A DNA stretch of 64,000 nt. Origin: Candidatus Latescibacterota bacterium. Its GTDB lineage: Bacteria; Latescibacterota; UBA2968; GCA-2709665. Positions within the stretch are counted from its first letter, which is position 1; every line of letters starts with the position of its first letter. The translations under genes were made by a program, and so were the position numbers. The stretch is taken from positions 1,984,001-2,048,000 of the forward strand of contig OZ242180.1 in the NCBI GenBank assembly GCA_965205485.1, in the 5' to 3' direction. The notes below the pieces were generated by a model. It was not told the origin of the DNA and ran no database searches. It saw only the letters and a list, made by a program, of their open reading frames with translations. This document shows positions 1 to 64,000 of this stretch, piece by piece.

Positions 1-910
1 GCCCAGTTTGGAAGACGGTATCCTTTGCGGCTCAGGCGCATCGGACATGAAGGGTGGAATCGCGGCGGCCGTGGAGGCCCTCCGGGCGCTGCGCGAAACG
101 GAAGCGCTTGCCGGCGGGGGCGTGCTGCTGACTGCGCACGATCATCACGAGGGTCCCTGGGGAGACCGGCGCCAGGTGAGGGCGCTGGTAGCGGAGGGTT
201 TCGTGGGTGACGCCGTGATGCTCCCGGAATATCTGGCGGATCGATTGCCTCTGGCCGGACGGGGAATGGCAATTTTCGAGGTTTCGATTCGCAGAGAGGG
301 GGATCCGGTTCACGAGGTCCTTCGTGCGCCGGAGACGCCCGACGTCCCGGGAGCCGGCGCCGAACTGGTATGCCGGCTCCGGTCCTTGAATGAATCGCTG
401 GCGAAGACGTCCGACCCCTGGTCGGGGCGCGACACGGTATTCGTGGGGTTCATTGAGTCGGGCGAGATCTACAACCAGGCCCCGGTGGGTTGCACTGTCA
501 GGGGAACGAGGCGATGGGTCACGCCCGGCCGAACTGACGCTGTCGAAGCCGGGTTTCGCGCGCTGGTCGACGAACTCGCGGTGGAATCAGGGACGTCGGC
601 GACGGTTGACTTCCAAATTCAGGGAGACGCGTTCCGGGTCTCGCGCGAAGACGCGATCGTCGGCGCGTTTCAGTCGGCGTACTCGGCGGTTACCGGCAGA
701 GAACTGCCCGTTGGCGGCAAGCCGTTCGTGGACGACGGCAATTCCTACGCGGCGCTTGCCGGCATTCCGGCGCTGACGCACGGGCCGGATGCAAAAGGAG
801 CGCACACGCTTTCCGAGGCAGTTGAAGTGGACGAACTGGTCCGGGTGGCTCGGGTATACGCGATGACGGCCGTGGCGTACTGTGGAGGGGTGGTTCAGGG
901 CCCGGAATAA
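1..910 (+). CDS. M20 family metallopeptidase/deacylase (ArgE/DapE-like), 5'-truncated by window edge
   Basis: G-x-G-ASDMKGG motif, dimerisation domain, C-terminal GAHTLSE His motif. Confidence 0.85.
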   Translation, partial: PSLEDGILCGSGASDMKGGIAAAVEALRALRETEALAGGGVLLTAHDHHEGPWGDRRQVRALVAEGFVGDAVMLPEYLADRLPLAGRGMAIFEVSIRREGDPVHEVLRAPETPDVPGAGAELVCRLRSLNESLAKTSDPWSGRDTVFVGFIESGEIYNQAPVGCTVRGTRRWVTPGRTDAVEAGFRALVDELAVESGTSATVDFQIQGDAFRVSREDAIVGAFQSAYSAVTGRELPVGGKPFVDDGNSYAALAGIPALTHGPDAKGAHTLSEAVEVDELVRVARVYAMTAVAYCGGVVQGPE

Positions 911-923
911 GTGAAACCACCGG

Positions 924-1598
924 TTACGCCGATATTCCGTGTTCGTCCAGGTAGGATTCGATTCGCCCTCTGAAGTCGGGCGTAAGGGCAATTTTCCCGT
1001 CGATGCTGCGGCCGGGCAGGTATTCAAGAACGTCTTGAATGGTGATTATGGAACGCACGGGTACGCCGGCGGCTGTCTGAAGCGCTGCCACGGCGTCTTC
1101 GCCGTCCGCGTTTCTCTCCTTGCGGTCCAGAGCGATGACGAGGCCCGATATCCGGGCGCTGCATGCTGCTTTCAGTCTGCGGATCATCTGAATCTTGGTG
1201 GCGCCGTCTGTGACGACGTCGTCTACCAATACGACGCGGTCCTGAGGGTCGGGTTCTTTGCCAACGAGCCAGCCCCCCTCGCCGTGTTCCTTGATCTCCT
1301 TGCGGTCAAAGCCATAGCTGGTGTCCATATCGAAGCGCTGTCGGAGGGCGATGGCCGCGGCGATGCAGAGGGGGATGCCCTTATAGGCCGGACCGAAAAC
1401 CAGCGTCGGCTCAACGTCGAGCTCGCGGATGGCGCAGGCATAGAAATAGCCGAGGCGCTCGATTTCCGCGCCGGTGTTGAATTGCCCGGCATTGAAGAAG
1501 TACGGGGACCTTCTGCCGCTCTTGAGCGTGAACTCGCCGAAACGGAGGGCGCCGGTCTCAATCAGAAAGTCGATGAATTCCTGTTGATAGGCTTGCAT
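924..1598 (-). CDS. pyrE: Orotate phosphoribosyltransferase
   Basis: FGEFTLKSGRRSPYFFN, FGPAYKGIP, RKE-K-HGEGG and PRPP motif VLVDDVVTDG. Confidence 0.95.
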   Translation of the reverse strand: MQAYQQEFIDFLIETGALRFGEFTLKSGRRSPYFFNAGQFNTGAEIERLGYFYACAIRELDVEPTLVFGPAYKGIPLCIAAAIALRQRFDMDTSYGFDRKEIKEHGEGGWLVGKEPDPQDRVVLVDDVVTDGATKIQMIRRLKAACSARISGLVIALDRKERNADGEDAVAALQTAAGVPVRSIITIQDVLEYLPGRSIDGKIALTPDFRGRIESYLDEHGISA

Positions 1599-1653
1599 CG
1601 CGGGTACTCCTGACAGATGGTGCCCGGACCGCGAAATCGGTTTACAGCCGGGT

Positions 1654-2178
1654 TTGTACTTGACGCGAATTCGTCAAGAAACGATCTTAGATGACTCTGG
1701 AGACGAAACGGTTAAACGGCGAATCGAGGTCGGATTGACAGTCACACGGTGGAGAATCGCACTGGCGGGTTGGATGGGACTGGTTTTTCTCTTATCCAGC
1801 AGATGGCTCGCTTTCGGCATGTCCGCGGATGCGACGGAGGCGTATCTCGGCATATTGAATTACGCGGTTCGCAAGCTCGCCCATTTGACTGAATACGCGG
1901 TCCTGACGTATCTCTGGCTGCGGTCAATCTGGATTGAGCCGCGCCGTTTCGGTCCATGTCTGGCATGGAGCGCGGTACTGTCCGCATGTTTCGCCGTGAC
2001 CGACGAGATCCACCAACATTCCGTTCCGGAACGACTGGGAATCTGGACAGACGTGGTGTATGACGCCGCCGGCATCCTGCTGATGGTTTTTCTGTTATGG
2101 AAGATCAGGAACGGGGAAAACGCGGCATTGAAACGCAGGGTGTTCGGTTTCTCAGATCATGCGCCGGACCGCGCATAA
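1654..2178 (+). CDS. VanZ-like family membrane protein (start uncertain)
   Basis: VRKLAHLTEYAVL and A-TDEIHQ-VPER--D motifs. Confidence 0.85.
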   Translation: MYLTRIRQETILDDSGDETVKRRIEVGLTVTRWRIALAGWMGLVFLLSSRWLAFGMSADATEAYLGILNYAVRKLAHLTEYAVLTYLWLRSIWIEPRRFGPCLAWSAVLSACFAVTDEIHQHSVPERLGIWTDVVYDAAGILLMVFLLWKIRNGENAALKRRVFGFSDHAPDRA

Positions 2179-2242
2179 GATAAACGATCCCACCCGGCCT
2201 GACAAGCCGATTCACCCATATTGAGCTCGAGGAAGGACCGCC

Positions 2243-3577
2243 ATGGCGACAGAATATCGCAACGTACTCCTGCTGATTGCCGACGACTGGAGCCCGATTG
2301 CCGGATGCTACGGGAATCCGGCGATCCGGACCCCGAATGTTGACGCATTGGCGTCGCGTGGAACGGTGTTTACCCAGGCCTTCTGTACAACGCCTTCCTG
2401 CGCGGCCAGCCGGGCGTGCGTGTTGACGGGACACTACAGCCATACCCACGGGCAGTACGGCCATACGCACGGGATCCACAATTTCCACACGCAACTCTCC
2501 ATGCCCTCTATACCGAGAGCCCTCGGATCCGAGGGGTTCGCCACCGGGATTGTGGGCAAGCTGCACGTACAGCCGGAAGAGGTATATCCGTGGACGTACG
2601 ACGGGCAACAGGTGCACGGCGGGACCCGCAACGTAGCCGAGATGGCCCGGCATGCCGGTGAGTTCCTTGCTCAGACGGGTGACAGGCCCTTCTATCTGCA
2701 TATGGGATTCGGGGATCCGCATCGGAATTTCGGCAATCAGGAGACCTATCCTGACGTGGAAGAGGTGCATTATTCGCCTGACGAGGTGGTGGTGCCCGAT
2801 TTCCTGCCCGACCGCCCCGCTGTGCGTAAGGAGCTGGCGGAATATTACCAGTCGATATCCAGGCTGGATCAGGGGATCGGGATGGCGGTGGGTGCGCTGG
2901 AAGCCGCCGGGAGGGCGGGCGACACGCTGATCGTCGTGATGAGCGACCATGGGATGCCGTTTCCCGGCGCCAAGGGGTCCTCGTTCGACTCCGGGCATCG
3001 CTGTCCCCTGATTCTGGTACGGCCCGATGCGCCGGCCGTCCGGTCGGACGCGCTCGTGAACTGGTGCAATATCGCGCCGACGGTCCTGGAATGGTGCGGG
3101 GTGGAACCACCGGGCGGACTTCCGGAGCGTTCCATGATCCCGATTCTGGACGAGTCCCGTCCGGAGGGGTGGGAAGAGACGTTTTTTTCTCATTCGTTCC
3201 ACGAAGTGACGAACTACTATCCGTACCGCGTGTTGAGGGGAAGAAAGTACAAATACGTCCGCAATCTGTATCCTGAGCTGACAACGCCGATTCCGGGCGA
3301 TCTGTGGGCGTCTCCGACCTGGCAGACAGTCCTGGCTGAAGGGATCGGGATGATGGGGCGGCGGCCCACGGAACGGTTTCTGCATCAGGATGGAGAAGCG
3401 TTGTTCGACGTTGAAGCCGATCCGCAGGAATCCACCAATCTGATCCAAGATCCGGAGGTTGCCGAGGTCGCGGAGACGATGCGGCGGAAGGTCAAGGCGT
3501 TCCGCGTTGAGACCCGCGATCCCTGGGTCCTCGCGTCCATCCACGCCGGCGAAGAAGGCCTTGACGACAGGCGGTGA
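2243..3577 (+). CDS. Sulfatase (N-sulfoglucosamine sulfohydrolase-like)
   Basis: NVLLLIADD, TPNVDALA, C-A-A-S-R formylglycine motif, GKLH, SDHG. Confidence 0.92.
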   Translation: MATEYRNVLLLIADDWSPIAGCYGNPAIRTPNVDALASRGTVFTQAFCTTPSCAASRACVLTGHYSHTHGQYGHTHGIHNFHTQLSMPSIPRALGSEGFATGIVGKLHVQPEEVYPWTYDGQQVHGGTRNVAEMARHAGEFLAQTGDRPFYLHMGFGDPHRNFGNQETYPDVEEVHYSPDEVVVPDFLPDRPAVRKELAEYYQSISRLDQGIGMAVGALEAAGRAGDTLIVVMSDHGMPFPGAKGSSFDSGHRCPLILVRPDAPAVRSDALVNWCNIAPTVLEWCGVEPPGGLPERSMIPILDESRPEGWEETFFSHSFHEVTNYYPYRVLRGRKYKYVRNLYPELTTPIPGDLWASPTWQTVLAEGIGMMGRRPTERFLHQDGEALFDVEADPQESTNLIQDPEVAEVAETMRRKVKAFRVETRDPWVLASIHAGEEGLDDRR

Positions 3578-3723
3578 GACGGGAGAGATCGAGGAAAATC
3601 AGAAAATCGGGCTCACACGGAGACATGAAGGCACAAAGAAGAGCAGTCAGCATTCAGAAAAGGCCGGTACAATGGCAGATCCAAACGGCTGTCCTTGCCA
3701 CGAAGACTCACGCCCGCCCGGTG

Positions 3724-3930
3724 GCGTGGGGGGTTTTTCCGTGTCATTCCGTACACCTCCGTACGTCGGAAGTTCCGCGAGGGCTCGAAGGCCACCCAAT
3801 TCCATTTGTGCCTCTGGGGCGATTCACGGAAAAACCGGCCCCGCGCCGAGCGGCGCCCTTCTTTTTCGCCCTTTTTCTTGGGCGCAGCAAGAAAAAGGGC
3901 AAGGGAATAGGGGACGTTATGGGATGGGGG
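3724..3930 (+). repeat. Dispersed structured non-coding element, copy A
   Basis: GCGTGGGGGGTTTTTCC start; stem 3732-3743/3825-3836; terminal hairpin 3868-3880/3888-3900; related copies at ~12263, ~35201 and (minus) ~34815-34906. Confidence 0.8.
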
Positions 3931-3989
3931 AGATATTTCCTGACGTTTGGCGAAACACTTCAGTTAAATCGTCTCTTTAGAGGTTTTTC

Positions 3990-4630
3990 TTGATCTTCAA
4001 ATCAATCGTCGTCGGTCCGTTGCAGGTGAACTGTTTCGTCCTGGCCTGCGAAAAAACCCTCGAGGGCATTATCGTCGATCCGGGGCGACAACGTCCCGGA
4101 AGTCATGGAACTCGTCCTGGAAGACGACATCCGCATCGTGGAAGTCATTGCCACCCACGGGCATTACGACCACATCGCCCATGCGGCCTCGGCGGTCCGC
4201 GAAACCGGCGCCCCGTTCGCAATACATCCGGCCGACCGCTACGAGGTCGAGCAACCTTGTGGAAATCGCCGGATCTGTCGGTATTGACGCGGAGCCCCCG
4301 CCGCGCATCGATCGTTTCCTGCACGAGGGCGACGTTGTCAGCATGGGTGAGGAAACCCTCGAGATTGTCCACACGCCGGGCCACGCACGTGGCAATATCA
4401 CCCTCAAGTGGCCGGGTCACGCGATTGTGGGGGACAGCCTCTTTGCCGGCTCCATCGGCCGCACCGACCTTCCGGGCGGCGATGCGGACCTTCTGCTCAA
4501 GTCAATTCGGGAGAAGATTCTGACCCTGGACGATGGGACGAAGATCTATCCGGGCCATGGACCCTTCACCACCGTGGGCATCGAGAAATCGAGCAATCCC
4601 TTTTTCGCGGGACATACAGGCGCGTGGTAG
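3990..4630 (+). pseudogene. MBL-fold metallo-hydrolase (YcbL/glyoxalase II-like), split by two frameshifts (~4085 and ~4252); real decay or assembly error
   Basis: GPLQVNC...DPG / THGHYDHI / HTPGH...GDSLFAGSIGRTDLPGGD...PGHG lie in three frames. Confidence 0.8.
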
Positions 4631-4768
4631 TTCCGGATACCCGCGCTCGCGGCGAACCATACGAACCGCCGGATCTTGAACGAACGCCGTGAGCGCAATC
4701 CGATCAGGCGGTTACGGGGGGAAACACGGAAACCGGGACAGCGCCAACCGTCATCAACAGGAGGTCTT

Positions 4769-6283
4769 GTGGACATATCCGTAGCGATTGAGAACATCGC
4801 AGCATGGGAAACGGACGCGATCGTGTTGAATCTGTTCGAGGGCGTCACGGTACCCGGCGGCGCCACCGGCGCGGTGGACGCGGCGCTCAACGGCCAGGTT
4901 CGGGACCTGATTGCCACCGGCGACTTCACGGGCAAGTTCAAACAGGTTGCCGTCCTCTATCCGCGGGGTGGCATTTCCGCGAAGCGCCTCCTTCTCGTGG
5001 GTCTGGGCAAACGCGAGGAATTCACCCTCGACCGTGTGCGGCAGGTCTCCGCCGCGGTCGCGCGGCATGCACGCGGCCTGGGCATAGAACAACTGGCCAC
5101 GGTCGTTCACGGTGGCGGGGTGGGTGGTCTGGACGTTTCCGATGCGGCGCAGGCCGTGGTCGAAGGCGCTATTCTCGGGACGTACCGGTTTACGCCGTAC
5201 AAGAGCGGGGACGACGACATCAACAACGAACTCGAAGGCCTTACACTCGTCGAATTCGATGCGGCCAAACAGACCGAAATCGAAAGCGGTTCGGATGCAG
5301 GGCGAATCATCGCCGAAGCCACGTGCCTGGCCCGGGACCTGGGAAGCCACCCGGGAAACGAAATGACTCCCGCCATACTCGCCGGACGGGCTGAGTCCAT
5401 GGCCCGTGAAACGGGTCTGCGGTGCGAGATCTTCGACGAAGGTCGGATTGCAAGCGAAGGCATGCGCACCATCCAGGCCGTGGCGCAGGGCAGCGCGCAA
5501 CCCCCCAGGTTCATCGTTCTCGAACACGAGGGCGATGATCCCGAAGCGGCGCCCGCGGTGCTGATCGGAAAGGGCATCACTTTCGATTCCGGCGGCATTT
5601 CCATCAAAGGCTCCGAGGGCATGTGGGATATGAAGTTCGACATGGGAGGCGCCGCCGCCGTCATCGGCGCGATGCAGGCTGTGGCACGGCTGGATCTGCC
5701 GGTACGTACGATCGGCCTTGTGGCCGCCTCGGAAAACATGCCCGGCAGCCGCGCGCTCAAGCCGGGCGACATTATCCGCTCCATGCTGGGAAAAACCATC
5801 GAAATCCGTTCCACGGACGCCGAAGGCCGCCTGGTTCTGGCCGACGCCGTGGCCTACGCCGCCCGTTACAACCCCTCCGCTGCCATCGATCTGGCAACGC
5901 TTACGGGCGCGTGCGTCATCGCCCTGGGACACGAGGCCAGCGGGCTCTTCTCAAACGATGACGGGCTGGCGGCTGAAATTGCCGCTGCAGGAGAAAGGAC
6001 GGGTGAGATTGCGTGGCGCCTTCCCGTTCTGGATGGCCATCGGGAGGAGATGAAGAGCGATGTTGCCGATCTGAAGAACACAGGCGGCCGCGCGGGCGGC
6101 GCCATCACGGGCGCGGCGTTCATCGAAGCCTTCGTGCAGGACTTCCCCTGGGCTCACCTGGACATTGCCGGCACGGCCTGGGCGAGCAAAGACCTGCCGC
6201 ACGTTCCCAAGGGCGGCACGGGCGTGGGCGTGCGTCTCCTGGTTGACCTGCTGCGGAACAAAGAAAATGCGCCGGGACCCTGA
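4769..6283 (+). CDS. pepA: Leucyl aminopeptidase (M17)
   Basis: GKGITFDSGG, MKFDMGG, STDAEGRL, WAHLDIAG; GTG start after AGGAGG. Confidence 0.95.
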   Translation: MDISVAIENIAAWETDAIVLNLFEGVTVPGGATGAVDAALNGQVRDLIATGDFTGKFKQVAVLYPRGGISAKRLLLVGLGKREEFTLDRVRQVSAAVARHARGLGIEQLATVVHGGGVGGLDVSDAAQAVVEGAILGTYRFTPYKSGDDDINNELEGLTLVEFDAAKQTEIESGSDAGRIIAEATCLARDLGSHPGNEMTPAILAGRAESMARETGLRCEIFDEGRIASEGMRTIQAVAQGSAQPPRFIVLEHEGDDPEAAPAVLIGKGITFDSGGISIKGSEGMWDMKFDMGGAAAVIGAMQAVARLDLPVRTIGLVAASENMPGSRALKPGDIIRSMLGKTIEIRSTDAEGRLVLADAVAYAARYNPSAAIDLATLTGACVIALGHEASGLFSNDDGLAAEIAAAGERTGEIAWRLPVLDGHREEMKSDVADLKNTGGRAGGAITGAAFIEAFVQDFPWAHLDIAGTAWASKDLPHVPKGGTGVGVRLLVDLLRNKENAPGP

Positions 6284-6338
6284 AAAGGGGTTCCGGCGCT
6301 TTGCTGTTCCTGAGTTCCGCCCGTCAGTTGCAAGTCAA

Positions 6339-6842
6339 TCAATCTCCCGGGATGTAGAATCGTATCCCCGCCTGAACGCCGATTTCGTTCTCCGCCGTCT
6401 GATCTTCAAAGGATCTGAACCAGCGTACCTGAACGAACACCCCCGCGCTGGGTCCCACGCCGAACGACAACCCGCCCGCCACGGTGATCATCCCGTCGGT
6501 GCCGGTTGCCAGACCCGCCGTGGGTTGGCCCCGGATAAGCAACGCGCCTCCGCCTGCGCCGAAATAAATCGTGCCTCCGTATTCCGAAAGCGGCGGTTTG
6601 TACAGCAGTGAGATACCTATGGGTATGATCCTTGTACCCGACTTGCTGTAGAACTCGAAGAAAGGCGCCAGGTGAGTGGGATATTCGTCGCTAAGCGACA
6701 TCTCCAGCGAAAAGTGACCGCCCGGCCTGGTGGGGTCGAAGAGTGTACCGCCTCCCAGATTCATCCCGAAATCTCTCGCGTAGACAGGCGTGGCCGCCAG
6801 TAACGCAAGCCCGGACATCAAAGCCAGTATGCGAGTTCTCAT
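6339..6842 (-). CDS. Small outer-membrane beta-barrel protein (paralogue 1)
   Basis: Signal peptide, alternating Gly/aromatic strands (IYFGAGGG), C-terminal GIRFY; RBS GGAGG. Confidence 0.75.
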   Translation of the reverse strand: MRTRILALMSGLALLAATPVYARDFGMNLGGGTLFDPTRPGGHFSLEMSLSDEYPTHLAPFFEFYSKSGTRIIPIGISLLYKPPLSEYGGTIYFGAGGGALLIRGQPTAGLATGTDGMITVAGGLSFGVGPSAGVFVQVRWFRSFEDQTAENEIGVQAGIRFYIPGD

Positions 6843-6892
6843 TATTCCTCCATTTTGCGCGGTCGAATGGTGAGGAATTTTGGGACAGGACA

Positions 6893-7495
6893 CTAGTAGT
6901 CCTCATATTCCGATTGGCCGATATTGAGAGAGAGGCCAATCTGAAATGCAAAACTCTTTATATCCAGTTGAGGCGCCACCTCCTGGCCACTGGAGAGACG
7001 GATGACTTCCGGGTCTCCGCTGTACATGCCAATCCACTTCCCCTGCAGAAAGACAGATGCCCTTTCGGTTGTGGCAAACTCAAGACCGAACAGCACGTTG
7101 ACCATGGCCTGGGTTCTTGAAGCTTCGACCGTCTCAAGCGATTGATCGGTGGTTTCGCCGATGTCGACGTCAAATTCCCTCTTCGAGGTCACGCTGCCAA
7201 TCCCGCCTCCACCTCCGAAGTAGATGATTCCGTTTTCGCCCGCGGGGCGTTTGACGACAAGATTCAGGCCGCCGCCGAATACCCTGCTTTCGGACTTCGA
7301 AAAGAAGTCGACAAATGGCGAAAATGCGACCAGGCCCTCCGAGGCGCTGATGTCATACGCGAGTCCGATGCCCGGCGTCTGTTCATCGAAGTGTATACCC
7401 GCGCCCAACTTGAGCGCGTGCTGCGCCCACGCGTCAGAAGCAGTGAGCATTGCAGTGAAACATAGAGCAAAGAGAACGCGGATAAGCGCCTGCAT
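6893..7495 (-). CDS. Small outer-membrane beta-barrel protein (paralogue 2)
   Basis: Signal peptide ending AWA; SPFVD...SRVFGGGLNLVVKR shared with next gene. Confidence 0.75.
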   Translation of the reverse strand: MQALIRVLFALCFTAMLTASDAWAQHALKLGAGIHFDEQTPGIGLAYDISASEGLVAFSPFVDFFSKSESRVFGGGLNLVVKRPAGENGIIYFGGGGGIGSVTSKREFDVDIGETTDQSLETVEASRTQAMVNVLFGLEFATTERASVFLQGKWIGMYSGDPEVIRLSSGQEVAPQLDIKSFAFQIGLSLNIGQSEYEDY

Positions 7496-7680
7496 TCAAT
7501 CCTCCCCGGTTCCGGTGCGGCCTGGACGCGTGAATCTCCAGGATACATGATGTGTTCAATCCCAACAATAATCGCCAAAATGCCGCCAAAAATCAACCCA
7601 AAAACCGCCGGACGCGCTTGTACGGGCCAACCGATGCCATCCAGCGAGCCGTTAATTTTCCCTTGCCGCCGATAGTGCGA

Positions 7681-8262
7681 TCAGTGCCAGAACCCTATGG
7701 TAATTCCGGCGGTGGCAGCGAAATTTCTGAGTTCCAGGTTGATCGCGTCCGGAATCGTAACCGTCCTTCCTTCAACCGAGCCCGTGATGTCCACCCGCCC
7801 CCCGCCAAAGGTCCCCAGCCACTTGACCTGGACGAACCCTCCGACGGTTTCGTGCAGGTCGAATTCCACACCCAGTTCGAGATCCGCCATCGCCTGCGTC
7901 TTTGACGCCGAACCGGTGATGCCGGCCGAACTTTCTTCTGCCCGAACCGAGGCGATTCCACCTCCAACGCCCAAATAGAGTCGCGACTGCTCGCCTCCAG
8001 CGCGTTTGACGACGAGATTCAGCCCGCCGCCGAAAACGCGGGAGCCGGAATCTCCGTAATAATCCACGAACGGCGAAAGCATCATTCCCTCTTTGCCAAG
8101 ATCGACGGAAACGCCTCCGCCAGGTTCATTCTTGTTGAAGAACATCCCCCCGCCGACCTTGAATGTACCGGCCGACGCCGGAACGGAAGCAAGGAGAATC
8201 ACCATCGCGGCGAGAAGGGCGAGACGTGGTGAATTGGAATACCGGGTTATTCGAAGATTCAT
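7681..8262 (-). CDS. Small outer-membrane beta-barrel protein (paralogue 3)
   Basis: Signal peptide ending ASA; amphipathic strands; aromatic C-terminus GITIGFWH. Confidence 0.75.
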   Translation of the reverse strand: MNLRITRYSNSPRLALLAAMVILLASVPASAGTFKVGGGMFFNKNEPGGGVSVDLGKEGMMLSPFVDYYGDSGSRVFGGGLNLVVKRAGGEQSRLYLGVGGGIASVRAEESSAGITGSASKTQAMADLELGVEFDLHETVGGFVQVKWLGTFGGGRVDITGSVEGRTVTIPDAINLELRNFAATAGITIGFWH

Positions 8263-8307
8263 GTCAACGAGATTCTCCTGCGCATAAACAGCTTACTGCT
8301 TCAAGAA

Positions 8308-8345
8308 GCCGTCAGCTATCAGCTCTCAGCAGTCAGCTAAAACCA
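8308..8345 (+). repeat. Heptameric tandem repeat (TCAGCnn)
   Basis: gtcagctatcagctctcagcagtcagcta; near-identical array at 34700-34735. Confidence 0.7.
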
Positions 8346-8391
8346 AAAGACGAAAAGCAAATTCAAAAGCCACCTCACACCCGGCCCCCCA

Positions 8392-8569
8392 GACCTCTCT
8401 CCCCGGCCCTCTCTCCTACCAGGAGAGAGGGAGCAAAAACAGGTTTCGCGTGCCGGTCATCTATAAAAATTCTGTGACAGGGAAACGCCATCCGGCAGGT
8501 TTGCATGCCCTGTACATCCACCCATCACGGTTCCCCCTTCCTCTCAGGGAGGGGGTTAGGGGGAAGGTC
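8392..8569. repeat. REPIN-like doublet of inverted palindromic REPs (GACC...GGTC), apparently nested in a broken copy of a similar REP
   Basis: Ends GACCTCTCTCCCCGGCCCTCTCTCC...GGAGAGAGGGAG and (reverse complement) GACCTTCCCCCTAACCCCCTCCCTGAGAGGAAGGGGGAACC; same two end types at 61121-61301. Confidence 0.75.
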
Positions 8570-8922
8570 GGAGAGAGGGGGAGACGACAGCACCGCACGC
8601 CAACGGTTTTCCGCTCTCCTCAGCAATCCTATTCCATTCGAATCTTGCGAGAGTCCGATTGCAGAAAGACAGATGACACAGTTCCCGCAAAATCAAAATT
8701 CGTAATTCAGGAAAGGTCCAGTCTCGCGCTACCCGAAATATATCACAGCAAAAGAACCGGCGGCAAGGGAATTTTCCATCGAGGATGCCCTCCTGAACGG
8801 ATGCCTGTTGCTCAGCGACGCCGGTTATCCTATATTCCACATCGCTTTTCTCAGGAGCCTGGAATTTCAAGACAGCTTCCTGTACCTGTCTCCGGAAATT
8901 GCCGTACCGTTCAACCACGTCT

Positions 8923-9153
8923 ATGCCCGAATCCGCGGAATACCCCGCCGGGTGCGCCCGAACCCACCGTATCGCCGACCTTGCGCCCGGCGACGAAGCA
9001 GTATTGGCCGGTCGGATCGTCGCAGGCATGGACGAGGACAGTCCGCGATTGGTTGACGAGTCAGGCGAGGTTGGCCTGACGTGTAGCCGGACCCGGGAAA
9101 CTCCGCGCATTGGAGACGTTGTCGAGTTGACGGGGTATCTGGCGGCCCCCTGA
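8923..9153 (+). CDS. OB-fold-like fragment, probably the frameshifted N-terminus of EpmA
   Basis: YP...RTH-I..L...VLAGRIV...IGDVVELTG resembles the LysRS N-terminal domain; stop follows a C5 run and the +1 frame runs into epmA. Confidence 0.5.
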   Translation: MPESAEYPAGCARTHRIADLAPGDEAVLAGRIVAGMDEDSPRLVDESGEVGLTCSRTRETPRIGDVVELTGYLAAP

Positions 9154-9160
9154 ATTCCAG

Positions 9161-10204
9161 GTGCAAAGCCACCGTGTACTGGCGCCGGCGTTACGCGCTC
9201 CCGAAGCCGGGCCCTCCCCCGGAATCCTGCGTACGCGCGCCAGGGTTCTTGCGTTTGTCAGGCGCTTTTTCGAGAACGCCGGGTTCCTGGAGGTTGAGAC
9301 CCCGTTGCTCGTCCCCAGCCCGGGAATGGAACCCCATCTGGACGCGTTCGAAACCCGCTACAGCGAAAACGGAAACGCCCGGCGCTATTACCTGCCCACC
9401 TCTCCCGAATACGCGATGAAGCGCCTCCTGTCGTCCGGGTACGAACGCATCTTCCAGATCTGCAAGTCTTTCCGCCAGGACGCGCCCGGTCCAATGCACA
9501 GCCCTGAATTCACACTCCTCGAGTGGTACCGGGCGTACGCCGATTATACCACTATCATGGCCGATACCGAGAATCTGTTTCATGGCCTGGTGCGTGAAGT
9601 TACCGGAAGTTCGTCGGTCATCTACAGGGGTCGAGCCGTCGATTTTACCCCGCCGTGGCAACGGCTGAGCGTGCGGGAAGCGTTTGCCCGGTACGCCGGC
9701 GTGCGCGCCGATCCCGCCGAGGACCTGGACGGGTTTATCCACGAAGCCCGGCAACAGGGCCACCGTTCGGTCTCTCACGGCGATCCCTTCGAGGTTGCTT
9801 TCTTCAAGGTGTTCCTGGATGCCGTGGAAAAACGTCTCGGCGCCGGGCGTCCCACCTTTCTCGTGGATTATCCCGCGGAGATGGCGGCGCTTGCAAGGTT
9901 GAAGCAGAACGCGCCCGGAATCGCGGAACGGTTCGAGCTCTATGTGTCGGGCGTGGAGCTTGCCAACGCCTTTACGGAACTGAACGATCCCGCCGAACAG
10001 AGAGCCCGCCTGGAAGACGAAGCCGCGCAGCGACAACACAGCGGCCGTCCGGCGTACCCGATCGACGAACAGTTTCTGGGGGCTCTCGAAGCCGGTATGC
10101 CGCCGGCCGCGGGCATCGCGCTGGGTATCGATCGCCTGTTGATGGTGCTGACCGATGCCAGGCACATCCGCGACGTCGTGGCCATCCCGTTTTGTAATGC
10201 GTAG
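9161..10204 (+). CDS. epmA: EF-P lysine aminoacylase (LysRS paralogue)
   Basis: FLEVETP...SPGMEPHL, TSPEYAMKRLL, HSPEFTLLEWYR, ELANAFTELNDP, GIALGIDRL. Confidence 0.92.
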   Translation: MQSHRVLAPALRAPEAGPSPGILRTRARVLAFVRRFFENAGFLEVETPLLVPSPGMEPHLDAFETRYSENGNARRYYLPTSPEYAMKRLLSSGYERIFQICKSFRQDAPGPMHSPEFTLLEWYRAYADYTTIMADTENLFHGLVREVTGSSSVIYRGRAVDFTPPWQRLSVREAFARYAGVRADPAEDLDGFIHEARQQGHRSVSHGDPFEVAFFKVFLDAVEKRLGAGRPTFLVDYPAEMAALARLKQNAPGIAERFELYVSGVELANAFTELNDPAEQRARLEDEAAQRQHSGRPAYPIDEQFLGALEAGMPPAAGIALGIDRLLMVLTDARHIRDVVAIPFCNA

Positions 10205-10247
10205 CGCTTGATAAAATTCCACCACAACCAGATCGAAAGGATTCACG

Positions 10248-10988
10248 ATGGGTCGTATGGACGGAAAGGTCGCGCTGGTGACCGGCGGCGGCACAGGAAT
10301 CGGCAGGGCGACCTCCCTGCTCCTCGCCTCTGAAGGGGCTGACGTGGCCGTCAACTACTCGCGTTCGAGAACCGAAGCCGAAACCACGGCCGCGGAAATC
10401 CGCGCGCTTGGCCGGAACGCCATCGCCATCTGCGCGGACGTGTCGGTCGAAAGCGTCGTCCGTGAAATGGTGGACCGCGTGGCTGAGGAACTGGGTCGAT
10501 TGGACGTCTTGGTCAACAATGCGGGTACCACTGTCTTTGTGCCGCTTGCCGACCTGGAGGCGCTTACCGAAGAGGCTTGGGACCCGGTCTTCGACGTCAA
10601 TGTCAAGGGCGCTTTCTACTGCGCGCGGGCAGCCATACCGAAGATGCCCGAGACGGGTGGACAGATCGTCAACGTGGCGTCGATCGCGGGTACGTGCGGG
10701 CAGGGAAGTTCCATTGCCTATTGCGCCTCCAAAGCGGCGCTGATATCCCTCACCAAATCCCTGGCCATCAGCCAGGCGCCCCGCATTCGGGTAAACGCCG
10801 TGGCCCCCGGCATCGTCAACACGCGCTGGGTGAAAGGCTGGGACGAATTCATCCGGGTGAATCGCGAGGCCACGCCCCTCCAGCGCGTCGCGGAGCCGGA
10901 AGACATCGCAAACGCGATTCTGGGCCTGGCCATCAACGAACTGGTCACCGGCCAGGTTCTGGTTGTGGACGGCGGCAAGACGATTTAG
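10248..10988 (+). CDS. Short-chain dehydrogenase/reductase
   Basis: TGGGTGIG, NNAG, YCASK, NAVAPG. Confidence 0.93.
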   Translation: MGRMDGKVALVTGGGTGIGRATSLLLASEGADVAVNYSRSRTEAETTAAEIRALGRNAIAICADVSVESVVREMVDRVAEELGRLDVLVNNAGTTVFVPLADLEALTEEAWDPVFDVNVKGAFYCARAAIPKMPETGGQIVNVASIAGTCGQGSSIAYCASKAALISLTKSLAISQAPRIRVNAVAPGIVNTRWVKGWDEFIRVNREATPLQRVAEPEDIANAILGLAINELVTGQVLVVDGGKTI

Positions 10989-11037
10989 CCCACACTCACA
11001 TAAGTTTTGCAGTCGCAAGAATCCAGTCTCGCCGCGT

Positions 11038-11170
11038 GGTCATTGAGCTCGTCGAAATGCCCGCGTCTCAATATCCGTAATGGGCCAATTGACAATCCTT
11101 CGCCGACCCTTCGACAAGCTCAGGGAGCGGCTCAAGGCTAACGCGCAGGTTCCTGAGCCTGCCGACAAGG
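11038..11170. repeat. Three REP-like copies (TTCGACAAGCTCA type) in alternating orientation
   Basis: ggtcattgagctcgtcgaaatg / cccttcgacaagctcaggg / ggttcctgagcctgccgacaagg. Confidence 0.65.
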
Positions 11171-11240
11171 AATGCAGGACAGGCGACTCGTCGGCTGAAT
11201 TCGGGAAACTTTGTTCCGGGACAGTACACTGATCACCGAA

Positions 11241-12197
11241 ATGAAATCCCAGACAGTTGCGGTCGTCGGCCTGGGCACGATGGGCCACGGCATCGCGCAG
11301 GCATTCGCGGCGGCAGGCCACCCGGTCCGCTGCTATGACGAATCCCCACCAGCCCGTGACTCTATTTCCGGCCGTATCGAGTCGAACCTGCGGCAACGCA
11401 TTCAGGCGGGGATGGATACACCCGATTCCGCCCGGGAAACGCTTGAACGCATCACGGTTTTCAGCAGCGAACGCGAAGCCGTGGAACCCGCCGGGTTTCT
11501 CACGGAAGCCGTTCGAGAGGACCTCGACGTCAAGCGGGAGCTCTTCGCCAGAGTGGAAACCTCTGTCTCGCGGGAGACGATTCTGGCCAGCAATACGTCG
11601 TCTTTTCCCATGACCGAAATCGCCCGGGACCTCTTGCATCCCGGGCGAGCCGTGGTGACCCACTGGTTCAATCCCCCTCACATCGTACCGCTTGTGGAAG
11701 TCGTACCCGGCCAACGTACGACCGAGCGGACCGCACAGACCGCGGTAGACGTCCTGAAGAAAATCGGCAAGGTGCCGGTCCGCCTCAAGAAGGAACTACC
11801 GGGTTTCCTGGTCAACCGGATCCAGGTCGCCATGCAGCGCGAGGTCTGGGACCTGCTTGACCGGGGCGTTGCCGAGCCGGAGGACATCGACCGGGCGGTC
11901 CGGGCAAGCGTCGGATTCCGGTTGGCCGCTACGGGACCTCTTTCGGTTCGGGACTTTGGGGGTCTCGACGTCTCTGCTCTGGTCTACGGGATTCTGGTTC
12001 CTGAAATCCGGTCGGACACCGAGCTCCCGGGAAGCATCCGGAAGCTGGTCGAAAACGGGCACTACGGTGTGAAGACCGGCCGCGGTTTCCACCAGTATAC
12101 GCCCGGATCCATCGATCAGGTACGAAACCGGCGGGACCGGCTCTTCCTGGCGCTGCTCAAACTGCTCTATGAGGATGAGGAAACCAGCGAACTATAG
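11241..12197 (+). CDS. 3-hydroxyacyl-CoA dehydrogenase family protein
   Basis: VGLGTMGHGIA, EAVRED, LASNTSS, HWFNPP--VPLVE, GFLVNR. Confidence 0.92.
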   Translation: MKSQTVAVVGLGTMGHGIAQAFAAAGHPVRCYDESPPARDSISGRIESNLRQRIQAGMDTPDSARETLERITVFSSEREAVEPAGFLTEAVREDLDVKRELFARVETSVSRETILASNTSSFPMTEIARDLLHPGRAVVTHWFNPPHIVPLVEVVPGQRTTERTAQTAVDVLKKIGKVPVRLKKELPGFLVNRIQVAMQREVWDLLDRGVAEPEDIDRAVRASVGFRLAATGPLSVRDFGGLDVSALVYGILVPEIRSDTELPGSIRKLVENGHYGVKTGRGFHQYTPGSIDQVRNRRDRLFLALLKLLYEDEETSEL

Positions 12198-12262
12198 GGT
12201 TCGGATAATCCCGCGTGCAGCATCAGTATCGTTCCGAAATCTGCAAGATCCCTTAAAGCGTC

Positions 12263-12420
12263 GCGTGGGGGGTTTTTCCGTGTTAATCCGTCATGCACGT
12301 AAACATAGTTACTCCTGAGGTGTTCGTAGGCCACCAAATCCATTTGTGTCCCGGTCCGATGGGCGCAGCAAGAAAAAGGGCAAGGGAATAGGGGACGTTT
12401 TGGGGGTGGGGAAGTTCTTG
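12263..12420 (+). repeat. Dispersed structured element, copy B (internally deleted)
   Basis: GCGTGGGGGGTTTTTCCGTG...AGGCCACC...CCATTTGTG joined to GGGCGCAGCAAGAAAAAGGGCAAGGGAATAGGGGACGTT, identical to the end of copy A. Confidence 0.8.
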
Positions 12421-13523
12421 ATCCGGGCCTGCGACCGCCAGCCGACCGATCCATGTCCGGTCCGATCCGGATCGAATGGGCCTTCACCAGACACATCACG
12501 GTGTCCCGCCTTGAGGCCCAACTCTTCCAGCGCCTCCAGGGTCACCTCCACGGCCAGCCGTTTTCCCACGTCCACGTAGACCAGTTGCTTTCCGTCCACG
12601 TCCTGCATGTCAAGGATCCGACCCCGCATCGCATTGCGGATGCTCAGCCCCTCGGGCTGCTTTCTGCTCAGGATAATGTCGTTTGCCCGGATGCCGATGA
12701 AAATCCGGCTTCCCACCGGCCTGTCGCAGGGGGGTACCCGAAGTTCCTGATCTCCAAAACGTACGCGGCAGCCCTTTCGGATCCCGTCCTGTCCCACCAC
12801 CTCCACCGGCAGGACGTTTTCGAACCCGTGCGCCTCGGCCAGCGGCAGCACGTCGGGGAGATGGGCAACGTGAAAGAAGTCGCCGTGGGCAAGCACGCGC
12901 CCGGCCTTCAGTACGATCACCTGGCCCGTCAGCTCCAGGATCTCCGCGACCGAGTGGCTCACGTAGAGGATCGGTATGCCCAGGTCCGACCTGATGTGCC
13001 GCAGGTAGGGGATGATGCGATCTTTCAGCTCCTGATCCAGCGAAGCCAGGGGCTCGTCCATCAGGAGCAGATCCGGCGATGTCAGAATCGCCCGTGCAAG
13101 GGCCACCCGCTGCCGCTCGCCGCCGGACAGACGCGAGGGACGTCTGTTCAGGAGCCCCGTCAATCCCATCAGGTCCGCAATCGGCTCGACCTCGAACCGG
13201 CGCGACTCCGGAGACACGAGATCGTACCCGTAACGCAGGTTTTCCAATACCGACAGATGGGGAAACAACAGGTCTTCCTGAAATACGTACCCCACCCTGC
13301 GCTGTTCGGGCGGCAGATCGACACCGGTTTCGGACGAATAGAGCACGCGGCTCCCCAATCGGATCTCACCGGCGTCCGGCCGCAGCAGCCCCGCCACGAG
13401 GTTCAGCAGCGTCGTTTTCCCTGCTCCGGAAGGACCGAAAATTGCCGTCACGGGGTAGGGACAATCCACCGCCACGTCGAGGGTGAAATCGGTAAGCGCC
13501 CGCTTCGCGCGGATGGAGAGCAC
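12309..13523 (-). CDS. modC: Molybdate ABC transporter ATP-binding protein (C-terminal frameshift ~12505)
   Basis: GPSGAGKT, FQEDLLFPHL, LSGGERQRVA, MDEP, TOBE domain; the expected end (TVMCLVKAHSI) lies in another frame. Confidence 0.9.
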   Translation of the reverse strand: MLSIRAKRALTDFTLDVAVDCPYPVTAIFGPSGAGKTTLLNLVAGLLRPDAGEIRLGSRVLYSSETGVDLPPEQRRVGYVFQEDLLFPHLSVLENLRYGYDLVSPESRRFEVEPIADLMGLTGLLNRRPSRLSGGERQRVALARAILTSPDLLLMDEPLASLDQELKDRIIPYLRHIRSDLGIPILYVSHSVAEILELTGQVIVLKAGRVLAHGDFFHVAHLPDVLPLAEAHGFENVLPVEVVGQDGIRKGCRVRFGDQELRVPPCDRPVGSRIFIGIRANDIILSRKQPEGLSIRNAMRGRILDMQDVDGKQLVYVDVGKRLAVEVTLEALEELGLKAGHRDVSGEGPFDPDRTGHGSVGWRSQARIKNFPTPKTSPIPLPFFLLRPSDRDTNGFGGLRTPQE

Positions 13524-13524
13524 G

Positions 13525-14202
13525 TCAGTTTCTCCTCATTTTTCGGGCCACCGCCTCGCTGGCCACCAGCGCCGCGAATGACACGATCACGGACAGAATT
13601 GCCAGGCGCGCCACCGCGGCGTCCCCGCCCGGCCGGTTGATGTACGTGTAAATGGCGAGTGGCAGCGTCCGTGTCTCCCCGGCGATATTCGACACAAAGG
13701 TGATCGTCGCGCCGAACTCACCCAGGCTTCTTGCGAACGCCAGCAGCGCGCCGACCAGCAATCCGGGCGCGGCCAGCCGCATCGTTACCGTGCAAAAGAC
13801 CCGGAAAGGGCCCGCGCCCAATGTACGGGCAGCCTGCTCCAGACGGGGATCCACATGCTCTATGGCCAGACGAACGGCGCGCAGGGCCAGGGGGAACCCC
13901 ACAACGGCCGACGCCAGCGCGGCGCCCTTCCACGAAAAGGCAACCTGGATGCCCAGGGCTTCTTCGAAAAAGCCGCCCAGGATGCCGCGACGGCTGAACA
14001 GCAACAGCAGCACGTAGCCGGTCACGACGGGCGGCAGTACCAGGGGCAGGTGGCACAGCCCGTCCAGCAGCACTTTGCCCCGGAATTCGCGCCGGGCGAG
14101 CAACCATCCCAGGACCACCGCCGCCGGCAGGCTCAATGCGACGCAAACCAGCCCCACGCGAAGCGACAGGGCCAGAACCGCCCACTCTTCGGAGGTTAAC
14201 AA
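13525..14202 (-). CDS. modB: Molybdate ABC transporter permease
   Basis: LPLVLPPVVTGY, EQAARTLGA, AFARSLGEFGAT, TRTLPLAIY; probable TTG start at 14202. Confidence 0.93.
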   Translation of the reverse strand: MLTSEEWAVLALSLRVGLVCVALSLPAAVVLGWLLARREFRGKVLLDGLCHLPLVLPPVVTGYVLLLLFSRRGILGGFFEEALGIQVAFSWKGAALASAVVGFPLALRAVRLAIEHVDPRLEQAARTLGAGPFRVFCTVTMRLAAPGLLVGALLAFARSLGEFGATITFVSNIAGETRTLPLAIYTYINRPGGDAAVARLAILSVIVSFAALVASEAVARKMRRN

Positions 14203-14520
14203 ATCATCCTGCTCCAGTTGGAACCGGCTCCGCAAGGAAGAACCGGTCGAGTGTACCGTTATCTGTCTCCACACCGTATTGTGCAGACGTGATTATATAA
14301 CACGGTTCGCGACGCCGATCAAGCCGGATCTTTTCGAATTATTTCCTGAAAAACTGCTTACACCCTCAGATTTTACACATAAAGAAACGCCCCTGCCGCG
14401 GACAGGAGCGTCGGCCGGAGAATACTATTCTCCGGGGGGCAATAATCTTAGCACGATACAATCTGTCAACCTGACCCCGAGGTGTCAAGCGCTAATCCCA
14501 ATTGCAACATGCAATGAGAT

Positions 14521-14550
14521 GGGCAGACAGGAATGTCTGCCCCACCTTCA
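14521..14550 (-). repeat. REP-like palindrome (GTGGGGC.GACATTCCTG.CTGCCC type)
   Basis: Near-identical copy in opposite orientation at 18519-18548. Confidence 0.7.
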
Positions 14551-14600
14551 AAGGCACTTCCTCGACGCCTCCACTTATCCTCCACGTTCCCCCTCGCCGT

Positions 14601-14626
14601 GTAGGGGCGTCCCTTGTGGGCGCCCT
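14601..14626 (+). repeat. GTAG-type REP palindrome
   Basis: GTAGGGGCGTCCCTTGTGGGCGCCC; relative with paired stem changes at 35148-35172 (minus). Confidence 0.7.
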
Positions 14627-14677
14627 GCCTTCCGCGGCGGTCGACGGTCTATTTTTTCGTGGTTGATGAAAAAAAAC

Positions 14678-14737
14678 TTGCATTTCCGGACGCGATTGGT
14701 TAGTATATTACTGTATCGGTTCACCGATACAGTAATA
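14678..14737 (+). promoter_or_regulatory. Sigma70 promoter (TTGCAT-17-TAGTAT) with adjoining perfect 15-bp inverted repeat, probable YtrA operator
   Basis: TATTACTGTATCGGT-tc-ACCGATACAGTAATA at 14706-14737, upstream of the GntR gene. Confidence 0.75.
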
Positions 14738-14861
14738 CTGTTGACGAACCAGGTTGCGATGCGGCGCGAGAACTGAAATCCGGCGGGTTACCTGTGCAGA
14801 TGCCGTTCACGTAGACTTCATTGCGTTTTGCTGAGCCAAGGAAAGGACCAGGAGCGTCTTC

Positions 14862-15260
14862 ATGCTGCCCTTGCGCATCGATTCCGCCAATGGGGTTCCC
14901 ATCTACCTGCAGATGATGGAGCAGATCCGGTACCAGATGGCCCGGGGGGTGCTGAAGCCGCACGAAGAACTGCCCTCGGTGAGGGAACTCGCCGGCCAGT
15001 ACCTGATCAACCCGAACACGGTGGCGCGCGCCTATCGGGAGCTGGAGCGTGAGGGCTTCATCTACAAGAAGCGGGGGATGGGCACGTACGTCGCCGAGCG
15101 GGACGTAACCATGTCCCACGAAGAAAAGCTCGAGATTGTCAGAGAATTGCTCGACAAGGTGCTCGTTCAGGGCGTGGAACTGGAACTGAGCCCGGACGAA
15201 ATGGCGCAGGTGATCCGGGAACGCCTCGACCGGTTTCGGCAGCAGGAGGGAGACGATTGA
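14862..15260 (+). CDS. GntR family regulator, YtrA subfamily
   Basis: PIYLQ, LPSVRELA, INPNTVARAYRELEREG, short C-terminal helices; precedes ABC genes. Confidence 0.93.
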   Translation: MLPLRIDSANGVPIYLQMMEQIRYQMARGVLKPHEELPSVRELAGQYLINPNTVARAYRELEREGFIYKKRGMGTYVAERDVTMSHEEKLEIVRELLDKVLVQGVELELSPDEMAQVIRERLDRFRQQEGDD

Positions 15261-15279
15261 CCGGGAGGAAGGAGTCATT

Positions 15280-16179
15280 ATGAACGGCACTGCGATCGCG
15301 ACAGAGGGCCTGACCCATCGCTTCGGCAAACTCACGGCCGTGGACGATCTGCACATGGAGGTGCCCGCGGGTACCGTGTGCGGTTTCCTCGGTCGCAACG
15401 GCGCCGGCAAGACCACGACGATCCAGATTCTCATGAACCTGCTGCGGCCCACAGCCGGGACGGCCGAGGTCCTGGGGCTGGATCCGGCCGCGGACTCCCT
15501 GGACCTCAGGCGGCAGGTCGGATACGTGGCCGAGAATCGTGTGATGTACGGCTGGATGAAGGTGCGTGAAATCGTGTGGTTCACCGGCCAGTTCTACGAG
15601 ACATGGAATCAGCCCCGGGTGGACGGGCTTATCAGCCGCTTCGGTCTGGACCCGGAGCAGAAGGTGAAGCATCTGTCCCGGGGGATGAACGCCCAACTGG
15701 CCCTCGCTCTGGCCCTGGGCCACGAGCCCCGGCTGCTGATTCTGGACGAGCCGGCCTCGGGGCTGGACGTGGTGGTGCGCCGCGATTTCCTGGAGAGCAT
15801 TGTCGGTCTCATCCAGGAGGAGGGACGCACGGTCTTCCTGTCCTCTCATCTCGTCCACGAGGTGGAGCGCGTGGCCGACCGCGTGGCCATTATAGACAAC
15901 GGCCGCCTGGTGGCGGAAGGCGCCGTGGACGACGTGAAGGGCTCTGTCAAGCGCGTGGTTGTGCGCGTGCCGGAAGGCGCGGATGATCTGTCGGATATCG
16001 AGGGCCTGCGCCAGGTGCAGGGAGAGGGTCCCCGGCGACTGCTGACAGTGGTGGGGTACGGCGAGGCGCAGGCCGCGCGCATCCAGGCGCAGGGCGGGCA
16101 AATCGAGGACGTCATGTACGTGGGCCTGGAGGAGGCATTCGTCGCCCACGTCCGGCCTGAAACAGGAGGACAGCCATGA
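15280..16179 (+). CDS. ABC transporter ATP-binding protein (YtrB-like)
   Basis: GRNGAGKTT, LSRGM, LDEP, SSH. Confidence 0.93.
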   Translation: MNGTAIATEGLTHRFGKLTAVDDLHMEVPAGTVCGFLGRNGAGKTTTIQILMNLLRPTAGTAEVLGLDPAADSLDLRRQVGYVAENRVMYGWMKVREIVWFTGQFYETWNQPRVDGLISRFGLDPEQKVKHLSRGMNAQLALALALGHEPRLLILDEPASGLDVVVRRDFLESIVGLIQEEGRTVFLSSHLVHEVERVADRVAIIDNGRLVAEGAVDDVKGSVKRVVVRVPEGADDLSDIEGLRQVQGEGPRRLLTVVGYGEAQAARIQAQGGQIEDVMYVGLEEAFVAHVRPETGGQP

Positions 16180-18269
16180 ACCCGACTCTGGCTCTTTTCT
16201 GGAAAGAAGGACGCGAGGCCGCCTATAAAGTCGCCGCATGTGCGGGGTTGGCGTTGATTGTCGGGCTGTTATGTAATCTGTGGGAGTATCCCCAACGCAG
16301 CATTCTCGACGCAGACGTCGGTACTGTCGGTCACTTCGTTGGGCTCATTGGAGCGGTGCTGATGGGGATGGATGCAATCGCGCGGGAGCGCAGCCGGACG
16401 ACGCTGCCGTTTCTGTTGTGTCGGCCCCTTGAAACCGGGAAGATGCTGCCCGTAAAATTCGTGATGGGTGCAGCAGGACTGCTGGCAATCCTGGCCGCGT
16501 ACTGGGGCGGTGTTTTTGTCGGTATGTCACTGGATGGAAGCTCGATCTTTGGTGAAGGCGGGTCCCACACCACTGTTTTTTCCATAACGTCGTCTATCCC
16601 GGCGGAGGAGACTCTGGCCGACGTCGGTTACGTCCGGGTACTGATGTTGTGGTTCCTGGTCTTTCTGATTCCGTACAGCGCTGCCGTACTGGTGTCGACG
16701 CTTACCGATCATCCCTTCAAGGCCGCTGTTATGTGCCTGATGGCCGCATGGGTGGCGACCGTATTCATTGGGATCGCGTGGAACTGGGGGCCGCCAATCG
16801 TGGCATTCTACTTCAGGCTCCTGTTCTCCATTGGCGTGCACGGCCACGCCGGAATCCTTCGAAAGGCGTTCGACGTACCTCTCTTATTGACCAGGGGAGC
16901 CGTAGCCGTCCTGGTCGCCGGAGCCATTCTGGTGTTGTCGTGTCGAGTGTTCAAACAGCAGGTCGGAAAGCGCTTTCAATGGACCGTAGGGGGCCTCGCG
17001 GCGATCTGTGCGATTGCAGTCGTTGGGATGGATGTCTACTGGTCCCGCCATGGACGCATGCTTGAACCGCCGGTGCACCCGATTGGCAGCCTTTCATACG
17101 AGATGAACGTGTCGGATCTGGCGTTAAAGGATGGAATGGCAGTCGTCCTTCTTGAGCGGGGCTTGAGCGTAGTGGACGTATCGGACCCGCAGTCGCCCGC
17201 TGAGATTGGCCGGGTGGAGAAGCCTGGATGGCGATTCCAAAGGTTAGCCCTGGCTGCGACCCGCGCCTATGTATGGGGCGAGTATCGGGACAGTGTGGGT
17301 GTAGCCGTGTTCAATCTCAGCCGGCCCGACCGCCCCCTCGTGCAGGCCGTGGACCTGTTGCACCCGGTTGAAGAGGGACCAACCCCGTGGTTGGAGCGAA
17401 TTCCCAGGCTCGTGGGGTGGGGCGTCTGGAATAACCATTTGTACGTCGGTTTACTCAGTAGCAACTTTCTGAAGTTACACGGTTTCGACGTACAGGAAAA
17501 TGGTCCGCCCCCATACATTCATGCGTTTCCAATCGTAGAAACACACAAACATGTCTGGAACAACGAGTGGGCAATGCGGGTTGTGGGACCTCGCCTGTTT
17601 CTGACTATCGGACACGATTTAGTAGTCCTTGATCTGGACGATCCAGGTGGTCCCAAGGTACTAAGCCGGACGCCGCTGCGTCGTTTTGGACGCTCCGTCG
17701 ACTATGAGAAATTGGTAGTTGAGGTCCTCGAAGGACTGGCTTCCGGCTCGACTATGGAACGCATAGAGAAGAAACTTGAGGAAACAAGACGGAGAATCGG
17801 GCCGGCGTATTGGCGCTTCTTCGAGTCCCGCGGGTTGCAATCCTCGCTGATTGCGGCGCCGCCCGGATTGGGACCCTTAACCGTCACCAAAGACAGAGTT
17901 TACATCGAACGACATCTCCCCCGCGAAATCGCGATCGTGGACATCAGCGATCCACGAAATCCGGTGGAGGTCGATTACCTCCCATGGACCCGACTGCCCA
18001 CGATGATGACAATCGACGGGGAATCCGCCTACGCCCTTCGCGGGAACGCAGTCCAGATGTACGCCAGGACAATTTACGGCGCGTATAAGCGAAAAGAGAG
18101 ACTCGGGTTGGATGATCGGTTGACGCGTCGGCTTGGTGCCGGCGTCTGGGGCTCTAACGCACAACAGACCGCACGTGGTCGGGATATGTTTATTCCGCAG
18201 GGCGATCATATCTACGCACTTCTGAAAAACCACCTGGCCATATTCGAGAATCCGAGGAAGACGGAATAA
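16176..18269 (+). CDS. ABC-2-type permease fused to a C-terminal LVIVD-repeat beta-propeller
   Basis: N-terminal TM helices with IARERSR-TLPFLL-RP; repeats LSVVDVSDP, LVVLDLDDP, IAIVDISDP. Confidence 0.8.
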   Translation: MNPTLALFWKEGREAAYKVAACAGLALIVGLLCNLWEYPQRSILDADVGTVGHFVGLIGAVLMGMDAIARERSRTTLPFLLCRPLETGKMLPVKFVMGAAGLLAILAAYWGGVFVGMSLDGSSIFGEGGSHTTVFSITSSIPAEETLADVGYVRVLMLWFLVFLIPYSAAVLVSTLTDHPFKAAVMCLMAAWVATVFIGIAWNWGPPIVAFYFRLLFSIGVHGHAGILRKAFDVPLLLTRGAVAVLVAGAILVLSCRVFKQQVGKRFQWTVGGLAAICAIAVVGMDVYWSRHGRMLEPPVHPIGSLSYEMNVSDLALKDGMAVVLLERGLSVVDVSDPQSPAEIGRVEKPGWRFQRLALAATRAYVWGEYRDSVGVAVFNLSRPDRPLVQAVDLLHPVEEGPTPWLERIPRLVGWGVWNNHLYVGLLSSNFLKLHGFDVQENGPPPYIHAFPIVETHKHVWNNEWAMRVVGPRLFLTIGHDLVVLDLDDPGGPKVLSRTPLRRFGRSVDYEKLVVEVLEGLASGSTMERIEKKLEETRRRIGPAYWRFFESRGLQSSLIAAPPGLGPLTVTKDRVYIERHLPREIAIVDISDPRNPVEVDYLPWTRLPTMMTIDGESAYALRGNAVQMYARTIYGAYKRKERLGLDDRLTRRLGAGVWGSNAQQTARGRDMFIPQGDHIYALLKNHLAIFENPRKTE

Positions 18270-18518
18270 CTCACGGGCATTCAGACCATCACCGCCGCGA
18301 CCTGTCTGGCTTAAGAGTTAGCGCAACGGTTCGCCGGAATCTGGAGAGACCACGACCGCCATTGACGGCAGGCCGATGGATCACGCGGAACAGAAAGAAA
18401 CGTCGAACCGCGAGAGACGGAATAACGGCTCTACGGGATTCAGGATATACACGCCGGGCGACGTCAGCGAAGAGAACTGCAGGACCGAATCCCAACATAA
18501 GCAGTGAGGAAGCCGGAG

Positions 18519-18548
18519 TGAAGGTGGGGCGGACATTCCTGCCTGCCC
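18519..18548 (+). repeat. REP-like palindrome, second copy
   Basis: tgaaggtggggcggacattcctgcctgccc matches the reverse complement of 14521-14550. Confidence 0.7.
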
Positions 18549-18603
18549 GCATCGCCGGCCCTATCGCGTAAATGTCGCACTCACAGGCATTTAAGCCAGG
18601 AGA

Positions 18604-19725
18604 ATGGAGATGATTCCCAGATTCCTTAAGACACTGCTTGTCGTCACGAGCATCTGCGCTTGCGGAAGCGAATCGGTGATGATGCCGGACCTTGAACGGG
18701 GTCTCCACGAGGTTGGAAATCTGACTCGACCCCGGAATCTGCATGTCGCGACATTATTGCAGAATGGCAAGGTCCTGATTGCCGGCGGCAACGCGGCGCT
18801 ACCTCCTGCAGGAGAAGGTGTTGTGGAGCAGGATCTTCTTGTCAGCGCGGAGATTTTCGATCCTGAAACCGGGACCTCAACGCCAACGGGAGACATGAAC
18901 GCCAGTCGCAGCGAGGACCACGGAATACTGCTTCCCGACGGTCGGGTCCTGATTATATCCGGTTTTCTTAGACTCCCCATTGAGAAGTACGATCCTCATT
19001 CCGGCAGATTCGACGCCGTTGCAGACGCACCCTTTTCGGTCGGGACCCGGACTGCCACCGTGTTGCCCAACGGAGAGATCCTTTTAATCAGCGGGCACCC
19101 CGGGGGTGGACGATGGCGTGTTTTCGATCCCGCTAAAGGCACACTTTCCGACACATTCGCGATGGACCATCCCGGACGTGGCCATACGGCGACTTTGCTC
19201 AAGGACGGCCGCGTGCTGATCGTTGGAGGAGCCCACAGGGGAGTCGAGTTGACCGGACGGAATCTGATCTACGATTCCTCGTCGAATGGTTTTACGGAAG
19301 CCGGTCATCTGCAAGTCGACCGCTCGGGCCATACTGCCGTGCTTCTTGCGGACGGCAGGGTACTGATCGTTGGCGGTTTCGCCGGAAACGGGCGTCGCGC
19401 ACAGACGGCCGAGATCTACGACCCCGAGACGAACACCTTCTCGCCCGCCGGAACTTCCGCAATGGCTCCCATAGCCGCCCTTCTGCTGCCGTCCGGCAGG
19501 GTGTTTTTCATTCACTCTGAAAACGGCAATATCGCACTGTATAATCCGGACACTCAGGTATTTTCACCTACAGGACACAGCATAGGACAGTGGCGATCCG
19601 GGGCGACCGTGACGCTCCTCGATGACGGCCGCGTCGTTATCGCCGGCGGAGTGAAATGGAGTGATGGCGGTCATTCTGCCGTTCCTGAGTCGATTACGGA
19701 TCAGATTTCGATTTTCACACCTTAA
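18604..19725 (+). CDS. Kelch-repeat (galactose oxidase-like) protein, putative lipoprotein
   Basis: Repeated HTATLLxDGRVLIxGG...AEIYDP; N-terminal hydrophobic stretch ending ICACG. Confidence 0.85.
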   Translation: MEMIPRFLKTLLVVTSICACGSESVMMPDLERGLHEVGNLTRPRNLHVATLLQNGKVLIAGGNAALPPAGEGVVEQDLLVSAEIFDPETGTSTPTGDMNASRSEDHGILLPDGRVLIISGFLRLPIEKYDPHSGRFDAVADAPFSVGTRTATVLPNGEILLISGHPGGGRWRVFDPAKGTLSDTFAMDHPGRGHTATLLKDGRVLIVGGAHRGVELTGRNLIYDSSSNGFTEAGHLQVDRSGHTAVLLADGRVLIVGGFAGNGRRAQTAEIYDPETNTFSPAGTSAMAPIAALLLPSGRVFFIHSENGNIALYNPDTQVFSPTGHSIGQWRSGATVTLLDDGRVVIAGGVKWSDGGHSAVPESITDQISIFTP

Positions 19726-19880
19726 CCTGCATCATTCAAAAAACTGGCAACAGGTGTTCCGTAACCCATCGACGTGCTGACCTCGCCTTCACGTTTGCAT
19801 CGAAACGACCAAGGGCAAGGGAGACGATTGTGCTTTTAACTGCGGGATTCAGGGCAATCTGTATTGTCGATTGCCAATTG

Positions 19881-19909
19881 TTGACGAATTCAGGCTGTTT
19901 GATTATTAT
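19881..19909 (+). promoter_or_regulatory. Sigma70-like promoter
   Basis: TTGACG-17 bp-TATTAT just upstream of the ATG at 19934. Confidence 0.6.
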
Positions 19910-19933
19910 TTCGGAAAAGAGGGGGTTTGACGT

Positions 19934-22009
19934 ATGAGGAACGTATACGGCAGCGTCCTGCTGGCGATACTCGCATTGTCAACTGTCTGTCCGGTCGCGG
20001 AAGGCGGTGAGACATCGGTCGCGATTGTCACCGGTGAAGTCCGGGATCCGGTCTCGCGGGAAATCACGTTCAGGTTCGACACGCCGACGGCGTTGGGCAG
20101 GAAGGTGGAGCGGAAAGTGACCCTGGACAGCCGGAACCGCTTCGCCCTGGAAATTCCCGTTGTCCGTGGGACCCTGGTAAGGGGAAGTTACAAGGGGAGA
20201 AGCATACCATGGAAATGGGTGCGGCAGGCCGCGTCGTACGTCTTCAAGCCGGGTCCACTCGTGCTGTATGTCGAACCCGGTGACAGCCTGCATATCAGGA
20301 TCCATCCCGGTCGTCTCAATACCACTTACCGGTTCAGCGGCCGGAACGCGGATAACAACCGCTTTATTGCCGAATGGTACCCCCGGTTTCCGGATTTCCA
20401 ACGGAAAATCAGGGATGCCAGGGATGCGGAGGCGGGAGACTTTGCACGTCTGGCGGACGGATGGCGCGCGGACCAGAATGAATTCCTGAACCGGCGGCGC
20501 ACGAGATACGCGTTATCGCCCGGATTCATCGAACATGCGGAGCGCTATTTCAACTATACGTACGCGTTCCTGATGATCTCATACCCTACCAATTACCGGT
20601 TTGCCACGGGCCTTGAGAACAAGAATATCCCACCTGACTTCTATGACTTTCTTAAACAAATCCCGCTGGCCGATGAGAAGGCGATTGGCGTGGAACCGTA
20701 TTCAACCTACCTGGTTCGGACAATGGATCTGGAAATGGTGAAGATGCCCAGGTCGACAGAGTTGTCCGACCTGTACGATTTGACCAGCCTGGAGCTGTCA
20801 AGGGAGACTCTCGCCGGACTGGATTCCCTCTACGCGCGGTTCGGGTGGCATCCCAGCCTGTCGAAGATGATAGACCTGTCAACGTTGGGTCTGCCAGGAG
20901 ATGTTGAAACCAGACTCGACTCATTGTACGCCTCCAGGGGAAGACCCCGGCTTTCTCAGATGTTCGATCTTGCGAAAATGGGCTTGTCGGAAACGGCCCG
21001 GACAGAGATCGACTCCTTCTATGCGAAGAGCGATGGATCTTACAGGATTGTCACTTCAAAGGAACTGAAAGAGCCAAAGATCGATACGACGGATGGCGCG
21101 CTGGTCTTCAGGGTGCCCAATAAGGACGGTGCAGCGTCCCCGGATGGATTGAAGTCGTTCGAAAAGACACCGAAATTGTCGGAAATGGTGGATCTATCGG
21201 GATTGGACCTGTCGCCTGGGATCGGCGCACATCTGGACTCTCTCTACGATAACCGCCGACCGCTCAGGCTGTCCGACAAGCTGGATCTCGCGGGCCTGGG
21301 ATTGTCGCAGGCGGCGCAGACAACGCTCGATTCGATTTATGCGATTAAGACCCGGACGATATCAATGCTGCCACGCACGTTCAATTTGGCGGAGAAGAAG
21401 CTGAACGGGAGGGTGCGCTATTGGTTTCTGGCTGGACGACTGATCAGTGGTTTCCAGGGCGGAGGCGCGAGCTTCGCTGTGGTCAACCGTATGTGGAAGG
21501 ACTTCCAGGCGACCAACCCCTACCCGGAATACAACGCGGCGGTCCTGGCGGCGCTGGACAAGGCGATGGCGCTGCAACCCGGGCGTCCGGCGCCGGATTT
21601 CACATTGACGGACCTGGACGGTCAACCGGTGTCTCTGAGCCAGTTCAGGGGCAAGGTGGTCCTCCTGGATTTCTGGGCGAGTTGGTGCGGACCGTGCATC
21701 GCCAACCTGCCGTCCATCAGGAATTTAAAGAAGAAAACCACCGATTTACCGTTGGTTTTCCTCAACCTTTCACTGGACTCGAGTGACGCCGCATGGCGCA
21801 AGGCCATCGAAGAACACGGGATCGAAGGGGTGCACGTGCGCTCCGGGGCGTCCGGTTCCGGCCCCGCCGTCGACTACAACGTTCGCGGGATACCGGCCTA
21901 TTTCCTGGTGGATCCGAAGGGAATGGTCCTGGAGCGGCTGGACGGATTGGAAATTCGCGATACGGATGGCGTGGTCGCAAAGATCCTGAAGAGCCTGGGC
22001 TCGGTCTGA
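19934..22009 (+). CDS. Secreted TlpA/ResA-type thioredoxin-fold protein with internal ~31-aa repeats
   Basis: Signal peptide; C-terminal PAPDFTL...LLDFWASWCGPC...GIPAYFLVD. Confidence 0.88.
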   Translation: MRNVYGSVLLAILALSTVCPVAEGGETSVAIVTGEVRDPVSREITFRFDTPTALGRKVERKVTLDSRNRFALEIPVVRGTLVRGSYKGRSIPWKWVRQAASYVFKPGPLVLYVEPGDSLHIRIHPGRLNTTYRFSGRNADNNRFIAEWYPRFPDFQRKIRDARDAEAGDFARLADGWRADQNEFLNRRRTRYALSPGFIEHAERYFNYTYAFLMISYPTNYRFATGLENKNIPPDFYDFLKQIPLADEKAIGVEPYSTYLVRTMDLEMVKMPRSTELSDLYDLTSLELSRETLAGLDSLYARFGWHPSLSKMIDLSTLGLPGDVETRLDSLYASRGRPRLSQMFDLAKMGLSETARTEIDSFYAKSDGSYRIVTSKELKEPKIDTTDGALVFRVPNKDGAASPDGLKSFEKTPKLSEMVDLSGLDLSPGIGAHLDSLYDNRRPLRLSDKLDLAGLGLSQAAQTTLDSIYAIKTRTISMLPRTFNLAEKKLNGRVRYWFLAGRLISGFQGGGASFAVVNRMWKDFQATNPYPEYNAAVLAALDKAMALQPGRPAPDFTLTDLDGQPVSLSQFRGKVVLLDFWASWCGPCIANLPSIRNLKKKTTDLPLVFLNLSLDSSDAAWRKAIEEHGIEGVHVRSGASGSGPAVDYNVRGIPAYFLVDPKGMVLERLDGLEIRDTDGVVAKILKSLGSV

Positions 22010-22084
22010 ACATCTCCCTTTTGTGTCAACGGTGGCGTCCGGCTCGCGGACGAGTACGGCATCGACAGGGTCGCAAGCGTAAAC

Positions 22085-22125
22085 AAAGGATCGGCAGCTT
22101 TCAGGCTGCCGATCCTTTAATTTTG
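22085..22125. terminator. Intrinsic terminator, probably bidirectional
   Basis: AAAGGATCGGCAGC-tttcag-GCTGCCGATCCTTT between convergent genes. Confidence 0.75.
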
Positions 22126-22387
22126 CCTTGATTCGTGATTATTGGGGGACCTGAATGAAGAACAATCGCGAATTGACGTCAAAGTTCCCAGATACGTCAG
22201 GTCACCGGACGTGAAAGGAAATTTCATCCACTTGTACGACCTCGATGCCCCGCTCTTGCGCTGCTTCCTTCTGTGTCTTTTGTGCTTTTTGTGGTAAGTC
22301 TTGCCGTTGCCTTTCTTCGGATTAAGGTTAGTTGCCAGGTCATTGCAGAATCTTCGAGTCCAGGCTTGCGAAATCCGGCCTCCTCGT

Positions 22388-25300
22388 TCAATCGTCCGCA
22401 GCCGTGGACTCCGCTACGGATTGCGCCTGCCCGTTGCCGCCGTGGGTTTCGTGGTCCAGCCTGACCGATACCAGCCTGGACACCCCCGGTTCTTCCATCG
22501 TAATCCCGTGCAGACAGTCCGCCGCGTCCATCGTCACCTTGTTGTGGGTCACCACGATGAACTGGGTGTCGGCCGCGAACCGCTTGAGGACACGCACGAA
22601 ACGGGTGACGTTGGCATCGTCCAGAGGAGCGTCGACCTCATCGAGGATGCAGAAAGGGCTGGGCTTGACCAGGTAGATCGCGAACAGGAGCGCAATCGCG
22701 GTGAGCGCCCGCTCTCCGCCTGAGAGCAGGTTGATGTGCTGGAGCCGCTTGCCTTTCGGGCGGGCGATGATCTCCAGCGGCGCCTCCAGCGGGTCCTCGT
22801 CCGGGGGCATCAGGAGATCCGCCTGACCTCCGTCGAAGAACGCCTCGAAAGTCTTCCGGAAGTTCTGCTTGATCTGATCGAACGTAACCATGAACCGGCC
22901 GCGGGCCGTCCTGTCGATGCGGGAAATGGTCCGCTGAAGGGTTTCGGCCGCCTCGAGCAGATCGCTCCGGTGTTTCGACATGAACTCGTGATGTTTTTTC
23001 TGGTCCTCGTACTCTTCCACGGCGCCCGGATTCACCGGACCCATCCGCCGGATCCGCTCGCGAAGCTCGTCTCTTTGCACTTCCGTTACGTCTGCATTGA
23101 ACTCCGGATCGTCCAGTGCGCCCGCTTCTCTGACGTCCACGTCGTACTCATCCAGAATTCGCGCCCGCAGGGCCTCGGCCCCGGTTCTCAGTTCCGCCAT
23201 CTCCGCCTGAAGCTGACCCAAACGGTCCCTGTTCCGATTCGCACGACGGTTCTTGTCCCGCACTTCCTCTTCGAGCTGGCGGGTATCCGTCAACAACGCC
23301 TGCTGGCGTTCCGCCTGCGTGTCCCGCTTCGATTCCAGTTCGTCCTGCCTGCGATGCAGGGTCTCCAGTTCCTTCCCGGATTCCTGCGCCGCCTTCTCCA
23401 GGCCGAGTCTTTCCTTTCGTCGTTCCTCGCAGTCGGCGACCAGTCGTGTCATCTCCTTCTCGGTTTCGGTCAGGTCCCGCGCCCACCGTTGCCCTTCGTG
23501 TTCGTGACGGTCCACGCTGGCTGTCAGCGATGCGATCTCCACCTGCCGGCCTGAGAACGCGTCCTGCCCGGCCCGCTGCTGATGTTCCTGCTCCCGCAAC
23601 GCAGCGTCCACGTCACCCGTAGCCGCTTCCAACCGCTCCCGGCGTTTCTCCAGCACGTTCAATTCCGCCGCCTCGGAAGCGATGGCTTCCCTCAGCCCGG
23701 TTTCGTCGGACGTCACCGCCGCGATTTCATCCCGCAATTCCACCTCCACGCGCAACTGTCGCTGCTCTTCCTCCCGGGCAATCTGCAGGTCCCTGCGGCT
23801 TGCGGCCAGGCGGTTGTTCAGGTCCGCAAGAATCCCGTCGGTTTCGTCGATACGGGCCTGTAATTCGTCCCGCGATGCAGTGGTCTCCTCGAGCCTCGTA
23901 TCCAGCGACTGCAGGTCCGCGCCCGCGGTGCTCAGGTTTGCTTCCAGCGTCTCAATCTCCTGCCTGCGCCCTATCAGGCCCGTTCCATCCTTGGCCGTCT
24001 TACCCCCGTAAATCGTACCGTCGGCTGAGAACAACTCGCCGTTCTCGGTCACCAGGTCCACGCCGAGAGACCTCATTTCATCCAGCAGCACAAGCGCGTA
24101 CCCGGCATTTTTCACCACCAGCGTCCGGTGAAGCAGCGCGTGAACCGGAGATTCCTCGCCGTGCAGGAGATCCGACGCCCTGCCCACCACGCCTTCCGCA
24201 TCCGGCGCCGACCACGGCGCGTCGTTACCGTTCGAAAGGGAGTCCAGCGGCAAAAACGCCGCTGATCCGAGGTCGCCTGACTGCAGGTAGTCGATGGCTT
24301 TCAATGCATCTGCCGGTTCGTCCACCAGAAGACATTCCAGCGCACGACCCAGGGCAGCTTCGATGGCGGTCGCGTATCGCCCGTCCACTTCAATCCGGTC
24401 TGCAACCACGCCGCGCACGCGATCGGCAAATGGAGATTCCACCGCCAGCGCGCGGACGCCGCTCGAATACCCCTCGAATCCCTCCCGAAGCTTCTTCAGC
24501 AGTCCGATCCTCGCATCGTCGGCCTCCCTTATGGCCAGCAACCGGCTGCGCTCTTCCGTCATCTCCTCCTGTCGTTCGATCAGCTGCTCGTACTTTGCGG
24601 CGTCAGTCTCCCTCAGCCGGCTCCTGTCGGCCACGGCGCGTTCCAGGCGATCGATCTGTCGTTCCGCTTCGCGGCTTGCGGCGTCCGCCGCCTCCTTGCG
24701 AAGCGCCGACTGCTTTGCATCGGCTTCGAGTCTGGCCTGGCGTTGTGTGATTCCCTCTAGTCTTGCCCGTCCGCGTTCCAACCGGCCGCTTCCTTCACTG
24801 AGTTCGCCCAGGGCGCTTATCAATTGGGACTTTTGTTCATCCGCACGGGTTCTCCGTGCGTCAAGCGCCTGGTTCGCCGCCTCCAGTTTGCCGCGCTCGG
24901 CCTCCAATGCGCGTTCCGCGTGTTGGTATGCCCCACGCGCCTCCGCCTCCAGCCGGCGTGCCTCTGCTGCTTCCTTCCGTGCAATATCCCGCCGGCGCGT
25001 CATGTCTTCCTTTCGCCGGGCCGCCTGCTTCAGGAAGGCGTCAATCGATCGGATTCTCTCCTGCGCTACCTGGATATGCGTGTCTTTCCTGTGTACGAGT
25101 TGACTCTGGCTGCTCACTTCCGCGTTCGCTTCTCTGAGCGCACGATCGCGTTCGGACAGTTCCGTCCGGACCTCTTCGAGGCGCGCTTCCAGGCGCGTGA
25201 CGTCTCCGGCGGCCACCTCGACGTCCTCTTTCAGGAACGCCATCTCATCCGCGACCGGGCGGGACCTATCGGACATCTGAAAGAACCGTTGTCGTCCGAG

Positions 25301-25984
25301 CCGGACTTCAAGGTCCTTCATCTGGTCGGATAGCTGCATATAGAGACGGGCTTTCCGCTCCTGCCTGGCGAGCGACTTCACCTGGCGCTCGACTTCCGCC
25401 ATGACGGCATCCACAGTCTGCAGATCCCTGCGGACGGACTCCAGTCGGTTCCACGCCGCCCGGCGCTGCACTTTGTACCGCGTTACCCCCGCCGCCTCCT
25501 CGAACAGCCGCCGCCTTTCTTCCGGTTTGTCGCTGATGATCTCATCCATCATCCCCTGCTCGATGACGGAATAGGCATGGGCGCCCAGCCCTGTATCCAT
25601 CAGCAGATTTTGAATATCCTTCAACCTGCAGGGGACCTTGTTGAGCAGATAGTCGCTGTCTCCGGACCGGAACAGCCGGCGGGTCACGGTCACTTCGGTG
25701 TAGTCAACAGGAAGAATCCGTTCCTCGTTGTCGATGGTGATGGATACCTCGGCCATGCCCAGCGGTTTCCGGTTCCGCGTTCCCGAAAAAATCACGTCTT
25801 CCATATTGTTGCTGCGCAACGACCGGACCCGCTGCTCGCCCAGCGCCCAGCGCAGGGCATCCACCACGTTGGATTTGCCGCAGCCGTTGGGGCCAACGAC
25901 GCAGGTAATGCCCTTCTGCAGCGAGAGATCCAGCTGTTGCACGAAGGACTTGAAGCCCAATGCCGTCAGTCGGGAAAGGTACAA
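22388..25984 (-). CDS. smc: Chromosome segregation protein SMC
   Basis: GFKSF, GPNGCGKSN, hinge, LSGGE, LDEVDAPLD; TTG start after GGAGG. Confidence 0.96.
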   Translation of the reverse strand: MYLSRLTALGFKSFVQQLDLSLQKGITCVVGPNGCGKSNVVDALRWALGEQRVRSLRSNNMEDVIFSGTRNRKPLGMAEVSITIDNEERILPVDYTEVTVTRRLFRSGDSDYLLNKVPCRLKDIQNLLMDTGLGAHAYSVIEQGMMDEIISDKPEERRRLFEEAAGVTRYKVQRRAAWNRLESVRRDLQTVDAVMAEVERQVKSLARQERKARLYMQLSDQMKDLEVRLGRQRFFQMSDRSRPVADEMAFLKEDVEVAAGDVTRLEARLEEVRTELSERDRALREANAEVSSQSQLVHRKDTHIQVAQERIRSIDAFLKQAARRKEDMTRRRDIARKEAAEARRLEAEARGAYQHAERALEAERGKLEAANQALDARRTRADEQKSQLISALGELSEGSGRLERGRARLEGITQRQARLEADAKQSALRKEAADAASREAERQIDRLERAVADRSRLRETDAAKYEQLIERQEEMTEERSRLLAIREADDARIGLLKKLREGFEGYSSGVRALAVESPFADRVRGVVADRIEVDGRYATAIEAALGRALECLLVDEPADALKAIDYLQSGDLGSAAFLPLDSLSNGNDAPWSAPDAEGVVGRASDLLHGEESPVHALLHRTLVVKNAGYALVLLDEMRSLGVDLVTENGELFSADGTIYGGKTAKDGTGLIGRRQEIETLEANLSTAGADLQSLDTRLEETTASRDELQARIDETDGILADLNNRLAASRRDLQIAREEEQRQLRVEVELRDEIAAVTSDETGLREAIASEAAELNVLEKRRERLEAATGDVDAALREQEHQQRAGQDAFSGRQVEIASLTASVDRHEHEGQRWARDLTETEKEMTRLVADCEERRKERLGLEKAAQESGKELETLHRRQDELESKRDTQAERQQALLTDTRQLEEEVRDKNRRANRNRDRLGQLQAEMAELRTGAEALRARILDEYDVDVREAGALDDPEFNADVTEVQRDELRERIRRMGPVNPGAVEEYEDQKKHHEFMSKHRSDLLEAAETLQRTISRIDRTARGRFMVTFDQIKQNFRKTFEAFFDGGQADLLMPPDEDPLEAPLEIIARPKGKRLQHINLLSGGERALTAIALLFAIYLVKPSPFCILDEVDAPLDDANVTRFVRVLKRFAADTQFIVVTHNKVTMDAADCLHGITMEEPGVSRLVSVRLDHETHGGNGQAQSVAESTAADD

Positions 25985-26362
25985 AGTTCCGCCTCCTGAA
26001 GAACACAGCTTCCATGTCCGGATGCACGGGACGAATCGGACGTGGCGCGACAGCAAGGACAAATCGCAAGCAGCGCCGATCCGCCGTATCATAGCCCGGA
26101 CTGCACCGGACGCTCGCTATTGACCTGAAATAGCGAGTATTACAATGAAAGGGGAAAGATGGGGAGGTGAGGAATACGCAACAGATTGGGGAATAACCCG
26201 TTGCGGTGTCTGAAAAGTACTACATCTTGTAGCGGCCGTCAAGACCAAATTCCCTCTTGCAATATGGGTGGCCTTTCAACACCGGCTTTTTTGATTTCCA
26301 ACCGCCGGTTTTTGGCTTACTTTATCGGATCGTACGCGCGGCCCCTATTTCGGAAACCCCTT

Positions 26363-27541
26363 ATGAACTGCGCTTTCTCCGATCCTATCGCCAGAGTCGA
26401 AAAGGTCGTCCTCCACGGCAGGCGGCCGCGTTCCATCGGGCGGAACGCGCGTATCGGCGACCATGGCCCGGCCGTCACCGATCCGGTCGTGCGCATCTCC
26501 ACGGCGGGCGGCGCCGTGGGCGTCGGCTGGTCTTCCCTGGACAGGGATCGCGCCGAAGCGCTGCTCGGCGTGCGCCCATCGGATCTTTTCGATCTTCCCG
26601 GCGGGTCAACCGGCGACGGCGCGGCCATCGATCTTCCACTGTGGGATCTGGCCGCCAGATGTGAAGGGGTGCCCATGTATCAGCTCCTGGGCGCGCGCGG
26701 TTCGCGCGAAGTCGAACTCTACGACGGCTCCATCTATATCGACGACCTGGGGGTTTCCGACAGCGAAGCGAGGAGGATCTTCCACGAGGAAGTCCGAACC
26801 GGGCACGACGCCGGCTACCGCAATTTCAAAATCAAAATCGGCCGCGGCGCGCGCTGGATGCCGGTCCGGGAAGGTACGGACCGGGACGTGCTGGTGATCC
26901 ACGCCGTCCGGCAGGCCGCGGGACCGGATGCGAAAGTCCTGATTGACGCCAACAACGGAACCACGCTCAATATCGCTCTGGACATCCTCGAACGCTGCCG
27001 CGACGCCGGGATCTACTGGTTCGAAGAGCCGTTTCCTGAAGACCGGGCGTTCAATGAGGCATTTAAGGAAGCCATCGAACGTTGGGGCTACAATACGTTC
27101 GTGGCGGACGGCGAGTCCGGGCCGCCGCCGCCGGACTTCTTCGATATGGTCGAAAGTGGATGGATCGATATCGTACAGCACGATTTCCGTTACAAGGGGC
27201 TCACATGGTGGAAAGCCACCGCGGAACGCATCGAACCCTGGGGTGCGCAGTGCGCCCCCCACTGCTGGGGTAGCGTCATCGAGCGATACGCCCACGCCCA
27301 CTTCGCCGCTTCCGTTCCCAACTACAGCCTCCTGGAAGCCGCCCCCGCGGAGATGCCCGGCATCGCCCTGGACGGGTGGCGGATGAAAGACGGCAGGCTG
27401 ACCGTGCCCGATACGCCCGGCGCGGGATTCGACGTCGAAACGGACGTGCTGGAACGGGGCGTGACGTCGGATGGCGGATTTCGCATCGGCATGCACGATC
27501 GCCAGCGCCCCCGACGCCCTTCGCCGGCACGCGTATCCTGA
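26363..27541 (+). CDS. Mandelate racemase/muconate lactonizing enzyme family protein
   Basis: IDLPLWDL, KIK, LIDAN, WFEEP, ADGES, APH. Confidence 0.88.
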   Translation: MNCAFSDPIARVEKVVLHGRRPRSIGRNARIGDHGPAVTDPVVRISTAGGAVGVGWSSLDRDRAEALLGVRPSDLFDLPGGSTGDGAAIDLPLWDLAARCEGVPMYQLLGARGSREVELYDGSIYIDDLGVSDSEARRIFHEEVRTGHDAGYRNFKIKIGRGARWMPVREGTDRDVLVIHAVRQAAGPDAKVLIDANNGTTLNIALDILERCRDAGIYWFEEPFPEDRAFNEAFKEAIERWGYNTFVADGESGPPPPDFFDMVESGWIDIVQHDFRYKGLTWWKATAERIEPWGAQCAPHCWGSVIERYAHAHFAASVPNYSLLEAAPAEMPGIALDGWRMKDGRLTVPDTPGAGFDVETDVLERGVTSDGGFRIGMHDRQRPRRPSPARVS

Positions 27542-27551
27542 AAGGAAGTGC

Positions 27552-28643
27552 ATGCCAACGTACAACATCGCGGTACTCCCAGGAGACGGCGTCGGGCCGG
27601 AAGTGGTCGCGGAGGCGCTCAAGGTGCTTCTGGCGCTCGAGGAACCGCATCCCGATCTCCGTTTCACATTTTCCGAACACCGGGTTGGCGCCGGGTGTTA
27701 CGCCGAAACCGGGGTTGACCTTCCGGAATCCACGCTCGAGGCCTGCAAGCAGGCCGACGCCGTGCTCTTCGGCTCAGCCGGCGACCCGGACATCCGGTTT
27801 CCCGACGGCACGGAAATCGCACCGCAACTCACGCTGCGCTTCGAGCTGGACCTGTACGCCGGGATACGGCCCATCAGGAAATACCGTGGCGTGCCTCCGC
27901 TTCTGGACGGAAACCCGCCCCTCGACTACGTCATCATGCGAGAGAATACCGAGGGCCTCTACGCCTCCCGAGGCGCCGGGGTCCGCCTCGGAGACAGCCT
28001 CGCCGTGGACAACATGGTCATCACCCGCGCCGGTACCGAGCGGATCGTCAGATACGCTTTTGAAATCGCAAAGCAACGGAAGGGGGCGCCGGCCGACGGC
28101 AGGAGCCGCGTGACGTCAGTGGACAAGGCCAACATTCTGAAGAGCATGGCTTTTTTCAGGCAGATCTACGACGAGGTCGCGGAATCCTATCCCGGCATCG
28201 AACGGGACTATGCCTACGTGGACGCATTCACGGTGTACCAGCTTCGCAACCCCGCCTGGTACGACGTTGTCGTCGCGGAGAATATGTTCGGAGACATCAT
28301 CTCGGACCTGGCCGCAGCAACCATCGGCGGGATGGGGATGGCGCCCTCGGCCGACGTCGGCGACCGCTACGGCGTCTTCCAGCCGTCCCACGGCACCGCG
28401 CCGGATATTGCCGGGAGCGGTACCGCCAATCCCATGGCACAGATCCTCTCCGCCGGGATGATGCTATCGTGGCTGGGCGCACGCCATGACGATACGGAAG
28501 CCATCGCTGCCTCGGAGACGATCGACCGCGCGGTTGATCTGGCGCTGGGCGATCCGAAGAACCACCCGGCCGATCTCGGAGGCGCCGCCGGGACAACGAA
28601 AGTGGGCGACGCGGTGGCCGATGCCGTCGCGAACCCGGGTTAA
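27552..28643 (+). CDS. Isocitrate/isopropylmalate/tartrate dehydrogenase family protein
   Basis: PGDGVGPEV, RENTEGLY, VDKANI, NMFGDIISD, HGTAPDIAG. Confidence 0.92.
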   Translation: MPTYNIAVLPGDGVGPEVVAEALKVLLALEEPHPDLRFTFSEHRVGAGCYAETGVDLPESTLEACKQADAVLFGSAGDPDIRFPDGTEIAPQLTLRFELDLYAGIRPIRKYRGVPPLLDGNPPLDYVIMRENTEGLYASRGAGVRLGDSLAVDNMVITRAGTERIVRYAFEIAKQRKGAPADGRSRVTSVDKANILKSMAFFRQIYDEVAESYPGIERDYAYVDAFTVYQLRNPAWYDVVVAENMFGDIISDLAAATIGGMGMAPSADVGDRYGVFQPSHGTAPDIAGSGTANPMAQILSAGMMLSWLGARHDDTEAIAASETIDRAVDLALGDPKNHPADLGGAAGTTKVGDAVADAVANPG

Positions 28644-28660
28644 TACACGAGGAAAATGCC

Positions 28661-29983
28661 ATGACTAAAAAAGAAAAGAGGAGTCTCGTCAATCGCGCCG
28701 TGGGCGCCGAGTCGAAACGGGCACGGGTACTTTCGAGTAAGGTGCACGCATGGGCGGAACGGCCCTTCCGCGAAGTCAAGTCCTCGCGGGCGATCGCCGA
28801 CTACCTGGATTCTCGCGGCTTCGAGGTCGATTTCCCTTTCAACAAGATTCCCACGGCGTTTCGCGCAACCCGGGGAACCGGAGAACCGGCGGTCGGCATG
28901 CTGGGCGAATACGACGCCCTGCCCAACTGCGGCCCCGAAGAAGGTCAATGGGGTCACGGCTGAGGCCATAACCTCCTGGGCGTTGCCCCGGCCGTGGGTG
29001 CGGTCGCCGCTGCGAAGATCCTCGAATCAACCGGAATATCGGGCAAAATCGTGTACTACGGCTGTCCGGCGGAGGAAACCCTGGGTGGCAAAGTCTACAT
29101 GGCCCGCGACGGCGCCTTCCGGGACCTGGACGTCTGCCTTGCGTGGCATCCGGGGGATGAATCGGGCGTCAACAATTTCGGCGGGTCGTCGTTGGACTCC
29201 CTCGTCTATGAGTTTTTCGGCCGCACGGCCCACGGCGCGTCAGCCCACCGGGGCCGCAGCGCGCTGGACGGGGTGATGCTCACGGACGTCGCCGCCAACT
29301 ATCTCCGCGAGCACGTCCCCGAAAACGTCAGGATCCATTCCGTGATCCGCGACGGAGGCGACGCACCCAACGTGGTGCCGGCCTATGCGAAGATCTGGTA
29401 CTTCGTTCGAGGCAAGGACCGCGCGCAGGTCGACGACGTGCGGGAACGCCTCACCGCCTGCGCCAGGGGCGCCGCCAGGGCGACCGATACGAAGATGAAA
29501 TGGTCGCGAATCACCGCCGTGTACCCGCGTCTGCCCAACAAGGCGATGTGTGAAATCGTCCGAAAGAACCTCAAACTCTTCGGGCCTCCCAAACCGACGG
29601 AAGCCGACGTGAAGCACGCCGAAGGCCTCGGCTACAAGAAAGGTTTCAACACGAAGATCGCCAAGGGCAGCGGCTCGCAGGGACGGGGATCCACGGACGA
29701 GGACAACGTATCCTGGCTGGCCCCGCTGGGACGCTTCGAGATGGTCTGTTACGCGAAGGGAACGCCCGGCCACCACCGGGATATGGCCGCGCAGGCTGCC
29801 CTGCCCTTCGCCGATCGTGCGGTCCGGCAGACCGCGAAAGTCTTCGCCGGAAGCGCGGTCGACCTCTGCCGGGACCCGGAAAAACTGAAAAAGGCGCGCG
29901 CGGAGTTCGAAAAACGCTCGGAAGGATTCACATACGACCCGCTGGTTCGCAAGAGGCAGAAAGTACCCGTCGATCCGCCGTAG
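28661..29983 (+). CDS. AbgB-like M20 amidohydrolase with in-frame TGA (28961-28963) at the conserved Cys; candidate selenoprotein
   Basis: GEYDALP...GHG*GHNLLG...GCPAEE...WHP...GRSALD in one continuous frame. Confidence 0.8.
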
Positions 29984-30047
29984 CGGGGTCTCAAAGCTGT
30001 CTGGTATTGATCCGACCCGAAAAAACCCTCAGCCAGGGACAAAACAC

Positions 30048-31085
30048 ATGCCGGAAGTCACCCTCGAAGAAGCGCAGGCGGTCCACGATCGCTGCCTGAT
30101 CGTCGACGGCCACAACGACACGCCCGTGGAGCACGTACACCGGGGCGATCGTCCGATGGACCTGAAAAAGCGGGACCTCGCGTATCATATGGACATTCCT
30201 CGGATGCGTGAAGGCGGGTTCGACGCCGGCTTTTTCGTCGTCGGCAACGGTCCCACCGCAAACGTCCGTGTCACCCTCGAACAGACCCTGGCGTCGGTGG
30301 CGCTTTATCCCGACGACCTGATGCTGGTGTTCTCGTCCCGGGATGTTGAACGGGCGAAAGATTCCGGCAAGATCGGCATCCTGCTCACAATCGAAGGCGC
30401 CGGACGCTGGCTGGAAGGCGAAATGGATACATTGCGTCTCTACTACCGCCTGGGCGTTCGCTGCATCGGCATCACCCACGGCGAAGGCGGCGACGACCCC
30501 TCCCTGCTGCAGGGCAGCAGGAGTCCTTTCGGGCCGTGCACGCCTGAAGACCGCGAACGGGAACGCAGGAGCGCCAGCGGGCTGACGGACTTCGGAAAAG
30601 CCGTGCTGGAGGAGAGCAACCGGCTGGGCATCATCACGGACCTGGCCCATATCAACGACAAAGCGTTCTACCAGGTGCTGGAACAATCTTCGCTCCCGGT
30701 AACGATGACCCACACCGCGGCCTTTTCCGTCTGCAACCACTGGCGCTGCCTGACCGACGATCAGCTCAGGGCGCTGGCCGGGGCCGGCGGGGTGATGGGT
30801 ATCGCGTTTCTACCGGGATTTATCGATCCCGAAAACCCTTCCACGGACCGGATGGTCGACCATATCTGTCACGTGGCGGACCTGGTCGGCATCGACCACG
30901 TCGGCGTCGGCTCCGATTACGACGGCATGGGTTCGCAGAAGCCTGTTTTCGGAGACGTCTCGAAGCTTGTGCGCCTCACCCGCGCCATGCTCGCTCGCGG
31001 CCTCTCGGAAGACGAAATCCGGAAAGTCTGGGGAGGAAACTTCCTTCGACTCTTCCGTCATACCCTGGACCGAGGGCAGGCGTAG
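30048..31085 (+). CDS. Membrane (renal-type, M19) dipeptidase family protein
   Basis: DGHND, EG, DLAH, TH, GSDYDG, GGNFLR. Confidence 0.92.
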   Translation: MPEVTLEEAQAVHDRCLIVDGHNDTPVEHVHRGDRPMDLKKRDLAYHMDIPRMREGGFDAGFFVVGNGPTANVRVTLEQTLASVALYPDDLMLVFSSRDVERAKDSGKIGILLTIEGAGRWLEGEMDTLRLYYRLGVRCIGITHGEGGDDPSLLQGSRSPFGPCTPEDRERERRSASGLTDFGKAVLEESNRLGIITDLAHINDKAFYQVLEQSSLPVTMTHTAAFSVCNHWRCLTDDQLRALAGAGGVMGIAFLPGFIDPENPSTDRMVDHICHVADLVGIDHVGVGSDYDGMGSQKPVFGDVSKLVRLTRAMLARGLSEDEIRKVWGGNFLRLFRHTLDRGQA

Positions 31086-31172
31086 ACAACGCGCCCGACT
31101 CCCGGCGGGTTTCCGTGTCCGTCTCACTGCCACGCACGGATCCGCAGTCGGACAATTCGAAAGGGCTCGCAG

Positions 31173-32174
31173 ATGAAAGCCAGACGTCTCCAGATTCCCG
31201 GTATTCGCCGGATGGAAGTCGCGTCCTTCGAAACGGGTCCGGTACCGGATGACGGGATCCTTCTCGAAAACGAGTACACCGCCGTCAGCGTGGGTACCGA
31301 GATCCACGGATGGACCCACGGCGGAGAGCCCGGAAACCCGGTACGGTTTCCCCGCGCCACCGGCTATTGCAACGTCGGCACCGTGCTGGAAGTCGGTAGA
31401 GACGTTGAAGGCATCCGGCCGGGCGACCGCGTCGCCGGCCAGGGTAACCACGCCAGCCACAGCATTCTCTACGGCGTGAGGGCCTTCTATGTGAAGGTCC
31501 CGGATACCGTGACGTCCAGGGCCGCCGCCTTTATGGTCATGGGGGCGATCGCCATCCACGGGATTCGCGTGGCGCGCATCGAATTGGGCGAGGTTGTCGT
31601 CGTCATCGGCATGGGGATCGTCGGCCAGTTGGCGGCGACCTTGGCACAGCTCTCCGGCGCCCTCCCGGTGATCGCCATCGACCTGGACGGCTTTCGCCTG
31701 GAAATGGCCCGCAGCCGCGGCACGGAAATCTGTATCAATCCCGGGGAGGTGGACGACGTCGGGGAGGCAGTCGGACAATACTGCGTCGAAGACGGCGCCA
31801 ACGTCGTCATCGAAGCGACAGGCAAGCCCGCCGTGTATCCCACCGCCGTCCGGATCGCGTGTACCGCGGGCCGTGTGGTCGCGTTGGGTTCGCCGCGCGG
31901 CACCGTGGACATGGATTTCCTGGCCGACGTGCATCTGCGGGAAGTCAGCATCCTGGGCGCCCATCAGCCCAAGACGCCGGAGGCCGACCACATCTACTAC
32001 CGGTGGGCGAAGGAGCGGGACCGCAGGCTGGTGATGCGCCTGATGGGAGACGGCAAGTTGCCGGTCGAAGACCTCATCACCCACGTCGCGGACCCGGAAC
32101 AGTGCCAGGAAATCTACACGATGCTCGCCGATGATCCGGCAGTCGCGCTGGGCGTTGTATTCAGGTGGAAGTAG
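31173..32174 (+). CDS. MDR-family alcohol dehydrogenase-like protein
   Basis: SVGTE, GYCNVG, GMGIVGQL Rossmann motif; lacks canonical Zn Cys set. Confidence 0.85.
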   Translation: MKARRLQIPGIRRMEVASFETGPVPDDGILLENEYTAVSVGTEIHGWTHGGEPGNPVRFPRATGYCNVGTVLEVGRDVEGIRPGDRVAGQGNHASHSILYGVRAFYVKVPDTVTSRAAAFMVMGAIAIHGIRVARIELGEVVVVIGMGIVGQLAATLAQLSGALPVIAIDLDGFRLEMARSRGTEICINPGEVDDVGEAVGQYCVEDGANVVIEATGKPAVYPTAVRIACTAGRVVALGSPRGTVDMDFLADVHLREVSILGAHQPKTPEADHIYYRWAKERDRRLVMRLMGDGKLPVEDLITHVADPEQCQEIYTMLADDPAVALGVVFRWK

Positions 32175-32314
32175 CCCCTGCAACAAGGAAAACGAGTTAA
32201 CCTTTCACGCCGTTTTGCATCGATACCTTCTGTGTCTTTTGTGCTTTTTGTGGCCAATTTTACTGTTGTCGTTTTTCGATTTGTGGTTAACCTCCTGAAT
32301 GAGAGGCCGCGAGC

Positions 32315-32932
32315 ATGTTCTACAGGACGTCGGAAGGCCACGGGCTGCCCCGCGATCCCTTCAACGCCATCGTCGTGCCCCGACCGATAGGTTGGATTTC
32401 ATCGATGGACGCAGAGGGTACCATCAATCTGGCGCCGTACTCGTTCTTCAACGCGGTGGCCTACGTTCCGCCGCAGGTCATGTTCGCCGCGACAACCACG
32501 CACAGCCACGGCGGGCTGAAGGATTCGATCAGGAATGCGGAGGAAACCGGCGAATTCGTGGTCAACCTCGCCACATGGGAGCTGCGGACGCATATGAACG
32601 CCACTGCCGTGCCCGCCCCCGGACACGTCAACGAGTTCGAATACGCGGGCGTCACCCAGGCGTCGTCGAACCTTGTAAAGCCGCCCCGCGTTGCGGAAAG
32701 CCCGGTCCATCTGGAGTGTATCCATACCCGGACCGTGGACCTGCCCACGGGCGATCCGGACGATCCCAACACGGTCGTCTTCGGTCAGGTGGTCGGCATC
32801 CATATTGCCGATTGGGCCATCAAGGACGGGCACGTCGACACCGTGGCGCTCAGACCCGTGGGGCGTCTCGGGTACCTGGACTACGTCTGCGTCGACGAAT
32901 CTTTTTCGATGGAACGCCCCACCTGGCCTTGA
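32315..32932 (+). CDS. Flavin reductase family protein (DIM6/NTAB)
   Basis: VVPRPIGWISS, NLAPYSFFN, KDSIRN, GEFVVN, GRLG. Confidence 0.92.
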   Translation: MFYRTSEGHGLPRDPFNAIVVPRPIGWISSMDAEGTINLAPYSFFNAVAYVPPQVMFAATTTHSHGGLKDSIRNAEETGEFVVNLATWELRTHMNATAVPAPGHVNEFEYAGVTQASSNLVKPPRVAESPVHLECIHTRTVDLPTGDPDDPNTVVFGQVVGIHIADWAIKDGHVDTVALRPVGRLGYLDYVCVDESFSMERPTWP

Positions 32933-32989
32933 CGTAAAGAAAAACCCGGTAAGGCCGGGCGCTCTTGTGGCTCTCCTCAGGCATCGCCT

Positions 32990-34537
32990 ATGTCATCCAA
33001 TCTCCTGAACAGTATTGGCTCCAACTTCGGCGCAATCGATTGGGCGATTGTCGGCCTTTATATGCTGGGCACGGTCGCGATCGGCCTTTACGCCAACCGT
33101 TACATCCGAAACATGAGCGACTATATCGTCGCCGGCCGCTCGCTGAAGCCTTATCTCGCTGTTGCCACCATGATCGGCAGCGAACTCGGGCTGGTGACGG
33201 TCATGTATTCCGCGCAGAAGGGATTCACCGGCGGGTTCGCCGCCTTTCACATCGGCCTCATCGCGGGCATCGTGACCCTGATCATCGGCCTGACCGGATT
33301 CATCGTGGTCCCGCTTCGCGAACTGGGCGTGATGACAATTCCGGAATTCTACGAAAAACGGTTCAGCCGGGGCGTCCGCATTTTCGGCGGCCTGCTTCTC
33401 GCCCTTTCCGGTATCCTCAATATGGGTCTGTTCCTCAAGGCGGGCGCGATCTTTGTCGCCGGGCTGACAGGCGTCACGAACCCCACGTCGGTCGGCCTGA
33501 TCATGACCGTGATGCTCCTGCTGGTTCTGTGCTATACCATTCTCGGGGGCATGGTTTCGGTTGTGATCACCGACTATATCCAGTTTATCGTGCTTTCCGT
33601 GGGCGTGATCGTCACATGCGGCATCGCCGTAAACACGCTGGGATGGTCGTCGATCGTGGATACGGTTGCGGCGATTCACGGCGAGCCCGGGTTCGATCCG
33701 CTTCACGAAGGGGGCGGGTTCGGCCCGTCGTACGTGGTCTGGATGATCTTCACCGCCGGGATCGTCTCCTGCGCCGTGTGGCAGACCGCGGTGATGCGGG
33801 CCTGCGCCGCCGAGAGTGCGGCGGTGGTGAAGAAACTCTACGCCTGGTCGGCGATCGGCTTTCTCGTTCGATTCATGGTACCCCAGTTTCTGGGGATCTG
33901 TGCCCTCGTCTATCTCTACCAGAACGACGTGACCCGCTCGGTCTTCTTTTCCGCCGCCGGGGCCCCCACCGGGAACGCGGACCTGACCCTTTTGGCCATG
34001 CCCGTCTTCCTCAGCCAGATCCTTCCCGCGGGTCTCATCGGCCTGATAGGCGCGGGGCTGCTTGCCGCATTCATGTCCACCCACGACAGCTACCTGCTGT
34101 GCTGGTCCTCGGTGCTCACGCACGACGTGGTCGCCCCCGCCACGGGCAATACCCTTTCCACCCGCGCGCGCCTGACCCTCTCCCGGGTCTTCATATTTGT
34201 CATTGGCGCCTTTCTGCTCGTGTGGGGACTCTGGTACGAGCTCGGCCAGGACCTCTGGGACTACATGCTCGTGAGCGGCGCCATCTACTTCACGGGCGCG
34301 TTCGCCCTGCTCCTCACCGGCCTCTACTGGAAGCGCGCCAGCACCGCCGGGGCGTACCTCGCCCTTGTGGCGGGCGCCGCTGCCGTTGCAGGCCTGACGC
34401 CTGTAAAGAGGGCCCTGGGTCTGGACGCCTTCACCGGCGCGCACATCGGCCTGGGGGTGACCGTTCTGGCGCTCGTCCTGATGGTTCTCGGCTCTCTGCT
34501 GTTTCCCGACCGTTCACGAGACGAAAAGGAGACGTGA
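32990..34537 (+). CDS. Sodium:solute symporter family protein
   Basis: DYIVAGR, YTILGG, VITDYIQ, AAFMST; many TM helices. Confidence 0.92.
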   Translation: MSSNLLNSIGSNFGAIDWAIVGLYMLGTVAIGLYANRYIRNMSDYIVAGRSLKPYLAVATMIGSELGLVTVMYSAQKGFTGGFAAFHIGLIAGIVTLIIGLTGFIVVPLRELGVMTIPEFYEKRFSRGVRIFGGLLLALSGILNMGLFLKAGAIFVAGLTGVTNPTSVGLIMTVMLLLVLCYTILGGMVSVVITDYIQFIVLSVGVIVTCGIAVNTLGWSSIVDTVAAIHGEPGFDPLHEGGGFGPSYVVWMIFTAGIVSCAVWQTAVMRACAAESAAVVKKLYAWSAIGFLVRFMVPQFLGICALVYLYQNDVTRSVFFSAAGAPTGNADLTLLAMPVFLSQILPAGLIGLIGAGLLAAFMSTHDSYLLCWSSVLTHDVVAPATGNTLSTRARLTLSRVFIFVIGAFLLVWGLWYELGQDLWDYMLVSGAIYFTGAFALLLTGLYWKRASTAGAYLALVAGAAAVAGLTPVKRALGLDAFTGAHIGLGVTVLALVLMVLGSLLFPDRSRDEKET

Positions 34538-34540
34538 TCC

Positions 34541-34699
34541 ATGGCATTCTGGGTTCCTTTCTGGGGCGCCGTACTCCTTCTCGGACTGCTCATCTTTGCC
34601 GTGGTCACCGTTGTCGTCGGCATCGGCGGCTTTTTCAACGTCAGGTCCCTGTTCGAATCCATCGATCGCCAGCATCGGATCGAGGATGAAAAGGAATAA
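34541..34699 (+). CDS. Small (52 aa) single-pass membrane protein, probable symporter accessory subunit
   Basis: MAFWVPFWGAVLLLGLLIFAVVTVVVGIGGFFNVRSLFESIDRQHRIEDEKE, 3 nt after the SSS stop, AAGGAG RBS; below ORF-track cutoff. Confidence 0.7.
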   Translation: MAFWVPFWGAVLLLGLLIFAVVTVVVGIGGFFNVRSLFESIDRQHRIEDEKE

Positions 34700-34735
34700 G
34701 AGCTGTCAGCTATCAGCCGTCAGCTATCAGCTAAG
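34700..34735 (+). repeat. Heptameric tandem repeat (TCAGCnn)
   Basis: gctgtcagctatcagccgtcagctatcagcta. Confidence 0.7.
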
Positions 34736-34814
34736 AGCAAAAGACAGGATCAAAACCAACCCGTCCGGCTCAACGCCTCCGGCGTGGGTAGGAAAATAGG
34801 TGGTCGAAACAAGA

Positions 34815-34906
34815 TTCAAGAACCCCTTTCCCCAAATTCCCTGCCTACGGCGTGTTCCTTTTGAAGCGACCAAAAGGAACCAAAAGTCGCCGCTGGGCGC
34901 GGGACC
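34815..34906 (-). repeat. Divergent 3' part of the dispersed structured element (copy D)
   Basis: Reverse complement ccgcgcccagcggcgacttttggttccttttgg-tcgctt-caaaaggaac parallels copy A 3841-3900. Confidence 0.6.
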
Positions 34907-35147
34907 TGCCCTATGCATGGCGCAAATATCCTCACCGGACGCACTTGATCCGCAGGCCTGCCAACACCGGAGGATACCGACAATCGGAGCGGGACGGAAC
35001 AACGCGCCCTGCTCTGGAAGTACTCGCGACAGGCACGGCGGTTGTAACCGGTTTGGCTTCCAGGGTTAGAGCCGTTTTCAGCAGTCAGCCAAAAGCGGTT
35101 CCTGTAAAGGACAAGCGTGGGAATCACCGATATCTCCACTGCTATGT

Positions 35148-35172
35148 GGGCAACCACAAGGGTTGCCCCTAC
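35148..35172 (-). repeat. GTAG-type REP palindrome
   Basis: Reverse complement GTAGGGGCAACCCTTGTGGTTGCCC. Confidence 0.7.
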
Positions 35173-35200
35173 AAATTCGAATGGAGCGTGTCCGGTGGTT

Positions 35201-35376
35201 GCGTGGGGGGTTTTTCCACGCCATTCCGTTCAGCACCGAATTACGATTTGTCTAAACATGTACGCAGGCCACAATCGTCGGTAAATGCCACTGAGGAAAT
35301 TCGTGGAAAAACCGGCTCCCCGCCGAGGGGCGCGCTTCTTTTTGGTCCTTTTTCTTACGCGGATAAGAAAAAGGAC
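35201..35376 (+). repeat. Dispersed structured element, copy C
   Basis: Stem 35209-35220/35302-35313 and hairpin 35345-35357/35364-35376 with compensatory changes versus copy A. Confidence 0.8.
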
Positions 35377-35504
35377 GTAAATAATTGGAAAACAAAGGAT
35401 TTGCGAGAAAAGAGCTGGCATGCAAATGGCAAAAACAGTCGTTTTCCTTTCTATTCAAAATCGTGCCTGCTGCGGCTTACAATGCCAACAGGAAACAGGA
35501 CGAG

Positions 35505-36543
35505 ATGCTGAACATTGCGGTCATCGGAGCCGGAAATATCGCCCAGCGGCACCTGGAAGTACTCACCGACCTTCGCGAGGGGCGTGTGACGACGCTTGTG
35601 GACAGCAACCCCCGCGTTCTGGAAGAGACTGGCGCGCGGTTCGGCGTGTCGAATCGCCTGAACTCGCATGAGAGCCTGCTTGAAGGGGATCGGCCGGACG
35701 CCGTTCACTTCCACGTATCGGAAGAAAAAGCTTTTCGTTCTCGTGAGCGTCCTCCAGGTCGCCGCGGTCGCCGCGGACTTCATTCGGTCCGGAATCCCGA
35801 CTTTTCTGGAAAAGCCTCCCGGCCTATATACGTCCCAGACCCGTGCGCTGGCCGACCTGGCGCGAGCGGTGGGTACGCCGGCGATGGTGGGCGTAAACCG
35901 GCGGTTCTATTCCACGCTTCTCAAGGGCAGGGAACTGGTCCTCGAATCCGGGCCGGTACAGAGCGTCACCGTAAACGCCCACGAAGATATCCGGCGGGTC
36001 CGGGAAAACCCGAAATTTCCGGAAGAGGTCATGAAACGCTGGAGCGCAGCCAACGGCATTCACGCCCTGGATCTGCTGCGATTCTTTGGGGGCGACGTGG
36101 CGAGCGTCCGGACGATGCACCGTACCGTGGAGGGTCCCATGCCGGACTGTTGTTCGGCGCTGTTGACCTTCTCAGGCGGGGCGGTCGGACGTGCGTCTAT
36201 GGACTGGTTCGCTCCGGGAGGGCACCGCGTGGAAGTGCGCGGCAATGGGGTTACCTTCACGTCCGGTCTTGGACGGGCCGCAACCTTGAGGCGCAGGGGT
36301 GGCGCGCCGGAGAACGTCGAAGGGGATGAAATCGATCGACGCTACAAAGCAGGCTTTTATCGGCAGGACCGCGCGTTCCTGAGATGGGTCCGGAACGGGG
36401 GCTCGCTCCCGTTCCCGGCCTGTGGTCTGGAAGATGCGGTGAAGACGATGGAGTTGATCGACGCCATCTCGGGGAACTCGTCGTTCAATCCTCCGAGTTG
36501 CCGTCAATCGTCTCCTGCAGAAGCCGAACGGCCGTCTGAATGA
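35505..36543 (+). pseudogene. Gfo/Idh/MocA oxidoreductase frameshifted by a 28-bp insertion (35706-35733)
   Basis: IAVIGAGNIA...DRPDAV then FVLVSV...EKPPG...VGVNRRF...NGIHALD in another frame. Confidence 0.8.
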
Positions 36544-37798
36544 GAAAGTCGCCGGCTTCTTCGGTACCCTGGCCCGCGCCGGCTTCGTACCCGCCTCTGG
36601 CTTTTTCTCCGGGAAGCCCGACGTAACTCACGCCGCGGCCGTTGGCATAGCCGATGACAAGCGTGTGCGGGAGGGGTGAACGCGCCTGAATCTCGCGCGC
36701 GAGCCCGTTGAGGGGTTCTCCGGGCAGCACGGCCAGGCCGAAGGGTCCGCAGGCAACTACCTGAATTTCGACCGGCCGGATGTCGGCGCCTGCTTGTTTT
36801 CGCGCCTCGGATACGAGTGGGAGGCCGGCGACCCCGGTTGAAATCCTCAGAGGTGACGAAGGCAGGCGGTGGGAGTTCCGAGCCGCCGCGATGGCCCGTT
36901 CCGCGAAGAAACGGGCCATTTCCGTACGCGCTTCTTCTCCTCGCGCGACCGGAACGACGTCGCCCGCGCAGCCCTGCAGGAAGAAGGTCTCGCCGCCCAG
37001 GACCCTCGAAATCCGCTCATTGGCCGGTCCCGGCCAGTCCGCGGAAACGCCGCGGTGGAAGGGGTAGATGGAAACGGAGTGACAGGGCAGGCTGTAAACG
37101 GTGGCGACGCTGGTGTTGTCCGCGCCCTGAAGCGTGAGCACGGTCAGGGTGGGGTCCAGCGATCCGAAACGCAGTCCGTCGGGCAGCGTATGCGGATCTT
37201 TGGGCCGAAACATCGTTACGACGTTGCCGTCGGGGTCCAGGGGCCGCCGGTTGAACAGCCATTCCGAGGCATTTGCACGGCCGATGTTTATCGTGACGGG
37301 CTGCAGGCGGCTCTGCGCCCGTTTCAGGACGTCCGCGCATCTTTCCGGCAGAAGCCGGCTCCAGGCCTCGAAGACGGGATCGTCGAGTATGGCTCTCAGC
37401 CGTTCGCTCTTTCGGCCGGGAAACGTGGACGGGACATACGGAGAACGGGGCGAGGAGTGGGTGTGCGAGGCGGCCACGAGGACGTGCGATTCGGGGATGC
37501 CCGTTGCGCCGCGAACCGCCCGGCGCACGTCGATGACGCATTCCTCCGTGGCGTCGATGAGGTCCCAGCAGATCAGAGCGAACTCGGTAGCGCCGTCCGA
37601 GAGAACGAGCCCTCGCAGGGCGAGCGGATCCAGGACCCCGTCGTAGGGTCTCCCGTCTACCCAGTTCGCCATCGCCGGATCGGGCGTGATGTCGGTCCTG
37701 GCCGCGCCGGCTGCAAACGCGACTTCGGCGGCTGAGGCACGCAATCTCGTAAAGTGCAGTACCGCGGCAATGAGTAGCAGAATCGCAAGTGTCGACAT
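36485..37798 (-). CDS. Neutral/alkaline ceramidase-like family protein with signal peptide
   Basis: AGAARTDITP, DPL, ASHTHSSP, CH, SADWPG, QGCAGD, PGE, GYANG. Confidence 0.8.
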   Translation of the reverse strand: MSTLAILLLIAAVLHFTRLRASAAEVAFAAGAARTDITPDPAMANWVDGRPYDGVLDPLALRGLVLSDGATEFALICWDLIDATEECVIDVRRAVRGATGIPESHVLVAASHTHSSPRSPYVPSTFPGRKSERLRAILDDPVFEAWSRLLPERCADVLKRAQSRLQPVTINIGRANASEWLFNRRPLDPDGNVVTMFRPKDPHTLPDGLRFGSLDPTLTVLTLQGADNTSVATVYSLPCHSVSIYPFHRGVSADWPGPANERISRVLGGETFFLQGCAGDVVPVARGEEARTEMARFFAERAIAAARNSHRLPSSPLRISTGVAGLPLVSEARKQAGADIRPVEIQVVACGPFGLAVLPGEPLNGLAREIQARSPLPHTLVIGYANGRGVSYVGLPGEKARGGYEAGAGQGTEEAGDFLIQTAVRLLQETIDGNSED

Positions 37799-37905
37799 AG
37801 GCGTTGCCTTGTCCCTCGAGGCAGGGGTTGTTGTTCTTATTGCGGGGAGCGTTAAATAGTTGACGATACCAGCCTTAATTCGAACGAAAACAACCGTTAA
37901 TTTAC

Positions 37906-38110
37906 CACAAAAAGCACAAAAGGCACAGAAGGACCCAAAGCCAACCCATGGCATGAAACGCCAACCGTCCGGATGGAATCCGGGCGTTGTTCGTTACCCC
38001 CACTCAGTCGGTCACAGAATAAGACCTTTCCCATTTTGTGTTTCTGTGCCTTTTGTGGCTATTGCTTTTGGTGGATCAATGGCTAAAAGAAGCACACAAG
38101 GCACAGAAGG
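37906..38110. repeat. Nonamer-period repeats (CACAAAAAG/CACAGAAG type), inverted pair plus a third copy
   Basis: ccacaaaaagcacaaaaggcacagaag and tttgtgtttctgtgccttttgtgg; relatives at ~3614, ~22270, ~32228, ~48882. Confidence 0.7.
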
Positions 38111-38276
38111 ATTATTACGGGGAGCGTCATATAATTGACGCAATTAGACGGCGAGGTAGCGTACACATGTGACCTGAGAATAGCGTTTGTTACCAAAAGT
38201 GGCAAATGATCGTCGTCTATGCGCCGTACTTCAGAATACGTGGATGTAAACTATAATATGACCCAAGTAACATTAC

Positions 38277-39460
38277 CTATCGGATCGATTCGGCCAGGTC
38301 CAGGGCTTCTTTTACGAGTTGTTCACCACAGCCTGGGGCGTACGGAGACACGCGGGATTCATAGCCCCCCTCGCGGTATGCCCGGCGAACCGGAATGTAT
38401 CCTGCACTGTCGTTACTCAGGCTGACGACCAGGGCCGGACTGGTATTCAGGGCTTTCTTGATACGAAGCCCGAGTTCGACGAACGCTTCCCCCGGCAGCC
38501 CTATGACCGGGATGTCGCCAAGCCAGAACACCTGGATTTCCGTGGTGCGCGTCTTGCGGCCTCTGGCTCGACCATTGCGCAGGGGCAGGTCGATTGTCCT
38601 TCTTGCCGCACGGATGCGGATCCGGTCCGACGCCTGAATCCACTGAAGCGCCTTGAGCGCACAGCCGCCGAGCGACAGGCCCACCTGGCGTTTGGACCGG
38701 CCCTTGCGCTGGATGGGTACGATATTGCCCGCGCAGCCCAGGGCGAACAGGCAGATGCCGCCTTCCACGGATTCGATCAGGTCCATTGCGTATCCCGGAT
38801 AGTCGGCGGTAATCTCATACATGCGGTCCGTGCTGGAGACGGGATGGCAGGCGAAGTTGACAAGCGTGGCGATGGTGTCGCCGTCGGCTTCTCCTTCGAT
38901 CTTCAGAAGGCCGACTTCCGGATCCACCGGACCGAACTTCAATCCCTCGTAGGGGGGCGGCAGCGTGAGGCTCATTTGCACCTTTCCGTCGTTCCGGATG
39001 AGCCGCCGGTTGTAGCTGATGCCTTCGGCGCGGATGGCGCCTGCGCCGAGGCGGGCGGGTCGAAGCCGGTCGTGCGCGAGCTTGACGGCCGAGGTCAGCT
39101 TTGCCGCCAGCACGTCCGCATACGACCGGTCATAGGGGTCCGCTTCGTCGTCAGTTCCGCCCCGCCCTGGCTGACGGCGGGACCGAAATGGGTGTGGGAC
39201 CCGGTCATCCACACGCGGTCGGGACCGATTCCGACACCCTCTTCTACAAGCCTTCGAACGTGCGCCGCGAGTTCCCGGTGGATGCCGATGAGGTCGGTGG
39301 TAATCAGCGCGACGCCGGTCTTGCCGTCATCCAGCACCAGCGCCTTCGCGTGGAGTTCGTCGTGGATGCTCTCGCTTCCCCGGTCGCGGGCCGAATAGCC
39401 GGCCATCGGACCGCCCAGAAACGGGGTGATGTTGACTTTTGAGGCGCCTGCCTTCAGCAT
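38277..39460 (-). CDS. Neutral/alkaline ceramidase-like family protein, frameshift near 39160
   Basis: AGASKVNITP...GSHTHFGP then YNRR...NFACHP...ADYPG...GCAGN...PGEAFVELG in a second frame. Confidence 0.78.
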
Positions 39461-39553
39461 GGATGTTCTCCAGAGTAAGCCGGTGATGGACATCGATGCC
39501 TGTCCCCGGATCGGTTTCGGGCATTGTCGAATGTGCGAATCGGATCGCAGGTC

Positions 39554-41119
39554 CTACGAGTTTGCGACCTCCTCCGCGGTGAGCGCGCGGCGGTAGAGGC
39601 GGAGGTCCCTGAGCCGCCCGTTGAAGGTGTCCACGCCCCCGGCGCCGATCTTGAGGGGCTTGTCGTTCGTGAGGTCGAATTCCGAGGCATCGAAGGTCGA
39701 AGAGGCGGCAACTTGCACGCCGTCGACATAGAGCAGGAGGCGGTTGTTCCGCCGGACCGCCACAAGATGCCGCCAACCCGGCGCGAGTTCGTGATCGTGA
39801 CTCACGTTCGCGCCGGCCTCCAACGCGTAGACGCGGCCTGAGGGCAGCGTACCCCCGAACAGTTTTCCACGATAAACCGCCATGGACCAGACCCGGCGGT
39901 ATCTGACGTCCGGAGTTGTATCGAGCTGGCCCGTCAGAGTCCAGGTGTCGCCCCCGTCGTACCGGTACACCTGGCCAAGGGGCAATGTGCCGGCGTAGAG
40001 CTTGCCGTTGTACACGGCCATCGCCATGACTTCCATTTCCTCACCCAGGCGTCCGGCGCACGTCCATGGGTCGTTGCCGTCGTCCCGGAAGACCTTGCCC
40101 TCCGGCCAGGTGCCCACGTGGAGTCTGCCGTTGTGGGCGGCGAAGGAATAGACCTGGGTCACGCCCTCCTGACCGCCGGCGTGGTCCCAACCGGTCCCCC
40201 CGTCGTATCGGAAGACGCCGCCGGCGTAATCCCCTTCGTTTCCCGCGCCGTATAGATCCCCGTTGAAGACGCCCAGGGACATCATGCGCCGGCCCGGAGT
40301 GCCGCAGTGACTCCAGACGTCATCGCCGTCGTAGCGGAAAACGCCCTGGCTGTAGAGGGGGATTGCGTAGAGGTCACCCCGGTAAACGGCCATTCCGGCG
40401 CAGGAATCGGCGCCTTCCATGCGGCCGATGGGCGTCCATTCGGAACCGCCCTCGTACCTGAACATGTTGCCTCCCGGGTTCTGGTTCTCGGACTCCGGAA
40501 GGGCGGAACCTCCGGCCTTGTACCTGGACGAGCCCGCGTACAGCGTGCCGTTGAACACGCAGAGCGACGCCATGGTATTGCACCTGTCCGGATGCCCACA
40601 GTCGATCCATCCCGCGTCGCCATCGTACCGGTAGACGCCTCCTGACTCGTCGGCGCCCGTCTCGAACGTGCCCGCGTACAGGTCGCCCTCAAAGACGCAA
40701 AGAGAGTAGACGCGCAGGTTGTTTCCGGGGCGGCCGCAATCGATCCATTCGCCGGTATGACCGCTGTCGATGCCGAAATGAAGGTGGCGGTAGTTGGCCT
40801 GGGCCGCCGTCACGCCGGCGTTGTTCGCCAGTCCGAAGTTCACTCCTGTGCGCGTGTCGGGGTCGTATTTGCTGAGGATGTCCCCGGGTACGTCATCCAG
40901 GATTTCGTCGGTATGTACGTGGACGGATATGGAGAAGTCATCCGCGCCGAAGTGGAGCGGCCGGGCGGAGGGGACCAGGATGTGGGCGCCGCGACCGTCG
41001 AACCGGGCCCCGTCGGGTGAAAACGCGACGCCATGATTCTCGCCGTGGCTTACGCCCGCGTGGTCCCGGCAGTCGCCCTCCAGCTTCCAGTGTGCGATCA
41101 AGCCTGAATTATCGTTCAT
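39554..41119 (-). CDS. LamG/ConA-like domain protein with inserted beta-propeller
   Basis: LIAHWKLE..., WRHLVAV, LYVDG, FNG---DLRLYRRAL flanking repeated L-VF-G-LYAG...VYRYDG. Confidence 0.8.
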   Translation of the reverse strand: MNDNSGLIAHWKLEGDCRDHAGVSHGENHGVAFSPDGARFDGRGAHILVPSARPLHFGADDFSISVHVHTDEILDDVPGDILSKYDPDTRTGVNFGLANNAGVTAAQANYRHLHFGIDSGHTGEWIDCGRPGNNLRVYSLCVFEGDLYAGTFETGADESGGVYRYDGDAGWIDCGHPDRCNTMASLCVFNGTLYAGSSRYKAGGSALPESENQNPGGNMFRYEGGSEWTPIGRMEGADSCAGMAVYRGDLYAIPLYSQGVFRYDGDDVWSHCGTPGRRMMSLGVFNGDLYGAGNEGDYAGGVFRYDGGTGWDHAGGQEGVTQVYSFAAHNGRLHVGTWPEGKVFRDDGNDPWTCAGRLGEEMEVMAMAVYNGKLYAGTLPLGQVYRYDGGDTWTLTGQLDTTPDVRYRRVWSMAVYRGKLFGGTLPSGRVYALEAGANVSHDHELAPGWRHLVAVRRNNRLLLYVDGVQVAASSTFDASEFDLTNDKPLKIGAGGVDTFNGRLRDLRLYRRALTAEEVANS

Positions 41120-43431
41120 CCGGATCTCCTCGGTTGAAACGTCTGTCCGCCCCCGTTCGCGTTTCCGGGGACGCCTGCAATACGAGAAAACGGGGGTTGC
41201 CGCGCCAGCGGTCGACGCCGGTCAGACGAAGTTGAAGCGCGTCGCCCGCATTCATGGGGCCGTGAGCATGGACCCGGGTTTTGATGGGAAACGCCTCGAG
41301 TTCAACCAGGGTGCCGTTGCGCCCGGTATGTAGTACGACCGCGGAAAAAACCCGGTCCGCTGATGCCGCAAGCTGTTTCAGAATCATGAAGCGCTCGCGA
41401 CGGAAGCGCAGCTTCGCGTGGCGCGCGTTTTCCTCGTGTGCTCGAAACCGGAGGGGATCGAGTTCAGCGGCGGAATAAAGGGGTTCGCCGGTTTTCAGAT
41501 GATGGACGATCTGTCTCTGGATCATCAGGTCCACGTAACGGTCTCCGGGCGCCACGGCTGCGCAGCGTGCGCGAATCCCAAGGCCGTAATGTGTGCCGGG
41601 TTCGGTGCTGTATGCCGGGTATGGGGTCCGACGGCGGACTTCGTGACGGCGCACGACGGGATGTCGGATCTCCTCGAGTTCCCGGCGGTCTTCGACGGCA
41701 TCCTGGACAATGAAAACGGCGGGGATCTTGTGATGCACGCACCACTCTACCGGTTTCGACGGCGGCAAGCATGGCCATTTCGTCGTGAATTCCGGCTGCG
41801 CGGTCTGCCGGGCCCGTGTGGTGGACGACGATCCCCTTGCTTCCGGCCCTGACCCGCACGCGGCCGAAATTCTCAAACGCCCCGTTACCGCTGCGTTCTT
41901 CACGGAGGGTGTTGGCGACGTCGTTCAGGAGTCGCACGGTTCCGGCGAGGGAATGGCGTTGCCCCTCAACCATCCTGTCGACCTCATCGTTGGAAAGACG
42001 GGTCCGCAATTTGATCGCAGAGCGGACGATGCGGAGTTCTCCGATATTCAGATTTCGATCGAGCCTCCACAGCAGGCTCAGCGCCGGTCGATGCTGATGC
42101 ACGCTGAATCTGCAGATGTCGTCTGCGAATCGCGGCGGCAGCATGGTCAGTGACAGGTCGGACAGCCGGAGCGTTGCGAGCCTGTCGGACGCATTTCTGT
42201 CCAGCGCGGATCCCGCGGGTATGCAGGCGGCAATATCCGGAACGTGGATACCGAGTTCGTATCCTCCCCGCCAACGGCGTCTGAGCGAGAAAGCGAGTTC
42301 AGGCTGGTCGTCGGAATCGGTCTGCAGGGCGAAAAACGCGCGCCGGAGTCTTCGACGGCCTTTCAATATTCGCGACAGGTCGAATTCGTCGGCCTCTTTC
42401 AGGACGTCGGCAGGAAAATCAAGTGCGAGACCCGAGCGGAGGAGATCCAGATTTTCGTCGGGGTCCCAGATGCGTTTCCCGACCATCAGTTCGAATGCGT
42501 ACAGCTGAAGGTTTCCTTTCCCTGCAGCTGTTTGACGGAGCATCTCCCGGGTGCGCCCGCCCGCGTCCGCATCGGATCCCCACAGCGCGTAGCGTTTGAC
42601 CTGCTCGAGCCATTGGCGCTGCCTTCCCGTAAGTGTCTCCGGATCGTAGACTTCTTCGTCGCGCCCAAGCCAGTAGAGAAATTCCTCCCGTTCGTGGCTT
42701 ATTTTCTGCCTTCCCGCGAGTTGGTCTCTTCGGTTCTTGACTTCGTTTTCTTCGAGCGGACGACAGGCGTCCAATCGGGTCCGTATGAAGTACGGGCAGG
42801 CGGAATCGAGGTGAATGTAGAGCGCAAGCCAGCATGAGGGATCGGGATCGTCGCCCCAGTAGAGCGCGCCGATATCCGGGATTTCCATAACGGAGTGGTC
42901 GTCCTTGAAAGCGTGCCAGACTTCTCCGAGATCGATGTGCTTCGCCAGCGCGCGCACCGACGCCCCGTAGGTTCTGAGGAAGTCGCGATTGTCCTTGACG
43001 CCGACGCCGGATAGGTATACCAGGGATTTTCTCCGAATGACGAGGCGCCTCCCGTCCTCCGCGACAACGCAGATCCGGTTTCCCCAGATCCAATGAGAAT
43101 AGGTTCCCAGCATCAGACGCTTGCGGTACAGAAAGAGCACGATCTCTCCGGTTACCGTTTCGGACGATCGTTCCCTTGCTGAAGGCGATTGTGGCAGACG
43201 CAGTTCGCGCCACCTGCGTCGGACCGCGGGATGGGATGTCTTCCTTCCTCGGCGGGAACGTGACGACGGCCCTGATTCTTTCATGCGCCCGACGTAGTGC
43301 TCGTCGGGCACATTGCGGCCGTCGCGGCGAAGGACATAACCGTAAAAGCGATCAACAAAGTTGGCGTAATAATAGATGAATCGATTCGCAACCGTGATTT
43401 CCTTCGGCGGAATTTTCACGATGGACCTCAT
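41109..43431 (-). CDS. RNB (RNase II/R)-domain protein, degenerate active site, frameshift ~41750; start uncertain
   Basis: ELGIHVPD, RPALS, DEMAMLA, HYGLG, RYVDLMIQRQI, C-terminal S1-like region. Confidence 0.75.
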
Positions 43432-43518
43432 TCGAAAGACGTTTCAGGCGCGAGGCGAGCGGCAGACGGATGCCTCCTCGCGGGCAGAGCAGCCTTTTCC
43501 GCTGGCCGCTATGGGCTA

Positions 43519-43860
43519 TCAGTGGGCTTGCAGGCGTTTTTTCAGGAGGGCCAGGAATTCCTCCTGGCTGTCCAGGTTGCGTTTCGCCGTTTCGACAATC
43601 GTCCGCTGAAGTACCAGGCGTTTGCTTTCAATCGACGCGGCAGTGGTCGAGTCCAGACTCAGGGCGATGTTGTGCCGGATGTTGATTTCGAGGCTGTCCT
43701 GCAGCGTTTTCATACGCTTCTGTTCCGTTCGAAAGATCGCCCGCGCCTCGGCGACCTTCGTTTCCTGCGCGGCGATTTCAGTTTTCAGAAGCTCGGCGTC
43801 CCGGCCGCAGGCCGCGAGGGTCAACAGGGCAGCGAGGAGGAAGAGTCGGGTTCTTAACAT
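43519..43860 (-). CDS. Hypothetical coiled-coil lipoprotein
   Basis: Lipobox LAAC after hydrophobic stretch; helical body. Confidence 0.7.
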   Translation of the reverse strand: MLRTRLFLLAALLTLAACGRDAELLKTEIAAQETKVAEARAIFRTEQKRMKTLQDSLEINIRHNIALSLDSTTAASIESKRLVLQRTIVETAKRNLDSQEEFLALLKKRLQAH

Positions 43861-43956
43861 ATGACTCCCGCGGTATCGATGCGGACAAAGTTAACAATGG
43901 GCGCCCGGAATTGCCGCACCTCATACGGCGCCTGCGGCGCGGATGCGGATTTCCGG

Positions 43957-45429
43957 TTATTCGATGATCTGTTCGCCCGACGATTCGGCCCGGGTGATGT
44001 GACGCCGGATCAGGCGCCGGGCCCGGTAGGTCTTTACGTAGCGCAGCCAGCCGCGTTTGATCTGCTGGTGGGGCGCGGTATCAATTTCAATCGTATCGCC
44101 CCAGTTCAGAACCGAGAAGCGCGATGCGGGTTTCCCGTTGATCCGGCCCCCGATGCAGTGGAGGCCGAGGTCCGTATGGACGGCAAATGCGAAATCGGTG
44201 AGGGTGGCGCCCTCGGGCAGGATGATGGGATCGCCGTTGGGTGTGAAAACGGCCATTTCATGGACAAAGAGCATGCGTTTGACTTCGTCCAGGAAGTGGA
44301 CCCCGGCCCCGCCGTGCTCGTGCCATTCGGCAAGTTCCTGAAGCCAGCGGGTTCTCCGCTCTTCCTGGAGTTGCCCGCCGCGCAGGGTCGCAACGCCCAG
44401 TTCACCCATTCTGTACATGGATGGCGTCTGGACTGCAACTTCAAAACGCTGCCCCTTGTGGATGACCGTTGTCTGCAGCGCCTGATAGCCGTTTCGTTTG
44501 GGCAGGGCGATAAAGTCCTTTATTCCATCCATTAAGGGGGTGAAGCTGTGATGGATGATACCCAGTGTTCTGTAGCAGGTGTAACGATTGGACGTGATGA
44601 CAACGATGGTGTACCGGTCGTGCACGTTCTCCACCGGGAGGTGTGACTCTCGGGAACCCGCGCCCGTGGCTTTGCCGTAGATGCTTCTCAGGCTCTTCGA
44701 TTGAAGTCGGATGCGTGTGCGTATACCGTTGTTGGTGACAATATTGCGCATCTCCGCCTGGAAATCCAGATAGGATTGCGGCGGACCGCCCCGCATGAGG
44801 CTGACAAGCTGCTGGTGGATTCTGGGGTGCAGGCAGCCGAAGCTTCGGTCTTCCAGTTCCCTGCGAATTCGGTCCATGCCCAGCAGGCGGGAGAGCGGCG
44901 CGTAGACGTCGATGGTTTCCTGTGCAATCCGGTTTTGGCGCCTGGTATCCTTGATGCCCGCGATGCTGCGCATGTTGTGCACGCGGTCGGCCAGTTTCAG
45001 AATGAGTACCCGCGGGTCCCGGTGTGCGGCGGTGAAGAGACGCTGGAGCGTTGCGGACCGGCGGGCGGATCGGCTGCGTGTGCTGGATTCGTCCACTTTG
45101 GTTACGCCCTTCACCAGTTCGGTCACTCCGGCGCCGAACGTGGGAAGGATGTCCTCGTCGGGGGTCAGGACGGAGTCTTCCGCGGCATCGTGGAGCAGGG
45201 CGGCGGATATCATATCCGTGTCTCTGGCGAAGCCGAGTTCGGACGCCAGGATGAGCGCCACGGCGATGGGATGGGTGATGAACGGCTGGCCCTCGTCGCG
45301 ATGCTGTCCCTCGTGGCTTGCGTTGGCGAGGTGATACGCATGCCCGATCAGCGGATGGTTTATCTGCGGCACCTGCGCCAGCAGCTTCGCCAGGGGCTCC
45401 TTGATGGATGTCAGGCCATGAGGATTCAA
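43957..45429 (-). CDS. RelA/SpoT homologue (HD + degenerate synthetase + TGS, no ACT)
   Basis: H-GQ-R--G-PFITHP, ALLHDAAED, KLADRVHNMR, VFTPNG...DFAFAVHT. Confidence 0.88.
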   Translation of the reverse strand: MNPHGLTSIKEPLAKLLAQVPQINHPLIGHAYHLANASHEGQHRDEGQPFITHPIAVALILASELGFARDTDMISAALLHDAAEDSVLTPDEDILPTFGAGVTELVKGVTKVDESSTRSRSARRSATLQRLFTAAHRDPRVLILKLADRVHNMRSIAGIKDTRRQNRIAQETIDVYAPLSRLLGMDRIRRELEDRSFGCLHPRIHQQLVSLMRGGPPQSYLDFQAEMRNIVTNNGIRTRIRLQSKSLRSIYGKATGAGSRESHLPVENVHDRYTIVVITSNRYTCYRTLGIIHHSFTPLMDGIKDFIALPKRNGYQALQTTVIHKGQRFEVAVQTPSMYRMGELGVATLRGGQLQEERRTRWLQELAEWHEHGGAGVHFLDEVKRMLFVHEMAVFTPNGDPIILPEGATLTDFAFAVHTDLGLHCIGGRINGKPASRFSVLNWGDTIEIDTAPHQQIKRGWLRYVKTYRARRLIRRHITRAESSGEQIIE

Positions 45430-48284
45430 TGGTCCGTCCCGTTCATATCTTCAAACCAGTCGGCGATCGCGCCGATCATTTCTTCCCGGGTGTTGAAAGC
45501 GTGATGTCCCACGGGCAGGGCCTCCAGAAACGCGCGGCCGTATCGGGTGCTCAGCACCCTGCTGTCCAGCACGACGACCGCACCCCGGTCGGTCTTGTTG
45601 CGGATGAGCCGCCCGAAGCCCTGCCGGAACTTCAGGATGGCTTCCGGTACGGAATAATTCAGGAACGGATTTTTCCCTTGTTTTTCCAGTTCCTCGATAT
45701 GCGCCGCCACAAGGGGTTCGGACGGCACGGCGAAAGGCAGGCGTACGATGCCCAGAACCTGGAGCGCGTTGCCGGGTACGTCGATGCCTTCCCAGAAGCT
45801 GTCGGTTCCCAGAAGCATGGCGGTTTCTTCGAGTTTGAACCGGTCGGTGATATTCGTTCGGGAGCCGTCAATCCCCTGTCCGAGTACGAGTACGCCGTTG
45901 GAGCGCAGGTCCGTCTTGATGGCATCGTACGTCCGGTTCAGCATGCCGTACGAGGTGAAAAGGGCGAGGGTACCCCGCTTGGTCTTCAACATCAGTTGAT
46001 GCAGCACGTCGGCGACGGCCTCCTGATATTCCGCGGATTTGGGCGACGGCATGAAACGCGGCGTACACACGAGCGCCTGTTTCCCATAGTCGAAAGGGGA
46101 GCCCAGGCAAAGGGTCTGAAGCCGGGTTTCGGGCATGGATTCCAGGCCCATGCGACGGAGAAAATAGGTCAGTTTACCCCGGATACCCAGCGTGGCGGAC
46201 GTGAATACGATTGAAGACTTGCCCTCGTACAGCCCGCCGTTCAACGTCTCCGAAACATCCAGCGGAGCGGAAAAGAGGCGGGTGTCGGCGCTCTTGTCCG
46301 TCGCTGGCAATTCGAGCCAGTAAACGGCGTTTTCATCGCTGGCGGAGACGAGGTCATTCAGGTCCTCCAGAACGGTCTGGGCGGTCTCGATGCAACCGCC
46401 AAGTTCGTTGCAGATCTCGTCCTGGTTGACAAACATGTCACCGGGCAGGTCTCGAAGCCAGTCTGAGAGGTCCCTGAGACGGCTGCATAGCGCGCCCAGG
46501 GCATGCGAAAACGGGTCCAGCGATTCCGTCAGGGCGTCGAAGGTGGATTCGCCCGGCCGATAGCGGATCTTCTCTCTGTACGCGCTTCCTGGCCTCCCTG
46601 TCTGTTGCACGAGGTGCTGCGTAAGGTCTTCAAAAAAGGCCCTGGCACGTAGCCACAGGTCCTCCGTCGCGGCCGTCGCGGATTTGATTCCGGCGTCAAA
46701 GGCCCTGACCGTTGCCGGATCCGGATCTGCGGCCGCAATCCAGTGTCTCAGGGCCGGCAGCGTACCCGCGTCCGACGAACCGGGTCCGCACAACGGGTTG
46801 GTGATATTCCTGACCCGCCAGATGCTGAGTTCCTTGCCCAGGTAGTGCGCGGCGACTTTCTCAAGGTTGTGCGCTTCGTCCAGGACCAGGTGCGAGTACT
46901 CGCCAAGGATCGCGTTTTCGGTGACAAGATCGGAGAAGAGCAATGAATGATTGATTACCACCAGATGCGCTCTTGCGGAGGTTCTGCGGATGTTGTTCGC
47001 AAAGCACCGCCCGTTATTGCGGCAACGCTGGCTGCGGCAGAAACCCGGATCGGAGCAGATTTTGGCCCACAGGCTTGCGTGGCGCGCCGGATTGAATCCG
47101 GTATTCTCGGTGATGTCTCCCGAGCGGGTCGTTTCCGCCCACAGCACGAGGGGTAGCGCGCCGATGCGTTCGTTCGGGGTGAGGCTGGCGTCCGGGTTGT
47201 TCAGTACGGACTCCCACCTGTTAAGGCAGATGTAGTTGTTCCTGCCCTTGAGCAGGGCGTAGCGGAACGGTACGTCCAGGATTGACGCGAGTGCGGGCAG
47301 GTCATTGAAGAAGAGCTGTTCCTGGAGGTTTTTGGTATTAGTCGATACGATGAATCGGACATTGTTTCGTACCGCATAGAGTATGGACGGTGCGAGGTAT
47401 GCGATGGATTTTCCCACGCCCGTGCCGGCTTCCACGGCCAGGTGCCGGCCGTTGTTGATGGCGACGGTAACTGCACGCGCCATTTCGACCTGCTGGGGCC
47501 GGTATTCATACCCGGAGATGCCGTCATCGAAGCAGCCGCCGGGCTCCAGCATGTGGCTGACCGCCTTGACGTCAAGCGGCTGATCGGATGGTTCGCCCTG
47601 GGTCTGGTGCTTCTCGCCGGCGGCATTGAAAAGCGTCCCGTCCGGCAGCCGGCCCCCCGGTTTCGAACTCAGGAATTCCTTTCTTGCGCCTTCGTTCGCC
47701 AATTCGACCAGGACGGGAAGCAGGCCCGATCCGGAACCCTGCAGCAATCGAAGCATCTGCTGTTTCAATTGCAGGGATACGGATTGGAGCACTTCTACGA
47801 GATTGAGGTAGATCCCAGCCAGGGTTTCCGCGTCGGTCAGGGCTTTATGGGGCGTGTCGCAATGTACGGAGAAGTGTCCGGCCAGAGTCTCAACGCGATG
47901 ATCGTGGAGGGTGGGGAGGGTGGCGCGTGCGAGTTCGCGGACGCTGTGCACCGAGTTCTCAATAGGGGAATCGCCGGCAGCGTCGAGAAAACGGGATTCA
48001 AAGCGGCCCTGGTGGGCAATGAGCGGCATGTCGGCCACGAAACTCCGGAAACCACCGATGACGGGGTCGATCGGCGGCGCTCCCCGGACAGTCTCTGTTG
48101 TTATTCCGGTGAGGCGGACGGTCTCGTCCGGGATGTCGCCCACGGGTTTGACATAAGTCTGGAATCGGTCGACGATCCGGCCGTTTTCCACCCGAACCGC
48201 GCCGATTTCCAGGATTTCGGCGTCCGGGGGTTCGAGCCCGGAGGTTTCGAGGTCGATGGCGATGAATGAATCAAGTATGGACAT
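45426..48284 (-). CDS. dinG: DnaQ-like 3'-5' exonuclease / DinG family helicase fusion
   Basis: IDLETSG...HKALTDA; EAGTGVGKS; Fe-S Cys; DEAH; FWEGIDVPG; QGFGRLIR. Confidence 0.92.
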   Translation of the reverse strand: MSILDSFIAIDLETSGLEPPDAEILEIGAVRVENGRIVDRFQTYVKPVGDIPDETVRLTGITTETVRGAPPIDPVIGGFRSFVADMPLIAHQGRFESRFLDAAGDSPIENSVHSVRELARATLPTLHDHRVETLAGHFSVHCDTPHKALTDAETLAGIYLNLVEVLQSVSLQLKQQMLRLLQGSGSGLLPVLVELANEGARKEFLSSKPGGRLPDGTLFNAAGEKHQTQGEPSDQPLDVKAVSHMLEPGGCFDDGISGYEYRPQQVEMARAVTVAINNGRHLAVEAGTGVGKSIAYLAPSILYAVRNNVRFIVSTNTKNLQEQLFFNDLPALASILDVPFRYALLKGRNNYICLNRWESVLNNPDASLTPNERIGALPLVLWAETTRSGDITENTGFNPARHASLWAKICSDPGFCRSQRCRNNGRCFANNIRRTSARAHLVVINHSLLFSDLVTENAILGEYSHLVLDEAHNLEKVAAHYLGKELSIWRVRNITNPLCGPGSSDAGTLPALRHWIAAADPDPATVRAFDAGIKSATAATEDLWLRARAFFEDLTQHLVQQTGRPGSAYREKIRYRPGESTFDALTESLDPFSHALGALCSRLRDLSDWLRDLPGDMFVNQDEICNELGGCIETAQTVLEDLNDLVSASDENAVYWLELPATDKSADTRLFSAPLDVSETLNGGLYEGKSSIVFTSATLGIRGKLTYFLRRMGLESMPETRLQTLCLGSPFDYGKQALVCTPRFMPSPKSAEYQEAVADVLHQLMLKTKRGTLALFTSYGMLNRTYDAIKTDLRSNGVLVLGQGIDGSRTNITDRFKLEETAMLLGTDSFWEGIDVPGNALQVLGIVRLPFAVPSEPLVAAHIEELEKQGKNPFLNYSVPEAILKFRQGFGRLIRNKTDRGAVVVLDSRVLSTRYGRAFLEALPVGHHAFNTREEMIGAIADWFEDMNGTDH

Positions 48285-48383
48285 GATTTCTGGCGCCGGC
48301 GATCAGATAACCGCCTGAGTTCGTTTGGGATTGCCGGGGACCGGCCGGACCGGCGGAAATGGGTGCGGAACGATGAATCCCCA

Positions 48384-48412
48384 TTGACAATACACTGCGG
48401 AAGCCCTATTAT
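48384..48412 (+). promoter_or_regulatory. Near-consensus sigma70 promoter
   Basis: TTGACA-17 bp-TATTAT upstream of the small ORF at 48481. Confidence 0.7.
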
Positions 48413-48480
48413 GAACGATCGAAAACACAGGGATATTTCGGGCTACGCGGTGGAATCCGTATTTACAGGGAGGTGCTGGC

Positions 48481-48672
48481 GTGTTCAAGGATAAGCAGAC
48501 CTTCGAGATCTCGCTGGAAACACACCAGAAAGCGTTTCTGGACGAAGTCGCCGCCCGATACCGTCTCGAAGACGCTTCCAAGGCCGTGCGCTGCCTGGTT
48601 AATTTTGCAATTGACGAGCCGGATGAGCAGGACCGTATTTTCGACGAAGTTCGTTGTCTGGATTGCGGCTGA
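48481..48672 (+). CDS. Small protein, ribbon-helix-helix-like pattern, C-terminal CxxC
   Basis: GGAGG RBS, GTG start, own promoter, downstream hairpin at 48693-48716. Confidence 0.7.
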   Translation: MFKDKQTFEISLETHQKAFLDEVAARYRLEDASKAVRCLVNFAIDEPDEQDRIFDEVRCLDCG

Positions 48673-48949
48673 TAATTGCTACAACCGGATCAGCCGACCG
48701 GTGAAACCCGGTCGGCCGCGACGTGAATTTGATAATACATTATCCTACCTGTAATTTCAAGGGTAAATCGCGCGGAACCCACGTCGCTTTCGCGTGATTT
48801 CACTAATGCCGCAGGCGAGTCGGTGGGACAAAATGGCACGGGCTTCTTCTCCCGTCTCACCTCTACCGTCTCCCCGCATTCGGGCTTTTTGTGGCCAATT
48901 TAGCGGCTATCCCTTTTTCGAATTGGTACTGATATAAAAGGAGCGGATT

Positions 48950-49984
48950 ATGGAGGCGGTTGTCAAGACCAAACGGGGTGTTGGATTTCTGGAATTGCGG
49001 GACGTGCCGGAGCCCGAAATAACGGACGACGAGGTTCTTATAGAGATAAAGGCGGCAGGCATCTGCGGCACGGATGTACACGTGAAACACGATACGTTTC
49101 CTTACTGGCCGCCAGTGATCCTGGGCCATGAGTTTTCGGGCGAAATCGTGGAGACCGGGAGATCGGTATCGGATTGGAAGGTGGGCGACCGCGTGGTTGG
49201 CGAGCCGCATACGTTGCACTGCGGCAAGTGTTTCCTGTGTCGAAAGGGACACATTCAGAACTGTCTTGTGAAACGGTCTCCCGGCTGGGGAATCGATGGC
49301 GCTTTTACGAGGTATCTGAAATACCCCACCAATCTGTTGCACCGGATTCCGGACCATATGAGTTTCGAGCAGGGCGCGCTGGTTGAACCGGCGGCCAATA
49401 CGGTTACGGATATCATCGATCGACAGGCCATTGAGGTGGGCGATTTCGTCGTGGTTCTTGGGCCGGGGCCCATCGGCCTTCTGGCCGCCCAGGTTGCCCG
49501 GGTGGCGGGCGCGCGCGAAGTAATGATCGTAGGCGCGCCGGCGGACGAGGAACTGCGCCTGGCGACGGCGCGAAGGCTGGGCGTCGAGCACGTGGTGAAT
49601 TTCGCGGAAGCGGATCCGGTTGAGCGCTGCCTGGAATTGACCGGCGGGAAAGGGGCGGACCTGGTGATCGAGTGCTCGGGCGCCCCTCCGGCCATCGCCC
49701 AGGCGGTCGATCTCGTATGCAAGTGGGGCCGGATTTGCGGCATCGGCCTTACCGGCAAGCGACCCGTGCAACTGGACTGGGACGCGGCCATGACCAAGGT
49801 CGTCACGCTCTATTTCAACATGTCCACCGAATACGCGAGTTGGGACAAAACCATCTGGATGATTGCCGATGGCAAGATCGACGTGGACCCGATCATCACC
49901 CACCGGCTGCCCCTTCGGGATTGGGAGAGAGGGTTTGCGGCCGCCGAGAATATGGAGGCCTTAAAGGTCGTCTTCACGCCTTGA
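48950..49984 (+). CDS. Zinc-dependent alcohol/polyol dehydrogenase (threonine dehydrogenase-like)
   Basis: GICGTD, GHEFSG, structural Zn CGKCFLC...C, GPGPIG. Confidence 0.93.
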   Translation: MEAVVKTKRGVGFLELRDVPEPEITDDEVLIEIKAAGICGTDVHVKHDTFPYWPPVILGHEFSGEIVETGRSVSDWKVGDRVVGEPHTLHCGKCFLCRKGHIQNCLVKRSPGWGIDGAFTRYLKYPTNLLHRIPDHMSFEQGALVEPAANTVTDIIDRQAIEVGDFVVVLGPGPIGLLAAQVARVAGAREVMIVGAPADEELRLATARRLGVEHVVNFAEADPVERCLELTGGKGADLVIECSGAPPAIAQAVDLVCKWGRICGIGLTGKRPVQLDWDAAMTKVVTLYFNMSTEYASWDKTIWMIADGKIDVDPIITHRLPLRDWERGFAAAENMEALKVVFTP

Positions 49985-50008
49985 ATTGATCCCGGCGCCA
50001 GCCAGCAG

Positions 50009-50057
50009 ACGTGAAACTGCCCGCCGCCGCGGTGTGGCGTGTTTCACGTTTTTTTTG
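50009..50057 (+). terminator. Intrinsic terminator
   Basis: ACGTGAAAC...GTTTCACGT followed by T-tract. Confidence 0.65.
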
Positions 50058-50224
50058 CGATAACAGCCGGTACGGATCCGATCGGGTATCGAAGACTTCG
50101 GGAAGACGGAATTCGTACCCACGGGCCGGTCGCCGGTGGGTTCCGGGACCTCCTCTCGGGCCGCAATATCTTGACGTCCGATTGAGAATTCTGTAAGTTT
50201 TCACCTCTCTGAAGGGTCGTCGCC

Positions 50225-50449
50225 ATGAGCGAGTTTTCCGGCTTCGGCAGGGTCCTGATGATTGTTGGGATTCTTCTGTTTTCAGTGGGCTTTGTGCTCT
50301 GGATCGGAGACAGGATTCCATTTGCGGGGCGGTTGCCGGGAGATATCGTCGTTCGCCGGGAGGGTTTCAGGCTCTACTTTCCGATCGTGACCTGCATCGT
50401 GGTCAGCGTCGTCCTTACGCTCGTGCTGAACCTGATTTCCCGGCGGTGA
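50225..50449 (+). CDS. DUF2905 family small membrane protein
   Basis: GRLPGDI...YFPIVTCI motif, typical upstream of queA. Confidence 0.88.
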   Translation: MSEFSGFGRVLMIVGILLFSVGFVLWIGDRIPFAGRLPGDIVVRREGFRLYFPIVTCIVVSVVLTLVLNLISRR

Positions 50450-50547
50450 CCTGAATCGAGCGAATCCACCTTTAGGGACGCCTCCTGAAATCCAGCTGTA
50501 CGCCTGCATTCCTGTCCGGGCATTCCTGACTCCGGACATCGGGTTCA

Positions 50548-51585
50548 ATGGACCTCGCCGACTTCGATTATGAGCTTCCCGAGGAATTGATCGCCCAGTA
50601 CCCGGCGCCCGAGAGGGACGCCGCCCGGCTGATGGTTCTGGATCGGAAGGCAAAACGGATTGACCATGCGGTGTTCCGGTCGTTTCCGGACTTTCTCGGT
50701 CCCGGAGATTGTCTGGTCGTCAATGAGACCCGCGTTTTTCCGGCACGCCTCGCGGGGTTCCGTCCCGGCACGTGCGGGGCCGTTGAATTGTTGCTGGTTC
50801 GTTGCGATGGAGACTGCTGGGAGGTGCTCGCGCGTCCCGGCCGCAGGCTTCGGGAGGGCGCGCAGGTGGCCTTTCCGGACGTGGATCTGGTCGCGGAAGT
50901 GACCGATGTTCTCCCCTCGGGACGACGCATGGTCCGGTTCAAAGGCAGTTCACCCCTCGCGGAGGTGCTGGAAAGCCGGGGCCGCATCCCGCTTCCGCCA
51001 TACATCAGGCGGGAAGAGGAACCGGCGGACCGGGAACGATATCAGTCGGTTTACGCGCGAACCCGCGGGGCCGTGGCCGCGCCTACTGCGGGCTTGCATT
51101 TTACGTCGGATCTGCTGGACCGTATCCGTGCTTCCGGGGTGGAAATCGTCCCCGTTCTGCTCCACGTGGGCCCGGGGACGTTCAAACCCGTGGACGCGGC
51201 GGACCCGCGCCTGCACGAAATGGACGCGGAGTACTTTGAAATTCGCCCCGACGCCGCCGAAAAGGTAAACGAATGCCGTAGGAACGGAAGGCGCGTTGTC
51301 GCGGTTGGAACGACCACCGTGCGGGCGCTGGAGTCGTCGGCCTCGCGGTCGCGCGATAGCTGGACACTCGAACCCGGTTCGGGATGGACCCGGCTGTTTG
51401 TGTATCCTCCGTACCGGTTCAGGCTGATTGACGCGCTGGTGACGAACTTTCATCTTCCCCGTTCTACGTTGCTGATGCTTGTTTCGGCGTTCGCGGATCG
51501 CGCGTTCATTCTGAAGGCGTACGAAGAGGCTGTGCGGACGCGGTATCGGTTCTACAGCTACGGCGACGCGATGTTGATTCAATAG
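50548..51585 (+). CDS. queA: S-adenosylmethionine:tRNA ribosyltransferase-isomerase
   Basis: DFDYELPEELIAQYP, PLPPYI, AAPTAGLHF, HVGPGTF, TNFHLPRST, YRFYSYGDAM. Confidence 0.97.
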   Translation: MDLADFDYELPEELIAQYPAPERDAARLMVLDRKAKRIDHAVFRSFPDFLGPGDCLVVNETRVFPARLAGFRPGTCGAVELLLVRCDGDCWEVLARPGRRLREGAQVAFPDVDLVAEVTDVLPSGRRMVRFKGSSPLAEVLESRGRIPLPPYIRREEEPADRERYQSVYARTRGAVAAPTAGLHFTSDLLDRIRASGVEIVPVLLHVGPGTFKPVDAADPRLHEMDAEYFEIRPDAAEKVNECRRNGRRVVAVGTTTVRALESSASRSRDSWTLEPGSGWTRLFVYPPYRFRLIDALVTNFHLPRSTLLMLVSAFADRAFILKAYEEAVRTRYRFYSYGDAMLIQ

Positions 51586-51594
51586 GCGGGTTAG

Positions 51595-51754
51595 CAGCCC
51601 GTTGAAAAAGTCCATCCGGGCTGCGGCCGGCCCTTGCGGTCGAAATACGGCGTTGCGCTCCCTCGCCGAATCGAGGGATGGGACTCGGTCGCGCGCCTTG
51701 TCTTCGACCACAATGGCTCGGCCTCGCCTGCAGAGCGACTTTATCAACGGACTG
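51595..51754. mobile_element. MITE, 160 bp, 18-bp TIRs, 4-bp TTAG target duplication
   Basis: TTAG|CAGCCCGTTGAAAAAGTC...GACTTTATCAACGGACTG|TTAG (16/18 match). Confidence 0.85.
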
Positions 51755-51774
51755 TTAGGAAATCGTCAGGTGAT

Positions 51775-52980
51775 ATGGTTTACGCCATAGTGCTTGCCGC
51801 CGGCCGCGGTCTGCGGATGGGAGGCGGTCCGCCAAAGCAATTCATGAGCCTGGCCGGGCGTCCGATGCTCTTTCTGGCGTTGACGGCATTCGAACGCGCG
51901 GAAAGGGTCGACCGCGTGGTGGTTGTCGCGCCGGCGGACCGTGTGGATCGATGCCGGGAGGAAATCCGCTCATGGGGCATGGAAAAGGTGACCTCGGTTG
52001 TCGCCGGAGGCGAAAGGCGCCAGGATTCCGTAGCGGAAGGACTTGGGGCGGTTCCGGACAACGCCCGCGTCATTGCAGTCCATGACGGGGCGCGTCCGTT
52101 GATTCTGCCCGAACAGATCGACGCTGTCGTCGATCTGGCCCGCGAGAAGGGCTCGGCAGCAATTGGCACTCCGGTGACGGACACGGTCAAGGAGATCCGA
52201 GACGGGCGTGTTCTGCACACGCTGGACCGGTCGCGAATGTGGCGGGTTCAGACACCGCAGGCGTTTCGCGCGCCAATATTGCGTGAGGCGCATGGCGAGG
52301 CCGCGCGGACGGGGTACTCGGGCACGGACGACGCGTCGCTTGTCGAACAACTGAATGCGCCGGTTTACGTGATGCCGGGCCGGGAGGACAATCTGAAAAT
52401 CACCGCGCCGGAGGATCTGGCAATGGCGGAATCGATCCTGAGATCAAGAGCCGGGAGCGTGCCATCGAATCTGCGGGTGGGGCACGGTTACGACGTGCAC
52501 CGGCTGGTCGCCGGCCGTCCGTTGATACTTGGCGGGGTGGACGTTCCGTTCGACCGGGGTCTGCAGGGGCATTCCGACGCCGACGTGCTTTCCCACGCCG
52601 TTGTCGATGCCGTTCTGGGTGCGATGTGTCTGGGCGATATCGGCACGCATTTTCCGGACGCTGATCCTGCATACAGCGGTATTTCAAGCCTGATTCTGCT
52701 GGATCGGGTGTCGAAGCTGGCAGGCCATGCCGGGGCCGAGATCATGAACGTGGACGCAACGGTGATCGCGCAGCGTCCGAAGCTTGCGCCGTACGTCTCC
52801 GATATGCAGGGAAAGATGGCCGGGGCGCTCGGAATCGCGACGGAACGGCTGTCGGTGAAGGCAACGACAACCGAGGGCCTGGGATTTGCAGGAATGGAAA
52901 AGGGAATCGCCGCTCAGGCGGTCGCCCTGGTCGCGCTCGGGGTGGAACCCCCGCATCCGGGAAGAGGAAATGCGGGATAG
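51775..52980 (+). CDS. ispDF: Bifunctional MEP cytidylyltransferase / MECDP synthase
   Basis: LAAGRGLRMG..PKQF, HDGARP, QTPQAF; GHGYDVH, HSDADV, DIGTHFP, SVKATTTEGLG. Confidence 0.95.
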   Translation: MVYAIVLAAGRGLRMGGGPPKQFMSLAGRPMLFLALTAFERAERVDRVVVVAPADRVDRCREEIRSWGMEKVTSVVAGGERRQDSVAEGLGAVPDNARVIAVHDGARPLILPEQIDAVVDLAREKGSAAIGTPVTDTVKEIRDGRVLHTLDRSRMWRVQTPQAFRAPILREAHGEAARTGYSGTDDASLVEQLNAPVYVMPGREDNLKITAPEDLAMAESILRSRAGSVPSNLRVGHGYDVHRLVAGRPLILGGVDVPFDRGLQGHSDADVLSHAVVDAVLGAMCLGDIGTHFPDADPAYSGISSLILLDRVSKLAGHAGAEIMNVDATVIAQRPKLAPYVSDMQGKMAGALGIATERLSVKATTTEGLGFAGMEKGIAAQAVALVALGVEPPHPGRGNAG

Positions 52981-52986
52981 GTCTCG

Positions 52987-53148
52987 GAAGCCGTTTCAAA
53001 ATTTCCTGTGAGTTCCCGAGCGCGAGCGAAAAAGTGGCGGTCAAGGCGGGAAAACCCGCCCATATTTGTCTATACGGGTGGGTTTGGCCAACGCTGACCG
53101 GCGCTTTTGCAGCCGCGCGAAGACCGCTGGGAATTTTAAAACGGCTTC
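52987..53148. mobile_element. MITE, ~162 bp, 18-bp TIRs, long internal hairpin
   Basis: GAAGCCGTTTCAAAATTT...GAATTTTAAAACGGCTTC (16/18); flanks tcg/tca. Confidence 0.75.
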
Positions 53149-53163
53149 TCAAGGGAGGGCTGG

Positions 53164-53850
53164 TTGGATTTTCCGTTCGATCTTTCGTTCGTGTCTCAGG
53201 CCTGGGAGCAATTTCTGCTGATTCTGAACGATCAGCCCCCGGAGTTGATCTGTTTCTTCTTGTTTCTCGGCGCTTTTCTGGAGAATCTGATACCGCCCAT
53301 TCCCGGCGATACCCTTATCGTATTCGGCGCATATCTGGCGGGGATGGGTATTATCCACCTGGTTCCGGCGTATCTGGCGATGTGGTTGGGCAGCACTTTG
53401 GGATGTCTGCTGGTCTACGCGGTTGCGTACTGGAAGGGTCGCGCGTTCTTTCTGGGTTTCAGGTCCCGGATCTTCTCGGAGAAGAATCTGGACAGGGTGG
53501 AGGCGGGTTTTTCCCGGTACGGCGACCGGATCGTCATCTTCAACCGGTTCCTGCCAACGGTGCGCGCCTTTGTCGGAATCGTCGCCGGCATCAGCAGGAT
53601 ACACCCCGTTCGGATGCTCGTGTACGTCGTCCTCAGTACGCTGCTCTGGAACAGCCTGCTGGTGTATTTCGGTCTGAAGGTAGGCGAAAACTGGGGATTG
53701 GTGGTCGATGCGCTTCGGACCTATAACCGGGTGATACTCGTGCTGATGGCCGCCGGCGGTATCGGGTTCTGGCTGTGGCGACGAAAGAAGCGGCACGAAA
53801 GATCACGTGAATCAATAGATCCGACGCCACCCGAAACCGGGGCCTCCTGA
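53164..53850 (+). CDS. dedA: DedA family membrane protein
   Basis: ENLIPPIPGD, RFLPTVR, AGISR. Confidence 0.9.
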   Translation: MDFPFDLSFVSQAWEQFLLILNDQPPELICFFLFLGAFLENLIPPIPGDTLIVFGAYLAGMGIIHLVPAYLAMWLGSTLGCLLVYAVAYWKGRAFFLGFRSRIFSEKNLDRVEAGFSRYGDRIVIFNRFLPTVRAFVGIVAGISRIHPVRMLVYVVLSTLLWNSLLVYFGLKVGENWGLVVDALRTYNRVILVLMAAGGIGFWLWRRKKRHERSRESIDPTPPETGAS

Positions 53851-53922
53851 ACGCCTGCCCCGCATCGTTTTGTCAATGAAATGTATTACGACACCCGCCA
53901 ATTCTAATCCGGGGTTTCGTCG

Positions 53923-55026
<1,104 letters not shown>

Positions 55027-55070
55027 CCGCACAAAGCGGGTTGCGGGAACACGTCAGCGAGGAACCGTCA

Positions 55071-56483
55071 ATGTCCATTCGGTTTTACAACAGTCTGACC
55101 CGGGAAAAAGAGGAATTCAAAGAGATTGAACCGGGCAGGGTCACGTTCTACAGTTGCGGTCCTACGGTTCACGATTATTCCCACATCGGAAACTTCAAGA
55201 CGTTTATCGTCTTCGACCTGATCAAGCGCTACCTGACGTATCGCGGCTATCGGGTCGATCACGTGATGAACATCACCGACGTGGACGACAATATCATCGG
55301 GAAGGTCCGCGATGAAAAGACGACGCTGAAGGCGCTCACCGAACGGTATACGGCGGCCTTTTTCGAGGACATGGAAACGTTGAATGTGCTGCCGGCCGAT
55401 CGCTATCCGCGGGCGACGGATCACATCCCGGAAATGGTGGAGATGATCGCGCGGATGATCGAAGACGGGCATGCGTACGTACATGAAGGATCCGTCTATT
55501 TTTCGATACGGAGCTTTCCCTCGTACGGGGAACTGGCCCAACTGGATGTGTCCGGTTTACAGGCAGGCGCCAGCGGCGTGGATACCGATAAGTACGACAA
55601 GGAAGACGCGAGGGACTTCGTGCTGTGGAAGGCGTGGAAGCCGGAAGACGGTGACGTTTTCTGGAAAACGGATCTGGGAACGGGAAGGCCGGGCTGGCAC
55701 ATGGAGTGCTCGTGCATGTCCATCAAATATCTGGGGGAAACCATCGACATCCATGCCGGGGCGGTGGACCTGATTTTTCCGCACCACCAGAATGAAATCG
55801 CGCAAAGCGAGGCGGTCACGGGCAAGCGCTTCGTCAATTACTGGCTGCACGGCGCTCACATCAATGTGGATGACGAGAAGATGTCCAAGAGCCTGCGCAA
55901 TTTCCTGACGGTCCGCGATATCGTTAGTTCGCCCGATGACGCGCGTGCCTTCCGGTACCTTGTGGTGAGCAACCACTACCGAACCGCGTTCAATTTCTCA
56001 AAGGAAGTGCTCGACGCCGCAAGGAGTACCATGCGCAGGTTGGACAATTTCAGACGCAGGCTGGGCGAGGTCACGAGGTCAGGCGGCGGAGAAGACCCCG
56101 AACCCTTGATTGAAACGGCGCGTGAGGGATTCGTCAGGCACATGGATGACGATCTGAACACGCCCCGTGCGATGAGCGCCGTTTTTGGAATGGTGAATGC
56201 CGCGGAGGATTTGATCCGTGAGGGACGGTTGGACCGGGACGGCGCCCGCAGCATTGACGGCTTTCTGGATGAGATCGATCAGGTGCTGGGGGTGTTCTAT
56301 ACCACACCCGAGGATGGTGGTGAGGAGGAGCTTCCGGGCGAACTCGTGGCATTGATCGCGGAACGCGACCAGGCGAGGAAGGAGCGGAATTGGGCGCGGG
56401 CGGACGAGATTCGGGACCGGTTCGCGGAAATGGGCTATATGCTCGAGGATACACCGGAAGGGACGGTGTGGAAACGTTCCTGA
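55071..56483 (+). CDS. cysS: Cysteine--tRNA ligase
   Basis: CGPTV, HIGN, GRPGWHMEC, DLIFPHHQNE, KMSKS. Confidence 0.97.
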   Translation: MSIRFYNSLTREKEEFKEIEPGRVTFYSCGPTVHDYSHIGNFKTFIVFDLIKRYLTYRGYRVDHVMNITDVDDNIIGKVRDEKTTLKALTERYTAAFFEDMETLNVLPADRYPRATDHIPEMVEMIARMIEDGHAYVHEGSVYFSIRSFPSYGELAQLDVSGLQAGASGVDTDKYDKEDARDFVLWKAWKPEDGDVFWKTDLGTGRPGWHMECSCMSIKYLGETIDIHAGAVDLIFPHHQNEIAQSEAVTGKRFVNYWLHGAHINVDDEKMSKSLRNFLTVRDIVSSPDDARAFRYLVVSNHYRTAFNFSKEVLDAARSTMRRLDNFRRRLGEVTRSGGGEDPEPLIETAREGFVRHMDDDLNTPRAMSAVFGMVNAAEDLIREGRLDRDGARSIDGFLDEIDQVLGVFYTTPEDGGEEELPGELVALIAERDQARKERNWARADEIRDRFAEMGYMLEDTPEGTVWKRS

Positions 56484-56560
56484 CGGACGGCGACAGGCTT
56501 CCGGGCCGCATGTGGCGTCCTTGCCTTTTACAGACACGGAATATCAGTTGGTGAACCCGG

Positions 56561-56635
56561 GCCGCCCTAGCTCAGCGGTAGAGCAACGGATTTGTAATCC
56601 GTAGGTCGGGGGTTCGAACCCCCCGGGCGGCTCCA
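56561..56635 (+). tRNA. tRNA-Thr(TGT)
   Basis: GCCGCCC/GGGCGGC acceptor stem, anticodon arm ACGGA-TTTGTAA-TCCGT, GTTCGAA T-loop, encoded CCA. Confidence 0.96.
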
Positions 56636-56684
56636 TTTTTCAGGACAACCTCGAGGCTGCCACACAACGCGTCTTGTCACCGGT

Positions 56685-57428
56685 CTAAACCGGGTCGCCG
56701 GTCACCATGTGAATCCTCTGTCCCTCCGCGAACGTGACCGGGGGCTTGTCCACCGCTTCGCCCGCGATCATCTTGTCCAGCACGTCCGCCACACCCGCAA
56801 CCGCGTGCCCGATCAGCATTTCTCCTTTCTCCTCCGTTGCCAGTTTCGCAGCCTCATTGACCATAAGCGCCGCGTGTACACGTTCCGGCGCAAGCGCCAT
56901 CATCGTCGAGGTCTCGAATTCACAGGCGTGACCGGGAAGACGATTGGCCTCCATGGTTGAAAAGACGAGCGCGGGATCGCACACGTCCCAGTACGACTGA
57001 AACCGCAGATTCAGACCCAGGCGTTCCCGGTACTCGTCTATGCGGCGCATGATCGGTTTCACGTTCCCGCCATGGCCGTTCAGAATGAGGATATTTCCGA
57101 TACCCGCCCGCCTGAGTGAATCGCACACGTCGTAAACGTACTCGCAGAAGATCTCGGGCCGCACCGTCAGGGTCCCGATATGCGCCATCCATTGCTCCGA
57201 TACGCCGATGCTTACGGGAGACGCCACCACGACCCGGGGATGTAGACGTATGGCCGCCTGTTCCGCAACGTGGGTAACGTGAAACGCATCGTGAATCATC
57301 GCCAGATGTTCATTGTGTTGTTCGGTGGCGCCGACCGGCACGATCGCCGCCTCGATCTCACCCGATTCCATTCGCTGTCGAAATTCCGTCCGGGTCAGAT
57401 CCCCTACAAATACACGCTTGTCCGCCAT
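56685..57428 (-). CDS. Creatininase family amidohydrolase
   Basis: PVGATEQH, NGHGGN, GHACEFETS. Confidence 0.9.
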   Translation of the reverse strand: MADKRVFVGDLTRTEFRQRMESGEIEAAIVPVGATEQHNEHLAMIHDAFHVTHVAEQAAIRLHPRVVVASPVSIGVSEQWMAHIGTLTVRPEIFCEYVYDVCDSLRRAGIGNILILNGHGGNVKPIMRRIDEYRERLGLNLRFQSYWDVCDPALVFSTMEANRLPGHACEFETSTMMALAPERVHAALMVNEAAKLATEEKGEMLIGHAVAGVADVLDKMIAGEAVDKPPVTFAEGQRIHMVTGDPV

Positions 57429-57453
57429 TGGGAAACTCCTCGAAAGGTCGTTT

Positions 57454-58269
57454 CTACTGCGTATAATTTCGCCGCCAGTTCCAGCTGTCGCTGCCGGAAA
57501 TGAGCGGTCGCATTGCTTCCGGCAGGGTCGCGACGAATTCAGGGCTTACTTCATTGCCCATCCACTCCCGAATCATGGGCGGCGTGTATCCGGCAACCAG
57601 AATCACGCGCTCCCTGTCGCTCCGAATCGCGGTGGTGCTGTGGATTAGCGACTCGCCGAACAGGAGCACCGAACCAGCCCTGGCCTCGACCTGATGGATC
57701 AGCCGCTCGTCGTCCATGGCCGCCCGGATCATTTCTTCGCGCGGCCACGTGAGCCGGTGGCTGCCCGGAATCAGGCATGTGCCTCCATCGTCCGGTCCCA
57801 CGTCCGTCAGGTAGGCGAGCGTCTTCACAAAGATACAATGATACCGTTCCTGCTCCGTATAGCAACCCCACGTTGCAGTTGTTCCCCTGTGAAACCCCGT
57901 TGGATTGGTGTGTCGCCTGCGAAGCTGATCCAGGTCCGCATCCGGATCCCGCCGGTTGATGATCGCCTCCGTCTCCTCCAGCCGCACCGCGCCCCCCACC
58001 ACCTCTTCCACCAGCGGGACCAGACCCGGATGGGCCGCATATTCCAGAAGCGAGGGATCGAATTCCACCAGGTTTCCAAAAAGCACATGATGATCGCCCC
58101 TGGGACGCATGTAGACACGTGGTGCGGCCGCCGGATTGGCCTTCAGCCGGTAGAGCGCCGCCTTCATACGTTCCACCTGGTCCGGCGTCAACGCGTCTTC
58201 CAGCAGGACGTAACCGTACGTATCGAAGTGAAACCGCTGGGACAGCGTCAGGGCTGCCGTCTCGGCCAT
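57454..58269 (-). CDS. Phytanoyl-CoA dioxygenase (PhyH) family protein
   Basis: FDTYGY, YLTDV...GGT-LIPGSH, AGSVLLF...H. Confidence 0.85.
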   Translation of the reverse strand: MAETAALTLSQRFHFDTYGYVLLEDALTPDQVERMKAALYRLKANPAAAPRVYMRPRGDHHVLFGNLVEFDPSLLEYAAHPGLVPLVEEVVGGAVRLEETEAIINRRDPDADLDQLRRRHTNPTGFHRGTTATWGCYTEQERYHCIFVKTLAYLTDVGPDDGGTCLIPGSHRLTWPREEMIRAAMDDERLIHQVEARAGSVLLFGESLIHSTTAIRSDRERVILVAGYTPPMIREWMGNEVSPEFVATLPEAMRPLISGSDSWNWRRNYTQ

Positions 58270-58272
58270 GGC

Positions 58273-59508
58273 TCATTCCTTCCAATCCATTAGATCGCCG
58301 GTATTGGCTTTCACTTTCTCGATCGCTGTCACAATATCGTTCATCCCGTCGGGTTCATCCAGCAACATCGATTGGGATACATTGAAGACGCCGTCCCGGC
58401 ACGCCCACTCGCTCACCGGACAGGGCATCACGCGACACCTGCCCTGTGCTCCGGCGACCTCGCCCGTTTCCAGGTTGAACATCGGATTGTCATACAACGG
58501 ATACGAATACCCTCCGTTCGGGATTCCCTCGGCTTCGAGCGCCCTGCGAAACGTCTCTTTGGGCAGCCCGTCGAATGCGTCTCCGTTATAGGTCATCACA
58601 AACACGTGCCAGCCATGGCGCGTGACGTCGGGAGACACGTACGGCGGATCGATCCCTTCAATCTCTGACAGGCCTCGAATCAGCAGCCTGGCATTCTCCT
58701 CGCGCCTGCGGCTCTGTTCCTCCAACCGCTCGAACTGCGCCTGAAGAATGGCGCCCTGAAACTCCGTCAGCGGGTCGGAAAATCCCAGGTGGTGATGTTC
58801 GTACCAGGGCCGGCCCTTCTTCCTGCCGAACGTGGAAAGCGTATACTTGAGAAAGTCCGCGATCCCTTCGTCGTTCGTGGTTACGATCCCTCCCTCGCCG
58901 CACGTCAGATTCTTGGCGTGGTTGAAACTGTAAACCGCCACGTCGCCCAGACCGCCCAGCATCCTGCCCCGCCATCCGGACGTGTGCGCATGGGCCGCGT
59001 CCCATACGACCTTCAGCCCATGCCGGTCCGCCATCGACCGGATTCCTTCCACGTCCGCGGCGTGTCCGGCGAAGTGCACGGGAATCACGGCTTTCGTGCG
59101 CGGGGAAATTGCGCCTTCAATGGTCTCGGGGGTCGCGCATAACGTCCGGGGATCGATGTCCACAAAGACAATATCCGCGCCTGTTGCCAGGGGCGCCAGC
59201 GCCGTGGCGATGAACGTGTAGGCTGGGACGATCACTTCGTCTCCCGGTCCGACGCCGAACGCCCTCAGGGACAATTCCAGCCCGGCCGTGCAACTGCCCA
59301 TCCCCACGCCGTGCCGCGCATCCGAAAACTCCGCGAATGCATCGCAGAACGCGGTCACCCTCGGGCCGTGAATGGTGCCGCCCCAGAGGCTGGTTTCCAG
59401 GACTTCGCGCAGATGATCCAGATCGCGCCCGTCCGACTGCGGCCAGGACGGAAACGGTTCGGACCGGACGGGGGTCCCGTCCAGAAGCGCCGCCTTATCC
59501 ATCAACAC
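58273..59508 (-). CDS. DegT/DnrJ/EryC1/StrS aminotransferase
   Basis: GDEVIVPAYTFIAT, PVHFAG, DAAHAH, SFNHAKNLTCGEGG. Confidence 0.92.
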   Translation of the reverse strand: MLMDKAALLDGTPVRSEPFPSWPQSDGRDLDHLREVLETSLWGGTIHGPRVTAFCDAFAEFSDARHGVGMGSCTAGLELSLRAFGVGPGDEVIVPAYTFIATALAPLATGADIVFVDIDPRTLCATPETIEGAISPRTKAVIPVHFAGHAADVEGIRSMADRHGLKVVWDAAHAHTSGWRGRMLGGLGDVAVYSFNHAKNLTCGEGGIVTTNDEGIADFLKYTLSTFGRKKGRPWYEHHHLGFSDPLTEFQGAILQAQFERLEEQSRRREENARLLIRGLSEIEGIDPPYVSPDVTRHGWHVFVMTYNGDAFDGLPKETFRRALEAEGIPNGGYSYPLYDNPMFNLETGEVAGAQGRCRVMPCPVSEWACRDGVFNVSQSMLLDEPDGMNDIVTAIEKVKANTGDLMDWKE

Positions 59509-59544
59509 CTCTTCTGACTTGATCCGATTAAGTCATCCATACGA

Positions 59545-59578
59545 GATTACATGGATGAACAGGATGGTCAGGATAAAA
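59545..59578 (+). repeat. Nonamer-period repeat (CAGGATnnn type)
   Basis: gattacatggatgaacaggatggtcaggata. Confidence 0.55.
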
Positions 59579-59602
59579 TAAAAAAAGCCGAAAAACCGCA
59601 CC

Positions 59603-60706
59603 CTATGATACCCGGTAAGGGGCGAGTATTTCACCCAGCAACTCCGGCGGCCGTCCGAATGCCTCCAAAAACGCCTCATAGCTGGGCATCAGGCGCACCT
59701 TTACCTTCTCTTCGTGGTGCAGCGCGATATCCTCGAGCCGGTGATCCAGAAAAGGGTTGGCGAACCGCTCCAGGACCTGTTCCGCAAACGGTCCGGCATC
59801 TTCCACGACGTGCTCGAGCGCCGGTACGATTTCCTCGAAAACCAGGCGCCTCAACCACCGGCCGATCGCCGGGTCCTCGACCGCTTCACGAACCGTACGC
59901 AGTCCCGACGGAAGCGCCTTGCATACCAGGGCCGTATGCGAACCGTTCAGGATGCGCACCTTCCGCAATGCGTACGGCCGAACATCGGAAACGAACCGAA
60001 TGCAGGGGTGATCGAAGAGATCTCCCGCCCGCGCATCGACCACCCATAGAGCAAACGGCTCCGCCGCCGTAAGCAGCCCGTCCGCCGCCAGTAGCGGGTG
60101 CGCGTCAGGCCTGCCGCTCACGATTCGATCCACCAGCGTGTTCACCCATCGCACATCCCGGCGAATCCAATCCTGAAGCCCCGCATCCAGGCGCCAGGCT
60201 TCGGCCTGGCCAAGCACCAGTTCGCGAAGCAGATCGCCATTGGGCTCCACCAGTTCACAGGGCAACACCGTCAGGCCCGGAAGGCCGGCCTGGTAGCGGG
60301 CTTTGAGAACGCAAAGCAGCCGGGCGGGGAATGAAAGGGGTGTTTCGGAATCATCGTTGTCAATGAGCGAGTATCCGGCTTCGGTGGTATTCGAGATAAC
60401 CATGCGCAATTCCAGCGATCGGGCAACCTGAATCACCTGTGCCCATTCCGATTTCGCGATCAGCGCCCGGCTTATACTGCGAACCGCGAGCGTCCTGTCG
60501 ATACTCTCCCCTTCCGACAATCCCCTGAATACCACGTGATACCTGCCGCTCTGCGCGTTCAGCAACGCTGCGCGGTTGCCCTCCGTGGACTGCACGACGA
60601 CGATGCGCCCAACGGCCTCACCCCGCGCATTCGCCTCGTGCACGAACACGTCGGCGAACGCCCGGAGAAAACTGCCTCCCCCGAACTGCAGAATGGTCTC
60701 GGGCAT
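59603..60706 (-). CDS. uxaB: Tagaturonate reductase / altronate oxidoreductase-like protein
   Basis: ILQFGGGSFLRAF, SNTTEAG, NTLVDRIV, KVRILNGSH, RFANPFL. Confidence 0.8.
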   Translation of the reverse strand: MPETILQFGGGSFLRAFADVFVHEANARGEAVGRIVVVQSTEGNRAALLNAQSGRYHVVFRGLSEGESIDRTLAVRSISRALIAKSEWAQVIQVARSLELRMVISNTTEAGYSLIDNDDSETPLSFPARLLCVLKARYQAGLPGLTVLPCELVEPNGDLLRELVLGQAEAWRLDAGLQDWIRRDVRWVNTLVDRIVSGRPDAHPLLAADGLLTAAEPFALWVVDARAGDLFDHPCIRFVSDVRPYALRKVRILNGSHTALVCKALPSGLRTVREAVEDPAIGRWLRRLVFEEIVPALEHVVEDAGPFAEQVLERFANPFLDHRLEDIALHHEEKVKVRLMPSYEAFLEAFGRPPELLGEILAPYRVS

Positions 60707-60720
60707 TTGCTCCACCACGT

Positions 60721-61330
60721 TCACTCCGTCCGGTGCGCCTCCCAATCCCTGTATGGCATGGATGAATGCATCTGCACGAACCGCCAGCACCCATTCTCAC
60801 GTCGCAGGACGACGGTCCACCGCTCGCCTTCCAGCCTGTAGCGCTGCGCACCCATTCTGCCTTCGCCGTCCCACAGGAATTGACACCAGGCCACGTTTCC
60901 CCAGGTTCCCGACACGGTGTCCCTTCGTTCGATTCGCACGTCGCACCAGCGCTCGAAGTGTCTCGACCATGTCGCCAGCACTGCGTCCCTGCCGCGCACC
61001 GGTGCGTCTCCTCCCAAGAAAAACGCGCACACGTCCTCCGCGAGGAGCTGCTCCAATGCGCGGGAATCTCCCTCCAACACGGCATCTTTCAGTGCGTCCA
61101 GCAGACTGTCGACCTCGCCGGACCTACCCCCTGACCCCCTTCCTGAAGGAAGGGGGAACCGGGGTTCCTCGGTGTACTGTCCTTGAGAACAAGCGAAGAT
61201 GACGTTCTCCCGTCTACGAGAGTCTATTATAGTAAGGCGACAACGCAATGCTTCTCTTGTCTCCCCCTTTCCTTTAGGAGAGGGGGCTGGGGGGAGAGGT
61301 CTGCGTCTCGCCGCTTCTACGGAATGGCAT
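60721..61330 (-). pseudogene. SnoaL/NTF2-like protein whose 5' end is interrupted by a REPIN-like insertion
   Basis: Removing 193 bp between the duplicated CGGCGAG restores MPFRRSGEVDSLLDAL...RWTVVLRRENGCWRFVQMHSS (138 aa). Confidence 0.7.
61121..61306. mobile_element. REPIN-like doublet flanked by 7-bp direct repeat CTCGCCG
   Basis: GACCTACCCCCTGACCCCCTTCC...GGGGGCTGGGGGGAGAGGTC; direct repeats at 61114-61120 and 61307-61313. Confidence 0.75.
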
Positions 61331-62462
61331 CCAGAACACGATCGATTTCCTCTTCGGTATTGTAGAAATGCGGCGACAGCCGGATGCCTCCTCCCCGTAT
61401 CGCACAAACGACCCGTGCGTCGGACAGCTTCTGGAAAATCGATTGTGTATCAGTCCGGGAATGACGGAACACCACAATGCCCGACTTTTCGCCGCGAGCC
61501 CTCGAACTCACCACCCGGCAGCCCTTTTCCTCGAGCCCGGCGCAGAGTTGGTCGGTCAACGACAAAACCCTCGCTTCGATGCTTTCGATGCCAATGCGAA
61601 GGAGGAGATCGAGGCCGGCCCTCAACCCATGGATGCCCACGGTATTCAACGTGCCGCACTCAAATCTCCGCGCATCGGGCAACAGCGTGGTATCGTACGA
61701 AAGGAAGTCCCTCGGCTCCACCACGTTCGTCCAACCCAGATTCACCACTCGAAGGTGCGGACGGGCGCGGTGTGAACAATAGAAGACGCCGATACCTTCC
61801 GGACCCAGAAGCCATTTGTGAGCGTCGGCCGATACAAAGTCGATTTCGGCGTCCGCCACGTCCAGGGACAACGCGCCGAGGCTCTGAATGGCGTCCACGA
61901 AGAAGAGGACGCCCCGCGCCCTGCAGAATCGGCCGATTTCGCGGAGTTCGTGGCGGTATCCGCTTGCGAACTCCACCGAGCTTACGGAAAGCACGCGCGT
62001 CCGGTCGTCCACGGCATTCAACAGGTCGTCCGGCGGGATTCGGCCGTCAACCTCGGGAACCCGCCTGACCTCGACGCCCTTCGGCCTCAGGTTCAGCCAC
62101 GGATAGACGTTGGCCGGGAATCCCCGATCGGGTATGACGACGTTGTCGCCCTGCCGCCACGTCAACCCGTTGGCTGCCGTCAGGATGCCATCGGACGTGT
62201 TTTTGACAAAGGCGATCTCCGATGCGTCCGCGCCGATCAGACGTGCGGCCGATTCCCGCGTCTGTGAACATACGTCGTCCCATTCGGGCAGGTTCGCCAT
62301 GCCGTTGCGGGTCACGTCCTGCAGCATGCCGTCCATTGCGCGGTAGACGCTCTGCGAAATTGGCGCGATTCCTGCGTGATTCATATAGATCCAGTTTCGG
62401 GTCACCGGAAACCCGTTCCGGATTTCCTCGATATCGATCTGCACGCTCGCCCCCCGGTCCAC
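61317..62462 (-). CDS. Class V aminotransferase (cysteine desulfurase/selenocysteine lyase-like)
   Basis: YMNHAG, KNTSDG, VDAIQSLG, DAHKWLLGPEGIG, RLSPHFYN. Confidence 0.88.
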   Translation of the reverse strand: MDRGASVQIDIEEIRNGFPVTRNWIYMNHAGIAPISQSVYRAMDGMLQDVTRNGMANLPEWDDVCSQTRESAARLIGADASEIAFVKNTSDGILTAANGLTWRQGDNVVIPDRGFPANVYPWLNLRPKGVEVRRVPEVDGRIPPDDLLNAVDDRTRVLSVSSVEFASGYRHELREIGRFCRARGVLFFVDAIQSLGALSLDVADAEIDFVSADAHKWLLGPEGIGVFYCSHRARPHLRVVNLGWTNVVEPRDFLSYDTTLLPDARRFECGTLNTVGIHGLRAGLDLLLRIGIESIEARVLSLTDQLCAGLEEKGCRVVSSRARGEKSGIVVFRHSRTDTQSIFQKLSDARVVCAIRGGGIRLSPHFYNTEEEIDRVLDAIP

Positions 62463-62531
62463 GCGGGATTCCCATGTGAAACGGCAGATGGTATCGTACC
62501 ATCTGCCGTATGCCTGCCCGCCACCCCGCTC

Positions 62532-64000
62532 TTACTCCAGCCGATAGTTCGGCGCCTCTTTCGTAACCGACACGTCGTGCGCGTGGCTCTCCCGGACACC
62601 CGCCGACGAAACTTTCACGAATCGACCGTTCCTGCGAAGTTCCGCAATGGTTCTCGTACCGCAATAGCCCATGCCCGCCCTCAACCCGCCGATGAGTTGA
62701 TAGATGAACCCTGAGACGGATCCCTTGTAGGGTACCTGCCCTTCGATTCCTTCGGGAACCAGCTTGTTGGCTTCGACGCCTCCCTGGAAATATCTGTCCC
62801 TGCTTCCGCGCTGCATGGCGCCCAGAGAACCCATACCCCTGTACACCTTGAAGGTCCGTCCCTGGTAGATTACCGTCTCCCCGGGACTCTCGTCCGTACC
62901 CGCGAAGAGGAATCCGATCATCACGGAATTCGCGCCCGCCGCGATGGCTTTGGTAATATCTCCCGACTGGGTGATTCCACCGTCCGCGATGGCCGGGACG
63001 CCTGCCTTTTCCGCGACGTCGGCGCAGTCCATGATGGCCGAAACCTGGGGCACGCCGGCTCCGGCGATGACACGGGTCGTGCAACTCGCCGATGGCCCCA
63101 TTCCCACCTTGACCGCGTCCGTTCCGGCCAGAACCAGGTCCCGTGCCGCCTCCGCGGTTACGATGTTCCCTGCAATCACTTCGGTTTGCGGGAAGGCATT
63201 CTTGATGCGTTCCACGGCTTCGAGAACGCCCCGGGAATGGCCGTGCGCCGTATCCACGACGATCACATCCACGTCCCGGTCGACAAGCGTTCCGACACGG
63301 GTTTCCAGATCACCTCCCACCCCCACCGCGGCGCCCACCCGGAGCCTTCCGAGTCTGTCCTTGCATGCATGCGGGTATTGTATCTTCTTCTCGATATCCT
63401 TAACTGTAATCAGGCCCTTGAGAACGCCTTTGTCGTCGACCACGGGCAGCTTTTCGATTCGGTGTTCCTGGAGAATCTCCTGTGCTTCCTCCAGGGAGAT
63501 GCCCAACCGGGCCGTCACCAGCCCCTTGTGCGTCATGACCTCAGACACTTTCCTGTGCACGTTTTTCTCGAACCGGAGGTCTCGGTTGGTCAGGATGCCC
63601 ACAAGCCTCTTGCCGCCGTCAACGATCGGCACTCCGGAAATCCGATACTTGGACATCATCTCAAGCGCTTCCCGGATATAGTTGTCCGGCGCGAGCGTCA
63701 GCGGATCGACGATCATACCGCTTTCCGATCGTTTCACCTTGGCCACCTCTTCGGCCTGTTCTTCGATAGACAGATTCCTGTGTATAATCCCGATGCCGCC
63801 TTCCTGGGCAAGTGCGATAGCGAGACGGGCTTCGGTAACCGTATCCATGGCGGCGCTGACCAGGGGGATATTCAACCTGATCCTGCGGGTGAGCTGCGTG
63901 GTCAGATCCACCTGATTGGGCAGGACTTCGGACTTTCCGGGAATCAGCAGCACATCGTCGTACGTCAGTCCCTCTTTGGCGATTTTTTCCGTGGATCTGT
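62532..64000 (-). CDS. guaB: IMP dehydrogenase with CBS domains (start beyond window)
   Basis: [47 protein letters not shown]. Confidence 0.95.

Follow-up and report, generated by a model that had tools for sequence, protein, structure and literature searches.

A putative selenoprotein of the M20D amidohydrolase family with selenocysteine in place of the metal-bridging cysteine in Candidatus Latescibacterota

The gene at positions 28661–29983 (+) of the window (the whole stretch of DNA analysed, 64,000 nucleotides) very likely encodes an intact selenoprotein, an M20D amidohydrolase in which selenocysteine 101 would serve as a bridging metal ligand. In the proposed mechanism, the ribosome would initiate at 28661 and continue through a UGA codon to the TAG ending at 29983, SelB on a hairpin just 3' of the UGA bringing Sec-tRNA(Sec). 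The product would be a 440-aa cytoplasmic enzyme with Sec101 replacing the cysteine that bridges two divalent metal ions; His103, Glu139, His163 and His371 would be the other ligands and Glu138 the general base. The reading of the UGA as selenocysteine, put forward in the initial annotation, is supported by the conservation of the TGA, the presence of the selenocysteine genes and the agreement of contigs from independent runs, and we consider it nearly certain. Binding of the metals by selenium is highly probable.

The interval 28661–29983 is one frame of 440 residues followed by TAG, and its translation has a single internal stop, TGA at 28961–28963, which is codon 101, between GEYDALPNCGPEEGQWGHG and GHNLLGVAPAVG. 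Under translation table 11 the frame is split into the ORFs 28661–28963 and 28994–29983; the earlier description of these as one frame broken only by the TGA is borne out by the translation. A Shine-Dalgarno-like GAGGAAA (28650–28656, +) lies directly upstream of the ATG at 28661, and AGGA-type motifs precede the start codon in all ten orthologues inspected. A scan for promoters and terminators around the gene yielded nothing above shuffled sequences.

The read-through protein scores 186 bits with the TIGR01891 amidohydrolase profile (cut-off 153.75) and contains the M20 dimerisation domain (Pfam PF07687). The AlphaFold model of the 440-aa protein, built with Cys rather than Sec at residue 101, has pLDDT 97 (148-row alignment). 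Its top fold match is HmrA (3RAM; TM 0.83/0.93, rmsd 2.0), and it also matches 7YH4 (PM20D2; TM 0.80 by query length) and 6SLF. The best solved sequence relatives are again HmrA 3RAM (E 1.6e-42) and human PM20D2 7YH4 (E 2.5e-32). His103, Glu138–Glu139 (29072–29077, +), His163 (29147–29149, +; aligned with HmrA His156) and the C-terminal His371 (29771–29773, +) are invariant in all 148 alignment rows. By analogy with M20 enzymes, we take Glu138 to be the general base, Glu139 to be a metal ligand, and the remaining residues, apart from the bridging one, to have the usual ligand roles. The TGA codon itself aligns with HmrA Cys93. Cys occupies this position in 146 of the 147 homologue rows, as well as in all 105 full-motif homologues among the best 120 database matches. 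The bridging of two Zn ions by a Cys is described for the M20D enzyme CsAga in a passage of PMC11511702. By profile, modelled fold and ligand set, the gene is an M20D amidohydrolase, its metal binding and activity being predicted.

HmrA (Staphylococcus aureus, MEROPS M20D) and human PM20D2 (beta-alanyl-lysine/Xaa-Arg dipeptidase) have GH[AG]CGH, PAEE, the His and the C-terminal His at the same positions as the studied protein. It differs from them in being just 25–27% identical, in having TGA instead of the Cys codon, and in an extra loop with Cys90 (28928–28930, +). This second cysteine is subfamily-specific, being found in 99 of 99 close but only 4 of 49 distant alignment rows. The wider AbgB-like group (35–45% identity) shares the GHGCGHN motif, and many close homologues carry the JGI name 'aminobenzoyl-glutamate utilization protein B', which was assigned automatically; the studied gene, in contrast, belongs to a distinct subfamily of 440 aa, which has Cys90, His372 and Arg373. 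No abgA/abgT-type neighbour is present among the six neighbouring genes scanned. Of the initial assignment to AbgB/M20D, the M20D part stands; among solved structures, HmrA and PM20D2 are closer than the AbgB-named 3io1. The host genome has one distant M20D paralogue elsewhere. The likeness to HmrA and PM20D2 makes small dipeptides or N-acyl amino acids, hydrolysed from the carboxyl end as by these two enzymes and AbgB, a reasonable if modestly favoured guess for the substrate class. HmrA favours Met-X dipeptides, according to a passage of PMC9486568.

The TGA is conserved. Among 61 related genomes, 49 (the host included) contain an orthologue that is 68–100% identical and interrupted by one TGA; in one further genome the orthologue is stop-free. 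Extending the comparison to 168 genomes of the phylum gives 67 with a match: 55 with TGA, one with TGC (G059) and 11 with distant stop-free homologues only (45–50% identity). The alignment places the TGA at codon 101 in all 55 TGA-bearing genomes, that is, in 55 of the 56 close orthologues. The latter cover 13 genera and three families of one class, the identity in genomes other than the host being 68–98%; these counts come from related genomes, which are kin and not independent. The records of the relatives are labelled Candidatus Latescibacterota, some being filed under Gemmatimonadota. In metagenomes, a pattern scan produced 63 matches, of which 32 are orthologues (68–92.5% identity) and one is a distant homologue; the other 30 were dismissed as unrelated chance matches. 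Homologues with TGA at the same codon, which the initial annotation had proposed to look for, are thus found in 54 other genomes and at 32 metagenome loci. Some of the sequencing runs in which the stretch occurs are metagenomes from sponges and marine sources. As for the proposed check of the reads at 28963, contigs of independent runs (X1 and X4) span codon 101 and differ from the studied sequence in one and zero other letters, respectively, with no difference listed at the codon.

The selenocysteine machinery that the initial annotation had suggested looking for is present: the host genome (G000; 5.1 Mb, 97% complete) has selA, selB, selD and tRNA-Sec. Three of these, selA (470 bits), selB (325 bits) and tRNA-Sec (73 bits), are clustered at C1:3225171–3228699, and selD itself contains an in-frame TGA. 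The tRNA-Sec is the sole tRNA with a UCA anticodon among the 48 host tRNAs. TGA is at the same time the commonest host stop, ending 1200 of the 2115 open frames of at least 400 codons, and 2129 of the 3939 host genes by crude gene prediction. The host has further TGA-containing genes of known selenoprotein families: two SelW/Rdx genes, a UGSC-like gene below the family cut-off, three of the 14 AhpC/TSA matches and an AhpD-like gene with CxxU.

The selA gene is present in 54 of the 55 TGA genomes. The remaining one (G032) is without selA; it has tRNA-Sec, selD with TGA and a piece of selB at a contig edge. This co-occurrence is largely expected, since selA is found in 125 of the 132 genomes of the class. 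None of the four selenocysteine genes was found in the 86% complete genome G059, which has the sole TGC orthologue; the link, being one event in an incomplete genome, is suggestive only.

Translation appears to proceed across the TGA. In codons 102–106 (28964–28978, +; GHNLL with the ligand His103), the residues are fixed and the codons free: among the 55 genes, the fraction of pairwise comparisons that differ is 0.554 for synonymous and zero for non-synonymous changes. Purely synonymous change is what translated codons would show. The dN/dS ratio is 0.147 for the N-terminal and 0.088 for the C-terminal half in genus g1, and 0.11 and 0.085 in genus g6. Such purifying selection (0.085–0.15) agrees with the earlier remark that both halves look undecayed. 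The final stop of the 55 TGA genes is TAG in 41 cases and TAA in 14, in contrast to the preference for TGA among host genes at large; TGA is the final stop in one of the 24 closed metagenome orthologues.

The region downstream of the TGA features two adjacent hairpins, both candidate SelB sites. Hairpin 1, GGGC[GUU]GCCC (28978–28988, +), has its loop at +19 from the TGA, and all four pairs are retained throughout the 55 genomes and the 32 metagenome loci. Hairpin 2, CGGCCGU[GGGU]GCGGUCG (28989–29006, +), has its loop at +33, and all seven pairs are retained in every one of the 32 metagenome loci and in 54 of the 55 genomes, the remaining genome having six. Full pairing of both hairpins is seen in 54 of the 55 genomes, and none of the 58 Cys-coding loci has a complete copy of either. 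The loops of hairpin 1 in the 55 genomes are GTT (50), GTA (4) and ACA (1); those of hairpin 2 are AGGT (38), GGGT (16) and GGGC (1), that is, NGGY. The initial annotation had described a single hairpin at 28975–28991 with the loop G at +19. Its conserved 4-bp core stands, whereas the outer pairs and the proposed lower stem are not conserved: the outer CC/GG pairs are broken in 6 of 38 distinct rows, and the GGCC/GGCC lower stem is broken in 8 of 38. The second, stronger hairpin had been overlooked, and a recoding element of one hairpin is not what the alignment suggests.

At third positions of codons 107–114, 0.06 of pairs differ, compared to 0.54 gene-wide (205 four-fold sites). No other window of eight such sites in the gene has so low a value, and none of 100,000 random draws was as low, the sequences being kin and not independent. 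The alignment consensus over the same codons contains the two adjacent hairpins. In alignment A2 (42 rows chosen from genome and metagenome loci, 38 of them distinct) all 418 pair cells are paired, but 9 of the 11 pairs never vary, and two-sided compensatory changes are absent from the 38 distinct rows. One-sided changes are seen at position +32 of hairpin 2, which is C or T opposite G (33 and 22 genomes) with only pair-keeping changes, and at the pair +27/+42, where A-U replaces G-C in three of the 55 genomes and an A-C mismatch occurs in one. The energy of hairpin 2 is -9.3 kcal/mol, with 2 of 200 shuffles as good. Hairpin 1 in the extended form CC-U-GGGC[GUU]GCCC-C-GG (28975–28991) has -7.4 kcal/mol, with 19 of 200 shuffles as good, and its core has -4.6 kcal/mol. 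The 49 nucleotides after the TGA fold overall no better than shuffles (z +0.88), and the minimum-energy fold of the sequence itself differs from the two-hairpin structure. The initial suggestion that the VAPAV following the motif reflects RNA constraint is upheld in part: it is no proof, because Cys-type homologues also carry VAPAV or TAPAV.

The bacterial SECIS model, as given in the legend to Fig. 2 of PMC13188914, has a loop of 3–9 nt with G at position 1 or 2, a stem of 4–16 bp, a distance of 16–37 nt from the UGA and an energy of at most -7.5 kcal/mol. Hairpin 2 agrees with all four terms (loop at +33, 7 bp, -9.3 kcal/mol); hairpin 1 agrees with those for loop, stem and spacing, its energy lying above the limit. 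For hairpin 1 speak its position and GUU loop, which resemble those of host selenoprotein genes, where loops start at +17 to +25: GGUC at +18 in SelD, GUU at +23 in Rdx and GUU at +20 in the UGSC-like gene. For hairpin 2 speak its energy, which no value for hairpin 1 matches within the model, the exclusively pair-keeping changes at +32, and genome G050, which lost the loop-1 G (ACA) yet retains hairpin 2. SelB may bind either of the two.

Four other readings of the TGA have to be weighed. The first is a pseudogene, a Cys codon having been altered by a nonsense mutation or by faulty sequencing or assembly. Such a change does seem to have happened at this codon in a gut bacterium (L219), whose cluster at 99% identity comprises 247 full-length members. 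Yet the same TGA, as the sole internal stop, is shared by 55 genomes with identities as low as 68%, the above dN/dS values hold for both halves, and the X1 and X4 contigs agree at the codon; conservation across three families refutes this reading, which is left with a negligible probability. Just as improbable is a split gene, with separate subunits of 100 aa (N-terminal) and 329–335 aa (C-terminal), as the output of public gene callers would have it. The TGA forms are indeed represented in the database by such C-terminal fragments, making up 15 of the best 120 matches, some of them named 'peptidase dimerization domain-containing protein'; none of the 120, as stored, contains a U residue. However, a restart at GTG 28994 would delete residues 101–106 including the ligand His103, codons 102–106 vary only synonymously, and the called starts vary among genomes (fragments of 294–336 aa).

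Decoding of the UGA as Cys or Trp, via near-cognate reading or a reassigned code, is very unlikely. As Cys is the residue of the family, leaky Cys insertion would still yield an active enzyme, but TGA is the commonest stop of the host and its only tRNA with a UCA anticodon is tRNA-Sec; besides, the hairpins are of the kind expected from the bacterial SECIS model (section 5 of PMC13188914). The last alternative accepts selenocysteine and gives it a partly redox or regulatory role, through a Se-S bond with Cys90 or a selenium-dependent UGA switch on the enzyme level. It draws on the invariance of Cys90 in all 99 close rows and its rarity in distant ones, and on the fact that most of the selenoproteins listed in section 7 of PMC13188914 are redox-related. 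On the other side, Cys90 is equally fixed in the Cys101 forms and so predates Sec, a CxxU-type motif is absent, all other metal ligands are invariant, and Cys and Sec forms interchange in the tree. We consider this role unlikely and retain Sec101 as a metal ligand.

Cys members of the subfamily are found at 56–76% identity, some named from Planctomycetota, Chthoniobacteraceae and Kiritimatiellae. Both trees constructed place the Sec forms within one clade, in which Cys proteins are interspersed. The quick IQ-TREE tree covers 49 rows, the 55 Sec forms having been thinned to 17; on it, the Sec/Cys label needs six changes, at least three of them forced by well-supported branches. We tentatively read this as one gain of Sec followed by several probable reversions to Cys, the database Cys forms having been compared as protein sequences.

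No credible TGA form outside this clade was found in the genomes, metagenomes and viral contigs scanned. The one candidate for an independent origin of Sec, the AbgB-like gene of the gut bacterium mentioned above (L219:1186–2622, +; 33% identity, with the TGA likewise at the Cys codon), lacks both hairpins and, given its 247 full-length cluster members, is most likely a case of nonsense mutation or error. The TGA pattern is absent from all 339 genomes of the class of genome G168. Eight of 401 Planctomycetota genomes match it, none in an M20 frame, and the three matches in viral contigs are not M20 either. The YxeP-type pattern MH[AG]*GHD, with the asterisk for TGA, is present in none of the 168 genomes of the same phylum.

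Upstream of the gene is a member of the isocitrate/isopropylmalate/tartrate dehydrogenase family (27471–28643, +; PF00180), and downstream is a gene of the M19 membrane-dipeptidase family (30048–31085, +; PF01244). A similar upstream ORF recurs at many loci of families f1 and f2 and not at those of f3, the loci being partly redundant; the M19 gene is conserved downstream at f1 loci, and the context differs in f3. Other neighbours encode a mandelate-racemase-type protein of the enolase family, a Zn alcohol dehydrogenase, a flavin reductase and a sodium:solute symporter. The neighbourhood suggests scavenging of small organic compounds and names no substrate.

Selenocysteine as a metal ligand replacing Cys is known in FdhA (Mo/W) and [NiFeSe] hydrogenase and predicted in SaoB, SaoC and HgcA/B, with the same decoding by UGA, hairpin and SelB (sections 5 and 7 of PMC13188914). 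Those proteins are redox or metal-handling ones, whereas in the present enzyme the two ions bridged by Sec would belong to a hydrolytic centre. Neither an M20 nor an amidohydrolase family is among the 119 prokaryotic selenoprotein families of Table 1 in the same paper (2026). That paper does include UshA-like and glutamine-amidotransferase-related families, so that selenoproteins resembling hydrolases have precedents. The words 'amidohydrolase', 'peptidase' and 'AbgB' have no match in the main text and part of one supplement of the BSepDB paper (PMC13326102), nor in the main text and four supplements of the deep-Sep paper (PMC12013277). Passages of PMC7804941, PMC6271292 and bioRxiv 10.64898/2026.06.08.730764 add nothing further. 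Literature listings, with BSepDB itself and subscription papers outside their scope, describe no M20 selenoprotein, and no NCBIfam selenoprotein model is among the five NCBIfam matches of the gene. Apparently, this is a real, conserved and uncatalogued selenoprotein family, prior mention being possible.

It is likely that the family represents a natural selenolate-bridged two-metal amide hydrolase of non-redox type, class-wide in marine and sponge bacteria, repeatedly swapping with Cys forms and decoded with tandem SECIS-like hairpins. One may speculate that the benefit lies in a selenolate that remains deprotonated and resists irreversible oxidation. Why enzymes retain Sec while Cys versions are far commoner is an open question (section 8 of PMC13188914), so far examined almost solely in redox enzymes. 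Natural Sec/Cys hydrolase pairs at 70–76% identity would provide a simple non-redox assay of metal affinity, pH range and oxidation resistance, keeping these apart from redox catalysis. Public annotations that split this gene would be corrected, and an overlooked selenoproteome of Latescibacterota is indicated.

Several other genes with in-frame TGA were observed in the host. A small DUF5069 gene (L251:483–755, -; host C1:703682–703954) has a TGA in YP*PAD and a hairpin with the loop at +20. Of 37 DUF5069 matches in 41 genomes, 35 contain a TGA at some internal position, and the family is absent from the 119-family table of PMC13188914. A gene that resembles DUF5069 by eye adjoins the M20 selenoprotein gene at several f3-type loci, namely L107:4371–5264 (-) and four others.

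Two paralogues, L249:558–1520 (+) and L248:812–1783 (-) (host C1:4221141 and 4799692), encode signal-peptide-containing, beta-barrel-like proteins, one with a PF13557 match. The TGA is situated right after the leader (GVS*RRPVLPGG), followed by a GGGC-loop hairpin at +18. One TGA is present in all 33 matches from 17 of 41 genomes, making this a candidate selenoprotein family. Tandem AhpC/TSA-Ig-dockerin-like fusions (L254:257–1237 and 1170–2270, +; C1:4604637–4606014) have UxxC-type TGA codons, each with a GGUC-loop hairpin at +19. In L250:423–1226 (+; C1:5003318), the TGA separates a hydrophobic leader from a TlpA-like CxxC domain, and the gene may be either a selenoprotein or a pseudogene; its hairpin CCGU[GGGU]GCGG at +18 shares its core with hairpin 2 of the M20 gene. 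Finally, the intergenic segment 34852–35511 (+) of the window, translating to HRYLHCYVGNHKGCPYKFEWSVSGG, resembles host C1:4962399 (-) and is possibly a dispersed repeat.
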